From Polyangiales bacterium (lineage in GTDB: Bacteria > Myxococcota_A > Polyangia > Polyangiales > JADJQN01), in the NCBI GenBank assembly GCA_964202905.1, contig CAXNJO010000006.1, positions 160,001 through 224,000 on the forward strand: DNA of 64,000 nucleotides, in the 5' to 3' direction. Positions within the stretch are counted from its first letter, which is position 1; each line of letters opens with the position of its first letter. Below are positions 1 through 64,000 of the stretch, one piece after another. A program made the translations under genes and the position numbers. The notes under the pieces are model-generated. The model did no database searches. It saw only the letters and a list, made by a program, of their open reading frames with translations, and had not been told where the DNA came from.

Positions 1-1545
1 GATTTCCGCGCGAAGCTCCCGCTCAGCGGGCCGATCCCGGCCTTCGAGCCGGTCGGACGCACCGACAGCGAGTACGCCTTCTGCTGGCTGCTCGAGCAGA
101 TGCGCAACGCCGGGGCGCGCACGCTCGCGGAGGTCGGCTGGGCGCGCCTGCACGGCTGGGCGCGCACGCTCGACGCGCTCGGCACCTGCAATTTCCTGCT
201 CTCCGACGGCACCGACCTCGTCGTCTACCACGACGAGGAGCAGTACAACGGGCTCGTCTGGACGCGCCTGCTGCCGCCGCACGCCACCTCGCTCGCCACC
301 GAGGACATCGAGGTCGATCTCGGCGACGCGGGCGACAGCGGGCGCACGGTGGTCGTGTTCGCGACCTCGCCGCTCGAGGGCGCGGCGTGGACCCCGATGA
401 CGGGCGGTCAGCTCGTCGTCGTGCGGCGCGGCGCCTTCGTGTACGACAGCCACGCGAGCGAGACGGCGCGGCGACTCATGGTCTCGCCGATCCGCCCGGT
501 GCTGCGCGCGGCGCGCCCGGCGTCCAGCGCGTCGACGGGCGAAGGTCAGCGCGAGCACGGCACGCAGCAGGCGGCGCGCGGCGTCGCGGCGCTCCGCGGC
601 CCGGAGGCGCGCCCCGCGTCGTTCGAGGTCGCCCCGTGCCTCGCGCTCCCGGCGGGCGTGCAGCGCATCCCCGGCACGCGCCTCGTGTCGGTCGTGCACG
701 AGACGCTCTACACCTACGACGCGCCCGTCGAGCGCAGCACGCACCTCTACCGGCTCCGCCCCGTGCACGACCGCGCGCAGGAGGTGCTCGCGCAGGAGCT
801 GCTCATCTCCTCGGAGGATCTGCGCCGCGAGTACGAGGACGTCTTCGGCAACATGACGACGCGCACCGAGGTCGAGCGCCCCTACGACCGCATGCGCATC
901 CTCGCGCGTTCGATCGTCCGCGTCGCCGAGCTCATGCCGCGGGACCTGCACTCGCCCGTGCGGCGCACCATGATCCCGCTCGTGTGGATGCCCTGGCAGC
1001 GGCAGATGATGATGCCGTACCTCCTGCCGCCCGAGCTTCCCGAGACGCAGTTGCAGGAGCTCTACGAGTTCGCGCTGAGCTTCGTCGAGCGTCAGGACTA
1101 CGACCTCGTCCAGACGCTGCTCGACATGAACACCACCATCTACCGCGACTTCGTCTACGAGAGCGGCTCGACGACCCTCGGCACGACGCCGTTCGACGTG
1201 TACGTCGCGCGGCGCGGTGTCTGCCAAGACTTCGCGAACCTCTTCATCTGCCTCGCGCGGCTGCTCTCGATCCCGGCGCGCTACCGCGTCGGTTACATCT
1301 ACACGGGCGCGGACTACGAGAACAAGGTGCAGAGCGAGGCCTCGCACGCGTGGGTCGAGCTCTACCTGCCCTGGCGCGGCTGGATCGGCTTCGACCCGAC
1401 GAACGGCTGCCTCGCGGGGCTCGATCACGTGCGCGTCGCCTGCGGCCGCAACTACCGCGACGCGACCCCGACGAGCGGGACCATCTACAAAGGTGGTGGT
1501 TTCGAGACGCTGCAGGTCGCGGTGCGCATCGAGGATCTCGGCTGA
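1..1545 (+). CDS. Class II glutamine amidotransferase (YafJ/EgtC-like Ntn) domain fused to transglutaminase-like domain; 5'-truncated by window edge
   Basis: Frame is open from base 1 (DFRAKLPLSGPIPAFEPVGRTDSEYAFCWLL, the GATase-II 'GxTDSExAF' motif, then NFLLSDG and ATSPL). C-terminal half has the transglutaminase triad motifs GVCQDFAN, SHAWVE and FDPTN. Confidence 0.88.
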   Translation, partial: DFRAKLPLSGPIPAFEPVGRTDSEYAFCWLLEQMRNAGARTLAEVGWARLHGWARTLDALGTCNFLLSDGTDLVVYHDEEQYNGLVWTRLLPPHATSLATEDIEVDLGDAGDSGRTVVVFATSPLEGAAWTPMTGGQLVVVRRGAFVYDSHASETARRLMVSPIRPVLRAARPASSASTGEGQREHGTQQAARGVAALRGPEARPASFEVAPCLALPAGVQRIPGTRLVSVVHETLYTYDAPVERSTHLYRLRPVHDRAQEVLAQELLISSEDLRREYEDVFGNMTTRTEVERPYDRMRILARSIVRVAELMPRDLHSPVRRTMIPLVWMPWQRQMMMPYLLPPELPETQLQELYEFALSFVERQDYDLVQTLLDMNTTIYRDFVYESGSTTLGTTPFDVYVARRGVCQDFANLFICLARLLSIPARYRVGYIYTGADYENKVQSEASHAWVELYLPWRGWIGFDPTNGCLAGLDHVRVACGRNYRDATPTSGTIYKGGGFETLQVAVRIEDLG

Positions 1546-1564
1546 AGGCGCGCCCGCCCGGCCC

Positions 1565-2545
1565 TCACTGCGACGGCGTGTCGAGGGGCTCGCCCCCCAC
1601 GGGGCGCGGCGCGAAGAAGGTCTCGTGGATCGCGTCGCCGACGCCGTTGAGACGGTCCTGGAAGCCGTCGAGGTACTCGTGCAGCCCGCCCGCGACGATC
1701 CCGCGGATGTCGCCTTGCTCGAGCTCACCGCGCAGCCTTCCGAGCGCGACCTCGGCGCTCGTCGCCGCCGTCTCGGCCGTCGCGCCCGTGATCGCGTGCA
1801 GGCTGCGCTCGCCCTTGGTGGCGCAATAGAGCACCGAGCGCGGGAACTTGCGGTCGAGCAGCAGGAACTCGACGACGCGCGCGGGCTCGATGCGCCCGAA
1901 GCGCTTGCGGTACATCTCGAGCGCCGATGCGCTCTTGAGCAGCGAGACCCACTGCAGCTCGTCCCACGGCGTGCCGACGTCGTGCGGGTCGGGCAGCAGC
2001 AGGAAGTACTTCACGTCGACGATGCGCGAGGTCTTGTCGGCGCGCTCGAGCAGCCGCCCGAGTCGCCCGAAGTGCCAGGCCTCGTTGTGCGTCATCGTGA
2101 TGTACGTGATGCCGACGAAGAGGTGCGCGGCGAGCTTCACGTCGGTGTAGAAATCGTGCGGCGTGTCGAGCACGCCGGGGCGCGAGGCCGCCGCGCTCAC
2201 GGTGAGGAAGGCCTTGTTGACCTGCTCCCACATCTCCGAGGAGATGATCTCGCGCACGCTGCGCGCGTTCTCGCGGGCCGCGCGCAGGCAGGAGAGGATC
2301 GAGCTCCCGTACTCCGCGTCGAACGTGAGAAACTGCAGCACGTTCTCCCGCGTCGGAGCGCCGTATTTCTCGCGGAAATACGCGTCGTCGCCCGTGGTCG
2401 CGACGAGCGGGGCCCACTGCTGGTCCGCGCCATCGGGCATGTCGAGCAGCAGGTTGAGGTTCACGTCGACGAAGCGCGCGACGTTCTCCGCGCGCTCGAC
2501 GTAGCGGTTCATCCAATAGACGGAGTCGGCGACGCGGCTCAGCAT
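1565..2545 (-). CDS. Alpha-E domain protein (DUF403)
   Basis: MLSRVADSVYWMNRYVERAENVAR N-terminus, repeated ER motif (GRLLERADKTSR), FPRSVLYC; directly downstream of the CP-ATP-grasp gene. Confidence 0.93.
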   Translation of the reverse strand: MLSRVADSVYWMNRYVERAENVARFVDVNLNLLLDMPDGADQQWAPLVATTGDDAYFREKYGAPTRENVLQFLTFDAEYGSSILSCLRAARENARSVREIISSEMWEQVNKAFLTVSAAASRPGVLDTPHDFYTDVKLAAHLFVGITYITMTHNEAWHFGRLGRLLERADKTSRIVDVKYFLLLPDPHDVGTPWDELQWVSLLKSASALEMYRKRFGRIEPARVVEFLLLDRKFPRSVLYCATKGERSLHAITGATAETAATSAEVALGRLRGELEQGDIRGIVAGGLHEYLDGFQDRLNGVGDAIHETFFAPRPVGGEPLDTPSQ

Positions 2546-2546
2546 C

Positions 2547-4022
2547 TCAGCGGCCCCCGCCGACTTGCGTCTGCGTCGCGTGCGGCGTCGGCTCCGAGAG
2601 CACCCAGGTGTCCTTGCTGCCGCCGCCCTGCGAGCTGTTCACGACGAGCGAGCCCTTCTTCAGCGCGACGCGCGTGAGGCCCCCCGGCAGCACGAAGACG
2701 TCCTCGCCGTAGAGCACGTAGGGGCGCAGGTCGACGTGCCGCCCCTCGAGGTGATCGTCGATCATCGTCGGCACGCGCGAGAGCGCGAGCGTGGGCTGCG
2801 CGATGTAGTTGCGCGGGTTCGCGCGGATCTTGTCCCGGAAGGCGTCGCGCTCGGCGGCGGTCGACGCGGGACCGACGAGCATGCCGTAGCCGCCCGACTC
2901 GTTCGCGGCCTTGACGACGAGCTTCTCGAGGTTGGCGAGGACGTGGGAGAGCTCCGAGGGCTCGCGGCACACGTACGTGGGCACGTTGGGGAGGATGGCG
3001 TCCTCGCCGAGGTAGTAGCGGATCATCTTCGGCACCCAGGCGTAGATGACCTTGTCGTCGGCGACGCCCGTGCCCGGCGCGTTCGCGAGCGTCACGCGGC
3101 CGCGCGCGTAGACCTCCATGAGGCCCGGCACGCCGAGGAGCGAGTCGGCGCGGAAGGCGCGCGGATCGAGGAAGGTGTCGTCGATGCGGCGGTAGATGAC
3201 GTCGACGCGCTGAAAGCCGCGCGTCGTGCGCATCTGCACGTAGCCGTCGAGGACGACGAGGTCGCCGCCCTCGACGAGCTCGATGCCCATCTGCTGCGCG
3301 AGGAACGAGTGCTCGAAGTACGCGGAGTTGTAGCTGCCGGGCGTGAGCAGCACGACCGTCGGCGACTCGACGCCGCGCGGGCGCACCTGCTGCAGCGTCT
3401 CGAGCAGACGCGAGGGGTACGCGTCGACGGGCCGCACGCGCGAGGCCTCGAAGACCTGCGGCAGCGTCCGCTTCATCACGCTGCGGTTCTCGAGGACGTA
3501 CGAGACGCCGCTCGGACAGCGCAGGTTGTCCTCGAGCACGAGGAACGTGCCGTCGCCGTCGCGGACGAGGTCGGTGCCCGTGACGTGGCACCAGATCCCG
3601 CGCGGCGGCGCGAGGCCCACGCACTGCGGGAGAAAGCCCTTGCTCGTCTCGAGCACGTCGCGCGGGACGACGCCGTCGCGGACGATCTTCTGCTCGTGGT
3701 AGACGTCGTCGATGAACAGGTTGAGCGCGCGGATGCGCTGCGCGAGGCCGCGCTCGATGGGCGCGAAGTCGGCCGCGTCGACGATGCGCGGCACGATGTC
3801 GAAGGGGAAGATCTTCTCCGTGCCGGCCGCGTCGCCGTACACGTTGAAGGTGATCCCCATCGTCAGCAGCGCGCGCTCGGCCGCCTGTCGCCTCCGCTGC
3901 AGCTCGTCGAGCGGGAGCGCCGTGAGCCGCTGCGCGAGCAGGGCGCTCGCGGGGCGCGGCGTGCCGTCCGCGTGGAACATCTCGTCGTAGAAGCCGCCCG
4001 TGTCGTAGCCGTCGAGCTTCAT
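2547..4022 (-). CDS. Circularly permuted type 2 ATP-grasp protein
   Basis: Motifs [54 protein letters not shown] and [15 protein letters not shown]. Confidence 0.95.
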
Positions 4023-4183
4023 GCGCGGGGCCGAGCCTACGCGGAGCGCGCGCGCGGGATCAACGCCGAATCGCCCCGATCTGTCGGTATTTCGGCCGTG
4101 TTTCGGCGCGATGGCCCGTGCGGGGCGTCGCCGGCGGCACCGTGGATGCCGTCGCGCGTGGCGAGTCGGGTATAGTCGGCCGC

Positions 4184-5992
4184 GTGTCCGCGCCCCCCGA
4201 GCCCCGCCGGATGCCGCCCGCGCCCGCGCCGCCGGCCGCCTCGACGAACCCGTCGTCGGGGATGCGCGCGTTGCTCGAGGCGGCGATCGCGGCCGAGGCC
4301 GCCGAGGAGGCTGCGGAGGCCGCGCACGACGTCGATTCGGAGACCGAGCCCGAGCACACGCAGCGCATGTCGGGTGAGGTCTTCGCGGCGATCGTCGCGT
4401 CTGCGGAGTCCGCCGCCGCGGGCTCGTCGACGTTCGCTGAGGAGTTCGAGGACGAGACGACGACCTTCGCCGGCGCGATCCGCAAACCGCCGCGCGCGCC
4501 GTCCGCTGCGGCGGCCTCGCCGCGTGCCGTCGCGCGCGCGCACGCCGGTCCCGCGCGGGCCGAGCCAGCGCCTGCGGGAGGCGCGCGGGCGGAGGCAGCG
4601 CGTGCCGCGCCCGTGTCCGCGGGGGGGGCGTCGGCGGGCACCGCGTCGGCGGATCCCGCGTCGGCGGGCACCGCGTCGGCAGGCCCCGCGTCGGCGAGCC
4701 CGGTGGCGGCCGCGTCGGCCGCCGGAGTCGCGCACATCGGGCGGTACGAGGTGGTGCGTCGCCTCGCGTACGGCGGGATGGCGGAGGTCTTCCTCGCGCG
4801 CGAGCCGCTCGCGGTCGGCGCCTCGCGCCTCGTGGTGCTCAAGCGCGTGCTGCCCCACGTCGCCGACGACGCGGCCTTCGTCGCGATGTTCCTCGATGAG
4901 GCGCGCGTCGCGTTGCAGCTGCAACACCCGCAGATCTGCGCGTCCTTCGACGCGGGCCACGGTGAGGACGGGCCCTTCCTCGCGATGGAGTACGTGGACG
5001 GGCGCTCGCTCGCGCAGATCATCGCGCTCGCGCGCGCGGGCGGGGCGCTGCCCCCCGCGGTGATCGCGCGGATCGTCTCGCTCATCGCCGAGGCGCTCCA
5101 CCACGCGCACGGCGCGCACGACGCGGACGGCGCGCCGCTGCACGTCGTGCACCGCGACGTCAGCCCCTCGAACATCATGGTCGGGCGCGATGGCCGCGTG
5201 AAGCTGCTCGACTTCGGCGTCGCGAAGGCGCGCTCGCACGCGACGCGCACGTGCCCGGGCATCGTGAAGGGCAAGTTCGCGTACATGGCCCCCGAGCAAT
5301 GTCGCGGCGCGGTCGCGGACCCGCGGGCCGACGTGTTCGCGCTCGGCATCTGCCTCTACGAAGCGCTCACGCGCACGCCGCTCTACGCGCGCGAGAGCGA
5401 GTACGCGACCATGACCGCGGTGCTGCACGAGCCGCCCGCCTCGCCGCGCGCCGCCGATCCGCGCATCCCGGAGGCCCTCGACGCCATCGTGCTGCGCGCG
5501 CTCGCCAAAGAGCCGGAGGCGCGCTTCCCGACGGCCCTCGCGATGCAGGAGGCGCTCGAGGCCTGGCTCGCGTCGAGCGGCGCGGCGGTGTACTCGGCGC
5601 GGATCGCGGCGGCGGTCGACGGGCTGGTGACGCGGACGCCGGACGCCGTCGATGCGCTGCTCGACGCGCTGCCCGGGCCCGCGGGCGCCGAGGACGTCGA
5701 CGTCGACCTCGACCCCGTTGGCGACACTGGACGCGTCGTCGCGGGGGCCGGCGCGGACCGGTTCGTCGCGCCGGTCGTCGCCGTCGCGGACGAGCCGATC
5801 CCCGAGACGCGGCCCGGTGACGGGCGGCGTCGCGCACCGCTGGCGGCGCCGCCGGCGTCGTCCGAGGCGACCCTGCAGATCGCCGCTGCCCGCGTCACGT
5901 CCGCGCAGGAAACCGGGCGACATCGCGGGGTTGCGGGCCTCTTGCTGGGCGCCGCGCTCGTCGGCCTCGCACTCTGGCTCGCGCTCCGCTGA
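4184..5992 (+). CDS. Hanks-type Ser/Thr protein kinase with low-complexity N-terminus and C-terminal membrane anchor
   Basis: [39 protein letters not shown]; hydrophobic C-terminus. Start uncertain; GTG 4184 chosen because it lies 7 nt after TATAGT. Confidence 0.9.
4629..4703 (+). repeat. 15-bp tandem coding repeat (gcgtcggc-based; [15 protein letters not shown]) in the kinase linker
   Basis: About five consecutive 15-nt units beginning gcgtcggc. Confidence 0.7.
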
Positions 5993-6040
5993 GGCGCGCT
6001 GCGCGGGTCGCGCGTGCGTGCGCTGCCTCGCCGCGCCCGG

Positions 6041-8704
6041 TCAGCCGAGCACGCGCATCGTGCCGCGCGTCACGCCGAACTGCTCGTGCGCGCCCACGCG
6101 CCGCACGGTCTCCGCCGGATCGATGCGCCCCGCGAGCAGATCCGCGTAGGCGGCGAGCACCTCGCGCGTCTCGGCCTCGGTCTCGCGGACGAGCTCGACG
6201 CGGAAGCGCTGCACGCCGCGCGCGAGCAGGCCGGGGACGAGCGCGGCGGCGCTCTGCGCGCGCGCGTTGAACACGGTGTTGCGGCAGCCCACGTCGACGA
6301 TCACGGGGTGCGCGTCCCCGGTGCGATCGCGCAGCGACACGGCGTGCGTCTCGCACGGGCGCCCGCAGGTGCGGAAGTCGCGGCCCTCGGAGAGCAGGTG
6401 CGCGTAGACGCAGTGCTCGGTGTGGAACGTCGGCACGTGGTGGTGGAGCGCGACCGTGACGCGCGCGGGATCCGTCGCCCGGAGCAGCGCGTGGAGCTGC
6501 GCGGCGTCGAGGTCGTGCGCCGCGGTGAACGACGCGAGGCCGAGCGAGAGCACGTGCGCGGCCGTGAGGCCGTTCGTGACGTTCAGCGAGAAATCGCCGT
6601 GCAGCGCGGGGGAGACCGAGCCCGGGGTGCCCCGCGCGAACGCGGTGAGCGCGCCCCAGTGCCGCACGAGCACGGCGTCCGGCGCGAGGCGCGCGAGGCG
6701 CGCGTCGTAGCCCTCCTCGCCGGGTTTCTGCACGCGCACCGTCGCGAGCGTCACGCGGAGGCCCGCGGCGCGCGCCCGCTCGACGGCGCGCGCGAGCCCG
6801 ACGAGCTCCATCCAATCGAGCTCGACCTCGGGGAGCCCGGCGGCGATCACGGCGTCGAGCTGCGCGTCCGTGCGGCAGAGCGCGAGGAGCCGCGGCGATG
6901 GGGGGGCCGCGGCCTCGACCGTCGCGAGGGGCGGGAGCGCCTCGAGCTTCGCGCGCGCGAGATCGCGGACGTGCGGGAGCACGCTCTCCGACGCGACCGC
7001 GCGAGCGGGGCCGCGCAGCACCTGCGCCTCGAGCGCCTCGAGCGCGGCGCGCCGCAGGGCCTTCAATTCCGAGACCGGCACGTGCAGGCCGGGCGCGAGC
7101 GCATCGACGTCGAGCGCCGCGAGCCGGAAGGGCGTGCCCCCGACCGCGCCGAGCTTCTCCCGCAGCGTGGCCGCGTCGAGCCCCGCGCCGCGCGCGGCGC
7201 AGAGCGGCGACGTCGTCTCGGCGTGCGTCGCGTGCCCGCCCGCCCGCGCCTCGAGCCGCAGCGGCGCGCCTTCGCGACCGGACACCGCGAGCGCGAGGGC
7301 GATGCGGCCCGCGGGCAGGCCGCGCTCGAGCAGCCGCTCCGTCCGCGCGGCGATCGCCGGGTCCTTCGTGACCCACACGCGCTGCCCGGGGGCGACGCGC
7401 GAGAGATCCGGGCCCGGCGTGCCGAAGCGCAGCGCGAGCGCCTCGCGGCCGCGCGACAAGACGCGGCGCTCGACCGCGAAGACCGGGCCGCCCTCTTCGT
7501 CCGACTCCGGGGCGCCGTCGTCGAACACCACGCCCATGCCCGCACGCAGCGCGAGCGGGGCCTCGGCCGCGCCCGTCGCCGCCTCGGTGCTGCCGCCGAG
7601 CGCGGGCAGCGGCGAGGAGACGACGCCGAGCGCCGTGCGCGCCGCGAGCGGGTCGCGCACGACGACGACCTCGTGCGGCCCGACCTCGCGCACGCGGCCG
7701 AGGTACGCGCCGCGGTGCTTGGGCGCGCGCCCCTCGACGAGGCTCTGGTGATCGTTGCCCGCGAGGAAGCCGTCGCCGAGACCGCGCGCGTAGCTGAGGC
7801 GCATCTCGCCGAGGTCCGTCGCGAGCTGCGCGACCGCGTCGTCGTCGGCGGCGCCACCGGCGGCGTCGAGCGCATCGACCCAGCGCCGGTAGCCGCCCAC
7901 GCTCGTCGCGACGTAGGCGGGCCCCTTCTGGCGGCCCTCGATCTTCAGGCCGTGGACGCCGATCGCCATCAGCTCCGGCACCGCGCGCACACCCGCGAGA
8001 TCGCTCGGGCTGAGCAGGTAGCGCACGTCCCCGAGGTCGCGCTCCGCGCCATCGACGACGAGCGCGTAGGGCAGGCGACACGACTGCGCGCATTGACCGC
8101 GGTTCGCGCTGCGGCCGCCCCACGACTCGCTCGTGAGGCACTGACCGCTCCACGAGACGCAGAGCGCGCCATGGATGAAGACCTCGAGCTCGACGCTCGT
8201 CTCGGCCGCGAACCGCCGGATCTCCGCGACCGAGAGCTCGCGCGGCACGACGACGCGCGTGATCCCGAGCGAGCGCGCGACCTCCGCGCCCTCCGCGCTC
8301 GAGATGGTCATCTGCGTGCTCGCGTGCAGCGCGAGCGCGGGGCAGATCGCGCGCGCGAGCAGCGCGACCGCGAAGTCCTGCACGATCAGCGCGTCCGCGC
8401 CCGCCGCGGCGACGCCGCGGATGACGCGCTCGACGTGCTCGAGCTCCGGCTCGAAGACCAGCGTGTTCAGCGTGACGTAGAGCCGCGCGCCCGCGCGGTG
8501 CACCTCGCGGGCGACCTCGGGGAGCGTCGCGAGCGAGAAGTTCTCGGCGCGCGCGCGGGCGTTGAAGCCCTCGTCGAGCCCGAGGTACACGGCGTCCGCG
8601 CCGGCCGCGAGGGCCGCGGCGAGCGAGCGCCGATCGCCCGCGGGCGCGAGCACCTCGGGGCGCCGGGCGCGCGGTCCCGGCGCGTCGTGCAGGGGGCCGC
8701 TCAC
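6041..8704 (-). CDS. U32 family peptidase-like Fe-S protein, large form (RlhA-like RNA hydroxylase candidate)
   Basis: PEVLAPAG, GADAVYLG, HASTQM, EVFIHGALCVSWSGQC, SANRGQCAQSCR, LKIEGRQK and C-terminal DVGCRNTVFN. GTG 8704 overlaps the upstream TGA (GTGA). Confidence 0.88.
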   Translation of the reverse strand: MSGPLHDAPGPRARRPEVLAPAGDRRSLAAALAAGADAVYLGLDEGFNARARAENFSLATLPEVAREVHRAGARLYVTLNTLVFEPELEHVERVIRGVAAAGADALIVQDFAVALLARAICPALALHASTQMTISSAEGAEVARSLGITRVVVPRELSVAEIRRFAAETSVELEVFIHGALCVSWSGQCLTSESWGGRSANRGQCAQSCRLPYALVVDGAERDLGDVRYLLSPSDLAGVRAVPELMAIGVHGLKIEGRQKGPAYVATSVGGYRRWVDALDAAGGAADDDAVAQLATDLGEMRLSYARGLGDGFLAGNDHQSLVEGRAPKHRGAYLGRVREVGPHEVVVVRDPLAARTALGVVSSPLPALGGSTEAATGAAEAPLALRAGMGVVFDDGAPESDEEGGPVFAVERRVLSRGREALALRFGTPGPDLSRVAPGQRVWVTKDPAIAARTERLLERGLPAGRIALALAVSGREGAPLRLEARAGGHATHAETTSPLCAARGAGLDAATLREKLGAVGGTPFRLAALDVDALAPGLHVPVSELKALRRAALEALEAQVLRGPARAVASESVLPHVRDLARAKLEALPPLATVEAAAPPSPRLLALCRTDAQLDAVIAAGLPEVELDWMELVGLARAVERARAAGLRVTLATVRVQKPGEEGYDARLARLAPDAVLVRHWGALTAFARGTPGSVSPALHGDFSLNVTNGLTAAHVLSLGLASFTAAHDLDAAQLHALLRATDPARVTVALHHHVPTFHTEHCVYAHLLSEGRDFRTCGRPCETHAVSLRDRTGDAHPVIVDVGCRNTVFNARAQSAAALVPGLLARGVQRFRVELVRETEAETREVLAAYADLLAGRIDPAETVRRVGAHEQFGVTRGTMRVLG

Positions 8705-9795
8705 CGGCCGAGGTTCCCGCGGTCGAGGGCGTCGGCCGCGACCTCGCCGAGCACGGCGACGGCCATCCCGAGCGCGGCGAAGCGCTCGTCGCGCGTGAGG
8801 CCCTGCTTGTAGCGGGCGTAGATCTGCTGGAGCACGACGGCCGTCTTGAACAGCGCAAACACGAAGTAATACAAGACGTTGGACGTGTCGCGCCCCGTGC
8901 GTTCGGCGTAGCGCGCGGCGAGCGCGCGGCGCGTCAGCGAGCCGGGCGTGTTCGTCGGGCCGAACGGCAGCGCGACGAGACGCGGGTCGTCGCCTTCTTC
9001 GAGCCAGTAGCCGAGCGCGACGCCGAGATCCATCAGCGGATCGCCGATCGTCGACATCTCCCAGTCGAGCACGCCGACGATGCGCGTGAGGTCGCCCGGA
9101 TCGAGCACGACGTTGTCGTACTTGAAGTCGTTGTGGACGAGCACCGCGCCGCGCTCGCCGGGCCGCTCGGCCTCGAGCCACGCGGCGACGCGCTCGACCA
9201 GCGGCACGTCGTCCGTCTTCGCGTCCTCCCAGCGCTTGCGCCAGCCCGTGATCTGTCGCGCCACGTAGCCCTCGGGGCGCCCGATCTCGGCGAGCCCCGC
9301 GGCGCGCCAGTCGATCGCGTGCAGCGCCGCGAGCTCGTCCACGAACGCCTCCGACAATGCGCGCGCGATCTCGGGCGTGAAGGGCGCGTCGCGCGGCGGC
9401 GTGCGGCGCAGGATGCGCCCGCGGAGGCGCTCCATGACGTAGAAGGGCGCGCCGATCACGGCGTCGTCGTCGCAGTGCGCGAGCGGGCGCGGCGCCTTCG
9501 GGTAGACGGCGCTCAGCGGGCCGAGGATGCGCACCTCGCGGCCCATGTCGTGCGCGGTCTTCACGCGGCTGCCGAAGGGCGGGCGGCGCAGCACGAGCTC
9601 GCGATCGCCGGCGGTGAGCAGGTAGGTGAGGTTCGAGTGGCCCGCGGGGAACTGCGTGATCGCGAGCGGCGTCGCGAGCCCGCCGGGCAGGTGTGCGTCG
9701 AGCCACGCGGCGAGGCGATCGGCGTCGATCTCCTCGCCGGCGCGCACGGCGCGGGCCGCGTCGATGCCGGTCGGAGGGGATGTGTCGGTGAGCAT
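8701..9795 (-). CDS. Phosphotransferase family protein (APH/ACAD10-11 N-terminal kinase-like)
   Basis: QFPAGHSNLTY, LVLRRPP, AHDMGRE, LVHNDFKYDN and VLDWEMSTIGDPLMDLG. Confidence 0.9.
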   Translation of the reverse strand: MLTDTSPPTGIDAARAVRAGEEIDADRLAAWLDAHLPGGLATPLAITQFPAGHSNLTYLLTAGDRELVLRRPPFGSRVKTAHDMGREVRILGPLSAVYPKAPRPLAHCDDDAVIGAPFYVMERLRGRILRRTPPRDAPFTPEIARALSEAFVDELAALHAIDWRAAGLAEIGRPEGYVARQITGWRKRWEDAKTDDVPLVERVAAWLEAERPGERGAVLVHNDFKYDNVVLDPGDLTRIVGVLDWEMSTIGDPLMDLGVALGYWLEEGDDPRLVALPFGPTNTPGSLTRRALAARYAERTGRDTSNVLYYFVFALFKTAVVLQQIYARYKQGLTRDERFAALGMAVAVLGEVAADALDRGNLGR

Positions 9796-9811
9796 CGTGC
9801 GCCTCGCTCGC

Positions 9812-10873
9812 TCAAGCGCCCGGGAGGGCGACGGTGACGTCCGGGAGCGTCCGCACGAAGTCGCCGCCGAGCGCGTGCGCCGGCGTCGTCGCGCCCGCGG
9901 TGACGGCCCCCGCGCGGACCTTGGCGACGATCGCGAGGGCGGACGCGACGGTGAAGGCGTAGCCCTCGCCGCAGCGCAGCGTGCCTTCGAGGCTGCGGCC
10001 CGCGCCGTCTTCGACGCGGCCCCAGACGAGCGAGCGGCCGCGCTCGCGGTCCTCGGCGGAGGGCGGGCTCACGCGCTCCTCGACCAGCTTGCGCAGCGCA
10101 CGCTGCACCGGCGCCGCGCCCAGCGCGGGCAGCGCGAACCGGAGCGCGCGCGCCGCCGCGATGACCGCGGGCGGGAAGGTCATGTACACGGTGATGTCGG
10201 GGATGCCCGTCGTGCGCCACGCGCTCGCGACGTCGCCCCACGCGGCCGCCATCGCCTTGCGGGGCGCGCCGTCGAAGTCGATCGTGCGGACGAGCGGCGC
10301 GATCGGCGTGATGCGTCCGCCGCGCCGCGCGAGCGTGCCGCGCGGCAGCGACTCGAGCGCGCTCTTCGCGGTGCCCTGGCTGACCTTCACCTCGGCCGCG
10401 ATCCCCAGCTCGAGCCGCGTCGCGCCGGGCAGGCGGGCCGCGAGCAGGGCTGCGAGGCAGTCCGTCGGCACCACGTCGAAGCCGACACCGGGCATCACGA
10501 CGACGCCGCGCGCCTTCGCCTCGTCGTCGCGCGCGTAGCAGGCCTCGAAGACGTCGATCTCCCCCGTGATGTCGAGGTAGTGCGCGCGCTCGGCGAGGCA
10601 GGCGTCGAGCATCGGGCGGCTCGTCGCCGAGAACGGCCCCGCGCAGTGCAGCACGAGCCCCATCCCCGCGACGCCCTCGCGCACGGCGTGCGCGTCGTCG
10701 AGCGGGAACGCGCGAAAGGGCAGCCCCAGGCGCCCGGCGATGGGGCGGAGCTTCAGCGCGTCACGCCCCGCGAGCACGGGCTTCTGGCCCTGCTCGGCCG
10801 CGCGCTCGGCGAGGAGCAGCCCCGTGTACCCGCTCGCGCCGTAGATCATCCACTCGCGTCCCGAGTTCGGCAT
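9812..10873 (-). CDS. Saccharopine dehydrogenase-like NADP-binding oxidoreductase
   Basis: IYGASGYTG, LHCAGPF, HYLDITGE and GVGFDVVPTDCLA. Confidence 0.9.
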   Translation of the reverse strand: MPNSGREWMIYGASGYTGLLLAERAAEQGQKPVLAGRDALKLRPIAGRLGLPFRAFPLDDAHAVREGVAGMGLVLHCAGPFSATSRPMLDACLAERAHYLDITGEIDVFEACYARDDEAKARGVVVMPGVGFDVVPTDCLAALLAARLPGATRLELGIAAEVKVSQGTAKSALESLPRGTLARRGGRITPIAPLVRTIDFDGAPRKAMAAAWGDVASAWRTTGIPDITVYMTFPPAVIAAARALRFALPALGAAPVQRALRKLVEERVSPPSAEDRERGRSLVWGRVEDGAGRSLEGTLRCGEGYAFTVASALAIVAKVRAGAVTAGATTPAHALGGDFVRTLPDVTVALPGA

Positions 10874-11002
10874 CGCGCGCGCAGCTTACACGCATGGCCG
10901 ACGCGCGGCCCTCCGCCTCGCGCGCCTCGCATCGGGCTCGTGCACGTCGCCGCCGCGCGGTTCCCCTTGCGCGCGGCGGGGCGCGCCCCGATGCTCCGCG
11001 CC

Positions 11003-11713
11003 ATGGCGGACAAGCTCCACACGACGATGGACGGGCGCGTGCTGCGCGTGCGGCTCGACGACGGGAAGGCGAACACGATCGAGGCGCGCTGGGTCGCGGA
11101 GCTCGCGGCCGCGCTCGACGCGGCGGAGCAGGGCGCGGGCTCGGTGCTCCTCGAGGGCCGCGCGGGTCGCTTCTGCGCCGGGCTCGACCTCAAGGTGTTG
11201 CCGACGCTCGGGCGCGACGCGCTCATCGACTTCGTGCGCTCGTATCAGGAGCTGATGCTGCGGCTCTTCCTGTTCCCGCGGCCCGTCGTCGCGGCGATCG
11301 GCGGTCACGCCATCGCAGGCGGCGCGATCCTCGCGCTCGCGAGCGACTTCCGCGTGATGGCCGAGGGCGCGTTCCAGATCGGGCTGCGCGAGGTCGCGAT
11401 CGGGATCCCGCTGCCGACCTTCGGCTGCGAGCTCGCGAAGGCGACGATGCCGCCGACCTCGTGGACGGGCGCGGTGCTCCGCGGCGAGCTCTACGCGCCC
11501 GAGGCCGCCCTCGCGCGCGGCATGGTCGATCGCGTGGTGCCAGCGGCCGAGCTCGAGGCGAACGCGCTCGCCGAGGCGCGCCTGCTCGCGCAGCTGCCCG
11601 ATCGCGCCTTCGCGCAGACCAAGGTCATGCTGCGCGCCGAGTTCGCGCAGCGCATCCGCGACGCCGCCGAGCGCGACCTGCACGAGCTGACCGCCGCGAT
11701 CCCCGCGGGCTGA
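11003..11713 (+). CDS. Crotonase-family protein (enoyl-CoA isomerase-like)
   Basis: DDGKAN, FCAGLDL, GHAIAGGAILAL and IGLREVAIG. The first catalytic Glu of hydratases is absent (GGAIL), which favours an isomerase. Confidence 0.88.
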   Translation: MADKLHTTMDGRVLRVRLDDGKANTIEARWVAELAAALDAAEQGAGSVLLEGRAGRFCAGLDLKVLPTLGRDALIDFVRSYQELMLRLFLFPRPVVAAIGGHAIAGGAILALASDFRVMAEGAFQIGLREVAIGIPLPTFGCELAKATMPPTSWTGAVLRGELYAPEAALARGMVDRVVPAAELEANALAEARLLAQLPDRAFAQTKVMLRAEFAQRIRDAAERDLHELTAAIPAG

Positions 11714-11770
11714 GCAGGCCCGTCACGCGTCGCGGGCGCCCGCGCGGGCCCGGCGACTGAAGGGTGATTC

Positions 11771-14084
11771 ATGGGCTACTTCGATTGGCTGCACGGGCGC
11801 TGGCCGGCGGGCACGGTGGAGGCGCTGCCTGAGGTGGCGCCGGACGGCACCACGCGCATCCCGGGCCTGCGCGTCGTCGGCGATCTCACAGGCGTGCCTC
11901 TTCTGAAGTTCGCAGCCGATTCCGGGGCGCGCGCGGTGCAGGCCATCCTCGCGGAGCCCGACTTCATGGCGCGCCGCGGGAAGACGCCCGGCGTCGTCGA
12001 CGTGGCGATCCTCGGCGCGGGCGTGTCGGGGCTCGCGGCGGCGCTCGAGGCGCGGAAGGCGGGGCTCGAGGTCGCGTGGCTCGAGGCGCGCGCGCCCTTC
12101 GCGACGATCGCGGATTTCCCCCTCAAAAAGCCCATCTACACGTACCCGAACGACTTCGCGCCCGCGGGGGGCGTGTCGCTCGAGGCCGTGTCGCGCGAGG
12201 GGCTGCTCGCGGACCTCGAGGCGCAGCGCGCCGAGGCGGGGCTCGTGCCGACCCGTCGCGCGGGTCTCGCACGTCGACCACCGCGTCGGCGTGCTCGTCG
12301 TGAACGCGCAGGGCGACGACGGCCCGGCGCACGTGAGCGCGCACCGCGTGATCGTCGCGCTCGGCCGGAGCGGCGATCACCGCACGCTCGGCGTGCCCGG
12401 CGAGACGCGCGCGGGCGTCTCGCATCGCCTGCACGATCCGGCCGATTTCGCGGGTCGCGACGTGCTCGTCGTCGGCGGCGGCGACAGCGCCGTGGAGGCG
12501 ACGGCGGCGCTCGCCGAGGCCGGCGCCCGCGTCACGCTCGCCCACCGCGGCGCGTCGCTCACGCGCCCGAAGCCCGAGAACCTCGCGCGGCTCGCGGCGC
12601 TCGTCGCCCGTGCGTCGTCCGAGGGCGAGGCTCCGCGCCCCACGCTGCATGTGCGCGCGGGAACGACGGTGCGCGCGATCGACACGCACTCCGTGACGCT
12701 CGTCGGGCCCGACGGCGCGGCGGCGTCGATCGCGAACGACGCCGTCCTCGTGATGATCGGGCGGGAGGCGCCGCTCGACTTCTTCCGCCGCTCGGGCGTG
12801 CCGATCCGCGGCGAGTGGCGCCCCGCGACGTGGCTCACGCTCGCCTTCGCGCTCGCGCTGTGCACGCTCGTCTACACGTGGAAGAGCGGCGGCGCGGTGA
12901 CGCGCTTCTTCGAGACGCGCGGCTGGTTCCCCTTCGGCCTGCCCGCGGCGCTCGGCGCGCTCGGCGACGATCCCGCGACGCTCCTCGGCACGCTGCGCAT
13001 CTCGCTCGGTCAGCCCGGCTTCCACTACTCGCTCGCCTACACGGCGGCCGTCGTCGCGTTCGGCCTCCGCCGCATGCGCCGCCGCCGCACGCCCTATGTA
13101 AAGGCGCAGACGCTCACCCTCATGGCGGTGCAGGTCGTCCCGCTCTTCCTGCTGCCGTACCTGCTGCTCCCGTGGCTCGGACACAATGGCATCTTTGAAG
13201 ATGGCGTCGGTCGATACGTCGCCGATCAGCTCTTCCCCGCCGTGAGTTGGGACCCGCACGGGCGCGAGTACTGGCGCGCGTTCGGCTTCGTCCTCGCGTG
13301 GCCGCTCTTTCTCTGGAATTTCTTCACCGCGCAGCCGCTCGGCTGGTGGCTCGCGATCGGCGGCGTGCAGACCTTCGTCGTCATCCCGCTGATCGTCTGG
13401 CGCTGGGGGAAGGGCGCGTACTGCGGCTTCATCTGCTCCTGCGGCGCGCTGGCGGAGACGCTCGGCGACGCGCACCGCGAGAAGATGCCGCATGGCCCCT
13501 TCTGGAATCGCCTGAACATGGTCGGCCAGGCCCTGCTCGCGGTGGTCACCGGGCTCTTCGCGCTGCGCGTCGTCGCGTGGACGTGGCCCGCGACCGCGCT
13601 CGGTCGCCGCGCCGCCGCGCTCTTCCAGACGCTGCTCACCGACTTCGACGTCCTCGGCGTACCGCTCGACTACTACCACTTCGTCGACGTCTTCCTCGCG
13701 GGCATCGTCGGCGTCGGCCTCTACGTCCACGTCTCCGGGCGCGTCTGGTGCCGCTTCGCGTGCCCGCTCGCCGCGCTGATGCATCTCTACGCGCGCTTCA
13801 GCCGCTTCCGCATCTTCGCCGACAAGAAGAAGTGCATCTCCTGCGGCGCCTGCACCGCGACGTGCCACCAAGGCATCGACGTGATGGGCTTCGCGAGCCG
13901 CGGCGCGCCCATGGAAGACCCACAGTGCGTGCGCTGCTCGGCGTGCGTGCAGGCGTGCCCGACGGGCGTGCTCACCTTCGGCCGCGTCGGCGCGGACGGC
14001 GCGCCCGTGTACGACGCGCTCGCGGCCTCGCTCGTCCCGCAGCGCGAAGGCGCGGCGAAGCGGCGGCTTCCGCTCGTGCGCTGA
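11771..14084 (+). CDS. FAD/NAD(P)-dependent oxidoreductase fused to a polytopic membrane 4Fe-4S (NapH/FixG-like) domain and ferredoxin; frameshift at about 12252-12254
   Basis: GDLTGVPLLK and ILGAGVSG in frame 11771. Removing one C in 'accc' joins it to the frame with VVGGGDSAVE, TM helices, YCGFICSCG, WCRFACP, CISCGACTATC and CVRCSACVQACP. Confidence 0.82.
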
Positions 14085-14137
14085 GCGGCGCGTGCCCCGT
14101 CGGCGGTGATCGCGCGCGGCGGTGATATCGTCGCGCG

Positions 14138-16174
14138 ATGTTCCGCGTCCTGCCCTCGCGATCCGCCGCTCTGCGCTCGTCTCGCTCGACACTCCTGCTC
14201 GCCGCGCTCGCGCTCTCCGCGTGCGGCGACGATGACGGGAGCGGCCCGCCGCCCGATCCGTGCGCCGCCGTCACGTGCGAAGCGGGCTACGCGTGCGACG
14301 CCGCCGTCGGGGCCTGCGCGCCCGTGGCGGTCTGCGACCCCGCTGCGACGGGCTGGGACGGAATACGTCCCACCTTCCGCGACGCCACGGAGGCGAGCGG
14401 GCTCCTCGCGGCGGGCGCGCTCGGCCAGCGCATCAACGCCGTCGACTTCGACGGCGACGGCTTCGCGGACCTCGCGATCCGCGCGGGCGGCACGGGGCAC
14501 GACGACGTCGCGATGGGCACGCGCGTGACGTGGCTGCTCCGCAACCGCGGCGACGGCACCTTCGAGGACGTCACCGAGGCGTCCGGCATCCGCACGCCGC
14601 GCCTCCCGCAGGGGCCGGGCGTCGGGCGCCCCGGTGAGGTGTGGGCCTTCGGCGACGTCGACAACGACGGCGACCTCGACGTGTACCAGGGCGTCAACCG
14701 CACCGACGTCGCCGCCGTGCTCGGCGAGACGAGCGAGCTGTTGCTCAACGACGGCGCGGGCCGCTTCGTGCTCGGCCCGGAGGCGGGCGAGCTGCGTCTG
14801 ATGGGCGCGGACACGCCCGCGGGCGCGTCCTTCGTCGACGCCGACCGCGACGGACAACTCGACCTCTGGGTCGCGCAGAACGGCGGCTCGCAGCCGGGCG
14901 CGCAGTCGCGGCTCTTCCGCGGCGACGGCGCGGGTTTCTTCGCGGACATCACCGCGGCGTCGGGGCTCACGACGCAGTCGTGGCGCTCGTTCGCCGGCAT
15001 CAACGAGGGGCGCGGACACGCGCGCTCGTGGTCGTCCGCCGCGTGCGATCTCGACGGAGACGGCACGACGGAGTTGCTCGCCGCGAGCTACGGCCGCGCG
15101 CCGAACCTGCTCTTCCAGGGCGTGCGCGCGGGCGACGGAGCGCTCTCCTTCACGAACCGGAGCGTGTCCTCTGGATACGCTTACGATGGTGTTCGCGAGT
15201 GGACCGACAACCAGTTCGCGCGCTGCTTCTGTCAGGCGAACCGCACGGCGGATGGCTGCGCGACGGTGCCCGCGCCGGCCATCAGCTCGTGTCCCCCGAA
15301 CTGGACGCACGAGCAGGATCGCGAGGCGTTCCGGCTCGGCGGCAACTCGGGCACGACGGTCTGCGCGGACATCGACAACGACGGCGACATCGATCTTCTC
15401 ACCACGGAGATCCAGCACTGGTGGGCCGGCACCGGCGCCGACCGCGCCGAGTGGCTGCTCAACACGGGCGAGCCCGAGGCGCGCTTCGAGCGGCCGGGCC
15501 GCGCCGCGCAGGGCTGGGATGTGCCGCACCCCGGGGCGTCGTGGGACGAGGGCATCATGACGGCGGCCGCGTTCGACTTCGATGGCGACGCGCGCCGCGA
15601 CTTCTACCTCGGCGGCTCCGACTACGCGGGCAACCACGGCATGCTCTTCCACCAGGGCGGGGGCGGACAATTCGCGGCCGTGCCGATCGAGCTCGGCATC
15701 GATCACCACCGCAGCCACGGCGTCGCGGTCGCGGACTTCGATCGCGACGGCGACCTCGACGTCGTCGTCGGCCACTCGCGCTCGCGCTGCGACGCCTCCG
15801 CGCCCGACGACTGCTACGCGACGACGCAGGTCCGCTACTTCGAGAACGTCTCGCCCCCGCAGAACTTCGTGCAGCTCGCGCTCGTCGGCGCCGCGGGCAC
15901 GAACCGCAGCGCGATCGGCGCGCGCGTCCGCGTGACCGCGGGCGGCGTCACGCAGACGTTCGACGTCGGCGGCGGTCACGGGCACTACGGCATGCAGGAC
16001 GACCTCGTCGTGCACGCGAGCCTCGGCACCGCGTGCGAGGCGACGATCACCGTGCGCTGGCCCGACGCGGCGCTCACCACCGAGACGTTCACGCTCCCGG
16101 CGGGCCACCGCTACCGGCTCACGCAGGGCGCAGCGCCCGCGGCCGCCGACGTGCCTTCGCCCGCGGGCCCCTGA
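14138..16174 (+). CDS. CRTAC1-like lipoprotein (FG-GAP/VCBS repeats + ASPIC/UnbV domain)
   Basis: Lipobox LSAC; repeated DxDxDGxxDL motifs; C-terminal [11 protein letters not shown]...GGGHGHYG. Confidence 0.88.
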
Positions 16175-16176
16175 CC

Positions 16177-17019
16177 GTGCGGCAGTACCACGCGCTGCTC
16201 GCGTCGCTGCTCGAGCATGGCCGCGAGCGCAGCGACCGCACCGGCACGGGCACCCTCGGGCTCTTCGGCGCGCAGCTCCGCTTCGATCTGCGCGAGGGCT
16301 TCCCGCTCCTCACGACGAAGAAGTTGCACGTCAAATCGATCGTCCACGAGCTGCTGTGGTTCCTGCGCGGCGAGACGAACGTCGCGTCGCTCCAGGCCGA
16401 GGGCGTGCGGATCTGGGACGAGTGGGCGACGCCCGCGCAGACGGCGCGCTTCGGTCGCGCGCCCGGCGAGCTCGGCCCCGTGTACGGGCACCAGTGGCGC
16501 AACTTCGGCGCGACGCGCCGCGCGGATGGCACCTACGAGCGCGACGGCGTCGACCAGATCGCGCGCATCGTCGATCAGATCCGGACGAACCCGAGCAGCC
16601 GGCGCCTGCTCGTGACCGGCTGGAATCCGCGCGAGGCCGACGAGGTCGCGCTCCCGCCCTGCCACACGCTCTTCCAGCTCTACGTGCAGGATGGCGCGCT
16701 GAGCTGTCAGCTCTACCAGCGCTCGGCCGACGTCTTCCTCGGCGTGCCCTTCAACATCGCGAGCTACGCGCTGCTCACGCAGATGATCGCGCACGTCACC
16801 GGCCTCGTGCCGCACGAGTTCGTCCACACCTTCGGCGACGTGCACCTCTACAAGAACCACGTGGAGCAGGCGCGCTTGCAGCTCACGCGCGCGCCGCGTC
16901 CGCTGCCGCGCATGCGCCTCGACCCTTCGGTGCGCGACCTCGTCGACTTCCGCTTCGAGCACTTCGCGCTCGAGGGCTACGATCCGCACCCGCGCATCAA
17001 GGCGGACGTCAGCGTGTAG
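16177..17019 (+). CDS. thyA: Thymidylate synthase
   Basis: [51 protein letters not shown] and HLYKNH; GTG start at 16177. Confidence 0.97.
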
Positions 17020-17035
17020 GCGAAGCGCGCGCCGC

Positions 17036-18109
17036 TCAGTTCACCGACTGGAACGCGCCCGCGATCGGCGCCTGCGCCCCGACGATGTACTGCGCGCGGC
17101 GGTTGCGCGCCTCGGCGGTGTCGTCCGGCGTCGGCACCGCGAGCGACGACTCACCGAGCCCGCGCGCGAGGACGGGGATGGTCAGGCCGCCGCGCCGCCG
17201 GAACCAGCGCGCGATGGCGAGCGCGCGCCGCTCGGAGAGGCGCGCGTTGTCCGCCGGGCTGCCGACGGTGTCGGTGTGGCCGAGCACGTAGAGCTTCGCC
17301 TGCAGATCCGCGCCGTGCTGGCGGACGGCCGCGAGGATGCGCTGGTAGGCGGCCTCGAGCTTCGGCTCTTCGCCGGGACGCACGAGGTCGCTCGCGGTCT
17401 CGAAGACCACGTCGTCGTGCGGAATGTCGACGCTGAAGGGCACGATCTCCATCTCCGTCCACGACTCGGAGGTGTCGAAGGCGCGCACCGTGAGCCTGCC
17501 CGCCGCGCGCGCGAGCGCGGGCCACGCGAGCGTGAGCGGGCTGCGCGGCGGCGCGCCCTGCAGGTCGGTCGTCGCCGTGTGCAGCAGGCTGCCGGCGGCG
17601 TCGGTGATCGTGAGCAGCGCGCGCCCGGCGGGGTTGGTGAGCGTGAAGCGGAGCGTGCGCGCCTCGAGGTCGACGTCCGCCTTGCGGAGCAGGATCTGCA
17701 AGCCCCGCGTCGCGGTCACGGTCGTCTCGAAGGAGAGGCTCGCGCGGCCCTCGGCCGTCTGCCCCGAGACCTCGACGCGCAGCGGGTGCACGCCCGGCGT
17801 GAGGCGGAAGGGCAGCACCTTCGTCGTGCCGCCGCGCACGGTCCCGAGCGGGCGCGTGAGCACGGCGCGACCGCCCTCGCGCGCGACGAGGCGCATGCCC
17901 CGCACGTCGGCGCTGACCGACACCGTGAAGGTCGGCTGCGCGCGCTCGAGATCGACGAGCTCGCTCACCTCGACGGCGACCGGCAGGGCGGCCTGCGCGT
18001 CCACGCGCGACGGCGCCGCGAGGAGCCCGAGCGCGAGCGTGAGCGCGGGGACGATGGCGCGGAGCGCGTGCGCAGCAGGTAGCGGGGCGGGGAGCGTGGC
18101 GTGGCGCAT
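17036..18109 (-). CDS. OmpA-family (peptidoglycan-binding C-terminal domain) exported protein
   Basis: Signal peptide; GHTDTVGSPADNARLSERRA and ARNRRA motifs. Confidence 0.88.
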   Translation of the reverse strand: MRHATLPAPLPAAHALRAIVPALTLALGLLAAPSRVDAQAALPVAVEVSELVDLERAQPTFTVSVSADVRGMRLVAREGGRAVLTRPLGTVRGGTTKVLPFRLTPGVHPLRVEVSGQTAEGRASLSFETTVTATRGLQILLRKADVDLEARTLRFTLTNPAGRALLTITDAAGSLLHTATTDLQGAPPRSPLTLAWPALARAAGRLTVRAFDTSESWTEMEIVPFSVDIPHDDVVFETASDLVRPGEEPKLEAAYQRILAAVRQHGADLQAKLYVLGHTDTVGSPADNARLSERRALAIARWFRRRGGLTIPVLARGLGESSLAVPTPDDTAEARNRRAQYIVGAQAPIAGAFQSVN

Positions 18110-18166
18110 CGCGCGAGGGTAGCGCGTCGCGGCGGGTCGTCGGCGCCCGTGTCACGCTCGCCGCGC

Positions 18167-18664
18167 ATGACGGCCGCGCTCTCGCCCCTCTCGCTCATCG
18201 CCGCGGTTGCGCGCGACGGCGTCATCGGCCGCGACGGCGCGCTGCCGTGGCACCTGCCCGAGGACCTGCGGCACTTCAAGCGCCTCACGCGCGGCCACGC
18301 GATCGTCATGGGCCGGCGCACCTTCGCGTCGATCGGCCGCGCGCTGCCCGAGCGCCGCAACCTCGTCGTCTCGCGCACGCTCGCGGCCGCGCCGCCGGGC
18401 GTCGAGGTGTTCCCCTCGCTCGAGGCCGCGCTCGACGCCGCGCGCGCGACGGACCCGGAGCCCTTCGTCATCGGGGGCGCGGCGCTCTACGCGGAGGCGC
18501 TCCCCCGCGCGACGACGTTGCACCTCACCGAGCTCGACCGCGACGTGCCGGGCGACGTGCGCTTCCCGGCCTTCGATCGCGCTGCGTTCCGGGTCGCCGA
18601 TCGCCGTCCGGCCGAGTCGGCGCCCGACGTGTGGTTCGTCACGCTCGTGCGCCACGCGCCCTGA
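18167..18664 (+). CDS. folA: Dihydrofolate reductase
   Basis: LIAAVARDGVIG, LPWHLPEDLRHFK, IVMGRRTF, LPERRNLVVSR, VIGGAALY and GDVRFP. Confidence 0.96.
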   Translation: MTAALSPLSLIAAVARDGVIGRDGALPWHLPEDLRHFKRLTRGHAIVMGRRTFASIGRALPERRNLVVSRTLAAAPPGVEVFPSLEAALDAARATDPEPFVIGGAALYAEALPRATTLHLTELDRDVPGDVRFPAFDRAAFRVADRRPAESAPDVWFVTLVRHAP

Positions 18665-18746
18665 ACCGTTTTTGCTGGGTTTTCTGGCCGTTCGTCGCGC
18701 ACTGCCGCGAGGCGGGAGCAGGATCGTTCCACCCGCAGGTCGAAAG

Positions 18747-18762
18747 GACTGACACGCCAGTC
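18747..18762. promoter_or_regulatory. Imperfect palindrome GACTGAC-ac-GCCAGTC, candidate TetR operator upstream of the lipid operon
   Basis: 7-bp arms with one mismatch, 26 nt upstream of the first ATG (18789); the operon ends in a TetR gene. Confidence 0.5.
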
Positions 18763-18788
18763 TAGTTCCGTGCTAGCCGTTCGCGCCC

Positions 18789-19448
18789 ATGGACACAGCG
18801 GCTTTCTATCGGGTCGAAGGCGCCATCGTCGGCCGTCCGGCCCTCGCGGCGGCGGCCTATCTCGTCGGCAACGCGCAGCACGTGCGCGATCGGATCCTCC
18901 GGCTCGGCGGCGTCGCGGCCTCGCTGCCCCTCGCGCTCGGCGGCGACCGGACGCTCGCGGCGCGCGTCGCGTGGATGGGCCTGCGCGGCATGAGCGAGGA
19001 CCGGCTCGCGGTGCTCGGCGAGGAGTACGGCGACCGCTACCTCGTGCCGGAGATCAAAGACCTCGCGCGGCAGCTCATCGCCGAGTCGCGCGCCCGCAAG
19101 CACCGCATCGTGCTCGTGAGCGACTCGCTCGACGTCGTGGTCGGGCCGCTCGCGCGCGCGCTCGGCGTGCCCGCGGCGGACCTCGTCGCCAACCGCGCCG
19201 AGCTCAACGCCGAGGGCCGCGCGACGGGGCGCCTCGCGGATCCGATCGTCGGTGGCGCCGTCGGCGGCACCTGGGTGCGCGCGTTCGCGAAGGAGCGCGG
19301 CATCGACCTCGAGCGCTCGTTCGTCTACGGCGCGAGCGGCGACGACGGCCTGCTGCTCTCGGCAGTGGGGCATGCGTGCGCGGTGACGCCGGACCGCGCG
19401 CTGCGGCGGCTCGCCCGCGACAACGGTTGGCCCGTGGTGGAAGCGTGA
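18789..19448 (+). CDS. HAD-IB (SerB/PSP-like) family protein with degenerate catalytic motifs
   Basis: HAD-IB layout (AAFYRVEGAI, IVLVSDS, GIDLERSFVYGASGDDGLLLSAVGHACAVTPD), but the motif I DxD is replaced by RxE. Confidence 0.8.
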   Translation: MDTAAFYRVEGAIVGRPALAAAAYLVGNAQHVRDRILRLGGVAASLPLALGGDRTLAARVAWMGLRGMSEDRLAVLGEEYGDRYLVPEIKDLARQLIAESRARKHRIVLVSDSLDVVVGPLARALGVPAADLVANRAELNAEGRATGRLADPIVGGAVGGTWVRAFAKERGIDLERSFVYGASGDDGLLLSAVGHACAVTPDRALRRLARDNGWPVVEA

Positions 19449-19459
19449 AGGAGGAGCAG

Positions 19460-21202
19460 ATGGACGCGCTCGAGCGCTCGAATCCCCGGCCCGCCGGTGC
19501 GTCCGGCGCGCTCTCGGTGCACGCGGCCTTCGCGGGCAGGCACGTGCTCGTCACCGGCGTGACGGGCTTCCTCGGCAAGGTGTGGCTCGGCATGCTGCTC
19601 GACCTCGTGCCGGGCGTCGGGCGCGTGTCGGTGCTCGTGCGCCCGCCGCGCCGCGCGAAGGGCGACGCGACCGCCGCGGCGACCGCCCGCTTCGAGAAGA
19701 TCGCGGCCACCGCGCCCGCGTTGCGCCCGCTCCGCGCGACGCATGGCGCGGGGCTCGGCGCGTTCCTCGACGCGAAGCTCGACGTCGTCGCGGGCGACGT
19801 CTCGCAGCCGCTCTGCGGGCTCGCGCCGCAGGAACTCGAGCGCCTCGCGAAGACGGTGGACGTCGTCGTGCATTTCGCGGGGCTCACCGACTTCGAGCCC
19901 GATCCGCGCGAGGCCGTCGAGGTGAACGTGCGCGGCGCCGCGCACGTCGCGGACGTCGCCGCGCGCCTGCGTGTGCCGCGGCTCGTGCACGTCTCGACGT
20001 GCTTCGTCGCGGGGTGCCGCGACGGCGAGATCGCCGAAGAGCGCGCGACGGGCACGACGCCGGACGGTCGGCCGATGGACGTCGCCAGCGTGGTCGAGAC
20101 GCTGCTCGCGCGGGCCGACGCGGTCGAGTCCAAGAGCGAGCGTCGCGGCGCCGCGCTGCGCCGGATCCGCGCGGAAGCGGGCGGCCACTACGCGCGCGAG
20201 CTCGCCTTCCCGAACACGTACACGCTGACGAAGGCGCTCGCGGAGCAACTGCTCGTCGAGCGCAGCGACGTGCGCGCGAGCGTCGTGCGCCCCGCTATCG
20301 TCGAGTGCGCGCGCGCTTACCCGTTCGCGGGCTGGAACGAGGGCATCAACACCAGCGGTCCGCTCGTCTGGCTGCTCGCGGGCCCGTTCTTCGAGCTCCC
20401 GTGTCGCCCGGACGCGCGCTTCGACGTGGTGCCCGTCGACGACGTCGCGAAGGGCACGATGCTCATGGTCGCCGCGATGCTCGGCGACGACGCGCCCGAG
20501 GTCGTGCAGCTCGGGACCTCGCACACGCGCCCCTTCACCGTCGGCCGCGCGGTCGAGCTGACGGGCCTCGGCGTGCGCAAGTACCACGATCGCCCCGAGG
20601 CGACGAAGCTCGAGAAGCTGCTCTTCCGCTACCTCGACGCGGTGCCCGTGCCGGCCGAGAGCGGCTCGCTCCTCTCGGTGCCGCGCCTGCGCCAGCACGC
20701 GCGCCGCCTCCGGACCTGGCTCGAGGACGTGCGCTTCGACGAGGCGCTGCCCACGACCGCGCGACGCGTCGCGGGGCAGCAGGTGTCGCGCGCGCAGCTG
20801 CGCGCCCACATGGCCGCGTCGGGCTTCGAGACGGTGCTCCGCCGCATCGACCAGATGCTCGCGCTCTTCAAGCCGTTCATCCACGACCACGACTGGGTGT
20901 TCCGCACCGACCGCATGACCGCGCTGAGCGCGCGCCTCGTGCCCGCCGAGCGCGCCCAGTTCGGGTGGGATCTGCGCGACCTCGACTGGCGCTCCTACTG
21001 GCTCGACGTGCAGATCCCCGGCCTCGCGACGTGGTGCCTGCCGCTGATGAACGGCAAGACCGTGCCCGACGACCCGCCGGCCCAGCCGCCGCTGCGCCTC
21101 GCGCGTGCGACGGCCGGGCTGCCGCCGACGTCCGCCGCGATCTCGAACGGCCACGTCGCGCACGGCGCCGCCGCGAACGCGGGCAGCGAGGCGCGCGCGT
21201 GA
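19460..21202 (+). CDS. Fatty acyl-CoA reductase-like (male-sterility/extended SDR) protein
   Basis: VTGVTGFLGKV, HVSTCFVAG, FPNTYTLTKALAE, VRPAIVE, PFAGWNEG and DVVPVD; AAGGAGGAG RBS before ATG 19460 (alternative GTG 19445). Confidence 0.88.
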   Translation: MDALERSNPRPAGASGALSVHAAFAGRHVLVTGVTGFLGKVWLGMLLDLVPGVGRVSVLVRPPRRAKGDATAAATARFEKIAATAPALRPLRATHGAGLGAFLDAKLDVVAGDVSQPLCGLAPQELERLAKTVDVVVHFAGLTDFEPDPREAVEVNVRGAAHVADVAARLRVPRLVHVSTCFVAGCRDGEIAEERATGTTPDGRPMDVASVVETLLARADAVESKSERRGAALRRIRAEAGGHYARELAFPNTYTLTKALAEQLLVERSDVRASVVRPAIVECARAYPFAGWNEGINTSGPLVWLLAGPFFELPCRPDARFDVVPVDDVAKGTMLMVAAMLGDDAPEVVQLGTSHTRPFTVGRAVELTGLGVRKYHDRPEATKLEKLLFRYLDAVPVPAESGSLLSVPRLRQHARRLRTWLEDVRFDEALPTTARRVAGQQVSRAQLRAHMAASGFETVLRRIDQMLALFKPFIHDHDWVFRTDRMTALSARLVPAERAQFGWDLRDLDWRSYWLDVQIPGLATWCLPLMNGKTVPDDPPAQPPLRLARATAGLPPTSAAISNGHVAHGAAANAGSEARA

Positions 21203-22365
21203 GCCACGTCTTCGTCACCGGTGCGACCGGCTACCTCGGCGGTTACACCGTCACGCGGCTCCTCCGCGACCACCCCGCGACGCGCGTCGCGCTCCTCGTG
21301 CGCGGGCGCGACGAGCGCGAGGCGACGGACAAGCTCTGGCGCTCTCTGCAGCTCCACATGGAGCCGCGCGAGTTCTGGGACGCGCTCTCGCGCGTGGACT
21401 TCGTGCTCGGTGATCTCACCTCGACGAAGCCGCGCCTCGGCATCGCGCCGGACGTCTACGAGCGCACCGTGCGCGGCATCGACTCGGTGCTGCACATCGC
21501 GGCCTCGCTGAACCGCAAGAGCGAGAAGGCCTGCCTCAACACCAACCTGCGCGGGACGCTCGCGGTGCTCGAGCTCGCGCGCGACGCGAAGACGCACGGC
21601 GGACTGCGTCGCTATTCGCACGTCTCGACCGTCGCGGTGTGCGGCCATCGCGACCGCGAGGTCGTCACCGAGGACGCGGCCATCGACTGGGACCGCTCCG
21701 ACTACGACCCGTACGGCCGCACGAAGAAGTTCTGCGAGCACATGGCGCACGTGCTCTTGCCGGACGTGCCGAAGACCATCTTTCGGCCGAGCATCGTGAT
21801 GGGCGACGCGACGCGCCCCGAGACGACGCAGTTCGACATGGTGCGCGCGTTCTGCGTGCTCGCGGATCTGCCCGTCGTGCCCGTCCGCGCCGAGGCGCGG
21901 CAGGACATCGTCAACGCCGACTGGGTCGGCCGCGCGATCGCGACCGTGCACATGAAGGACGCGCCGAAGTACGACTGCTACCACCTCTCGGCGGGGACGC
22001 GCTCGCTGTCCGCGGAGACGATCGCGGGCGCCCTCGCGGGGGCCGTCGGGCGTCGGCCGCCGCGCTTCGTCGGCGCCGCGGAGCAGCCCTTCGCGACGGC
22101 CGCGGAGCTGATGATGCGCTTCCCGAAGAAGAGCGCCGTCGCGCTCGTCGGCTCGCTGCTGCACGTCTTCCTGCCGTACATCACGTACGACACGGTCTTC
22201 GACAACGAGCGCATCGTGTCGGAGCTCGGCGAGGCGCCGGTGCCCTTCACGGGCTACTGCGCGGAGCTCTACCGCTGGGCGAAGCGTCACGACTTCGAGT
22301 ACCCGTATCGTCCGCTTCCGTCGCGGCCGGCGCAGGTGCAGGGCGCGGAGCTGGGCCATGTCTGA
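21199..22365 (+). CDS. Extended SDR oxidoreductase (thioester-reductase/FAR-like)
   Basis: FVTGATGYLG, HIAASLNR, HVSTVAVCG, YGRTKKFCE (YxxxK) and RPSIVMGD; GTGA overlap with the upstream stop. Confidence 0.88.
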   Translation: MSHVFVTGATGYLGGYTVTRLLRDHPATRVALLVRGRDEREATDKLWRSLQLHMEPREFWDALSRVDFVLGDLTSTKPRLGIAPDVYERTVRGIDSVLHIAASLNRKSEKACLNTNLRGTLAVLELARDAKTHGGLRRYSHVSTVAVCGHRDREVVTEDAAIDWDRSDYDPYGRTKKFCEHMAHVLLPDVPKTIFRPSIVMGDATRPETTQFDMVRAFCVLADLPVVPVRAEARQDIVNADWVGRAIATVHMKDAPKYDCYHLSAGTRSLSAETIAGALAGAVGRRPPRFVGAAEQPFATAAELMMRFPKKSAVALVGSLLHVFLPYITYDTVFDNERIVSELGEAPVPFTGYCAELYRWAKRHDFEYPYRPLPSRPAQVQGAELGHV

Positions 22366-24055
22366 GGCCGAGCGCAACGAGGCGCCCGCCGAGGCGACGG
22401 GCCTCGCGCGGCGGGGCGCGGAGGCGTCGGAGGAGCGCCCGCGGAAGCGGGGCAGCAAGCTCCTCGCCGGGCTCGCGCGGGTCGCGGGCAAGGCCGCGAA
22501 GGCCGCGCTCGAGGTCGCCGGGCGCGAGCTCGATCCCGACCGGCTCCTGCAGCGCGCGATGGCGAGCACCATCGAGGCAGCGGCGAGCCGCTACGCGGTC
22601 GATCCCGGCGCGCAGTGGCGCCCGGGCGAGCCGCTGCGGCTGCTCTTCGCGGGCTACAGCGGCACGCGCAACACGGGCGCCGACGTGCGCGTCGAGGAGA
22701 TGGTCCGGCAGGTCCGTTGGCTCTTTGGCGACGAGCACGTCGCGCTCTCGCTGCTCACCATCGACCCGGCCCTCTCGCGCGGATATTTCCGCACCGTCGA
22801 GCAGCTGCACCTGCCGCAGTTCTTCCCGCCCTTCCTCTACGAGAAGGTGCACGGCGTGCACGGCGTCATCGCGTGCGAAGGCTCGATGTTCAAGTCGAAG
22901 TTCGCGAACGCGCTCTCGACGATGATGGTCGGCGCGCTCGGCGTCGCGGCTGCCGAGAACAAGCTCGCCATCGGCTATGGGGGTGAAGCCGGCGCGATGG
23001 ATCCGTCACTGCAGGACCTCGTCCGCACCTACTGCCGCGACGCGCTCATCGTCGTGCGCAACAAGGAGAGCGGCGAGGTGCTCGCGGACCTCGGCGTGCG
23101 CAGCAAGCCCGGCACCGACACCGCGTGGACGTTCGAGCCCGCCGGGCCCGAGGTCGGTGCGCGCGTGCTCCGCGCGGCGGGCTGGGACGGCGAGACGCCG
23201 GTGCTCGTCGTCTGTCCGATCAACCCCTTCTGGTGGCCGGTGAAACCCGACGTCAGCAAGGGCGTCGTGCAGGCGCTCACCGGGGCGCACGACGAGTCGC
23301 ATTACGACTCGTTCTACTTCCACAAGGACGGCGACGCGGTCCGCGAGAAGCAGCGCCGCTACCTCGGCGCGCTCGCCGACGGCATCACGTCGTTTCTCGC
23401 GGAGCACGACGCCTTCCCCGTGATCGTGGGGATGGAGCAGCTCGACCGCCGCGCGTGCGAGGGGCTCTCGAAGCTCGTCGCGGAGCGCGCGGGACGCGAG
23501 GCGCCGCCCGTGATCGTCTCGGACGAGCACGACATGTACGAGATGGTCAGCGTGCTGCGCACGGGCCGCGCGCTGCTCTCGTCGCGCTACCACGCGATCG
23601 TCACCTCGATGCCGGGGCTCGTGCCCTCGGCGGGCGTGACGATGGACGAGCGCATCCGCAACCTCATGGCCGATCGCGGCCAGCCGGAGCTCTGCCTCGG
23701 CGTCGAGGACGCCGACCTCGCCGAGCGCGTCAGCGTCGTGCTGGGGCGGCTCTGGACGGATGGGGACGCGGTCGCCGACGGCATCGGCCGCACGGTGGTC
23801 ACCAACCTCGAGCGCATGGGCGAGATGGGCGTGACGCTCGTCGACTTCGTGCGCGCGCGGCACCCCGGAGTGCCGGTGCGCGCGGGCGTTGGCAGCGCCG
23901 CCTCCGGGGGCGAGGGCGACCCGTGGGCGCACCTGCCGCCGCTGCCGCCGGCCGTCGCCGCGCTCGTCGCGAAGTACCGCGGAACGCCCACGAACACGGG
24001 CGATGCGCGCCCCGTCGCGCGGGCGCTCGCCGAGCACGTGGGATCGCAGCCTTGA
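22358..24055 (+). CDS. Polysaccharide pyruvyl transferase (WcaK/CsaB-like) family protein
   Basis: AGYSGTRNTGAD (cf. GYYGxxNxGD), VVRNKES (cf. RDxxS), GTDTAW (cf. DPAF) and SSRYHAIV (cf. RLH). Confidence 0.72.
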   Translation: MSEAERNEAPAEATGLARRGAEASEERPRKRGSKLLAGLARVAGKAAKAALEVAGRELDPDRLLQRAMASTIEAAASRYAVDPGAQWRPGEPLRLLFAGYSGTRNTGADVRVEEMVRQVRWLFGDEHVALSLLTIDPALSRGYFRTVEQLHLPQFFPPFLYEKVHGVHGVIACEGSMFKSKFANALSTMMVGALGVAAAENKLAIGYGGEAGAMDPSLQDLVRTYCRDALIVVRNKESGEVLADLGVRSKPGTDTAWTFEPAGPEVGARVLRAAGWDGETPVLVVCPINPFWWPVKPDVSKGVVQALTGAHDESHYDSFYFHKDGDAVREKQRRYLGALADGITSFLAEHDAFPVIVGMEQLDRRACEGLSKLVAERAGREAPPVIVSDEHDMYEMVSVLRTGRALLSSRYHAIVTSMPGLVPSAGVTMDERIRNLMADRGQPELCLGVEDADLAERVSVVLGRLWTDGDAVADGIGRTVVTNLERMGEMGVTLVDFVRARHPGVPVRAGVGSAASGGEGDPWAHLPPLPPAVAALVAKYRGTPTNTGDARPVARALAEHVGSQP

Positions 24056-25689
24056 CGACTGAACCGTCGTTCATCGAGGTCTTCCTCGACGTCCTCGCGA
24101 AGGAGCCCGCGAAGGCGCACGTCACCGAGATCCACGGCCCGACGCCACGCCCCTTCGACGGCACGTCGCTGTGCGAACTCGTCGCCCGCGCCCGCGGCGC
24201 GTTGCGGTCGCGCGGCGTGCGCCCCGGCGACCGCGTGGGCCTGCTCGCGGCGAACTCCGCGCAGTGGGTCGCGGCCGACGTCGCGCTGCTCGCGGAGGGC
24301 GCGATCGTCGTGCCGCTCTACGCGCGGCAGGAGCCCGCCGAGCTCGCGGGGATGCTGCGCGACGCGGGCGCGACGCTCGTCGTCGCGAGCACCGACGCCC
24401 TCGCTGCCGCGCTCGCCGCGCACCTGCCCGGCGTGCCCGCGTGCCTCTTCGCCGAGCTCTTCGCGGGTGAGCCCGTGCGCGAGCCCGCCGCGCCGCGCGC
24501 GCCCGGCGACTGCGTCACCATCGTCTACACCTCGGGCACGAGCGGCGAGCCGAAGGGCGTGATGGTCACGCGCGCGGGCGTCGACCACATGCTGCCCGTC
24601 ACGCGCGACTCGCTGCGCGCGCTGATGGGCGCGCAGGCCGGGAACGACCGGCTCTTCCACTACCTGCCGTTCTGCTTCATGGGCTCGCGGATCGTCTTGT
24701 GGACGGCGCTCTACCGCGGCTCCGGGATCCTCGTCTCGACGAGCCTCGAGAACCTGGTCGAGGAGATGAAGACGGCGCGGCCGCACTACTTCCTCAACGT
24801 CCCGGCGCTGCTCGAGCGCATCAAGAAGGGCGTCGAGGGCAAGCTCGCGACGAAGCCGGCGCCCGTGCGCGCGCTCTATGCGCGTGGCCTTCAGGCAGCG
24901 GCACGCAGCGCGGCCGGCGAGGCGTCGATCGTCGATCGCGCCGCGCTCGCGCTCGCGCGTCGCGTCGTGTTCGCGACGATCCGCGCGCAGATCGGGCCGG
25001 ATCTCGTGTGCCTCATCTGCGGGAGCGCGCCGCTGCACCCGGACACGCAGCGTTGGTTCGAGACGCTGGGCATCCCCGTCTACCAGGTCTACGGGCTCAC
25101 GGAGACGACCGCGATCGTGACGATGGACGTGCCTGGGCACGCGGTCGCGGGGCGCGTCGGCACCGCGATCCGCGGCGTCGAGCTGAAGCTCGGCGAGGGC
25201 GACGAGCTGCTCGTGCGCGGGCCCAACGTCTTCGCCGGCTACTGGCAGCGGCCCGAGGCGACGGCCACCGCGCTCGCGGACGGCTGGTTCCACACGGGCG
25301 ATCAGTGCGGCCTCGACGCGCGCGGCAACCTCGAGGTCATCGGGCGCGTCGGCAACATCCTCGTCGCCGAGTCGGGGCACAACATCGCGCCCGAGCCCAT
25401 CGAGACGAAGCTCCTCGCCGAGCTGCCGGGCGCCGAGAACTGCGTCGTGCTCGGCCACGGGCGCCCGTACCTCGCGGCCATCGTCACGGGCAAGGTCGCG
25501 ACCGACGACGTGCAGCGCGCGGTCGATCGCGTGAACGAGACGCTGCCGCACTACCGGCGCGTGCGCCGCTTCCACGTCTCCGCCGCGCCCTTCACGATCG
25601 AGAGCGGGCTGCTCACCGCGAACCAGAAGCTGCGCCGCAAGGCCATCGAGAAGCACTACGCGGACGCCGTGAAGGAGCTCTACGCGTGA
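24052..25689 (+). CDS. AMP-forming long-chain acyl-CoA/ACP ligase (FadD/ACSL-like) 1
   Basis: IVYTSGTSGEPKG, YLPFCF, YGLTETT, GWFHTGD and LLTANQKLRR; TTG start overlapping the upstream TGA. Confidence 0.9.
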   Translation: MTTEPSFIEVFLDVLAKEPAKAHVTEIHGPTPRPFDGTSLCELVARARGALRSRGVRPGDRVGLLAANSAQWVAADVALLAEGAIVVPLYARQEPAELAGMLRDAGATLVVASTDALAAALAAHLPGVPACLFAELFAGEPVREPAAPRAPGDCVTIVYTSGTSGEPKGVMVTRAGVDHMLPVTRDSLRALMGAQAGNDRLFHYLPFCFMGSRIVLWTALYRGSGILVSTSLENLVEEMKTARPHYFLNVPALLERIKKGVEGKLATKPAPVRALYARGLQAAARSAAGEASIVDRAALALARRVVFATIRAQIGPDLVCLICGSAPLHPDTQRWFETLGIPVYQVYGLTETTAIVTMDVPGHAVAGRVGTAIRGVELKLGEGDELLVRGPNVFAGYWQRPEATATALADGWFHTGDQCGLDARGNLEVIGRVGNILVAESGHNIAPEPIETKLLAELPGAENCVVLGHGRPYLAAIVTGKVATDDVQRAVDRVNETLPHYRRVRRFHVSAAPFTIESGLLTANQKLRRKAIEKHYADAVKELYA

Positions 25690-26510
25690 CCGCGCCGTTC
25701 GTCGGAGAGACGCTCTCGTACGCGCACGTCGGCACGACGCTCGAGGTCACGCTGCACCGCTCGGTGCCGGGCGCCTCGTGCAACGAGATCGGCGAGCAGA
25801 CGCTGCGCGAGCTCGAGGCCCTCGTCGCGTATCTCGCCGCCGGTGCCGGGGGAGCGCGCGCGCTGCTCTTCGCGAGCAGCGTGCCGCGCGGCTTCTGCGC
25901 GGGCGCGGATCTGCGCGCGCTCTACGAGGGCATGGTCGCGCGCCGCGGCGCGGGGGCGCCGCCGGTCGGCGAGGTGCGCGCGTTTCTCGACCGCATCCAC
26001 GCCGTCTTCGACGCGCTCGACACCACGCCGCTGACCACCGTCGCGGCGTTGCACGGGGTGGTGTTCGGCGGCGGCTTCGAGCTCGCGCTCACCTGCGACG
26101 TGCTCGTCGCGGACAAGACCGCGCGCTTCTGCTTCCCGGAGCTGCGGCTCGGGCTCGTGCCCGGGTTCGGCGGCATCCCGCGGCTCGCGCGGGACGTCGG
26201 CAACGCCGTCGTGCGCGACCTGCTCTTCACCGGGCGCTCGCTCAACGCGCAGCGCGCGCAGCAGATCGGGCTCGTCTCGCAGCTCGTCGCGCCCGGCGAG
26301 GCCGTGCACGTCGCGCGCAAGGTCGCGGAGCAGGCGGCGCGCTTCGACGCGGCGACCTCGGCGGCCGCCAAGGCCTTCGCGAAGCCGCTCCCGAGCGAGT
26401 GGCTGAACCGCGAAAAAGACACGTTTTGCGCGCTCTTCGCCTCGCCGGTGGTCGAGGCCGCGCTCCACAAGTTCGTCACCAGCACCGACGCGAGACCGTA
26501 CCTGCCATGA
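25686..26510 (+). CDS. Enoyl-CoA hydratase/isomerase
   Basis: FCAGADL, GGGFELAL and FPELRLGLVPGFGG (both catalytic Glu present); GTGA overlap. Confidence 0.9.
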   Translation: MTAPFVGETLSYAHVGTTLEVTLHRSVPGASCNEIGEQTLRELEALVAYLAAGAGGARALLFASSVPRGFCAGADLRALYEGMVARRGAGAPPVGEVRAFLDRIHAVFDALDTTPLTTVAALHGVVFGGGFELALTCDVLVADKTARFCFPELRLGLVPGFGGIPRLARDVGNAVVRDLLFTGRSLNAQRAQQIGLVSQLVAPGEAVHVARKVAEQAARFDAATSAAAKAFAKPLPSEWLNREKDTFCALFASPVVEAALHKFVTSTDARPYLP

Positions 26511-26758
26511 ACGCCTCATCCAGCCCCGACCTCGAGACCCGCCTGCTCACCCTCGCCGCCGCGCGCTTCGGCAAGCCCGTCGCCTCGCTCGCGCCTGGCG
26601 ACGACGTCTTCGAGAAGCTCGGCATCGACAGCATCCAGGCGATGGAGATGCTCACCGAGATCGAGACGACCTTCGGCGTCGAGGTCCCCGACTACGAGCT
26701 GCAGGGCGTGACGACGTTCGCCGGGATCGCGGAGCTCGTGCGCCGGAGGCTCGGCTGA
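26507..26758 (+). CDS. Acyl carrier protein
   Basis: 83 aa, acidic, LGIDSIQAMEML phosphopantetheine-Ser motif, FGVEVPD; ATGA overlap. Confidence 0.92.
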   Translation: MNASSSPDLETRLLTLAAARFGKPVASLAPGDDVFEKLGIDSIQAMEMLTEIETTFGVEVPDYELQGVTTFAGIAELVRRRLG

Positions 26759-28572
26759 TGGACGCGGCCCCCGAGACCCGGCCCGCCGCGCCGCGCGATG
26801 CCCGCGCGTACGCGATGCTCGATGCCTCGCGCTACACGAGCGTCGGCGAGATGCTCCGCGACGCGCTCGTGCAGTTCAAGACGCACGTCGCGTTCACCGA
26901 GCTCGATCGCCGCCGCGTCACGCAGCGGCTCAGCTACCTCGACGTCAAGCGCGCGGTCGAGCGGCTCGCGCGGCGCCTCGAAGACGCGGGGATCGGCGCG
27001 GGGGACCGCGTCGCCATCGTGATGACGAACCAGGCGCGCTGGCCGATCGCGGCGATGGCCGCGTTCTTCCGCGGCGCGGTCGTCGTCCCCATCGATTACA
27101 AGCTCACGCCGAAGGAGCGCGAGGCGCTGCTCGCGCACGCGAAGCCCCGCGCGCTCGTCACGGAGTACCCGCTGTTCGCGCCGCACGCCGCGGGCGCGCT
27201 CGAGGCCGTGTCGCTCGTGCTCGTGAGCGAGGCGCCGCCGAACGCGCGCCTCGGCCACGCGCAGCGCTGGGGTGCGCTCGACGGCGCGGACGAGCCGGCC
27301 GGCTCCGACGCGCCGCCGACCTTCGTGCCGCGCGCGCGCGAGGACGTCGCGACCATCGTCTACTCCTCGGGCACCGGCGGTCAGCCGAAGGGCTGCATGC
27401 TCCCGCACCGCGCGTACCTCGCGCAGTACGCGGCGCTCACGGCGCTCTTCCCGCTGGTCGCGGGCGATCGCTACTTCTCGATCCTGCCGACCAACCACGC
27501 GATCGACTTCATGTGCGGCTTCCTCGGGCCGCTCTGCGGCGGCGCGATGGTCGTGCACCAGCGCACGCTGCGCCCCGAGTTCCTCACCGCGACGATGAAG
27601 AGCGAGCGCGTCACGCACATGGCCGTCGTGCCGCTGCTGCTCACGGCCTTCGAGCGCGCGATCCGCGAGAAGCTCGACGCGCTCCCCGGCTGGCAGCGCG
27701 CGGCCGTCGAAGCGCTGATGCAGGTGAACGAGCGGCTCACCGAGCGGCGCCCGAACCGGCTCGTCAGCCGCACGCTGTTGCGTCCCATCCACGAGGCCTT
27801 CGGCGGCGAGCTGCGCGTGCTCTTCTGCGGCGGCGCGTTCGTCGAGCAGGAGCGCGCGGAGCTCTTCTACCGCCTCGGGCTGCCCGTCGCGATCGGCTAC
27901 GGGCTCACCGAGGCCAGCACCGTCGCGACGGTCAACGATCTGCGGCCTTTCCGGGGGGATTCCGTCGGCCGCGCGGTCGACGGCGTCTCGCTGCGCATCG
28001 TCGACGCGGACGCGAGCGGCGTCGGCGAGGTGCAGCTCCACGGGCCGACGCTGATGCTCGGCTACCTCGACGACCCCGAGCAGACGCGCGCTGCCTTCAC
28101 GGAAGATGGTTGGCTGCGCACGGGCGATCTCGGGCACCTCGACGCCTCGCACCACCTGCACCTCGTCGGGCGCAGCAAGAACATGATCGTCACGCGCGGC
28201 GGCAAGAACGTGTACCCCGAGGACATCGAGGGCGCGTTCGGCGGCGTCGCGTGCGAGGAGCTCGCGGTCTTCGCGGAGGGCTACCTCTGGCAGACGCGCG
28301 GCGAGCTCGTCGGCGAGCGGCTCGTCGTCGTCGCGCGCCTGAAATCGGGCGCGACCGAGGCCGAGCGGCTGCGCTTCACCGAGGCGCTGCACGCCGCGAA
28401 CCAGCGGCTCGCCGACTACAAGCGCGCGCACGCCCTGCTGCTGACGGACGAGGCCTTCCCGCGGACGGCGTCGATGAAGATCAAGCGCGGCCCCCTCGCG
28501 GAGGACTTGCGCGCGCGGTACGCGCAGGCCGACATGCTGTGGCTCGGCGAGCCGGTCGAGGCGGTGCGGTGA
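26758..28572 (+). CDS. AMP-forming long-chain acyl-CoA/ACP ligase 2
   Basis: IVYSSGTGGQPKG, ILPTNH, GYGLTEA, GWLRTGDLG, GRSKNMIV and FPRTASMKIKR. Confidence 0.92.
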   Translation: MDAAPETRPAAPRDARAYAMLDASRYTSVGEMLRDALVQFKTHVAFTELDRRRVTQRLSYLDVKRAVERLARRLEDAGIGAGDRVAIVMTNQARWPIAAMAAFFRGAVVVPIDYKLTPKEREALLAHAKPRALVTEYPLFAPHAAGALEAVSLVLVSEAPPNARLGHAQRWGALDGADEPAGSDAPPTFVPRAREDVATIVYSSGTGGQPKGCMLPHRAYLAQYAALTALFPLVAGDRYFSILPTNHAIDFMCGFLGPLCGGAMVVHQRTLRPEFLTATMKSERVTHMAVVPLLLTAFERAIREKLDALPGWQRAAVEALMQVNERLTERRPNRLVSRTLLRPIHEAFGGELRVLFCGGAFVEQERAELFYRLGLPVAIGYGLTEASTVATVNDLRPFRGDSVGRAVDGVSLRIVDADASGVGEVQLHGPTLMLGYLDDPEQTRAAFTEDGWLRTGDLGHLDASHHLHLVGRSKNMIVTRGGKNVYPEDIEGAFGGVACEELAVFAEGYLWQTRGELVGERLVVVARLKSGATEAERLRFTEALHAANQRLADYKRAHALLLTDEAFPRTASMKIKRGPLAEDLRARYAQADMLWLGEPVEAVR

Positions 28573-29471
28573 GCGACGCGTTCGTCACCGTCGTCAACGT
28601 CGCGGCCGGCGGCGGGCGCTGCGGGGCGCGGGCCCGCGAGGTGCTTCCGCGGCTGCGCGAGGCGGGGCTCGCGCTCGACGTGCGCGAGACGCGCGCGCCG
28701 GGCGACGCGACGCGGATCGTGCGCGAGGCGTACGGCGCGGGGGCGCGGCGCTTCCTCGCGGTCGGCGGCGACGGCACCACCTACGAGGTGGTCAACGGTC
28801 TCTTCCCCGCGGCCCAGGGCGCGCCGGACGTGACGCTCGGGATGCTGCCGCTCGGCACGGGCAACTCCTTCCTGCGCGACTTCGGGATCGTCGACGCGGA
28901 GGGCGCGATCGGCGCGCTGCTCCGCGGGACGACCCGCGCGATCGACGTCGTGCGCGCCGAGCACGCGGAGGGCGTGATTCACTACGTGAACCTGCTCAGC
29001 GTCGGCTTCAGCGCGACGGTCGGTGCGCTCACGAACCGGCGCTACAAGCCGTTCGGCCAGGCGGGCTACGCGCTCGCGGTCGTGCAGGGGCTCGCGCGGC
29101 TCGCGCACCCGACGTTCCCGCTGCGCCTCGACGACGCGGACACGATCGACCTGCGGCCGTGCACGCTGCTCTCGTTCTCGAACAGCCGCTGCACGGGCGG
29201 CACGATGCAGATGGCGCCCGATGCCGACCCGACCGACGGCGCGCTCGACGTGATCCGCGTGGGCGCGATGGGGCGGCGCGAGCTGCTGCGCACCTTCCCG
29301 AAGATCTACCAGGGCAAGCACGTGGGCCATCCGGCGGTGTCGGCGACGCGCGCGCGGCGCGTGACGTTCGCGGACCCGTTCGCGACGGATGTGATGGTGG
29401 ACGGGGAGGTCCTCGAGCTGACGCTGCGCGAGCTCCGGGTGCTGCCGGGCGCGCTGCAGGTGAGGGTGTGA
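28569..29471 (+). CDS. Diacylglycerol/sphingosine kinase family lipid kinase (DagK/YegS-like)
   Basis: VVNVAAGGG, VGGDGTTYEVVNG, LPLGTGNSF and DGEV; GTGA overlap. Confidence 0.9.
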   Translation: MSDAFVTVVNVAAGGGRCGARAREVLPRLREAGLALDVRETRAPGDATRIVREAYGAGARRFLAVGGDGTTYEVVNGLFPAAQGAPDVTLGMLPLGTGNSFLRDFGIVDAEGAIGALLRGTTRAIDVVRAEHAEGVIHYVNLLSVGFSATVGALTNRRYKPFGQAGYALAVVQGLARLAHPTFPLRLDDADTIDLRPCTLLSFSNSRCTGGTMQMAPDADPTDGALDVIRVGAMGRRELLRTFPKIYQGKHVGHPAVSATRARRVTFADPFATDVMVDGEVLELTLRELRVLPGALQVRV

Positions 29472-30319
29472 GTCCGATGGACGGGGAGCGCACGATGGAC
29501 GCGCAGCGTGGGTCGGTGGGCGAGGTTGAGGGCGAGGCCGGAGCGGTGCCCGTGTCGCTCGAGCCGGTGCGGCCGCTCGACTACGTGAAGTCGGCCGCGC
29601 TCTGGGCCGCGGGCGTCGCGTGGCTGGTGCCGACGCTCGGGCCGATGACGCTGCTGAACGCGACGGTCGGCCCGGAGCGCATCGAAGCGATCTCGCGCGT
29701 GTACACGCGCACGCAGGTCGCGCTCACCGGCTCGCGGTGGCGCACGGTGGTGCACCCCGAGGTCGACCCGAAGGGCGTCTACCTCTTCGCGCAGAACCAC
29801 ACGAACCACTTCGATCACGTCACGCTCTACGCGGCGACACCGCACTTCAAGCAGGGTGTCGAGCTCGAGTCGCACTTCTCGTATCCGTTCTACGGCTGGT
29901 TCATGAAGGCGCGCGGCACGATCCCGGTGCGCCCGGGCTCGAAGGGCCAGACCCCGGAGATCCTCGCGCGCTTCAAGTCCGAGGTCGACAAGGGGCACTC
30001 GATCCTCGCCTTCCCCGAGGGCACGCGCACGCTCGACGGGCGCGTCGGGCGCTTCCGCACGGGCACCTTCTTCATCGCGCGCGATCTCGGCATCCCCGTG
30101 GTGCCCGTCGCGGTGACCGGCATGTACGAGGTGATGCGCAAGGGCAGCTATCTGCTGCGTCCCGGGCACACGGTGACCGTCCACGTCGAGCGCCCGATCC
30201 CCACGGCCGGGCTGCGCGACGACGAGGTCCCCGCGCTCGCCGCCGAGGTCCAGCGCGTCGTGGCCGCGCGCATCGACACGTACTGGCGCGAGAAGGCGGA
30301 GCGGGGCGCCGCGCGATGA
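29468..30319 (+). CDS. Lysophospholipid (1-acylglycerol-3-phosphate) acyltransferase, PlsC-like
   Basis: NHTNHFD (HxxxxD), FPEGTR and VVPVAV; start uncertain (GTG 29468 or ATG 29477/29495). Confidence 0.9.
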   Translation: MSPMDGERTMDAQRGSVGEVEGEAGAVPVSLEPVRPLDYVKSAALWAAGVAWLVPTLGPMTLLNATVGPERIEAISRVYTRTQVALTGSRWRTVVHPEVDPKGVYLFAQNHTNHFDHVTLYAATPHFKQGVELESHFSYPFYGWFMKARGTIPVRPGSKGQTPEILARFKSEVDKGHSILAFPEGTRTLDGRVGRFRTGTFFIARDLGIPVVPVAVTGMYEVMRKGSYLLRPGHTVTVHVERPIPTAGLRDDEVPALAAEVQRVVAARIDTYWREKAERGAAR

Positions 30320-30966
30320 CCACGGCGCTCAAGGCCGACGCGAAGCCCGACGGGCGCACCGAGCGCGCGCAGGCGATCCGCCTCGAGCGCCGCGCGCACC
30401 TGCTCGACTCCGCGCTCCGCACCTTCGCGGCGCGGGGCTATCACCAGACCAGCATCGCGGACATCGTCGACGAGGCGGGCGTCGCGCGCGGCACGTTCTA
30501 CCTGTATTTCGAGTCGAAGAGCGCCGTCTTCCTCGCGCTGCTCGACGAGCTGCTCGCGCACCTGCGCGCGAACGTCGTCGGCGTCGACGTGACGCCGGGC
30601 GCGGCGCCGCTCGCCGCGCAGCTCCTCGACATCGTGCGCCGCATCCTGCGCACGGTGCTCGAGAAGCGCGCGCTCGCGAACATCGTCTTCCGCGAGGCCA
30701 TCGGGCTCGACGCGGAGGTCGACGCGAAGCTGCGCGTGTTCTACGCGTCGCTGCACCGCTTCCTCGTCGAGGCGCTCGAGCTCGGGCAGCAGACGGGCGC
30801 GGTGCGCGGGACACTCGACGTCGACGCGAGCGCGTCCTGCATCCTCGGCTCGATCAAGCAGGTGCTCGAGCAGTATTTCGTGCAGCAGGGCGAGCGCGAC
30901 TTCGACGTCGAGCGCTTCGCCCGCGCGATCCTCGACTACAACCTGCACGGCGTGCTCGCGCGCTGA
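30316..30966 (+). CDS. TetR/AcrR family transcriptional regulator
   Basis: RGYHQTSIADIVDEAGVARGTFYLYFESK helix-turn-helix; ATGA overlap. Confidence 0.94.
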   Translation: MTTALKADAKPDGRTERAQAIRLERRAHLLDSALRTFAARGYHQTSIADIVDEAGVARGTFYLYFESKSAVFLALLDELLAHLRANVVGVDVTPGAAPLAAQLLDIVRRILRTVLEKRALANIVFREAIGLDAEVDAKLRVFYASLHRFLVEALELGQQTGAVRGTLDVDASASCILGSIKQVLEQYFVQQGERDFDVERFARAILDYNLHGVLAR

Positions 30967-30979
30967 CGGCGCGACGCGG

Positions 30980-32089
30980 TCAGCTGCTCGCGGCGGGCGC
31001 GGACGGCGTCGGCGACGCGGCGCCGGGCGCGGGGGCCTCGGGGCCCGCGGGCGGCTGCGGTCCGGGCGGCTGCGATCCGGGCGGCTGCGATCCGGGAACC
31101 TGCGGCTCGGGCCCTGCGCCCGGCGTGCGCGGCAGGCCGAGCGATTCGCGGTAGCGCTCGTCGCCCGGGCCGTGGAGCGCCCAGTACGGGAGGCGCTCGG
31201 TGCGCAGGAGCGTGGCGCGCTCGCCGTCGCTCGCCGTCCACGCGAGGATGCGGCGCTGCCCGCCCTGCTCGACGTTGAAGGTGCGCGTCACACCCTCATA
31301 GGAGAGGGTGAAGCGATCGACGCCGCCGGCCTCGTGGGACCGCGCGATGCGGGCGGGCGTCGGCCTCAAGGGGATGTGGGCGCGGCGCGTGCTCCAGAGG
31401 CGCGGGACGAGCATGCCCTGCCAGTCGCCGCCCTCCGCGAAGGGACCATCGAGCTCGCGGAGCTGGATGAAGAGGGCGTCCTCGTAGAGCGTGCCGGCGG
31501 GGGCCGCGACGCGCTCGGTGCGCTCGCCCTCGTTCGCGAAGTAGCTGATCAGCTGCGACTCGTAGCCGTCGGCCGCGGGCCACACGCCGTGGAACACGTG
31601 GCCGCACCACTCCTGCGCGGTGAGCGTGATCTTCGCGGGGGCAAAGCGCGTCGGGAGGTAGCCGTCGACCGGCGCGAACACGCTCGTCAGGAGCGAGTAG
31701 GGGTAGATGCCCGTCTGGAAGCGCTCGGTGTAGTTGAGCTTCAGCACGGGCACGCCGCGCGCCCCGGCGGCGTCGTCCTTCACGAGCGTGTCGCGGTCGA
31801 GGGGCTCGGTGACGTAGACGAGCACGATCTCCGCCTCGCGCGGCGCGCCGTAGCGCATGACCGTCGCGCGGTAGCCGCTCAGCTCGGCGCGGCCGTCGCC
31901 CCACGTGCGCCAGAAGCCCGCGGACGCGCGCGCGCCGGGTCGCGCGGGGAGCTGGGCGTGCGCGTGCGCCGGGTGCTCGGGCGCGCTGACCGGCCCGCCG
32001 TGCGAGCAAGCCGGCGCGGCGAGCGCGGCGAGCGCGGCGAGCGTGATGGCGCGGGCGCGCCGCGCGCGGAGGCGTGAGCTGTTGGACAT
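30980..32089 (-). CDS. Conserved hypothetical lipoprotein with Pro/Gln-rich repeated tail
   Basis: Lipobox-like APAC; globular region WGDGRAELSGY...RYG...VLKLN...TGIYPYS...QEWCGH; tail with GSQPP-type 15-bp repeats at about 31055-31100. Confidence 0.75.
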   Translation of the reverse strand: MSNSSRLRARRARAITLAALAALAAPACSHGGPVSAPEHPAHAHAQLPARPGARASAGFWRTWGDGRAELSGYRATVMRYGAPREAEIVLVYVTEPLDRDTLVKDDAAGARGVPVLKLNYTERFQTGIYPYSLLTSVFAPVDGYLPTRFAPAKITLTAQEWCGHVFHGVWPAADGYESQLISYFANEGERTERVAAPAGTLYEDALFIQLRELDGPFAEGGDWQGMLVPRLWSTRRAHIPLRPTPARIARSHEAGGVDRFTLSYEGVTRTFNVEQGGQRRILAWTASDGERATLLRTERLPYWALHGPGDERYRESLGLPRTPGAGPEPQVPGSQPPGSQPPGPQPPAGPEAPAPGAASPTPSAPAASS

Positions 32090-32154
32090 CGGCGGAACGT
32101 ACGGCGCGCGACCCTGCGGGCAAGGCGCGTGCGGCAGCGGGCGTCCGTGTCGTG

Positions 32155-32171
32155 TTCAGACTCTCGTAAGA
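32155..32171 (+). promoter_or_regulatory. Candidate OmpR/CpxR-type direct repeat (TTCAGA-N5-GTAAGA)
   Basis: Two related hexamers with 11-bp period upstream of the periplasmic protein-RR-HK operon. Confidence 0.35.
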
Positions 32172-32237
32172 TGCGCGGCGCAGGTTCGACGTCGAAGGCG
32201 CGTGGCACCCGTCGGTGCCCGCACGGAGGAACGAACC

Positions 32238-32825
32238 ATGACCACGACCTCGATGAAGCACGCTGCCCGATTCCCGTTCGCGTCCGCGGCGCTCGCGTCC
32301 GCGGTGCTCGCTCTCGGCCTCGCCGTCGGGGCGGGCGGGGCCGCCGCGCAGGACGCACCCGCGCCGCGCGAGCCGGGCCACGGCGACTGCGCCTGCGACC
32401 ACGGCGGCGGGCCCGGTCACGGCGAGCGCGCGCACGGACGGCGCACCCCGGCCGAGCGGCTCGCGCATTGGCAGCAGAAGCTCGCGCGCGTCTCCGAGCG
32501 CCTGCAGCTGAACGACGCGCAGCGCGGCGCGGCGCAGCGGCTCCTCGTGGAGTTGCACGCGCGCGCCGAGCAGGACCACGCCACGACCGGCCCGCGCACG
32601 CCCGAGCGGCGCGAGGCGAGGCAGGCGCTGATGGCGCAGGCCGACGCGCGCTTCAGCGCGCTGCTCGACGCGCGGCAGCGCGCGGCGTGGGACCAGCTCA
32701 AGGGTGAGCTCCGCGCGCGGCACGGCGGGGAGCGCGGCGGCTGGCACCGCGGCGGGCGTCGCGGCGGGCATGGCCCGCGGGGCGAGGGGCGTGGCCTCCG
32801 CAGCGACGCGGCGCGGGGCATCTGA
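32238..32825 (+). CDS. Periplasmic helical protein, Spy/CpxP-like
   Basis: GGAGGA RBS, signal peptide, two LTxxQ-like motifs (LQLNDAQR, LLDARQRAAW), Gly/His/Arg-rich ends. Confidence 0.7.
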   Translation: MTTTSMKHAARFPFASAALASAVLALGLAVGAGGAAAQDAPAPREPGHGDCACDHGGGPGHGERAHGRRTPAERLAHWQQKLARVSERLQLNDAQRGAAQRLLVELHARAEQDHATTGPRTPERREARQALMAQADARFSALLDARQRAAWDQLKGELRARHGGERGGWHRGGRRGGHGPRGEGRGLRSDAARGI

Positions 32826-33488
32826 GTGGCGGAGCGCGTGCTCGTCATCGAGGACGACGCCGCGCTCGGCGGTCAGCTCGTCGCGCAGCTCGAGCGCGCG
32901 GGGTTCGTCGTGCGCTGGCTGCGCGACGGCGACGCCGCGCGCGGGGCCGATCTCGACGGGCTCAGCCTCGTGGTGCTCGACCTGATGTTGCCGGGGGTGT
33001 ACGGCCTTGATCTCCTTCGGCTTTTTCGCGCGCGCTCGGATGTGCCGGTGTTGGTGCTCACCGCGCGCAACGAGACGGCCGACAAGGTGCGCGCGCTCGA
33101 GCTCGGCGCGGACGACTACGTCACCAAGCCCTTCTGGCCCGAGGAGCTCGTCGCGCGCGTGCAGGCGCGGCTGCGGCGCCCGACGATGACGCGCGGCGAC
33201 CGGCTGCGCGTCGGCGCGCTCGACCTCGACCTCGGCGCGCACCTCGCCTCGCACGCCGGTGTCCCGCTCGATCTCACGCCCACCGAGCTGCAGCTCCTCG
33301 TCGCGCTCGCGCGGCGGCCGGGCGCCGCCGTCACGCGCCGCGCGCTCGCGGACGCCGCGCTCGATCTCGGCGGGGAGCGGACCCTCGACGTCCACGTCTC
33401 CCGCCTGCGGCGCAAGCTCCCGGAGGGCGCGCCGCGCATCGTCACGGTGTGGGGGATCGGCTACCGCCTCGAGGCGGGGACGCCGTGA
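32826..33488 (+). CDS. OmpR-family response regulator
   Basis: VLVIEDD, LDLMLPG, GADDYVTKPF, RTLDVHVSRLRRKL and TVWGIGY. Confidence 0.95.
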   Translation: MAERVLVIEDDAALGGQLVAQLERAGFVVRWLRDGDAARGADLDGLSLVVLDLMLPGVYGLDLLRLFRARSDVPVLVLTARNETADKVRALELGADDYVTKPFWPEELVARVQARLRRPTMTRGDRLRVGALDLDLGAHLASHAGVPLDLTPTELQLLVALARRPGAAVTRRALADAALDLGGERTLDVHVSRLRRKLPEGAPRIVTVWGIGYRLEAGTP

Positions 33489-34882
33489 AACTCCGTGCGC
33501 GCGCCGCGCTGACGCTCCTCGTCGGCATCGTTCCGCTCGTCGCGCTCCTCGTGTGGGGCCTCCGTGAGGTCCGCGTGCGCGCGGCGGTGGAGGCGACCTC
33601 GGAGGCGGTGCTCGAGTCGCTCGGTGAGCCCGAGCGCGCGCTCTGCGAGGCGGATCCCGCGGCGTTCGTCGCGCGCAGCGGGCGGGGCCCCGGGCCGAGG
33701 CTGCGTCGGCGCGTCGCGCGCCACGTGTCGCCGCTGCGGCTCGCGGTCTACGACGAGGCGCTGCGGCCGGTGACGCCGGACGCGCCGCGCCTCGACGCGG
33801 CGATGACGGCGGCGCTCCTCCGCGGGGAGGCGAGCGCGGCCCGGCGCGAGGAGCGTGCCCGCGGCGCGCGCCTCGTCGTCGCGACGCGCACACCCTGGGG
33901 CAGCGGCCGCTGCGCGTACGTCGTCGTGGAGCGCCCCGACGTGCGCAGGGGGCGCACGCTGCTCTGGCTGAACGCGTTCGGGGTCGCGCTCGCGACGGTG
34001 GCGATCGGCGGGCTCGCGGTCGGGCCGATCGTGCGCCGGATCCGCGCGCTGACGGCCGCGGTCGCGGCGGGCGCGCCGCTCCCGGAGGGCGGCCCGGACG
34101 AGATCGGCGAACTCACGCGCGCGTTCGCCGAGCGCCGCGACGAGCTCGGTCGGCGGCTCGCGGAGCTCGAGGCGCGCGACGCCGCGCTCAAGCGCTTCGT
34201 CGCGAACACCACGCACGACGTGATGTTGCCGCTCACCGTGCTGCACGGTCACCTCGCCGCGCTCGAGGAGGCGGCGCGTGGCGGCGACCCGCGGACGGCC
34301 GCCACGCTGCGCGCGGCGCAGGAGGAGGCGCACTACCTCGCCTCGCTCGTGCAGAACCTCGGCGTCGCCGCGAAGCTCGACGCGGGCGCGCCGCACGTCG
34401 TCTGGCACGACGTGGCGCTCGTCCCGCTGGTCGAGCGCGTCGTCGCGCGGCACGCGCGCCTCGCCGCGCAGCGCGGCCTCGAGCTCGCGCACGCCGTGCC
34501 GGAGGCGGGCGTCACCCTGCGCGGCGACGTCACGCTGCTCGAGCAGGCGGTGAGCAACCTCGTGCACAACGCGGTGCGCTACGCGGAGCCGGGCGGGCAC
34601 GTCGCCGTCGTGCTCGAGCACGCGGGCCCGGAGCGCTTCGAGCTGCGCGTGCTCGACGACGGACCGGGCGTGCCGGAGGCGCTCCTCGCGCGGCTCGGCG
34701 AGCGCGGCTTCCGCGGGGACGAGGCGCGCACGCGGCAGCCGCAGGGGCTCGGCCTCGGCCTTCACATCGCGCGCGACGTCGCAGCGCGCCTCGGGCTCAC
34801 GCTCGGCTTCGCGCGGGGCGACGAGCGCGGCCTCGTCGCGACGCTCTCGGGGCCCTGCCTGCCCGCGCGCGCGGCGGGGTGA
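33485..34882 (+). CDS. Membrane sensor histidine kinase (HAMP-HisKA-HATPase)
   Basis: Two TM segments, DEIGEL (HAMP), THDVMLPLT (H-box), NLVHNAVRY, DDGPG and GLGLGL. Confidence 0.93.
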   Translation: MKLRARAALTLLVGIVPLVALLVWGLREVRVRAAVEATSEAVLESLGEPERALCEADPAAFVARSGRGPGPRLRRRVARHVSPLRLAVYDEALRPVTPDAPRLDAAMTAALLRGEASAARREERARGARLVVATRTPWGSGRCAYVVVERPDVRRGRTLLWLNAFGVALATVAIGGLAVGPIVRRIRALTAAVAAGAPLPEGGPDEIGELTRAFAERRDELGRRLAELEARDAALKRFVANTTHDVMLPLTVLHGHLAALEEAARGGDPRTAATLRAAQEEAHYLASLVQNLGVAAKLDAGAPHVVWHDVALVPLVERVVARHARLAAQRGLELAHAVPEAGVTLRGDVTLLEQAVSNLVHNAVRYAEPGGHVAVVLEHAGPERFELRVLDDGPGVPEALLARLGERGFRGDEARTRQPQGLGLGLHIARDVAARLGLTLGFARGDERGLVATLSGPCLPARAAG

Positions 34883-34897
34883 GCCCGCGCCTGCGCG

Positions 34898-36970
34898 TCA
34901 CCGCCCGTGCAGCGCCGGGACGAGCCGCTCCGCGAGGAAGGCCTCGAGCTCGGGGGCGCCTTGGCCCGGGAGCATCTCGTCGTCGATCGGCACGGCGTAG
35001 CGCGACGTGCGCGGCGCGAGCGTCGGCAGCCACGCCGCGTGCAGCGAGAAGCCGACGACGAGCGCGTCCGACGCGAGCCGGCACGGCGGCGCCGAGAGGT
35101 CCTTCGCGTCGAGGATCCAGAGCTCGGGCCGCGTCTCGGTGAACACCATGCAGAGCAGCCAGCCGTCGTCGCGCCCGGGCTGCGCGCCCGGTCTCTGCAC
35201 GAACTGGAGAGAGCTCACCATCGTACCTGATGGCAAGACGAGCGAGTCCGCGATCGTCATCGAGCGCGTGTCGAGGCGCACGATGCAGGCCGGGCGCCCG
35301 CCCTGCGCGGGGAGCGCCTCGATCTCCGCGAGCGGCGTGATCCGGTGCGGGTAATCGGCGTAGAGGTCGTGCACGTAGCGCGTGAGCAGGTCCGGAAACA
35401 CGCCCTCGGTGCCCCAGAAAATCGAGCGGATGCGCTCGGGGAGCGCGTCGGTGCTCCCGAGCCCCTCGCCCGCGTAGAGCGAGATCGCCCAGAGTTTTTC
35501 GTCGTCGACGAGCACCGCCGCGTCGCGCACGGCACCGCTCTTCGCGTCGATCACGTAGCGGCCGAGCCGGCCGACGTCCATCGCGCCGACGGCGAGGAAG
35601 CCGCCCGCGTACGCCGGCCCGGTCTGCCCGGTGTAGTGGTTCTGGTCGTAGGGGCGCACCCACTCGGCGAGGTCGGTCGCGGGCGCGTGCGCGAGGTGCA
35701 CGGTGAGCAGGTCGCCGTCTTCGTCGTAGTCGGCGACGAAGTGATCGGACTCCACCGGGATCACGACGCGCACGGCGGTCGCGACGCCGCCCGGCGAGAG
35801 CGCGGCGCGCGGCACGACGTAGAGCACGGTGTCGGACATCTGCGGCTCGTCGAGCAGCGTGCGGAGGACGGCGTCGAGCTGCTCCTCGCCGGGGAGCGGG
35901 TCGTTGAGGAGCTGCGCGGCGCCCAGCTTGAAGCCCGTGTCGAGCAGGATGACGTGCCCGTGCGTGACCGCGATCTGGTGCACCGACTGGCGGATGGTCA
36001 CGGGGCTGCCGTCCGCGAGCACGAGGTGCGTGCGCGCGAGCTTCCCTTCGCCGTCCCAGCGGACCACGGCGCAGCCCGTCTCCGGCTGCGGGGCGCGCTC
36101 GAGCACGTGCTCGCGGAGCGCGTCACCGAGCCCGAAGCCGCGGAGTCGGTCGACGATCGCGCGCAGCGCGTCCCCGTCCGCGAGGTCGGAGAGCCCCTCG
36201 AGCGCCGCGGCGAGCGGCTTCCGCACGACGGTCGGGAGCCCCGCGAGGAGGCCGGCCGCCGAGAGGCCGAGGAGGCTCGCCGGCGAGCGCACGTAGTTGG
36301 CGGTGAAGAGCTCGCCCGTCGCCGGATCGAAGGCGGGGTGCGCGGGCGAGAGGAAGAGCGGGAAGGGCAGCGGCCCGAGCGCCGAGGCCGTCCATTCGTC
36401 GCGCGCCCCGACGGGCGTGATCGCCTCCAGCGTCTGCGGATCGAGCTCCCAGGGGCGACCCGCGTCGTACGTGACGAGGAGCCGCGGCGTGCCGTCCGCG
36501 CCGAGAAAGGGCTGGAACGCCGTGTTCGCGAAGTTGCGCGCCCCGAGCAGACCGATTCGCGCGATGCCGGCGGTCGTGAAGCGGAGCGCGGCGAGGTCCG
36601 GGCTCTCGTGGGTGAGCGCGTCGGCCCGCTGATCCCAGGTGCGAACGAGCCGAGAGGTCACGCGCGCGCTGCCCGCCGCGAAGTCCACGCGGACGACCAT
36701 CCCGTCGCCGTTCATCACCGTCGTCGGGCGCGGATACGGCAGGCCCCCCGTCGCGACGGTGCCGACGGGCGCGACGACGAAGAAGTGCCCTTCGAGCCCC
36801 TCCGGGAGCGTCCCTTCGAGGATCTGCAGGGGCACCGCGTCGAGCTCGGTGCGGCGGGCGGTGAGGACGGATGCGGGGACGCGGGGGGATTGCAAGGGAC
36901 GCTCCGTGCGTGTGCGGCGAAGATGTTCGCTCGGGGTGTCGTGCGCGGGTGGTAGTCTCCGGCGCTGCAT
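34898..36970 (-). CDS. Carotenoid oxygenase (RPE65/LSD-like) family protein
   Basis: EGTLPEGLEG, NGDGMV, NFANTA, DAGRPWELDPQTLE; four candidate Fe-His ligands (PAHP, SVHQ, SDHF, SLHAAW); DDGWL. Start uncertain (ATG 36970 or TTG 36895). Confidence 0.85.
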   Translation of the reverse strand: MQRRRLPPAHDTPSEHLRRTRTERPLQSPRVPASVLTARRTELDAVPLQILEGTLPEGLEGHFFVVAPVGTVATGGLPYPRPTTVMNGDGMVVRVDFAAGSARVTSRLVRTWDQRADALTHESPDLAALRFTTAGIARIGLLGARNFANTAFQPFLGADGTPRLLVTYDAGRPWELDPQTLEAITPVGARDEWTASALGPLPFPLFLSPAHPAFDPATGELFTANYVRSPASLLGLSAAGLLAGLPTVVRKPLAAALEGLSDLADGDALRAIVDRLRGFGLGDALREHVLERAPQPETGCAVVRWDGEGKLARTHLVLADGSPVTIRQSVHQIAVTHGHVILLDTGFKLGAAQLLNDPLPGEEQLDAVLRTLLDEPQMSDTVLYVVPRAALSPGGVATAVRVVIPVESDHFVADYDEDGDLLTVHLAHAPATDLAEWVRPYDQNHYTGQTGPAYAGGFLAVGAMDVGRLGRYVIDAKSGAVRDAAVLVDDEKLWAISLYAGEGLGSTDALPERIRSIFWGTEGVFPDLLTRYVHDLYADYPHRITPLAEIEALPAQGGRPACIVRLDTRSMTIADSLVLPSGTMVSSLQFVQRPGAQPGRDDGWLLCMVFTETRPELWILDAKDLSAPPCRLASDALVVGFSLHAAWLPTLAPRTSRYAVPIDDEMLPGQGAPELEAFLAERLVPALHGR

Positions 36971-37138
36971 GGAGTCATCGTCAACCGCGTACGCCGGTTG
37001 GCGTGGCGGTCCGGCGGTCTCGAAAGATGGGGGCGCGGGCATCGGGCCCCGGCTCCGGGCAGAGCGTCGCGGCGCTCCGCCGGCGGCGACGGGCAGCGAC
37101 GTCACGCGGGCTGACGGTCGCGGTGAGGGGCGAGAGGC

Positions 37139-40100
37139 ATGGTGCGTCGGGCAACGAGCATCGGGGGAGAGGTCGCCGCGCCGGAGCGCTTCGAGGTCCG
37201 GCGACGGCTCGGCGAGGGCGCGTTCGGCGAGGTCTTCGAGGCCTGGGACACGGAGCGGCAGTCCGACGTCGCGCTCAAGCGCCTGCATCGCCTGCATCCC
37301 ACCGCGATCTACCGCTTCAAGCGGGAGTTCCGCGCGCTCGCGGACGTGACGCACCCCAACCTCGTGCAGCTCTACGAGCTGCTCAGCGAGGGCTCCGACT
37401 GGTTCTTCACGATGGAGCTCGTGCGCGGCACGCCGCTGCTCGAGTGGCTCCGCCCCGAGGCGTCGGATCTCGCCCGCACCCGCGACGTGTCGGGCGCCGT
37501 GACGATCGATCGCGCCCAGCCCGGCGGGCTCGAGGCCTTCGTCGACGAGGCCGTGACGCAGGCCGTCGAGGCCCCGGTCGCCCCGTTCAGCCTGGACGAG
37601 CCGCGCACGCGCTCCGCGTTCCTGCAGCTCGTGGACGGCGTCGCCGCGCTGCACGCGGCGGGCAAGCTGCACCGCGACCTCAAGTCGCAGAACGTCCTCG
37701 TCACGCCCGAGGGGCGCGTGGTGCTCCTCGACTTCGGGCTCGTGCACGAGCTGGCGCGCGACGGACGGCGGGACACGCACGACGCCGACATCGTCGGCAC
37801 GCCGCTCTACATGTCGCCCGAGCAGGCTTCGGGCTCGCCGCTCACGGAGGCCGCCGACTGGTACGCCGTCGGCGTCGCGCTCTACGTCGCGCTCACGGGG
37901 CAGTTTCCGTTCGAGGGCGGCTCGCTCGAGGTGCTCGTCGCCAAGCAGACGCGCGAGCCCATGGCGCCGAGCCTGTTCTTCCCCGAGGTCCCACCCGATC
38001 TCGAGGCGCTCTGCATGGCGCTGCTGCGGCGGCAGCCCGAGGAGCGCCCGAAGGGCCCGGAGATCCGCGCCCGCCTCGCCCGGCAGGCCCCGTCCGCGCC
38101 GCGGGTCACGCTGGCCCCGGGCGAGCGTCCCTTCGTCGGGCGTGAGCGGGAGCTCGGCCGGCTCTTCGACGCGGCGCGCACCGCGCGCGGCGGGCGCCCG
38201 CGGACGCTCTTCGTGCACGGGCGCTCCGGCATGGGCAAGAGCGCGCTCGTGCGGCACTTCCTCGACCGACTCATGGTCGAGGCGCCGACGACGCTCATCC
38301 TCGAGGGGCGCTGCTACGCGAGCGAGTCCTTGCCGTACAAGGCGCTCGACAGCGTGGTCGATCGGCTCGGTCGTCACCTCGCGGGCCTCGCCCCCGACGC
38401 GCTCGCGGACCTGCTGCCGCCGCACGTCGGCGATCTCGCGCTGCTCTTCCCGACGCTCCGTCGCGTGCGCGCGATCGACACCGCCAGCGTGAACGTCGTG
38501 CTGCCGCCCGATCCGCTCGAGCGTCGCCGCCGGGCGCTCGGCGCGCTGCGGGAGCTGCTGGCCCGGCTCGCGGCGCGGCGGCCCGTCGTGGTGTTCGTCG
38601 ACGACCTGCAGTGGGGCGACGCCGACAGCGCGCTCGCGCTCTCGCAGCTCGTGCAACCCCCGGACGCGCCGCCCTTCCTGCTGCTCGGGACGTACCGCAG
38701 CGAAGAGGCCGGCACGAGCCCCTTCCTCACGACGCTCGGCGCGCTCGCGGCGAGCGTGTGGGACGAGCCGGAGGAGCGCCTCGCGGTCGACGCCCTCACC
38801 GAGGCGGATGCGCGCGCGCTCGCCGCCGCGCTGCTCGCGCAGACCGGGCTCGAGGGCGATCCCCGCGCGGCGCGCATCGTCGCGGAGGCCGACGGCAGCC
38901 CGCTCTTCATCGACCAGCTCGCGACCGCGATGCACGAGCAGCGTGAGCGGGTCGCCGAGGGCGCGCAGCCCGAGGACGACGCGCAGCTCGCGCTCGCCGA
39001 CGTGATCGGACACCGCATCGCGCAGCTGCCGGAGCCCGCGCGGCGCCTGCTCGACGTGCTCGCGATCGCGGGCCGTCCCGTCACTGCGGACGTCCTCCGC
39101 GGCGCGAGCGGCCTCGCGAGCCTCGAGGGCTCCGGGCTGCGGCTGCTGCACGTGGCGCGGCTCGTCCGGACGCGCAGCACGGACGGCCGCGAGCAGGTCG
39201 AGATCTACCACGACCGCATCCGCGAGACGGCGGCTGCCTGCCTCTCGGCGGAGGCGGCGGTCGCGGTGCACCGCGGCCTCGCGACCGCGCTCGAGCACAG
39301 CCCCGAGGGCGACGACGAGACCCGCATGGCGCACTGGCGCGCGGCCGGCGAGCCCGCGCGCGCCTTCGTCTACGCGTCGCGCGCGGCCGAGCGGGCCTAC
39401 ACGGCGCTCGCTTTCGACCACGCCGCGCGGCTCTACCGCGACGCGCTCGCGCTGCGTTCCGCGGATGCCCCGCGTGACGGGCACCTCGAGTCGCGGCTCG
39501 GGGACGCGCTGCGTGACGCGGGTCGCGGCGCGGAGGCGGCGCGCGCGTATGCCGAGGCGGCGCGGCTCAGCGCGGACGCCGACGCGGCGCTCGAGCTGCG
39601 TCGCATGGCGGGCGAGCAGTACCTCGCGGGCGGACACCTCGACGACGCGCGGCGCGAGCTCAGCGAGGTCCTCGGCGCCGTGGGCATGACGTTCCCGCAG
39701 CACCCGGCGCGTGCGCTCGCCTCGTTCTTCGCGGGCCGGGCGCAGCTCCGCGCGCGTGGGCTCGCGTTCACCCCGCGGCCTGCGGGCAGCGTGCGCGGGC
39801 GCGAGCGTCTCAAGATGGACGTCTGCTGGACGATCGCGACGGGCTTCGCGATGATCGACCCCGTCCGCGCCGGCGCGTTCCAGTCGGTGCACATGCTCCT
39901 CGCGCTGCGCTCCGGCGACGTGGGTCGCGTCGCCCGTGCGCTCGCCGTCGAGGTGCCCTTCGCCGCGACGCCCGGCCCGGGTGCGCGCGCCCGCACGGCG
40001 ATGCTCACGCGGCGGGCGAAGACGCTCGCCGCCGAGATCGACGACCCCTTCCTCGACGGCTTGCTCACCTCGACCGTCGGCGGCGCGGCGTGGCTCGAGG

Positions 40101-40951
40101 GGCGCTGGCAGGATGGCTACGACCTCACGGCGCGCGCGGCGGACATCCTGCGCTCGCGCTGCACGGGCGTCGCGTGGCTGCGCGACACGAACGTCATCGT
40201 GGTGTTCGACTGCCTCTACCGTCTCGGCCGTTGGCGTGAGGTGAACGAGGGCGTGCCCGCGCTGCTCGCCGACGCGCGCATGCGCGGCGACCTCTACATG
40301 GAGCTCTACGTGCTCGTGAAGTTCGCGAGCATCGGCTGGCTGGCCTCCGGCGAGCTCGCGGGGCGGTCCGAGGAGCTCGCGGCGGCGCTCGCGCGCTGGT
40401 CGAACGAGCGCTTCTCGCTGCTGCACTACTGGGAGACCTACTCGCAGATCGAAGCGGCCCTCGCGGCCGGCCGGCCTGCGGAGGCGTTCGCGAAGGCGCG
40501 CGCGTCGGCCGCGGGGGTGCGTGATTCACTCCTGTTGCAACTGCAACTCTATCGCATCTCGTGGACAGACGTCCGCGGGCGCGCGGCGCTCGCCCTCGCG
40601 CGTGCGGAGGCGGGGCCGGGGCGCGAGGCGCTCCTGCGGGAGGCCGCCGGGTGCGTCGCGGCGCTCGGTCGCGAGGACGTCGCGTGGTCGCGCGGGCTCG
40701 GCGCCCTGCTCGACGCGGGCGTGAAGACGACGCGGGGCGATCGCGTCGCGGCGCTCGCGGCGCTGCACGAGGCGGAGGCGCGGCTCGCGCTCGCGGGGAT
40801 GGGCGTGCACCAGAGCGTCGCGCGGGCGCGGCGCGGCGAGCTCGAGGACGACACGGCGCTGCTCGAGGCGGCGCACGCGTCGCTCGCGGCGGAAGGGATC
40901 GCGGACCCGCGTCGCATCGTCGCGCTGCTCGCGCCTGGCCGCTGGGCGTGA
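37139..40951 (+). CDS. Ser/Thr kinase fused to AAA_16/STAND-like ATPase and helical repeat region
   Basis: LGEGAFGEV, HRDLKSQN, DFG, GTPLYMSPEQ; FVGREREL, Walker A GRSGMGKS, Walker B VFVDDLQWGD, and GSPLF. Confidence 0.93.
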   Translation: MVRRATSIGGEVAAPERFEVRRRLGEGAFGEVFEAWDTERQSDVALKRLHRLHPTAIYRFKREFRALADVTHPNLVQLYELLSEGSDWFFTMELVRGTPLLEWLRPEASDLARTRDVSGAVTIDRAQPGGLEAFVDEAVTQAVEAPVAPFSLDEPRTRSAFLQLVDGVAALHAAGKLHRDLKSQNVLVTPEGRVVLLDFGLVHELARDGRRDTHDADIVGTPLYMSPEQASGSPLTEAADWYAVGVALYVALTGQFPFEGGSLEVLVAKQTREPMAPSLFFPEVPPDLEALCMALLRRQPEERPKGPEIRARLARQAPSAPRVTLAPGERPFVGRERELGRLFDAARTARGGRPRTLFVHGRSGMGKSALVRHFLDRLMVEAPTTLILEGRCYASESLPYKALDSVVDRLGRHLAGLAPDALADLLPPHVGDLALLFPTLRRVRAIDTASVNVVLPPDPLERRRRALGALRELLARLAARRPVVVFVDDLQWGDADSALALSQLVQPPDAPPFLLLGTYRSEEAGTSPFLTTLGALAASVWDEPEERLAVDALTEADARALAAALLAQTGLEGDPRAARIVAEADGSPLFIDQLATAMHEQRERVAEGAQPEDDAQLALADVIGHRIAQLPEPARRLLDVLAIAGRPVTADVLRGASGLASLEGSGLRLLHVARLVRTRSTDGREQVEIYHDRIRETAAACLSAEAAVAVHRGLATALEHSPEGDDETRMAHWRAAGEPARAFVYASRAAERAYTALAFDHAARLYRDALALRSADAPRDGHLESRLGDALRDAGRGAEAARAYAEAARLSADADAALELRRMAGEQYLAGGHLDDARRELSEVLGAVGMTFPQHPARALASFFAGRAQLRARGLAFTPRPAGSVRGRERLKMDVCWTIATGFAMIDPVRAGAFQSVHMLLALRSGDVGRVARALAVEVPFAATPGPGARARTAMLTRRAKTLAAEIDDPFLDGLLTSTVGGAAWLEGRWQDGYDLTARAADILRSRCTGVAWLRDTNVIVVFDCLYRLGRWREVNEGVPALLADARMRGDLYMELYVLVKFASIGWLASGELAGRSEELAAALARWSNERFSLLHYWETYSQIEAALAAGRPAEAFAKARASAAGVRDSLLLQLQLYRISWTDVRGRAALALARAEAGPGREALLREAAGCVAALGREDVAWSRGLGALLDAGVKTTRGDRVAALAALHEAEARLALAGMGVHQSVARARRGELEDDTALLEAAHASLAAEGIADPRRIVALLAPGRWA

Positions 40952-41059
40952 TCGGGGACCGCTCGGCGTGATCGGTCGCGGGGGGGCCGTCCGCGTCACC
41001 GGGGGCTGCGCCCGGGCCGCGCAGCGAGCGTCCCTTTGGCCGGGCACGCCGGCGCCGCG

Positions 41060-41804
41060 TCACAGCCGGCGGAACGGGCGCGGCGTGTCGAGGGTGATGG
41101 TCGCGAGGTACTCGGCGGTGCCGTCGCCGCCGTCGCCGACGACGACGCGCTCGGCGCGCGCGTCGAAGGTGAGGCGCGGATCGCCGTCCGTGGCGCTCAC
41201 GCCGTCGTCCGCGGCGAAGGTCGGGCCCGCGGGGCCGAGCTCGCACGCGACGTAACCGGCCGTCTGCGCGGGGTTCGGGTAGAGGAGCGCGCCGTCGCAG
41301 ATCACGCGCACGAGGCAGTTGAAGCCGCCGGCGGCGACGGGGAGCACGCGCACATCGCAGGTCGCGCCCGCGCGCACCGGCGCGTCGCCCTCGACCTGCG
41401 CGACGCGTCCGCGCCGCGTGACGGCGCCGAACGTGCCCGCGCCGCCGTCGAGCCCGCCGGTGGACGCGCGCGAGCGCACGAGCTGCGGGTCGACGGTCGA
41501 CGCCTCGGCCGCCGCGGCGGCTGCGAGCGCGGGGTCGAAGGGCGCGTCGCGTCGCGGGCGCGTGCGTCGCCGTTCGGGCGCGTGCGGCGGCGGGGGCGCA
41601 GGGCGCGGCCGCGCGCGGTGGTTCGCCGTCGGCGGACGCGGGCGCGGACGCGGGGCCGATCGCCGCGCCGCGCGGGTCGTGCGTGAAGAGCCGACCGACG
41701 CCGAGGAGCACGAGCGCCGCCGTGCCGATCGCCGCGAGCGCCGCGACGAGCAGCGGCCAGCGCGCGGGGGCGTCGTCGTCGGAGAGGGGCGGGGGTGGGG
41801 ACAT
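41060..41804 (-). CDS. Hypothetical membrane-anchored Cys-containing protein; apparent frameshift near 41600
   Basis: N-terminal TM segment (ARWPLLVAALAAIGTAALVLLGVG) in one frame; globular C-terminus (ATCDVRVLPV...FNCLVRVICDG...YVAC...DGDPRL) in another. Confidence 0.6.
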
Positions 41805-41976
41805 CGCGGGGCCGGCGGTGCGCGGCGGTCTGTGCATCGTGGCCCGACGTTCGACGCCCGGCACGCCGCGAGGTTCCGTCGATTCGTCACGACCCTCCGG
41901 GTCGTGCGTCCCGCGTCGACCGCGCGCGTCCGGGACCCTCGCGCCGCGCGCGCGGACGTGAGACACCTCCCGGACG

Positions 41977-44344
41977 ATGACGGCGGACGCGCTGCTCGGC
42001 CGCACGCTCGGTGGGGTCTACCGGGTCGACAAGCGGCTCGGCGCCGGGGGCATCGGCGCCGTCTACCGCGCGACGCAGGTGCGGACGGGGCGCCGCTACG
42101 CCGTGAAGGTGCTGCTGCCCGAGGCGGCGCTGCACCCGGGCGCGATCGAGCGCTTCCGGCGCGAGGCGGCGGCGCTCGGGGCGCTCGGGCACGCGGGCAT
42201 CGTGCAACTGCACGACTTCGACACCGCCGAGGACGGCATGCAGTTCCTCGTCATGGAGCTGCTCGAGGGCGAGGACCTCGCCGCGCGGCTCGCGACGGGC
42301 GGCGCGCTGCCGTGGGCGACCGCCGTGCGTGTGCTCGAGGAGACGGCGTCCGCGCTCGCCGCGGCGCACGACCTCGGGCTGGTGCACCGCGACCTCAAGC
42401 CCGCCAACATCTTCCTCGCGCGGCGGCAGGGCGCGCTCGAGCGCGCGACGCTGCTCGACTTCGGCCTCGCGCGGAACGTCCGCGCCGACGCCGACGTGCG
42501 GCTCACGGCGACGGGCGCGGGGCTCGGCACGCCGCTCTACATGGCCCCCGAGCAGGCGCGCGGCGAGGACGTCGACCTGCGCTGCGACGTGTACGCGCTC
42601 GGCTGCGTCCTCTACGAGATGTTGACGGGCGCGCCGCCCTTCGACGGGCCGACGCTCACCGCCGTGCTCGCGCGGATCCTCCTCGAGCCGCCTCCGCGGA
42701 CGACGGACCACGCGCCGCGGCCGGTGCCGCCGGGCATCGACGAGGTCGTGCGGACGGCGCTCGCGAAGGACCCCGCGCAGCGCTACCCGAGCGCGCAGGC
42801 GCTCGTCGCCGCGGTGCACCGCGCGGCCGCGGGCTTCGTCGCTGGCGAGGCGGGCGCGGTGGGCGCGCCCCTCGCAGCGACGGCGCTCGCCGTGACGCCC
42901 GATTCGTTGCCGCCCGTGTCCGCGCGGCCCGCATCGAGCGCCTCGGGCGCCGTGCCGTCGGGCGCCGGGTCGTCGGGTGTCGGGCCGTCGGGTGTCGGGC
43001 GGGATGCGCCCTCCGGGCTCGAGGCGACGCAGGCGCGGGGCGACGGGCGCGGTGAGCCCACCCCCGTGACGCCCGCGCGGGGGCCGCACGTTCCCGGCGG
43101 CCTCGTCTTCGGTGCGCCCGCGGACTCGCGCGGCACGCCCGCCCCGCGGCCGCGCCGCCGTCGCGCGCTCGGCACGCTCGTGGGGATCGCCGCGCTGGCG
43201 GTGGCGGGGCTCGGCGTGTCGATCGTCGCGCTCGTGAGGCTGACGTCGCCCCCTGCGCCTCGGCCCTCCGTGGCGCGCGTCGTCGTGTCGGACGAGGTCC
43301 GCGCCGCCCCGACGCCGCCGCGCGCGGCCGCTGCTCCGGGCGTGCTCGACGTCGCCGCGGGATCGGACGAGGCCCGCCCCGACGAGGAGGGCGCCGATGG
43401 GCCCGCGCCCGCGCGGCCGCGTGTCGAGGGCCGCGTGCGACCCATCGGGGATGGCCCGCGCGCGCGCCAGGCGCGGGCACGGCGGAGGCGCTCGAGCGGG
43501 ACGCGGCGCGCCTCGAGCGCGAGGCCGAGGCGGCCGCCGGCGTCGCCGCCGCACAGGGCTCGCTGCGTCCACCGCCTCCGCGCCCGGGCCCGCGCTCCCG
43601 TCGCCCGGGGCCGAGCAGCAGCGCGCGGCCGCGCGGCAGATCGAGGTGCTCGTGCGGCAGCGCGAGTCGGAGATCGCGCAGCTCCGCGCCGCGTTCCCGC
43701 TGGTGCAGGCGCTGCGGGGGGACGCGCGCGCGCTCGCGCGGCTCGCCCGTCCGCCGTCGTGCGCCGACGACCGCCGCCGCGCGGCGCAGGAGATGGGGCG
43801 CGGAGAGCAGTCGACGGTCGCCGGATTCGCGCGCCGCGTCGACGATCTGCTCGAGCGCGTGTGCGGCTTCTACGACGGCTGGGACACGCCCTCGGGCGAG
43901 GGGCGCGACAAATTGCAGCGTTTCGTGACGGCGCTCGACCACGCCGAGCGCATGGCCGCGGAGGTCAGCGCGACGAACCAGCCGCGCGTCGACGCGGAGC
44001 GCGTGCTCGCCGCGATCGCCGACGTGCGCCGCGTGGTCGCGCGCGTGCCGCCGGATGGGGCGCGTTTCCCGTGCCGCGACCCCGTGTGGGGCGCGTTCCG
44101 CGATCTGCGCGCGCTCGAGAACCACTGGGCCGCGGCGGCCGCCGGGCAGGTCACGACGGCGCAGGGGCGCTTCTGCGCGAGCACCCGCATGGACGCGGCC
44201 GGCGTCGAGGGGAGCGTACGCCAGCTCGAAGACGCCGCGTCGAGTGGCGAGCAGACGCTGCGCGCCGTGATCGCGGCGCAGGAGGAGATCGTCGCGCGCT
44301 TCGGCGTGCAGCTCACGCAGTACCGCGCCGGGGCGGCGCCATGA
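41977..44344 (+). CDS. Transmembrane Ser/Thr kinase with extracellular Cys-containing helical domain; two apparent frameshifts (about 43470 and 43555)
   Basis: LGAGGIGAV, AVKVL, HRDLKPAN, DFGLA, GTPLYMAPEQ; TM at about 43170-43240. The reading continues as AEALERDAARLEREAEAA and then in the 43397-44344 frame, whose TGA overlaps the next ATG. Confidence 0.78.
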
Positions 44345-45492
44345 GCCGGCGCCCGCACCTCGGCGCGCGCGCCTTTGCGGCGCTCCTCGTCGCGGGCAGC
44401 GCCACGGCGTCCGCGGCCTGTGGCGCGTCCTCACGGACCTCCGGGCACGCGACCGCGCGGGCGTCGACGGACGGCGCGGTGCCCCCGTCGTCGTCGGTCG
44501 CAGCCTCCGCGCCGCCCTCGGCCGCCTCGGCTGCTCCCGAGGCCGCGCCGCCGTCCGACGCGCGCGCGGCGCCGGCATCGGACGTCGAGGCCGCCGCCCG
44601 CATCGCCGAGGCGCAGGCCCGCATCGCCGAGGCGCAGGCCCGCATCGCCGAGGCCCGCGACGCGCAGGCCCGCGCCCTCGAGGCGCAGGCCGCGCAGCAG
44701 CGCGCCGAGCGCGGCGACGTGCAGGCGGCATCGACGGCGCTCGCGGACGCGGCGCTGCACGGCGAGCTCGCGCGCCTCGCGCAGCGCGTCGGAGAGGCCG
44801 ACGCGGCCCTCGCGCAGATCGCGTCGCTCCGCGCCGGGAGCGTCGATGCGCCCGACCCGCACGCGCCGCCGATCTGCGCCGACGGTCGCGCGCTCGAGTC
44901 GCTGCGTCTCGCGCCCGCCTCCGCGCCGCTCACCGTCGGCGACGTGACCAGGCTCGCCCGGCAGATCGACGACCTCTGCGCGCGGCTCCGGCGCTGGCGC
45001 GAGCCTGACGAGCGCTCGGCCCCTGCGATCGCCGAGTACGCGCTGCGTCTCGCGCGCGTCGAGGGCTGGATGCGCGAGGTCCGCGGCTGCGTCGGCGCGA
45101 CCGGCCGCGACGCCGCGCGCTGCGAGAACGCCTACGGACGCACGGCGGACGCCGAAGCCCGCGAGGCCCGCGCGATCGAGGCGCTCCTCGCCGCGCACCG
45201 CCGCGAGCTCGACGGCGTCGAAGCGGGGCAGCGTCCGTTCCCGTGCGCGACGCCGACGCTCGCCCGCATCGCGTCCACGCGGTTCGAGGGCCCCGTCGCG
45301 CGCGCGCAGCTCCCCGCGTTCCCGCGGGCCGCGGAGTCCGTGTGCGCGGCGATCGGCGTCGATGCGCCCGGCCTCCGCGCGCTGCGCCGCGGGATCGCGC
45401 TGCAGCTCGATTCGCTCGAGAGCGGCGCCCGCACCGAGCGCGCCCGCTGGCTCCGCGAGGCCGAGCTCCTGCGCGCCCGGCTCGGCACGTAG
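44341..45492 (+). CDS. Hypothetical lipoprotein, paralogous to the extracellular domain of the upstream kinase
   Basis: ATGA overlap; MSRRPHLGARAFAALLVAGSATASAAC lipobox; coiled-coil repeats; shared Cys motifs with the kinase tail. Confidence 0.75.
   Translation: MSRRPHLGARAFAALLVAGSATASAACGASSRTSGHATARASTDGAVPPSSSVAASAPPSAASAAPEAAPPSDARAAPASDVEAAARIAEAQARIAEAQARIAEARDAQARALEAQAAQQRAERGDVQAASTALADAALHGELARLAQRVGEADAALAQIASLRAGSVDAPDPHAPPICADGRALESLRLAPASAPLTVGDVTRLARQIDDLCARLRRWREPDERSAPAIAEYALRLARVEGWMREVRGCVGATGRDAARCENAYGRTADAEAREARAIEALLAAHRRELDGVEAGQRPFPCATPTLARIASTRFEGPVARAQLPAFPRAAESVCAAIGVDAPGLRALRRGIALQLDSLESGARTERARWLREAELLRARLGT
44596..44654 (+). repeat. 21-bp tandem coding repeat (ARIAEAQ heptad x about 2.8)
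   Basis: gcccgcatcgccgaggcgcag repeated in tandem. Confidence 0.85.
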
Positions 45493-45497
45493 CGCCG

Positions 45498-45962
45498 CTA
45501 CGGCTCCTCGCCGCGCCCGAGCACGAGGAAATGCCCCGTCGCGCTCGCGACCTCGACGCGGCGGTCCTCCTGCCACGCGACCGCGTGCACGCTCGCGACG
45601 CGGCGTCCGAGCCGCGCGACCGTCGCCTTCGCCCAGGTGTCCACGGCGCGCCCCGAGCGCATGTAGTCGACCGTCACGTTGATGGTCTTCGGCAGCACGA
45701 CCGTCTCCATCTCCGCGAGCAGCTGGAAGATCGCCGCGCACTCGAGGAGGGCCGCGAGCGTGCCGCCGTGGAGCGCGGGGATCGAGGTGTTCCCCACCAG
45801 CGGTGGCGAGAAGCGCAGGCGCGTCCGCAACTCGCCCTCGTACAGGCCCGCGTCGAGCCCGAGGAAGCGCGCGTAGGGGAGGGCGCCGGTCACGGGGCTC
45901 CAGTCCCCGTCGCGCCGGGCCTGCTCGACGCGCGCGACCAGCTCGGGGTGCGAGACCGTCAC
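45498..45962 (-). CDS. PaaI family (hot-dog) thioesterase
   Basis: LVGNTSIPALHGGTLAALLE, PKTINVTVDYMRSG and RLGRRVA. Confidence 0.9.
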   Translation of the reverse strand: MTVSHPELVARVEQARRDGDWSPVTGALPYARFLGLDAGLYEGELRTRLRFSPPLVGNTSIPALHGGTLAALLECAAIFQLLAEMETVVLPKTINVTVDYMRSGRAVDTWAKATVARLGRRVASVHAVAWQEDRRVEVASATGHFLVLGRGEEP

Positions 45963-46489
45963 GTCGCGCCTCCGCCCTGCCCGCCGTGCTCGGTCTCCGC
46001 GCTGCGCGGGGGCGTCGCGCGCTGCGCGACCGAGGTGCCGCGGGTGCCGATCATGAACGTCGCGGCGGCGGCCGCGATCGGGTCGGCGGGGTCCTCGTGG
46101 TAGGCGAGGGCGCGCACGAAACCCACGTTGCGCGTGAGTTTGATGGTCTCCGCGCGCGCGAGCACCGCGAGGCCCGGCGTGGCGGGCTTGAGGTAGTCGA
46201 TGCGCAGATCGAGGGTCGCGATCGCGAGCGGGCGCGCGAGCTTCATGAACACCGCCGCGCCGCAGGTCGCGTCGATGAGCGACGAGATCGCGCCGCCGTG
46301 CAGCACGCCCGTCGCCGGGTCACCGACGAGCGCCTCCGCGTACGGCAGGCGCATGGTCGCGTGGCCCTCCCCGGGCCCGACGTCGACGAGCTCGAGCCCG
46401 AGCGCCGCGTTGTGCGGCACGCCGTCGCGGAAGGCGTGCGTCATCACGGCGAGCACCTGCGACTTCGAAGGGGGCGTCGGCGTACTCAT
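45959..46489 (-). CDS. PaaI family (hot-dog) thioesterase
   Basis: LVGDPATGVLHGGAISSLIDATCG and IATLDLRIDYLKPA; stop overlaps the next start. Confidence 0.92.
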   Translation of the reverse strand: MSTPTPPSKSQVLAVMTHAFRDGVPHNAALGLELVDVGPGEGHATMRLPYAEALVGDPATGVLHGGAISSLIDATCGAAVFMKLARPLAIATLDLRIDYLKPATPGLAVLARAETIKLTRNVGFVRALAYHEDPADPIAAAAATFMIGTRGTSVAQRATPPRSAETEHGGQGGGAT

Positions 46490-46527
46490 GCCGTCGCGTC
46501 TCTACCACGAACGTCGCGCACCGCGCG

Positions 46528-46671
46528 CCGCGTCACGCTGCATCACGGGGCCTCGACGCCGCCGCGTCTCGCCGCTTCACGGAGACTCAACGCCACCGCG
46601 TCACGCTGCATCACGGGGCCTCGACGCCGCCGCGTCTCGCCGCTTCACGGAGACTCGACGCCACCGCGTCA
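46528..46671. repeat. Intergenic tandem repeat: 34-bp units A-B-A-B (68-bp higher-order duplication) plus partial unit
   Basis: A=ccgcgtcacgctgcatcacggggcctcgacgccg (46528, 46596); B=ccgcgtctcgccgcttcacggagactcRacgcca (46562, 46630); ccgcgtca at 46664. Confidence 0.92.
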
Positions 46672-46706
46672 TCGCGGTGTGGCCAACCGCGTTCGCCCGT
46701 GGGGGC

Positions 46707-46857
46707 CGACTCAGGGACGCGACGAGGGGGTGACAGCGACGGTGTCGGCCATCCCCCTCATGGTGTCAGCGTCGGAGTCGAGGTGGGTTTGTCCGCGGGA
46801 CGTGAAGGGGATTCACCCAGGGCGTCCAACACCCCTTCACGCCGCGGACTGGCCACC
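46707..46857 (-). other. Two adjacent long stem-loops (candidate structured RNA or REP-like element)
   Basis: Minus strand: gtccgcggcgtgaagggg...ccccttcacgtcccgcggac, and cgactc..gacgc..gagggggatggccgac-acc-gtcgctgtcaccccctc..gcgtc..gagtcg. Confidence 0.55.
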
Positions 46858-46860
46858 CGA

Positions 46861-47418
46861 TCAGCCCTTCTTGCCGCGGGGAGCCTTCGCCGCGGCCGCC
46901 TTGCCGGGCGGGCGGCCCTTGCGCTTGGCCTTGCCGCCCGAGTCGCCGCCCGTCGCGGCCACGGCCGCCTCGGCGCCCGCGCTGCCGCCGGTCGCGAAGT
47001 AGCGCGAGGCGCGCTTCACGCCCTCACGGCGAATCGCGCCGGTGTCGAGCAGCTTCTGCAGGGGGCGCGAGAGGTCCTTCGTCGGCGTCGAGAGCGCGAC
47101 GCTGATCTCCTCCATGCGCTGACCGGGCTTGGCGCTGACGTAATCGATCAGCTCCTTCACGGTGCGATCGAGCTCGACGGCCGTGCGCTTGGCGCCCTTC
47201 TTGCGGGTGCGCGGGGTCTTCGCCGCCTTCGCCGCCTTCGCTGCCGTGGCGGGCGCCGCGATCGCGGCCTTCTCAGCGCGCGCGGGCTTCACGCTCCCGC
47301 CGAAGCGACCGAGCGCCGCCTCGACGTGCTCGCGGACGGCGGCGCCGATGAGCTGCTGGAGCTCCTCGGTGAAGTTGCGAATGGTCGTCTCGATACGTGC
47401 GTTGGTGTCCGCCATCAT
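46861..47418 (-). CDS. Basic Lys/Ala-rich DNA-binding protein with winged-helix-like C-terminal domain (nucleoid-associated protein candidate)
   Basis: N-terminal amphipathic helix, AAKAAKAAK linker, KGAKRT...YVSAKPGQRMEEIS...LSRPLQKLL...GVKRASRYF, and an AT-hook-like KRKGRPPGK tail. Confidence 0.75.
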   Translation of the reverse strand: MMADTNARIETTIRNFTEELQQLIGAAVREHVEAALGRFGGSVKPARAEKAAIAAPATAAKAAKAAKTPRTRKKGAKRTAVELDRTVKELIDYVSAKPGQRMEEISVALSTPTKDLSRPLQKLLDTGAIRREGVKRASRYFATGGSAGAEAAVAATGGDSGGKAKRKGRPPGKAAAAKAPRGKKG

Positions 47419-47762
47419 CCCTCTTCGATCGCGCCCGGTCGGGCGCACAAGCCACGAAACCTGGTCACTGCGCGATTGCAGCCAAGGCCGTGTTGGTGGC
47501 GAGAATGACACGTTTGGCGAGATGTCGAGTGGGAGAATCGTATTTTTCTCACCGTAGTCGGGATTCGGTCGGCCACGTCAGCCGCCAATCGCGTACCCTC
47601 CGCGCCGTGTCGCACCGCGAACGAGCCACCGAGACGACAGCGCGCAAACGCGCTGCAGGCCCGCTTTTTCGGCCTGTCGCGGGGCCCGTGAGGGCGTGCG
47701 TCGCCGGCGCGCCTCTCGCGTGCATGCGAGTCACGACCACGTCGTCGCGGGGCGTTTCGCGC

Positions 47763-50043
47763 ATGGACGCACCGTCCACACGGGCGCCGTTCAGGCAGTC
47801 CGCATGGGTGTTCGCGCACCTCGTCTGCGTGGCATTCGCATGCTCGCTCGCCACGCCCGTCGCCGCCCAAGAGGCCACCTCGCCCCGCGCTCCGAGGGCC
47901 CCAGAACGTGCCGTGTCTGCGCCGTTTGCCGCGCGGGCCCGCACCGGAGCGCGCGCGCCGGGCGCGTCTCTGCGTGGGCGCAGCGTCACCGTCGTCACGC
48001 GGCGGGAGCGCGAAGAGCGCATCGCGCGCTCGGCCCCCGACGCGCTGCGCTACGAGCCGGGCGTCAGCGTGCAGCAGACGGCGCACGGCCAGGCGAGCCC
48101 CTATGTGCGCGGGCTGACCGGTCAACAGGTGTTGCTCGTCTTCGACGGAGTCCGTCTCAACAACGGCGTCTATCGACAGGGGCCCAATCAGTACTTCTTC
48201 ACCGTCGACGAGCGCACGCTCGAGCGCATCGAGGTGCTGCGCGGGAGCGCGTCCACGCATTTCGGCTCCGATGCGCTCGGGGGCGTGCTGCTCGCGACAC
48301 CGATCGAGCCGCGCCTCGACGCGCACGGCGACGCGCTGCGCGTGCGTCCGCGGGGCTTTTCGCGCTTCGCGAGCGCCGATGGCGAGTGGGGCGGTCGCGC
48401 GCAGGTCGAGGCGTCCCTCGGCGACAGCGTCGGCCTGGTCGCCGGCGTCGGTTACCGTGATCTCGGACTGCTCGAGTCGGGCGGACTCGTCGCGAATCCG
48501 GGGCGCCTGCCGCCCGTCGTGCCGCGCTTCGACACCGATGGGCGCACGCAGCTCGGCACGGGGTTTCGCGAAGGGACGTTCGACGCCCGCGTCGTCGCGC
48601 GCGTCGCGCCGCGCCTGCGCGCCGTCGCCGCCGTGTATGGGTATCGGCAATACGACGCGCCGCGCACGGACAAATGTCCTCCCCCCGAGCAGCGCGTCGG
48701 TGCGTGCCTGACCATCGCCGAGCAGTTTCGGACGCTCGCCTACGCCGCGCTCCGCGGCGACGCGGGCCGCGCGGTCCGCGACCTCTCGCTCACGCTCTCC
48801 TACCAGCGGACGCACGAGCTGCGGACCAACGACTTCCCCGTCGCGTTCACGCGGACCTCGGGGCGCGACGACGTCGACACGCTCGGCCTCGCGCTGCGGG
48901 CCGCGACGCCGCGCCTCGCGCTCGGTGCAGTCCGACGCGGACGGCTTCGCGGCGGGGCTCACGCTCCGCTACGGGTTCGACGCGTACCGCGACGGCGTGG
49001 CGTCGCGCGCCTGGTACACGTTCACCGATGTGGGGGTGACGCGCGCGGAGCCGCGCGGGCAGTACGTCGATGGCGCGACCTTCGCGCAGGCGGGGATCTT
49101 CGCGGAGCTCGAGGCCGAGCCGCTCACGTGGCTGCGCGTGCGGGCGGGCGCGCGCTACGGCGGCGCGGCTGCGAGCGCGGCGGGCGAGGGGCGTTCGGGC
49201 ACGCGCCCCGTCGATCTGCGCGCGGACGCGCTCGTCGGTCGGGGGGGGCTCGAGGTCGCGCTCGGCCCCTCGCTCACGCTGCTCGCCAACGTCGATCAGG
49301 GCTTCCGCGCGCCGAACCTCGACGACCTCACCGCGCGCTCGATCACGGGCCCGGGCTACCAGTTCGAGAATCCCGCGCTCGTCGCCGAACGCTCCCTCAG
49401 CACCGAGCTCGGCGCGCGGCTCTCGCACGGCGCGCTCCTCGTCGAGGCGTGGGGCTACGCGACGCGCATCGAGGACGCGATCACGCGCGTCGCGCGCACG
49501 ACGTGTCCCCCGGGCGATGCGGCGTGCACCGGCTCGCGCATCCGCTTCCAGCTCGTGAACGCGGCGCGCCCGGCGCGGATCGCGGGCGCCGAGGCGCTCG
49601 TCCGCGCCGCCCTGCCGCTCGGCTTCTCGCTGCGCGCGGGGATCGCGTGGACGGTCGGCGATCAACCCAACCCCGAGCCGCGACCCGTCGCGGCCGCCGC
49701 GCCGTACCGCGAGCGCGTGCCGCTCTCGCGCGTGCCGCCCCTCAACGGCACGGCGGAGCTGCGCTGGCGCCACCGACCGACCGGGCTCTACCTCGGCAGC
49801 GGGATGCGCTGGGCGCTTGCCCAGACGCGCCTCGCTCCGCAAGACTTCGCCGATGCGCGCATCCCGGAGGGCGGTACGCCCGGATACGCGGTGTTCGATC
49901 TCCGCGCCGGTTGGCGTTGGGATGAACGGCTGACTGCCTCGCTCGTCGTCGAGAACCTGCTCGACGCGGCCTGGCGGGTCCATGGCTCGAGCGTCAATGG
50001 TCCTGCGCGCGGCGTGGTCTTTTCGCTGAGCGGCGGTCTCTGA
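47763..50043 (+). CDS. TonB-dependent outer membrane receptor; apparent +1 frameshift at about 48924-48925
   Basis: Plug motifs PGVSVQQTAHGQASPYVRG, VFDGVRLNN and ERIEVLRGSAS..FGSDALGG; second frame has QGFRAPNLDDL, ENPALVAE, TPGYAVFDLRAG and VENLLD. Confidence 0.88.
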
Positions 50044-50051
50044 GGTCTGTC

Positions 50052-51306
50052 ATGCGTTCACGAAATCCCCTCTCGAATCGGCTCTTCGTGGTCGTCCTCG
50101 CCGTCTGCGCCCTCGCCGGGTGCGAGTCGGCGGACCCGCCGCTCACGCCCACGGACGCAGGGCGTCCCGACGCCGCCCTGCCCGACGCGAGCGCCGATCT
50201 CGGCGCGGATCTCGGCGTCGACCTCGACGCCTCGGCCACCGACGCGGGCGAGGGCAGCGATCTCGGCGCGGACGTCGACGGCGTGCGCGCCGGACGCGGG
50301 CGCGCGCGACGCCGGGTCGCGTGTCTGCGAGCGCGCTGCGGGGGACTACTTCCCCGACACGGCGACGCGCGACACCGCGGCGTGGCCCGCGTGCATCTCC
50401 GACGACGGCACGTATCAACCCTTCTCGGCGGGCCCCGTCGGCGGCGTGACGCGCGCAGATCAATACCGGCAGATCATCGCGCTCCTCTTCGACCCGACGC
50501 GCGATCCGAGCACCGACGACTTCCTCGCGGCGCGCACGCTCTACGTCAACACCGCCGATCCGACGGCGGGCATCGCCCTCCGCCTCGGCCGGCGCGCGGA
50601 CTTCCACTACGAGGTGACGGCGCCCGCGGGGACCGTCTGCACGGACCCCGGCGCCGCGACGATGTACCCCGACTTGTGTGCGGGGCCGGCGCGCCTCGAG
50701 CCGCTCATCAACGCGGCCTTCACGCTCGGCTCGACGCCGGGCCTCGCGGACGCGCGCGTGCCCGCGGCCCTCATCGAGGCCGGCCTCCTCTGGTTCCACT
50801 ACCTGTCGGCGTTGTCCGAGGTCCGGGGTTGCACCACCACCAAGTCGAATTGCGACTCGGCCTGGGCCTACTACACGGGGGGCGCGGACCCGCGCGGCGG
50901 CATCGGCTTCGGCGCGTACGTGCAGGCGGCCGACCCGCTCGCGCACGACCGCGCGTGGGACGCCGTGCTCGCGGTGCGCTGCTGGCGCGACCTCGACACC
51001 GCGGTGCCCGCGGCGGATCTCGCGCGCCGCGACGCAGCCTACGACCAGCTCGACCGCGCGACGCTCGCGGGCGTCGTCTCGGTCGTGCGTGCGCGGGCGG
51101 CGCGGCTCGGCGAGACGGCCGGCAGCGAGCGCTCGGCCCACTGGGCGTTCGTGCGGACGCTCATCGCCTTCCTCGATCGCGGTGCGCGGCTCGTCGATCC
51201 CGCGGCCGCCGACGTCCTCGTGGCGGCGGCCATGCGGACGGACGCTGCGACGGTGAACGTCCCCGCCGTCCTCGCCGCGCTCGACGCCGTCCGCGCCTGC
51301 CCCTGA
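50052..51306 (+). CDS. Hypothetical lipoprotein, possible metal/iron-binding partner of the TonB receptor; apparent +1 frameshift at about 50280
   Basis: Lipobox LAGC and Asp-rich linker; continues in the frame WPACISDDGTY...RRADFHY...CDSAWAYYTGG...AVRCWRDLD. Confidence 0.68.
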
Positions 51307-51428
51307 CCCCGCACGTTGGAGGAGGAGGGCGGCGTGTGCGCGACCTGGCGCGTGCGCCGCCCTCGCCGCGCGGTCGGTCACGCAGCGTTGCGCCCCGAAC
51401 CGCGCGCCGCGTTCAGCGCACGCCGTGC

Positions 51429-52439
51429 TCAGCGCTCGCCGAACGCCGCCGCGCGCTCGATGAGCGCGGCGTCGGCGATGCGTGAGGCGACGCGCGCGCG
51501 CACCTCGCGGCCGACGCGCCGCCACTCGTCGTGGTTCGCGGGCGTCGTGCCGACCAGCTCGATGCCGCGCGCGATGAGCGTCTCGGTGGCCTGACGCTCG
51601 GCGGCCCGCGAGTTGCGGCGCCCGAGCGCGTGGAACTGCGTGCCCGTCTCGCTGAGCACCGCGCGCTCCTGCTCGGTGAGCGTCTGCCACGCGCGATCGC
51701 TGAGGACGGTGCCGCCGATGACGATGGCCATCGGGACATCCGTCATCGTGCGCGCGTGCCCCGCCCACTGGAGCATCCCGGCGACGACGGGCGGCGCGAG
51801 GAAGGTGTCGATGCGCCGCGTCTGCAGGCCGCCGAGCACCTCGGGCAGCGCGAGCGTCACGGGCGTCGTCCGAACGACCTCGAAGAACGACGGGATGATC
51901 AGGTCGTCGGCGCGCTTCCAGAAGCGCTTGCCGACGAGGTCGCGCGGCGAGCGGATCGGCGTCGACGAGAAGATGTGCGCCTGCCCGACGTCGGCCCAGC
52001 CGAGCATGTGGAAACCGGCCCGGACGATGCCCTCGTCGAGCGTCGGCGCGAGCGCGGTGCGCGCGGCGTCGAGCTGCTCGTAGCGCAGAAACGTGCCGGG
52101 GAGCTGGAGCACGAGCGCGGGGCGGTAGATCTGCGAGAGCCCGAGCGAGGTCACCGTGCAGCCGTCGAGGCGCCCGCCGCGGATCTTGCGGAGGAGCTCC
52201 GGCTCGTCGCCCTGCACGCCGCCCGCGTAGAAGCGGAACTGCACCGAGCGGTTCGTGCGGCGGCGCAGCTCGCGGTTCCACGCCTCGAAGCCGCGCATCA
52301 GCGGCGACCCGGGCGGCGCGACGGTGGCGATCGAGATCGTCTTGGTCGCGGGCTCCTGCGCCGTGATGCGGCCCTCGAGCGGGAGCGTGGCGAGGGAGAG
52401 CGCGAGGACGAGCCAGGCGAGCGGGGCGAGTCGCTTCAT
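51429..52439 (-). CDS. TRAP transporter substrate-binding protein (DctP family)
   Basis: ISIATVAPPGSP, FYAGGVQGDE, KIRGGRLDG, PIRSPRDL and EVLGGLQT. Confidence 0.9.
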   Translation of the reverse strand: MKRLAPLAWLVLALSLATLPLEGRITAQEPATKTISIATVAPPGSPLMRGFEAWNRELRRRTNRSVQFRFYAGGVQGDEPELLRKIRGGRLDGCTVTSLGLSQIYRPALVLQLPGTFLRYEQLDAARTALAPTLDEGIVRAGFHMLGWADVGQAHIFSSTPIRSPRDLVGKRFWKRADDLIIPSFFEVVRTTPVTLALPEVLGGLQTRRIDTFLAPPVVAGMLQWAGHARTMTDVPMAIVIGGTVLSDRAWQTLTEQERAVLSETGTQFHALGRRNSRAAERQATETLIARGIELVGTTPANHDEWRRVGREVRARVASRIADAALIERAAAFGER

Positions 52440-52629
52440 GCAGCGACCGTAACAGAACGTCATGCGTGTCGTGCGCGCGGGGCAGAAGGCGCACCGTCGA
52501 GCCGCGCGACTGAATCGCGGTTCAGCGTGGCGCGGCCGGACGTCGGCACTCCGCGCGGCGGTCTTCACGACGCGGCGTTGCTCGCGATGGGGCGGTGTTC
52601 GCGGCGCGGCGAAGTGGGCGGTGCGCGCG

Positions 52630-54015
52630 TCAGCGCAGGCGCACCGCGCCGTGGTGCAGCGTCGAGCTGTCGAGGGACGGGACGTCGGGCAACGGGCCCT
52701 CGAGGCAGCGCTTGAAACGCGCCGTCCCGCTCGAGGCGCCGGGGCGCGCGCGCGCGACGATGCGCGCGGTGCCCCGCAGCCGACGGACCATCACGTCGAG
52801 CTCGCCGGTGACGGGCTGATCGCTCGCGCTGAGCGCGTCGCCGTGGCAGCGCGTGGCCTGTCGCGTGAGCCACTGCGCGACCGATTCGGGGCGCCCGGCG
52901 GGCTGCGCCGCGAGAGCCGCGCGGCGGCCCGCGGCCTCCGTCGCGGCAGGCGTGCCCGGTGCGCGCTCGGTGATCGCCTTCCACGCGGCGTCGGCCCAGG
53001 CCGACTCGCCCGCCGCGACCGCGGCCTCGGCGGCGGCGGCGAGCACGCGCGCCGCGCGCTCCGCGGGGATCTCGGCGGGCAGCGAGGCCCCGGCGGGATC
53101 GCCCGTGCGCACGAGCAGCTCGCCGACGAGCGGCGCCGCGAGCGCGGCCGCGGTGTCGTCGGGCTCCGCGAGGATCGCGAGCCCCGTGGCGCGCGCCCCG
53201 GCCGGATCGCTGAATCGCTCCGCGACGAAGGAGGCGACGCGGATCTGGGCGCGGAGCGGCGCGTCCGCCCCCTCGGCGAGGGCACGGGCGTAGAGGCGCG
53301 CGGCCGTCGCCCCGCTCGAGAGCGCGGCCTGCTCGGCGAGGGCCGCCGCGCGGACCGGCCCGACGGGCGCGTTGGCGACGACCACCGCGAGGCCGCTGCG
53401 TGCGCTCGCCGCGTCCCCGAGCTCCGCGGCGAGCGTGCTCTCGCGGAGACGCGCCCAGAGGCCGGGCGGGGTCGAGCCGCCCGTGGCCGCGGCCTGGGCA
53501 TACGCGGTGCGCGCCGCGGCGAACGACGGCGCGGGATCGCCGTCGCCGCGCGCGCGCAGCCCGAAGCCCTCCGCGCGGCGCAGCTCCGCGAGCAGCAGCC
53601 AGCCCCCCGGCGTGAGCGCGGCGCCCATCCGCTCGAGCGTGCGGAGCAGGCGCGCCTGCGCCGCTCGTTCGCGCTCGATCACCGCGCGGTGCGTCGGCCC
53701 CTGCGTCGTGGTCGTGAGTCCCCGCTCGCGGATCGCGCGCTCGATGCCCGCGCGCTCCACGCCGGCGCGGGCGCGCTCCTGCCAGGCCTCGCGCGCGCGA
53801 CGGGGGAGGGCGGCGAGCGTGTCCGCGTCGGGCGGGGACGGCGCCGCGAGGTCCGCCGCCTCCGTCGCGCCCGTGCCGGGGCTGCGCGTGCCGCGGATGT
53901 CGAGGGTCCCGAAGGACGCGGGGGGCCCGGCGTGCGCGAGGGAGGGCGCGGCGAGCGGGGCGGCGGCGAGCACGAGCGCGGGCAGGAGCCGGCGGAGACG
54001 GGAGGGCGCGGTCAT
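52630..54015 (-). CDS. Exported Ala-rich helical (TPR-like) protein with possible AgmX/PglI-like C-terminal domain
   Basis: Signal peptide ending AHA; C-terminal RCHGDAL...VTGELDV...KRCLEG pattern; TACGCT 7 nt before the ATG. Confidence 0.62.
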   Translation of the reverse strand: MTAPSRLRRLLPALVLAAAPLAAPSLAHAGPPASFGTLDIRGTRSPGTGATEAADLAAPSPPDADTLAALPRRAREAWQERARAGVERAGIERAIRERGLTTTTQGPTHRAVIERERAAQARLLRTLERMGAALTPGGWLLLAELRRAEGFGLRARGDGDPAPSFAAARTAYAQAAATGGSTPPGLWARLRESTLAAELGDAASARSGLAVVVANAPVGPVRAAALAEQAALSSGATAARLYARALAEGADAPLRAQIRVASFVAERFSDPAGARATGLAILAEPDDTAAALAAPLVGELLVRTGDPAGASLPAEIPAERAARVLAAAAEAAVAAGESAWADAAWKAITERAPGTPAATEAAGRRAALAAQPAGRPESVAQWLTRQATRCHGDALSASDQPVTGELDVMVRRLRGTARIVARARPGASSGTARFKRCLEGPLPDVPSLDSSTLHHGAVRLR

Positions 54016-54632
54016 CGCTCGGAGCGTACGACGGTGCGCGGCGCGGCGTGAAGGCTCGCGGCGCACGCGCTCGGACCCGATCTCCTTAGATTCCCGTCGT
54101 TGCAGGGTTTCCGCGTTCGCGCGCGCCCGGCCGCGCAGTGGCGCGTCAGGGCGGAGCGAGCCAGGCCGCGGGCGGCGGCGCGCCCGTCCCAGAAGAAGGC
54201 CGTCTCGAGGCGGGCGAGGTCGAGCGGCGTCGGCGTGTTCCGCGCGCCGGGCACCACCCCGGGCACCACGACGCCGTCCTGCAAGGCGAGCGCGGGCGCG
54301 CAGCACGTCGCGCAGCGCAGGCCCGGGACGCGCGCGAAGCCCGCGTCGACGACGATCGCGCGGAAGGGCTCCGCTGCGCGCGGGTCGCCCGCGTGGCGGT
54401 TGCCGCCCACAAAAATGCAGAGGCGGCAGGACGGGGCGCGCGGCATCGGACCGCCGCCGAACGTCGCACCGCCGTCCGTGTCGCGGGGGGCGGTGCGAAG
54501 TCCGCCATGCCCATGGCGAACGCCCATCACGCGGCGCCACCACGCCCTGGGGCGCCAGGGGCACGCGGCGCGCTCCCCGATCGTGGGACGCCCCACCGCG
54601 CATGCCTCCGCGGGAGCGGTTGGCGTCGTTGT

Positions 54633-54665
54633 CATCGCGCGGGCGGCCCGATGCCCGCGGCGATG
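54633..54665. terminator. GC-rich stem-loop immediately outside the att-like site
   Basis: catcg-cgcgggc...gcccgcg-g-cgatg inverted repeat; it would lie directly 3' of a minus-strand tRNA. No clear U-tract. Confidence 0.4.
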
Positions 54666-54667
54666 GT

Positions 54668-54678
54668 TGGCGTCCCCA
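54668..54678 (-). other. att-like core: 3' end of a tRNA-Glu-like gene (TGGGGACGCCA on minus strand)
   Basis: Plus strand TGGCGTCCCCA, then GTAGGAACCGAG instead of an intact T-arm (GGATTCGAACC); coincides with the switch to mobile-element gene content. Confidence 0.6.
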
Positions 54679-54762
54679 GTAGGAACCGAGACGTTCGTGA
54701 CCAGGAAGCTCGCGCTGGTCGTGTAGGCGCAGCCGCCCGGCTTCCCACGTCTCCCGCAGACG

Positions 54763-57282
54763 TCAGATCACCACGGTCGTCGGGACGGCCACGCCCACCT
54801 GGGCGGCGACCGGCGTCCAGAGGTCGACGTCCGTCTCCGGGGTGGTGATCGACACGATGAGCGCGTACCGCACCCCGAGCTCGCTGCGGTCGTGCTTCGG
54901 CTGGTCCTTCCACCATCCGGAGACCGGGAAGACGCCGACCGCGCCACGCAGCGCGAGATCGGCAGCGCTGCCGTCCCAGAAGTCGCCGTGCAACGACCCG
55001 TGGTGCCGAAGGTCAGGGCCGAGGAACCAGTTCGCGGCATCACTCTCGGAGCTGACATCGCCGCCGTCCTCTTCGTTGACCGCGAGCTCGTTCAGTCGTT
55101 GCCGGAACAGGTCGACGGTCTCGGTCGGCTTCATCACGTCGAAGCGGAGTCCGTGGGAGGCGTAGCGGTACCGCGTTCGCCAGCCTCGGCGGGCCGGGTT
55201 CGGCTCAATGAAGTACGAGAGCGTGACGCGCATCGTCACGGGCGCCGCGGCCAGCGCCAGGAGGGCGTCGGTCGGCCACGGGAGCTCGTGGACCTTCATC
55301 TCGCGCAGCTTCGTGTTCTCGAACGGCTTGATGGTGTCCTGCACGATCAGGGTCAGGGCGTTCTTCGCGCTCTTCGCCGCACGGAGCTCGCTCGGCTCGC
55401 CGAAGCCAAAACGCCTCAGCAGGAACCGCTCCCGCTGACTCCGCTTCCGCGCCGCCACGGCGTGCTGCTTCATCGCCTTGGTCCACTCCGCAGAGTGAAC
55501 GACGAGAGCGCGTACCGTCTCGGGCCAGAGGTCGGGGTAGTCGGACATGACCGTCGCGGCGATGCGCGCGACCTGGGCGGTTGCTGCGCTCGTGCCCCAC
55601 GTCGACTCCAGCAGGCTCTCACTCGGCTTCCAGTAGGTGGACGCGAGCGAGAGCTCTTCGAGCTGCATCGCGGCGTGGCCGTCGTGCGCCTTGTTGCCAC
55701 CCTCGAAGACCACGTCGGGCTTGATCGGCCATGCGCCGCTGAACCCAACTGAGGTGGAGCTGTAGGGGGACAGGTCTCCGGCCGCAGCCACGGGTCGGTA
55801 GCCGCGAAGTTTTGGGTCGGTCTCATCCAGATCGACGAGGTGCGTGCTCGCTCCGACGGTCAACGCGTTCCACGCCTGGCCGGGGTCACGGATAGTCTCG
55901 AGGTCGCTCCGCGTGATGTGATCGACCTCGGTCGTGTCGACGTTGCCCGCGCACACGACGAGCAGCCGCGCTGGGCCAGTGCCTGCGCGGTCGAGGAACT
56001 CGATCTCGCCGTCACGACTGATGAGCGCGCGGCCCGCCGCAAGGCCATCGACGGCCGCGGACCAAGATGTCGGCCGTCCACGGTCGCTGCCGTCCAAGGT
56101 CGCGACCGACATCGAGAAGACGCGTTGCCTCGCTGGCGCAGTGACCTCCGGTCGCGCGACGCCTTCGGCGGTCACGGTGCCCCAGAGGTCGGGCGGGTTC
56201 GTGCCCGTCGGGGGCAGGATCTTCACAGACTCGAGGCGGTGGCGGAGCACGACGCGATCCGTCGTGAGCAGGTGCGTGCGGAGATCGCCAAGCAGCGCGA
56301 GCCCGGCCATCTCGGAGCCGTGTCCATCGTGGTCGGTCCGTTGCCAGGACGGGTCGACTGCGTGCGTGTCGGCCTCGACCAACGAAGCAGACAGCAGCGG
56401 GTGCCCTCGGTTCACGCCGGTGTCGAGGACGCACACGGCGGGAGCGCCGTCCGGCGCTGGATCGAGTCGGTCGCTCAGATCGCGCACCCAGTCGGCCTGC
56501 TCGGTGATCGGCATCTTCACGAAGTCCGATGGCGCGTCACGAGCTCGGCGCAGCTCGGCGATGTCGCCCAGCACGTCGATCGACGACCCGAGCTGCAAGG
56601 GCGTCGCGCGCAAGGTCCGCACGACGCGGTCCGGGAACGTGAGCCGCCTCGCCCCGAGGTCGAGGTTGAGCGCTCTCGCGAAATCGTGGAGGCGCTCCTC
56701 CTCCTTGCCGTCCGTTCGGCGGAGCCACACCTCCCACCACATGCTCTGGTCATCTGGGGGGAACGCCTCTGCCTCGTCGGTCCAGAACGCCGTCAGGGTT
56801 GCGAGCTGGATCGAGGCCAGGGTCTCCACGAGGGCGCGGTGTTTCCGCGCTCCCTTCGGGGTCGTCTCCGACACGTACTCGTCGAACCGCTTCAGGAAGT
56901 ACGCGACCTTACCGTCAGGAACGAACACGGTCGCCATCTCCTCGATCGCTCCGTCCTCCTTCGTTCGGGTGCGGACGCCGAGGAGCTCGACCTTGGATCC
57001 GCGGAGGTCGAGCCCGTCGAGCTTCAGCGGGATGCCCGGCGGGCTCGTGAAGACCACCCCGATGCCGGGCTTCGCGCCGGGGACGGCGACCGACACGGCG
57101 GCTGCGGTCCGACGCTCCTTCGCCTCTGTGCTGGCGTGCTCGAACGCTGCCCGCAGCGTGCGCCCGTGGAGCGCTGGATCGGCCGGCGTGAACGTCTTCG
57201 ACTTGCCGCCTCGGGCGTGCGGGCGGTAGCGCTCGGGAGGGGACGTTCCCGGCACCAAGATGTGCGGTAGGTCTCGCGCCAC
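54763..57282 (-). CDS. S8 family subtilisin-like serine protease (IetS/Y4bN-like)
   Basis: Triad motifs VCVLDTGVN, HGSEMAG and WGTSAATA; CAGN oxyanion; IKPDVVFEGGN; WWEVWL; VTLSYFIEPNP; no signal peptide. Confidence 0.93.
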   Translation of the reverse strand: MARDLPHILVPGTSPPERYRPHARGGKSKTFTPADPALHGRTLRAAFEHASTEAKERRTAAAVSVAVPGAKPGIGVVFTSPPGIPLKLDGLDLRGSKVELLGVRTRTKEDGAIEEMATVFVPDGKVAYFLKRFDEYVSETTPKGARKHRALVETLASIQLATLTAFWTDEAEAFPPDDQSMWWEVWLRRTDGKEEERLHDFARALNLDLGARRLTFPDRVVRTLRATPLQLGSSIDVLGDIAELRRARDAPSDFVKMPITEQADWVRDLSDRLDPAPDGAPAVCVLDTGVNRGHPLLSASLVEADTHAVDPSWQRTDHDGHGSEMAGLALLGDLRTHLLTTDRVVLRHRLESVKILPPTGTNPPDLWGTVTAEGVARPEVTAPARQRVFSMSVATLDGSDRGRPTSWSAAVDGLAAGRALISRDGEIEFLDRAGTGPARLLVVCAGNVDTTEVDHITRSDLETIRDPGQAWNALTVGASTHLVDLDETDPKLRGYRPVAAAGDLSPYSSTSVGFSGAWPIKPDVVFEGGNKAHDGHAAMQLEELSLASTYWKPSESLLESTWGTSAATAQVARIAATVMSDYPDLWPETVRALVVHSAEWTKAMKQHAVAARKRSQRERFLLRRFGFGEPSELRAAKSAKNALTLIVQDTIKPFENTKLREMKVHELPWPTDALLALAAAPVTMRVTLSYFIEPNPARRGWRTRYRYASHGLRFDVMKPTETVDLFRQRLNELAVNEEDGGDVSSESDAANWFLGPDLRHHGSLHGDFWDGSAADLALRGAVGVFPVSGWWKDQPKHDRSELGVRYALIVSITTPETDVDLWTPVAAQVGVAVPTTVVI

Positions 57283-57294
57283 GGCCCGCTCCGA

Positions 57295-58272
57295 TCAGTC
57301 AGTGCGGCGGTTGCGTAGCGCCGTTACGACGTCCGCGGTCGTGACCGCCAACCGCATCGAGAGAATGGCGGATTTCGCGGCGTCTTCACACGCCCGGGTC
57401 ACGTCCGCGTGGCTTAGCGTAGCGCCGGCCTCTCGCACCGAGGCCCACGCGACGTCGGACGTGTCGAGCATGGCGAGCCGTGCGCGAGCAACCGCCTCGA
57501 TGTCCTCGGCCGTGGGTAGCGTGTATTCGATGACGGCGTCGAAGCGACGGAAGAGCGCACGGTCCAGTAGCGCCGGGTGGTTCGTCGCAGCGACGACGAC
57601 GCTCTCCGACTGATCCTGCTCGAGCATCACGAGGAAGGAGTTGAGCACGCGCCGGATCTCTCCCACGTCGTTGCCGGCGGCGCGGTCTCCGCCCAGCGCA
57701 TCGAACTCGTCGAAGAGGTAGACGGCTCGGGTCTGGGCCATCGCCTCGAACACCAGTCGGAGCTTGGCGGCGGTCTCGCCCATGAACTTGGTGATGATGC
57801 CGTCCAGCTGGATGGCGAAGAGTGCGAGCGCCAGCTCGCCAGCGAGGGCACCGGCGGTCAGCGTCTTGCCAGTCCCCGGGGGACCAACGAGGAGGAGTCG
57901 CTTGATGGGCGCGAGGCCGTGAGCTCTGAGCTCCTCGCGCTGCCGTTGCTCTACGACGACGCGCTCAAGCCGATCGCGAACGTTGGGGGCGACGACGAGA
58001 TCACGGAGGCGGGTCTGCGGGTAGCTCGCAGCCAGCACGCCGGCGAGGTCGCCTCGGGGCTGAACGAGCGGCACCGTCTTCGCGCGAGGGAGCGTCGGCT
58101 CTGCGGCCCGTGCCTTCGCGCGGTCGATGAGGTCCTTGAGCTCCTGGGCGAACCGCGAATGACCCGTGCGGGCCGCCTGCGCCGCGACCTGGAGCGCGAC
58201 CGCGTAGAAGCGAGCGTCGTCTCCGTCCGCGTGGCTGCGGATCAATGCCTTGATCTGGTCAGCCGAGGCCAT
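57295..58272 (-). CDS. AAA+ ATPase (IetA/Y4kL-like)
   Basis: MASADQIKALIRSH N-terminus, GPPGTGKT, LFDEFDALG, AATNHP and LDRALFRRFD; 12 bp upstream of the S8 gene. Confidence 0.94.
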   Translation of the reverse strand: MASADQIKALIRSHADGDDARFYAVALQVAAQAARTGHSRFAQELKDLIDRAKARAAEPTLPRAKTVPLVQPRGDLAGVLAASYPQTRLRDLVVAPNVRDRLERVVVEQRQREELRAHGLAPIKRLLLVGPPGTGKTLTAGALAGELALALFAIQLDGIITKFMGETAAKLRLVFEAMAQTRAVYLFDEFDALGGDRAAGNDVGEIRRVLNSFLVMLEQDQSESVVVAATNHPALLDRALFRRFDAVIEYTLPTAEDIEAVARARLAMLDTSDVAWASVREAGATLSHADVTRACEDAAKSAILSMRLAVTTADVVTALRNRRTD

Positions 58273-58491
58273 CCGTATTCATACCGCGCCCGGTGTCCCG
58301 TCCGCCAGAGTTCCGCTAGAAATAAGGCAAAACGCGGCGCTCAGGCCACCGGCGTTCCTGTGGGCCAAGGGCCTGCCCAGCGCTTCCAGAGCCTCATCAG
58401 CAGTGTCGCCCCCCGAAAGCTCGACGATCGCCGGTGGGGCGATCGCCAAGGACGATCTTCGCCGCAGATCCGGGCTACGCGCCCGTTGCCA

Positions 58492-58926
58492 TCAGCGATC
58501 GACCTCCGACGGCTCGGGGGCTCCCTCTGGCGCTTCGCGCTCCAGCAGCCAGCGCGCTCGGCGCGCGTTTCTGTAGAGACCGACGACTGCGAAGCCGGCG
58601 GCGATCAGTACTGCGACCGCGGGGCCGACCAAGAGCAGCAACGTCAGCCGCGCGTCTACGCGAGCCGAGATGTAGTGCTCCCGCGCGTGTTCGCTCGCGT
58701 TCCACGCGACGAGCTCCCACAGGCACGTCACCGCGAAAAGAGTCGCCGCGACGATGAACATCGGCTTTGCGCGCGCTGGCTCCGGCATCGAGTTCGGGGG
58801 CAACGATGTGGAGGTGGGCTCTGCTTGTGAGCGAGGCCCGGACGCCACCGGGCACCCGCACGACGGGCATGCCGCCGCCTTGTCAGACACCTGGCGCCCG
58901 CACTCCGCGCAATCGATCAACGCCAT
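58492..58926 (-). CDS. Zinc-ribbon domain membrane protein
   Basis: MALIDCAECGRQVSDKAAACPSCGCP followed by two TM helices; AAGGAG RBS. Confidence 0.82.
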   Translation of the reverse strand: MALIDCAECGRQVSDKAAACPSCGCPVASGPRSQAEPTSTSLPPNSMPEPARAKPMFIVAATLFAVTCLWELVAWNASEHAREHYISARVDARLTLLLLVGPAVAVLIAAGFAVVGLYRNARRARWLLEREAPEGAPEPSEVDR

Positions 58927-59060
58927 GGCCACTCCTTGCTCGCCAGGCCGAGAGGCCCCGTGGCCTGCGGGTGCGACTCGTCCGTGTTCGCCTTCTTCGT
59001 GTCGGTCCCGGTGGTCATGCTCATCTCCGGCAAAGGAAACGGCCGAAGCCGTCTCCAGGG

Positions 59061-59612
59061 TCAGTGCGTCGCCGGGCCGAGCGACCAGTTGCCGGCGTCG
59101 TCGCGGCGCGCGGTGCGGTCTCGGGTTCCACTGCCGGCTTCGGGCAGCTCGAAGTCGCAGAGCCTCGCCGCCTCTGCCACTCCCGCGTTCACCGCGAGCT
59201 CGCGCTCGTAGTGGAAGTCAGCGGCGTTCCCGCTCGTAGCGATGCCGCTGATCGTCCCGACGTGAAGCGTGGCGCAAGGGAGCTGCAGGTAGCTCCCCTC
59301 TGGCCTCGGCGGCCCCGCCAAGACGAGCTGGCACTGCCCCGCGATGTTGCAGGGCCCGACGCCCGTCACCATGTGGGCTCGTTCGAGCGCCCTCGCGCAG
59401 TCGTCACTCCCCACGAGGTACGGCACCACCTCGTTTGGGTCGATGTCGAACCTGTCGTCGAACGGGACGAGGGCCGGCACCCGGCATGTCACGCCGCCGA
59501 CGTACTCCGGCAGGCCCTCGATCAACCGGCGGGCCTCGGCCTCGGTGAGGTTGTTGCTGCACCCCGCTGCCACGATCCCGAGCACGACCATCGCCACCGT
59601 GTCGATCTTCAT
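59061..59612 (-). CDS. Hypothetical lipoprotein
   Basis: AAAGGAGGA RBS; MKIDTVAMVVLGIVAAGC lipobox; several Cys. Confidence 0.75.
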   Translation of the reverse strand: MKIDTVAMVVLGIVAAGCSNNLTEAEARRLIEGLPEYVGGVTCRVPALVPFDDRFDIDPNEVVPYLVGSDDCARALERAHMVTGVGPCNIAGQCQLVLAGPPRPEGSYLQLPCATLHVGTISGIATSGNAADFHYERELAVNAGVAEAARLCDFELPEAGSGTRDRTARRDDAGNWSLGPATH

Positions 59613-59738
59613 GTCGTCCTCCTTTCGTCGGGAAGTCGTTCGGGTGATGAGCCGCAGCCGGACCGCCGTCGGCGCCTCGCTAGGCTACGTCAGGCCTGAC
59701 GTATGCCGCAATGACGCCCCTCTCTACGGTCCGGGGCG

Positions 59739-59960
59739 ATGGCCTCCGACACCGACCTCAAGGTCCGGTTGGGAAAGCGCTGCCGGGCGGTCCGGCAGCG
59801 CAAGAAGCTGTCGTTGATGGACGTCGTGAAGAACCACGAGGTCTCGCTATCGCACTTGCAGAAGATCGAGAGGGGCGCCCTGGACCCGCGGCTGAGCACC
59901 TTGAAGAAGCTCGCCGTGGCGTACGGGGTCACCCTCTCGACCTTGCTGCGCGACGTGTAG
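59739..59960 (+). CDS. XRE/Cro-C1 helix-turn-helix regulator
   Basis: LGKRCRAVRQRKKLS...SHLQKIERGALDPRLSTLKKLAVAYGV. Confidence 0.9.
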   Translation: MASDTDLKVRLGKRCRAVRQRKKLSLMDVVKNHEVSLSHLQKIERGALDPRLSTLKKLAVAYGVTLSTLLRDV

Positions 59961-59973
59961 GTCAGCGGCGGGG

Positions 59974-60171
59974 TCACCCCCAGCCGCCGAGGATGCGGGA
60001 CTCCATCTCGACCTCGTTCTCCGCGACCATGCGGACCACGAGCTCGAGGTCGCGGCCGGTGAGCCGCACGGCGACGACTTGTTCTTCGTCCCGCTCGCTG
60101 ACGAGGTAGACGTCGCCGTCGAGGACGAAGAACTTCGACTTCGGCTTCGAGCGCCTACGCCGCCTCGGCAT
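59974..60171 (-). CDS. Small hypothetical protein (65 aa)
   Basis: GGAGG upstream; overlaps the end of the nuclease gene; plausible codon usage. Confidence 0.55.
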   Translation of the reverse strand: MPRRRRRSKPKSKFFVLDGDVYLVSERDEEQVVAVRLTGRDLELVVRMVAENEVEMESRILGGWG

Positions 60172-60954
60172 CGCCGACCTCCACCTGCCCCATGCCCGCG
60201 CCGATGCAGGTCCGTCGGTACTCGCAGCTCGAGCACATCATCCCGGGCGCCGGCGGGAAGTGGCCGGCGAGAATGGCGCGCTCGATCTGTGCCGCGGCCG
60301 TCATGAACCAGAGGCTCACGTCGCGGCTGTGCGGGAGCACGACGTGCTGCACCTTCGGCACCTTCGTCTTCACCAAGTTGAAGACCTCGACGTCGACCCC
60401 GGCGTAGCGGGCCGCCGACCTGTACGCGGCGAACTGCAAGTTGGTGGCGAGGGCCACCTGGCTGTAGGCGGCCTTCGCCGTCTTCAGCTCGATGACGTTC
60501 CCGTTGCGGAGCTCGAAGTCGAAGTAGCCGACGAGCCGTCGCGGCAGGTGCTCGCCGGTGATGGGATCGATGACCGCCAGCTCGAACGGGATCTCGGTCG
60601 CGACGACCTCGAGCTCTCCGCAGTGCGTGACGAAGGTGCGGACGAGGCGCTCGCCCTCCGTGCGAAGATCGTCGACCGTCGCGCCGCGCCAGTCGATGTC
60701 GTCACGGGCGAGCTCGGCCCCGAGGTCGGCGTTGAGGATGCGGAGCGCGTCCTCGACGGTCGGCTGCTTGCGAGCCACTCGCTCCTCGAACCACCACGCG
60801 CTGCGCCGCGCACCGCGGAGCCCAGCGCGAGGCCGGTCCCGCGGTGCTCCGGCGCGAGGTGCAGCACATACCTCAGCTCGTAGCGGCGGGGGCACGCCGC
60901 GTACGTCGACAACTGCGAGGCCGACGTGTGCTGCGGGAGCTCACTCCGCGGCAT
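60155..60954 (-). CDS. PD-(D/E)XK Cas4/RecB-like exonuclease with 4-Cys Fe-S motif; apparent -1 frameshift at about 60800
   Basis: SASQLSTYAACPRRY...GSAV in one frame; WWFEE...ATEIPF...LVGYFD...IELKTA...QFAAY...CSSCEYRRTC in the other. Confidence 0.82.
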
Positions 60955-61597
60955 GGCCACCGGCCCCGTTGGCTGCGGCGCGCCTCTCCTCATCGGAGAG
61001 CATGTCGAGGAGTCGGCTCGCCTGCGCCCTCGTCGCGTTCGCCGGGTCGACCCCGAGTCGGTCCGTGAGGAAGGCGAGAGCCCGCGGGCCTTCGTACCCG
61101 AGGGCCAACGCCTTGCGCCAGAGCGCCCGCTTCTGCGCATCGCTGATGCCGGCGTCTCGGCGGTCGTCGATGCGCGTCACCGGCGCCCGCTCCTGCGGCC
61201 GCTCGAAGTCGATGTCGTCGTCGCCGCCGAGTTCTTCCAGCGCTACCGCGTGAACGTTCGCCATTAGACGCAGCGCACGCCCCACGGCGCGAGATTCGGC
61301 CACGCGCAGGATGTGGGGCGCGACCTTCCTGTTGACGTTCTTCGGGTTCGCGTCCCCAAGCCCAGTGAAGATGCCCGGCTTGCCTTTCGCGACTGCGCGG
61401 ACGACGGCGGTCTGGCCGTTGGCGTCGGTCGGCAACTGGATCAGCGTCGTGTCGATCGACTCGAGCCCGACGGCGTGCGCGGCGGCCACCAGGCCGGGCA
61501 GCGTGACGAAATCCTTGTGACCGACGACAGCGCCGGACTCGTTCTTGACGGCGATGCGGACGACGAACTGCGAGGGAATCTTCTTGTCATTGCTCAT
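60941..61597 (-). CDS. Putative Rad52-superfamily single-strand annealing protein
   Basis: FVTLPGLVAAAH...AVVRAVA...FTGLGDANPKNV...HILRVAESRAVGRALR...ALEEL; C-terminal ISDAQKRAL...TRAQASRLLD; AGGAG RBS. Confidence 0.7.
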   Translation of the reverse strand: MSNDKKIPSQFVVRIAVKNESGAVVGHKDFVTLPGLVAAAHAVGLESIDTTLIQLPTDANGQTAVVRAVAKGKPGIFTGLGDANPKNVNRKVAPHILRVAESRAVGRALRLMANVHAVALEELGGDDDIDFERPQERAPVTRIDDRRDAGISDAQKRALWRKALALGYEGPRALAFLTDRLGVDPANATRAQASRLLDMLSDEERRAAANGAGGHAAE

Positions 61598-61635
61598 GGC
61601 GTTCTCCTAGTTGATGTTGGCGATGCAGACGTGAA

Positions 61636-61679
61636 GAAGCCGAAGCCCGAGCACCCGATGGGGCCCGAGCTCCGGCTTC
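61636..61679 (-). terminator. Stem-loop between radC and the annealase gene
   Basis: Minus strand gaagccggagctcgggc-ccc-atc-ggg-t-gctcgggcttcggcttc; its mismatches are G-U pairs only on this strand; short T-rich tail. Confidence 0.55.
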
Positions 61680-61688
61680 GGTGAGCGC

Positions 61689-62261
61689 TCAGCGGCGCGT
61701 AAGTAGACCGGCGTCAAGGAAGCTGAAGTGCGCCTCCGAGCCGATGACGACGTGGTCCAGCAGTCGGATGCCGAGCAGCTCCGCGCCGCGAGCGATGCGC
61801 TCGGTGAGGGCGATGTCCTCGGGGCTCGGTGACGGGTCGCCCGAGGGGTGGTTGTGCACGACGATCCCCGCCACGCATGCGTTGAGCACGAGCGGCCTGA
61901 GGATATCGCGCGGCATCACGGCGCAGCTCGTGACCCCGCCGCGGCAGACGCACTGCATCAGCCGCACGGCGTTGCGGGCATCGAGCCCCACGATGTGCAG
62001 CGACTCCATCGTGTCGCCCCGGAGCAGCGGGAGGTAGTGCGCGGCGATGTCCTTGCTCGAGGCGATCTTAGAGCCGACGAGGTCCTCGTGACGCCCGCCT
62101 CGCCGCACGAGCTCACGCAGCGCGAGGACCTTGGCGGCCACCTTCGCAGGCGGCACGACATCCTCATCGAGGAGCTGCGACGGCCTCAGGTGCGACGGCA
62201 GCGGCGCCTTCGGGAGGATGGCGGCGACGAGCTCGTCGATGCGGGTTGGCCCGTTCCTCAT
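61689..62261 (-). CDS. radC: RadC-like JAB domain protein
   Basis: ESLHIVGLDARN, PRDIL, VHNHPSGDPSPSPEDIALT, LLDHVVIG and FSF; ATG overlaps the upstream TGA. Confidence 0.92.
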   Translation of the reverse strand: MRNGPTRIDELVAAILPKAPLPSHLRPSQLLDEDVVPPAKVAAKVLALRELVRRGGRHEDLVGSKIASSKDIAAHYLPLLRGDTMESLHIVGLDARNAVRLMQCVCRGGVTSCAVMPRDILRPLVLNACVAGIVVHNHPSGDPSPSPEDIALTERIARGAELLGIRLLDHVVIGSEAHFSFLDAGLLTRR

Positions 62262-63118
62262 GACGGCCCCATCGCAGCCGCGATGGCCTCGATGAAGCGG
62301 ACCGCCAAGCCACGTCGTGGAGGCCGATGCGTGGTGAACCGCCTGGGCGCCTCCACGACGGAGACCGGGGTCTCCCGTGGCCTCGACGCCACTTCGCCGC
62401 CCTCCGCCGCGTCGTGGGGCCGGCATGAGCCGTCGGCGGTCGACGAAGGTCCAGCCTCGGCGGCCGGGCTCACGAAGACGGCCTCTGGAGACACGTCTCC
62501 GCGGATGGCTCGCAGAGGCATGGCCTCAGCCACGATGTCGACGTGCGAGGTGGGCACCGCCGCGAGCGGCACCATCAAGTTGTCGGCGTCGATCGCCGCC
62601 GGCCGCAGCCACAACTTGAAGTACCCGCGTGAACGCGGGGTCGCCCACTTGATGTTGAGCGACGTCGTCGTGAGCAACATCGAGATCGGGAGCCGGCGGC
62701 ACTCCTTGAGGAGCGAGCGCAGGCGCCGAACGTCGATGCCGCCGCGCTCGCTGAAGACGATGTCGCCGCCCGTGGGCCATGCAGCACAGGCAGCAGTGAC
62801 GAGCGCGGGGTCGATCTCGATGTCGCCGTCGAGGCGCACCTGGGCCGACTCCGCGGCCGCCGCCGCGAGCTCCCTCGCCGACGCCCGCTGCGCCTGTCCA
62901 CGAGCCTCGCGGGCTACCCGCTGCGCTCCCTCGATCGTGTCGACGAGCACGCCGACGGGGTCGTCGTTCCGATGGAGGCGCTCGAGGTTGGCGCGAGGGA
63001 AGCCGAGGATGTCCGGCAGCTCGGAGCCCGAGACCGCGATGACGTCGGCGAGCTGGTCACGCACGCCGTCGACGCCGTCGCGGTAGAGCCGGGCGAGCCC
63101 GCGGAGCTCCGCGAGCAT
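62258..63118 (-). CDS. Hypothetical protein
   Basis: Coupled on both sides (TGATG at 63116-63120, ATGA at 62258-62261); no recognised motif. Confidence 0.65.
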   Translation of the reverse strand: MLAELRGLARLYRDGVDGVRDQLADVIAVSGSELPDILGFPRANLERLHRNDDPVGVLVDTIEGAQRVAREARGQAQRASARELAAAAAESAQVRLDGDIEIDPALVTAACAAWPTGGDIVFSERGGIDVRRLRSLLKECRRLPISMLLTTTSLNIKWATPRSRGYFKLWLRPAAIDADNLMVPLAAVPTSHVDIVAEAMPLRAIRGDVSPEAVFVSPAAEAGPSSTADGSCRPHDAAEGGEVASRPRETPVSVVEAPRRFTTHRPPRRGLAVRFIEAIAAAMGPS

Positions 63119-63513
63119 CACCGCCGCCATCGACCGTCCTCGTCGAACATGTCTGCGGAGCGCGGGTCCTCCCCCCACCCAGGGAGCCGACTCTCGCGGT
63201 CGTCTCGTCGCTCGAAACGTCCGCGGTCGTCGAACCTCGAAGGCGGCGTCACGAGTGGCTCACGCGCCGGGGCGCTCGAGGTGGTGCGTCCGACCTCGAT
63301 CACGATGCCGGCGATGACGGCGTTGCGCTCGATGACAACGACGCCGTTGTAGAGGACGCCCATGGAGCCGGTGACCCGGAGGTCTTCCGGCGGCTCGACC
63401 AAAGGTCGAAGCTGCTCGAGCACGTTGCGGGTGCCGTCGAGCGCGATGTAGAAGATGGCGACCAACACGGCGCCCATGGCGCGGATGGTCTCCTTGGGGA
63501 GGTCGTCGTTCAT
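63118..63513 (-). CDS. Hypothetical protein
   Basis: 131-aa ORF with normal codon usage, coupled to the downstream gene. Confidence 0.6.
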   Translation of the reverse strand: MNDDLPKETIRAMGAVLVAIFYIALDGTRNVLEQLRPLVEPPEDLRVTGSMGVLYNGVVVIERNAVIAGIVIEVGRTTSSAPAREPLVTPPSRFDDRGRFERRDDRESRLPGWGEDPRSADMFDEDGRWRR

Positions 63514-63526
63514 GTTCTTGTTCCCC

Positions 63527-63580
63527 GAAAGACGAAGCCCCGGCCCCCTCCTCGCGTGAGGAGAGAACCGGGGCCTCGTC
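63527..63580 (-). terminator. Long intrinsic-terminator-like hairpin
   Basis: 23-bp stem gacgaggccccggttctctcctc/gaggagggggccggggcttcgtc (fully paired with 4 G-U on minus strand), 4-nt loop, followed by TTTC. Confidence 0.65.
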
Positions 63581-63600
63581 CAGCTCGGTGATGTGGTGGG

Positions 63601-63747
63601 TCAGCCCGCCTTTCCGAAGATGACGTTCTTCGCGATGGCGACGACCACGGCGACGACGACCCCCGCCGCGGCGCGCTGCACTCCGTCGTCCTTGACCAGG
63701 CCGGTGAAGAAGTTGCCGTTGTTCTCGGTGCTCTCGTTCGCGTTCAT
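63601..63747 (-). CDS. Small 48-aa single-TM protein (not in the supplied ORF track)
   Basis: AAGGAG RBS; MNANESTENNGNFFTGLVKDDGVQRAAAGVVVAVVVAIAKNVIFGKAG*; followed by the hairpin. Confidence 0.7.
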   Translation of the reverse strand: MNANESTENNGNFFTGLVKDDGVQRAAAGVVVAVVVAIAKNVIFGKAG

Positions 63748-63825
63748 GATGGAGTTCTCCTTGAGGTTGAACGCCGGCCAACACGGCTCGGGTTCATGTT
63801 CCTGATAGGAGAATCCGCCCCGTTT

Positions 63826-64000
63826 CTACATCGGCCCGAGATCGCCCGGCTGAAACCCAGCGAGACCGCCGATGATCTGCTCGAGGCTCCACGAGGGGTC
63901 GAACATGCGCGGCGCGGGCCACCCGTTCTGGGTGAAGAGCAGCGCCATCTCCGCGAAGTCCGCTTCAGGGCAGAGGACGAGGTACGGGCTTGGCAGCCCG
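63826..64000 (-). CDS. C-terminal fragment of a hypothetical protein (truncated by window edge)
   Basis: Open frame GLPSPYLVLCPEADFAEMALLFTQNGWPAPRMFDPSWSLEQIIGGLAGFQPGDLGPM* with GC3-biased codons. Confidence 0.55.
   Translation of the reverse strand, partial: GLPSPYLVLCPEADFAEMALLFTQNGWPAPRMFDPSWSLEQIIGGLAGFQPGDLGPM

Follow-up and report, generated by a model that had tools for sequence, protein, structure and literature searches.

An eleven-gene operon in a Polyangiales bacterium (GCA_964202905.1) recurs as a cassette in Myxococcota and Acidobacteriota, nearly excludes the fused enzyme ElbD from the genomes that carry it and, as judged from domain and sequence comparisons, is not simply a split ElbD. 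We tentatively propose, with a likelihood somewhat short of even, that the product of this TetR-linked operon is an ether-linked phospholipid made independently of ElbD: the pyruvyl-transferase-like protein PYR would join a fatty alcohol made by the reductase FAR to carbon 2 of PEP, and carrier-bound steps would then lead to a 2-O-alkylglycerol that is phosphorylated and acylated. A wider reading, which is possible but more tentative still, is that of an oxygen- and AGPS-independent bacterial ether-lipid route in which the ether bond is the work of a GT-B pyruvyl transferase, the glycerol backbone is derived from PEP on a carrier and the products are sn-2 alkyl phospholipids; in some Polyangiales, Nannocystales and Acidobacteriota this route would stand in for elb, with a regulator and operator common to plsA/ger-like genes.

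Formation of the ether bond in aerobic bacteria is an open question on which this operon bears. In Myxococcus xanthus, the elbA-E genes include ElbD, with reductase, adenylation, carrier and acyltransferase domains (PMC9131029, PMC13012113); according to the former, the reductase and acyltransferase activities have not been demonstrated and the ether-forming step has not been identified (PMC9131029). Acidobacteria may be among the producers of the brGDGT climate proxies, and the ether route there is called unclear in another source (PMC11868695). The operon is common and consists of separate, soluble-looking enzymes, each of which can be assayed, and marker screens using ElbD, AGPS or Ger alone would miss or misfile it.

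The window analysed is a 64,000-nt stretch of DNA (contig CAXNJO010000006.1, positions 160,001 to 224,000 of the forward strand), of which the operon occupies 18789..30966. All eleven ORFs are open, lie on the + strand and have a GC3 of 0.93-0.98. The unit is headed by a HAD-fold relative of ElbB-type HADs (HAD, 18789..19448; PF12710), followed by a fatty acyl reductase related to the ElbD reductase domain (FAR, 19445..21202; PF07993 and PF03015, YxxxK intact), an extended SDR of thioester-reductase type (SDR, 21199..22365; PF07993, TIGR01746 below cut-off, best PDB matches to thioester-reductase domains, MxaA and PKS/NRPS R domains, YxxxK intact), the GT-B-fold polysaccharide-pyruvyl-transferase-family protein PYR (22358..24055), an acyl-CoA ligase-like protein (LIG1, 24052..25689; AMP-binding), an enoyl-CoA hydratase with both catalytic glutamates (ECH, 25686..26510; PF00378, motifs GGGFE and FPE) and a stand-alone acyl carrier protein (ACP, 26507..26758; PF00550, Ser42 in a DS motif). 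Then come an adenylating enzyme adjoining ACP (LIG2, 26758..28572; PF00501), a YegS/DgkB-type lipid kinase (KIN, 28569..29471; PF00781 and PF19279, TIGR00147 above cut-off, GGDG intact), a PlsC-family acyltransferase (PlsC, 29477..30319, start at 29477 or 29495; PF01553, HxxxxD intact) and a FadR-like TetR regulator (30316..30966; PF00440, best NCBIfam match the Bacillus-type FadR, below cut-off).

With gene starts inferred from the overlaps between neighbours, nine of the ten junctions overlap: by 4 nt at HAD/FAR, FAR/SDR, LIG1/ECH and LIG2/KIN (GTGA), at PYR/LIG1 (TTGA) and at ECH/ACP and PlsC/TetR (ATGA), by 8 nt at SDR/PYR and by 1 nt at ACP/LIG2 (TGATG). The sole gap, KIN/PlsC, is 5 nt if ATG 29477 is taken as the PlsC start. 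These overlaps, together with a gene order kept in relatives, bear out the original prediction of an eleven-gene coupled operon. Its family calls were likewise recovered by profile search (HAD, FAR, SDR, two AMP-binding, ECH_1, PP-binding, DAGK_cat with YegS_C, PF01553 and TetR_N), which found neither a ketosynthase nor a condensation domain among the eleven ORFs, as had been claimed; the claimed lack of a glycosyltransferase stands at the level of sequence family but not of fold, as PYR has the GT-B glycosyltransferase fold. The feature begins 5' of the HAD start, with a conserved palindrome at 18747..18762.

The operon is more than a chance arrangement, because the same order occurs in relatives and 40 of the 49 loci with enough flank (Myxococcota, Acidobacteriota) have all seven partner genes of the core, in agreement with the expectation that the cassette would co-occur elsewhere. 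At least 571 PYR loci were confirmed across species genomes, and in two phylum samples the cassette was found in 21/201 Myxococcota and 9/201 Acidobacteriota genomes. Partner genes were present at cassette loci at broadly high frequency (LIG1 64/76, ECH 65/70, ACP 58/68, LIG2 58/65, KIN 51/62, PlsC 42/59). LIG2, ACP and ECH belong to the core, while LIG1 is replaceable: it had been regarded as a duplicate of LIG2, a view that the tree contradicts by grouping it with three paralogues in the genome, which are housekeeping-type ligases (99 SH-aLRT), and no LIG1 orthologue was found in any of the four genomes (4/4) whose cassette lacks it. PYR, ECH and the kinase rank among the best-conserved genes of the operon, whose distinctive chemistry probably resides in them; the enzymes that might be taken for accessories match the core in conservation, at 50-67% identity. 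A gene 3' of the cassette in 22/80 loci presumably encodes a CDP-alcohol-transferase-like protein, as judged by eye from its sequence.

The full-length PYR protein gave no Pfam match at 0.001; the window PYR scored 19.5 bits against PF04230 (curated cut-off 25.3) and matched TIGR03609 at 1.1e-10, far below cut-off. PF04230 was matched by 93/93 aligned PYR members at E<=0.01 (best 3.4e-12), the Atlas features of PYR lie at 0.99 to PF04230 clusters, and PYR aligns end to end with WcaK of E. coli (hhalign 96%, E 2.2e-9). In CsaB, the PEP-site residues are S88, R148, R306, H308 and K328 (PMC10435577). Their putative counterparts in PYR are S176, R234, R410 and H412, all invariant, with R432 in place of Lys, on a mapping made via WcaK and family motifs rather than by alignment to CsaB itself. 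PYR has the GT-B fold and PEP-binding Arg/His/Ser in common with CsaB (Paenibacillus alvei), WcaK, Pvg1p (S. pombe) and PF04230, but differs from them in falling below curated cut-offs and in lying in a fatty-acyl rather than a glycan context, with fusion in two cases to FAR (P0242, 5 members) or to a fatty-acyl-AMP-ligase-type enzyme and ACP (P0241).

The proposed route would proceed as follows; the gene set, order, motifs, distribution and palindrome are observed, and every substrate, product and step order is derived from domain chemistry. LIG1 or a housekeeping ligase would supply acyl-CoA, which FAR, with an inactive HAD partner, would reduce to a fatty alcohol. PYR would transfer the enolpyruvyl unit of PEP to this alcohol, giving a 2-alkoxyacrylate and phosphate; the acceptor would be a mono-alcohol, and therefore no cyclic ketal could form in this step. 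LIG2 would adenylate the 2-alkoxyacrylate and load it onto ACP, the hydratase would add water to give 2-O-alkylglyceroyl-ACP, and the thioester-reductase SDR would release 2-O-alkylglycerol. Phosphorylation by the kinase and acylation by PlsC, whichever comes first, would then yield a 1-acyl-2-O-alkyl analogue of phosphatidic acid on which head-group enzymes could act. This scheme gives every conserved gene a role, and the motifs that it needs are intact. PYR resembles MurA/AroA in the proposed chemistry only (alcohol and PEP to enol ether and phosphate), and sequence and fold searches gave no match between them; the enolpyruvyl transfer of MurA is described in two sources (PMC10435577, PMC6801904). 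If the route is correct, it makes a sharp prediction, namely a PEP-derived backbone with the ether at sn-2, and it would be the first lipid-building role for the PF04230 family, known from sugar decoration.

PYR might instead cap the diol head group of a lipid derived from a fatty alcohol, as an ordinary ketal-pyruvyltransferase or glycosyltransferase, with LIG2 and ACP feeding FAR as in ElbD and the ether coming from AGPS or another step. This is unlikely, although all characterised relatives of PYR make ketals, several of them on lipid-linked acceptors, glycosyltransferases ranked first in the fold comparison, LIG2 is closest to the ElbD adenylation domain and an AGPS-like gene is present in 16/21 PYR genomes. 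Against it, neither the hydratase, which is intact, nor the second reductase would have a clear role, no sugar-pathway gene was found among the eleven ORFs by profile search, and PYR departs from WcaK at acceptor-side motifs, with A108 for Asp (NxGD) and an invariant E174 for Gly; D109 of PYR is invariant as well. Furthermore, no AGPS-like match was found in 5/21 PYR genomes and no AGPS gene in any of 100 cassette loci (0/100); the source genome has an AGPS-like gene elsewhere, without an adjacent FAR. In the AGPS pathway (MXAN_1676-1674; FAR/GNPAT/AGPS in animals), a FAR-derived fatty alcohol is also the ether donor, but the cassette is without AGPS.

The ether bond is itself only predicted, and a non-ether product of fatty alcohol or aldehyde, such as a wax ester, a lipid for storage or signalling or an adduct in which PEP and a fatty aldehyde are joined by a carbon-carbon bond, is a rather unlikely alternative. 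The two reductases could work in series on an acyl-thioester and then an aldehyde, since the best NCBIfam match of SDR is PRK07201 (below cut-off), and the regulator is FadR-like. However, the kinase and PlsC suggest a glycerophospholipid-like end product, profile search found no wax-ester synthase among the eleven ORFs, and such a product predicts neither the exclusion of ElbD nor a palindrome common with plsA/ger-like genes.

The original prediction was that the ElbD domain set occurs here as stand-alone proteins with extra enzymes, and this holds in part. For comparison, elb loci were defined by domain architecture and neighbours (HAD, Lar_N, fused ElbD, SDR) rather than by the M. xanthus sequences themselves. 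In both systems a HAD gene heads the unit, and the reductase, adenylating, carrier and PlsC-type acyltransferase functions of ElbD are all found in the cassette, as four separate ORFs to which PYR, the hydratase, the kinase, LIG1 and TetR are added; the genome gave no full-length match to three fused ElbD-type proteins (R-A-T-AT, ~1500 aa). FAR, the only PF03015 match in the genome and with an invariant catalytic Y/K in cassette orthologues, matches fused ElbD-type reductase domains at 33-38% over 86-95% of its length, HAD shows a median 38% identity to HADs heading elb-type loci, and LIG2 matches the ElbD adenylation domain better than any other protein of the genome. The close correspondence was not borne out as predicted. 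LIG2 forms its own clade (100 SH-aLRT), in an open fork with the ElbD A domains and not nested in them, in a quick tree with a thin outgroup. PlsC belongs to the same Pfam family as the ElbD AT, but against P0113 two other PlsCs of the genome score 70.5 and 67.0 bits and the cassette PlsC 54.3. An ElbC-like lactate-racemase-domain (Lar_N) gene occurs in 18/20 elb loci and 0/100 cassette loci, and PF09861 has no match in the 94%-complete source genome, against a control search that gave a match in 2/14. An ElbE-like gene is present in 19/20 elb loci (median 44%), whereas the window SDR reaches 23-27% to the SDRs of elb loci, with 0/20 matches at 1e-10.

The catalytic Asp nucleophile of HAD phosphatases (DxD) is lost across the HADs of the cassette: motif I reads RxE in 69/79 cassette ORFs (FYRVEG in the window) and DxD in 13/14 elb ORFs. 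It is likely a pseudo-phosphatase, and in Acidobacteriota it is fused to FAR. The catalytic-glutamate motifs of ECH are kept in 81 orthologues.

Operon and fused ElbD are close to mutually exclusive. Among 201 Myxococcota genomes, 63 have fused ElbD, 21 the operon and 1 both, with 6.6 expected (hypergeometric 0.003, a value to be read with the kinship of these genomes in mind, which are not independent); among 201 Acidobacteriota genomes, 32 have fused ElbD, 9 the operon and 0 both. In one family, PYR is present in 13/14 genomes and the remaining genome carries a canonical elb locus. This pattern, the kinship of FAR and HAD with ElbD-R and ElbB-type HADs, and the split elbD variants reported in a preprint (bioRxiv 10.64898/2026.06.23.733905) would also suit a dissociated ElbD pathway whose products are the 1-O-alkyl lipids of M. 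xanthus and in which PYR, ECH, the kinase and LIG1 have accessory, tailoring roles. Such a pathway is distinctly unlikely, given the absent ElbC-like gene, the SDR, LIG2 and PlsC comparisons above and the conservation of the supposed accessories.

The palindrome at 18747..18762 (GACTGAC-N2-GTCAGTC, 1 mismatch) is the best match in the genome. It occurs with <=1 mismatch 5' of HAD in 24/24 TetR-bearing cassette loci with upstream DNA and in 3/50 cassette loci without a TetR match, with 0/100 shuffles in each case, and it is likely the operator of the operon TetR. A salvage or breakdown unit for fatty acids, alcohols or prey lipids under FadR-type control is very improbable. Fatty-acid catabolism typically involves proteins of kinds seen here, namely acyl-CoA ligases, a crotonase and a FadR-like TetR, and some TetR relatives adjoin acyl-CoA dehydrogenase or FadL genes, but the cassette encodes neither a thiolase nor a transporter and lacks both acyl-CoA and hydroxyacyl dehydrogenases, and its two NAD(P)H reductases, dedicated ACP and PEP-type transferase are biosynthetic features.

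PlsA/PlsR and Ger are anaerobic plasmalogen and alkyl-ether enzymes. Myxococcota genes with the PlsA-type domains (two BcrAD_BadFG and DUF2229), which we take to be PlsA-like from their domain layout and whose ether role is putative, have the TetR subfamily and palindrome of the cassette but no enzyme in common with it. The TetR subfamily has 56 matches, of which 17 belong to cassettes, 21 are close to plsA/ger-like genes and 1 is beside a fused elbD, and the palindrome with <=1 mismatch stands 5' of 8/30 plsA-like genes. If the ether-lipid route is correct, this common regulator and operator would amount to a regulon for ether lipids in Myxococcota. The plsA/ger-like genes co-occur with the cassette in 10/21 genomes, and the source genome itself has a PlsA-like as well as an AGPS-like gene.

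The lipid operon is real and widespread, and it is apparently undescribed: in the openly accessible literature searched, no description of it was found, including any of a pyruvyl transferase together with an ether lipid. Eleven ORFs, all open and in one direction, run from 18789 to 30966 on the forward strand with GC3 values of 0.93-0.98. Both the gene labels of the original prediction and its claim of near-universal junction overlap are borne out, the former by Pfam and NCBIfam and the latter by overlaps of 1, 4 or 8 bases at nine of the ten junctions, the kinase/PlsC junction being a 5-base gap. A thymidylate synthase/DHFR pair lies upstream, and 5' of it is a 678-aa probable lipoprotein (14138-16174, +) with many DxDxDG repeats that are FG-GAP-like by eye. 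Convergent at the 3' end is a probable lipoprotein ORF of 369 aa (30980-32089, -) with no match in Pfam or NCBIfam.

Close relatives carry the labels Sandaracinaceae/Polyangiales. The pyruvyl-transferase-like protein (PYR, 22358..24055) has a match in 37 of 61 related genomes; of these 37, 20 picked from the best matches with long contigs were compared, and the same gene order is found in most of them. A scan of species genomes confirmed at least 571 PYR loci among 600 candidate stretches, the best 80 coming from Myxococcota, from the Terriglobia and Blastocatellia of the Acidobacteriota, and from a few other groups, a few of the loci lying in genomes already sampled. Counting only loci with enough DNA, these 80 carry HAD (61/67), the fatty acyl reductase FAR (67/72), SDR (71/77), the acyl ligases LIG1 (64/76) and LIG2 (58/65), the hydratase (65/70), ACP (58/68), the kinase (51/62), PlsC (42/59) and TetR (14/57), counts biased towards conservation because the best 80 are the closest matches. 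Co-occurrence as a cassette in other genomes, proposed originally as a test, was found: among the best 80, 49 loci are well flanked, and 40 of these have every gene of a seven-gene core. PYR is detached from the cassette in some genomes, an SDR orthologue lying elsewhere in four of five of them, and no LIG1 orthologue was found in any of the four genomes whose cassette is without LIG1. In Acidobacteriota a single reading frame holds both HAD and FAR, and four Blastocatellia cassettes (L100, L110, L112, L116) have a FabH-like gene inserted between hydratase and ACP.

PYR scores under every curated cut-off in Pfam and NCBIfam; judged by its sequence, it probably belongs to PF04230, the family of the ketal-pyruvyltransferases CsaB, WcaK and Pvg1p, and it aligns with E. 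coli WcaK over its full length (hhalign, 96%). With the PEP-site residues of CsaB as reference (taken from part of PMC10435577), the PYR equivalents S176, R234, R410 and H412 are invariant, and R432 replaces Lys. Unlike WcaK, PYR has Ala108 at the Asp of the NxGD motif, the next residue, Asp109, being invariant in PYR, and an invariant Glu174 where WcaK has Gly. The predicted structure is a GT-B fold (pLDDT 96.4), which by itself does not tell one chemistry from another, because glycosyltransferases rank top in a fold search with this model and Pvg1p only 21st. Among 8000 candidates, PYR occurs in two kinds of longer protein, FAR-PYR (P0242, five members) and acyl-AMP-ligase-ACP-PYR (P0241, one member), and both fusions tie it to fatty-acyl chemistry. 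The acyl-AMP ligase of P0241 carries a PilZ insert.

The best model of the operon, which we put forward tentatively and at somewhat under an even chance, is a fatty-alcohol/PEP route to a 2-O-alkylglycerol lipid. A fatty alcohol would be formed and receive an enolpyruvyl group, the product would be loaded on the carrier and hydrated there, and reduction would release 2-O-alkylglycerol for phosphorylation and acylation. Crotonases hydrate 2-substituted acryloyl thioesters. Motifs are intact in the hydratase, kinase, PlsC, ACP and both reductases, and every conserved cassette gene has a role in this model. Some kind of ether lipid, summed over the readings, is a fairly probable product; that the operon makes the ether bond by new chemistry is possible but doubtful. 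Ketal or glycosyl capping by PYR, with which the family assignment and the glycosyltransferase hits would agree, is rather unlikely. A non-ether alcohol product is unlikely, and a salvage unit highly improbable.

The original prediction had seen in the operon an ElbD split into separate proteins, ElbD being the fused reductase-adenylation-carrier-acyltransferase (R-A-T-AT) protein of the Myxococcus xanthus elb operon. FAR as query gave 1485 matches to longer proteins, and the 120 listed are ElbD-type R-A-T-AT proteins with 33-38% identity. Twenty elb-type loci, R-A-T-AT-type loci used as the elb reference instead of the M. xanthus sequences themselves, carry HAD, a gene with a Lar_N domain (18/20), fused ElbD and an epimerase-type SDR (19/20), the layout published for elbB-E in the parts consulted of PMC9131029 and PMC13012113. 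The HADs are homologous but differ in motif, RxE in 69 of 79 cassette ORFs and DxD in 13 of 14 elb ORFs; the SDR of the window has only 23-27% identity to the elb SDR and resembles thioester-reductase domains. The Lar_N gene was found in none of 100 cassette loci nor in the source genome. LIG2 is the top match within the source genome to the ElbD A domain, whereas the cassette PlsC is not the top in-genome match to its AT domain. In a quick tree of 47 rows, LIG2 forms its own clade, its order relative to the ElbD A domain being left as a fork, and LIG1 clusters with three paralogues of the source genome (support 99). On these differences in motif, gene content and tree, the operon counts as a relative of elb and not as an elb operon. 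Of the split-ElbD claim, the homology of FAR and HAD stands, but the missing Lar_N gene, the distant SDR and a PlsC that is not the top AT match speak against it, and we consider it quite unlikely. A sponge study (bioRxiv 10.64898/2026.06.23.733905), in the part consulted, describes kinase/acyltransferase-bearing clades with fused or two-part elbD.

The elbC-position gene (L158:5318-7015 and 18/20 elb-type loci) has a lactate-racemase N-terminal domain (PF09861) and is labelled 'unknown function' in the consulted part of a review; like PYR, its sequence points to three-carbon acid handling. In the Acidobacteriota sample, a reductase-less A-T-AT protein of ~900 aa is common, PYR-cassette genomes included, and 16 genomes carry fused ElbD proteins of another, more remote class (32-37%).

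Fused ElbD-type genes occur in 63 of 201 Myxococcota genomes (matched in full in 50, partially or in two pieces in 13) and strong PYR matches in 21, three weak ones (E>1e-4) being left out; one genome, G117, carries both, against 6.6 expected if genomes are treated as independent, though kin are not. On the same footing, 201 Acidobacteriota genomes have ElbD in 32, PYR in 9 and both in none (1.4 expected), which alone is not significant. PYR is present in 13 of the 14 genomes of family f48, the remaining one carrying a canonical elb locus. AGPS-like genes are present in 122 of the 201 Myxococcota genomes and 16 of the 21 PYR genomes, PlsA-like genes (54-79% identity) in 71 and 10, and the source genome has both. 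Its AGPS-like gene (C14:17214-18794), with alkyl-DHAP synthases as best PDB matches, is followed by a second FAD-oxidase-like ORF; no FAR lies beside it at that locus.

A palindrome, GACTGAC-N2-GTCAGTC, lies at 18747-18762, 42 bases 5' of the HAD start. With at most one mismatch it is present at all 24 cassette loci that have a TetR gene and enough sequence upstream, and at 3 of 50 loci without a TetR match (two of the three cut short), and none of 13 elb HAD promoters comes within one mismatch, the best having two. Weaker relatives lie 5' of some canonical elb operons (G124:C62:26823, L168:4599, L159, L160, L169). In the source genome the closest TetR paralogue faces a PlsA-like gene (two BcrAD_BadFG domains and DUF2229, 1197 aa; with the next gene at C3:578942-583302) bearing a spacer-less variant. 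Among 56 TetR matches in 201 genomes, 17 belong to cassettes, another 17 are no more than 5 kb from a plsA-like gene and a single one adjoins fused elbD. From the 21 left over, 20 were inspected: four have a plsA/ger-like gene nearby, several have other lipid genes, and many have unrelated neighbours. The palindrome (at most one mismatch) precedes 8 of 30 plsA-like genes, and the 18 perfect palindromes among the matches listed fall, by coordinates, at 2 cassettes, 12 plsA/ger-like genes (one probably) and 4 at nothing. Because TetR and palindrome are common to the operon and plsA/ger-like genes, the operon would be tied by regulation to a known ether-forming family, although the FadR-like TetR may simply track acyl-CoA. 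A further element, GACTGAACCGTCATTCA, occurs at at least seven places in the source genome (contigs C1, C5, C8 and C11) and is a candidate repeat or operator of another regulator.
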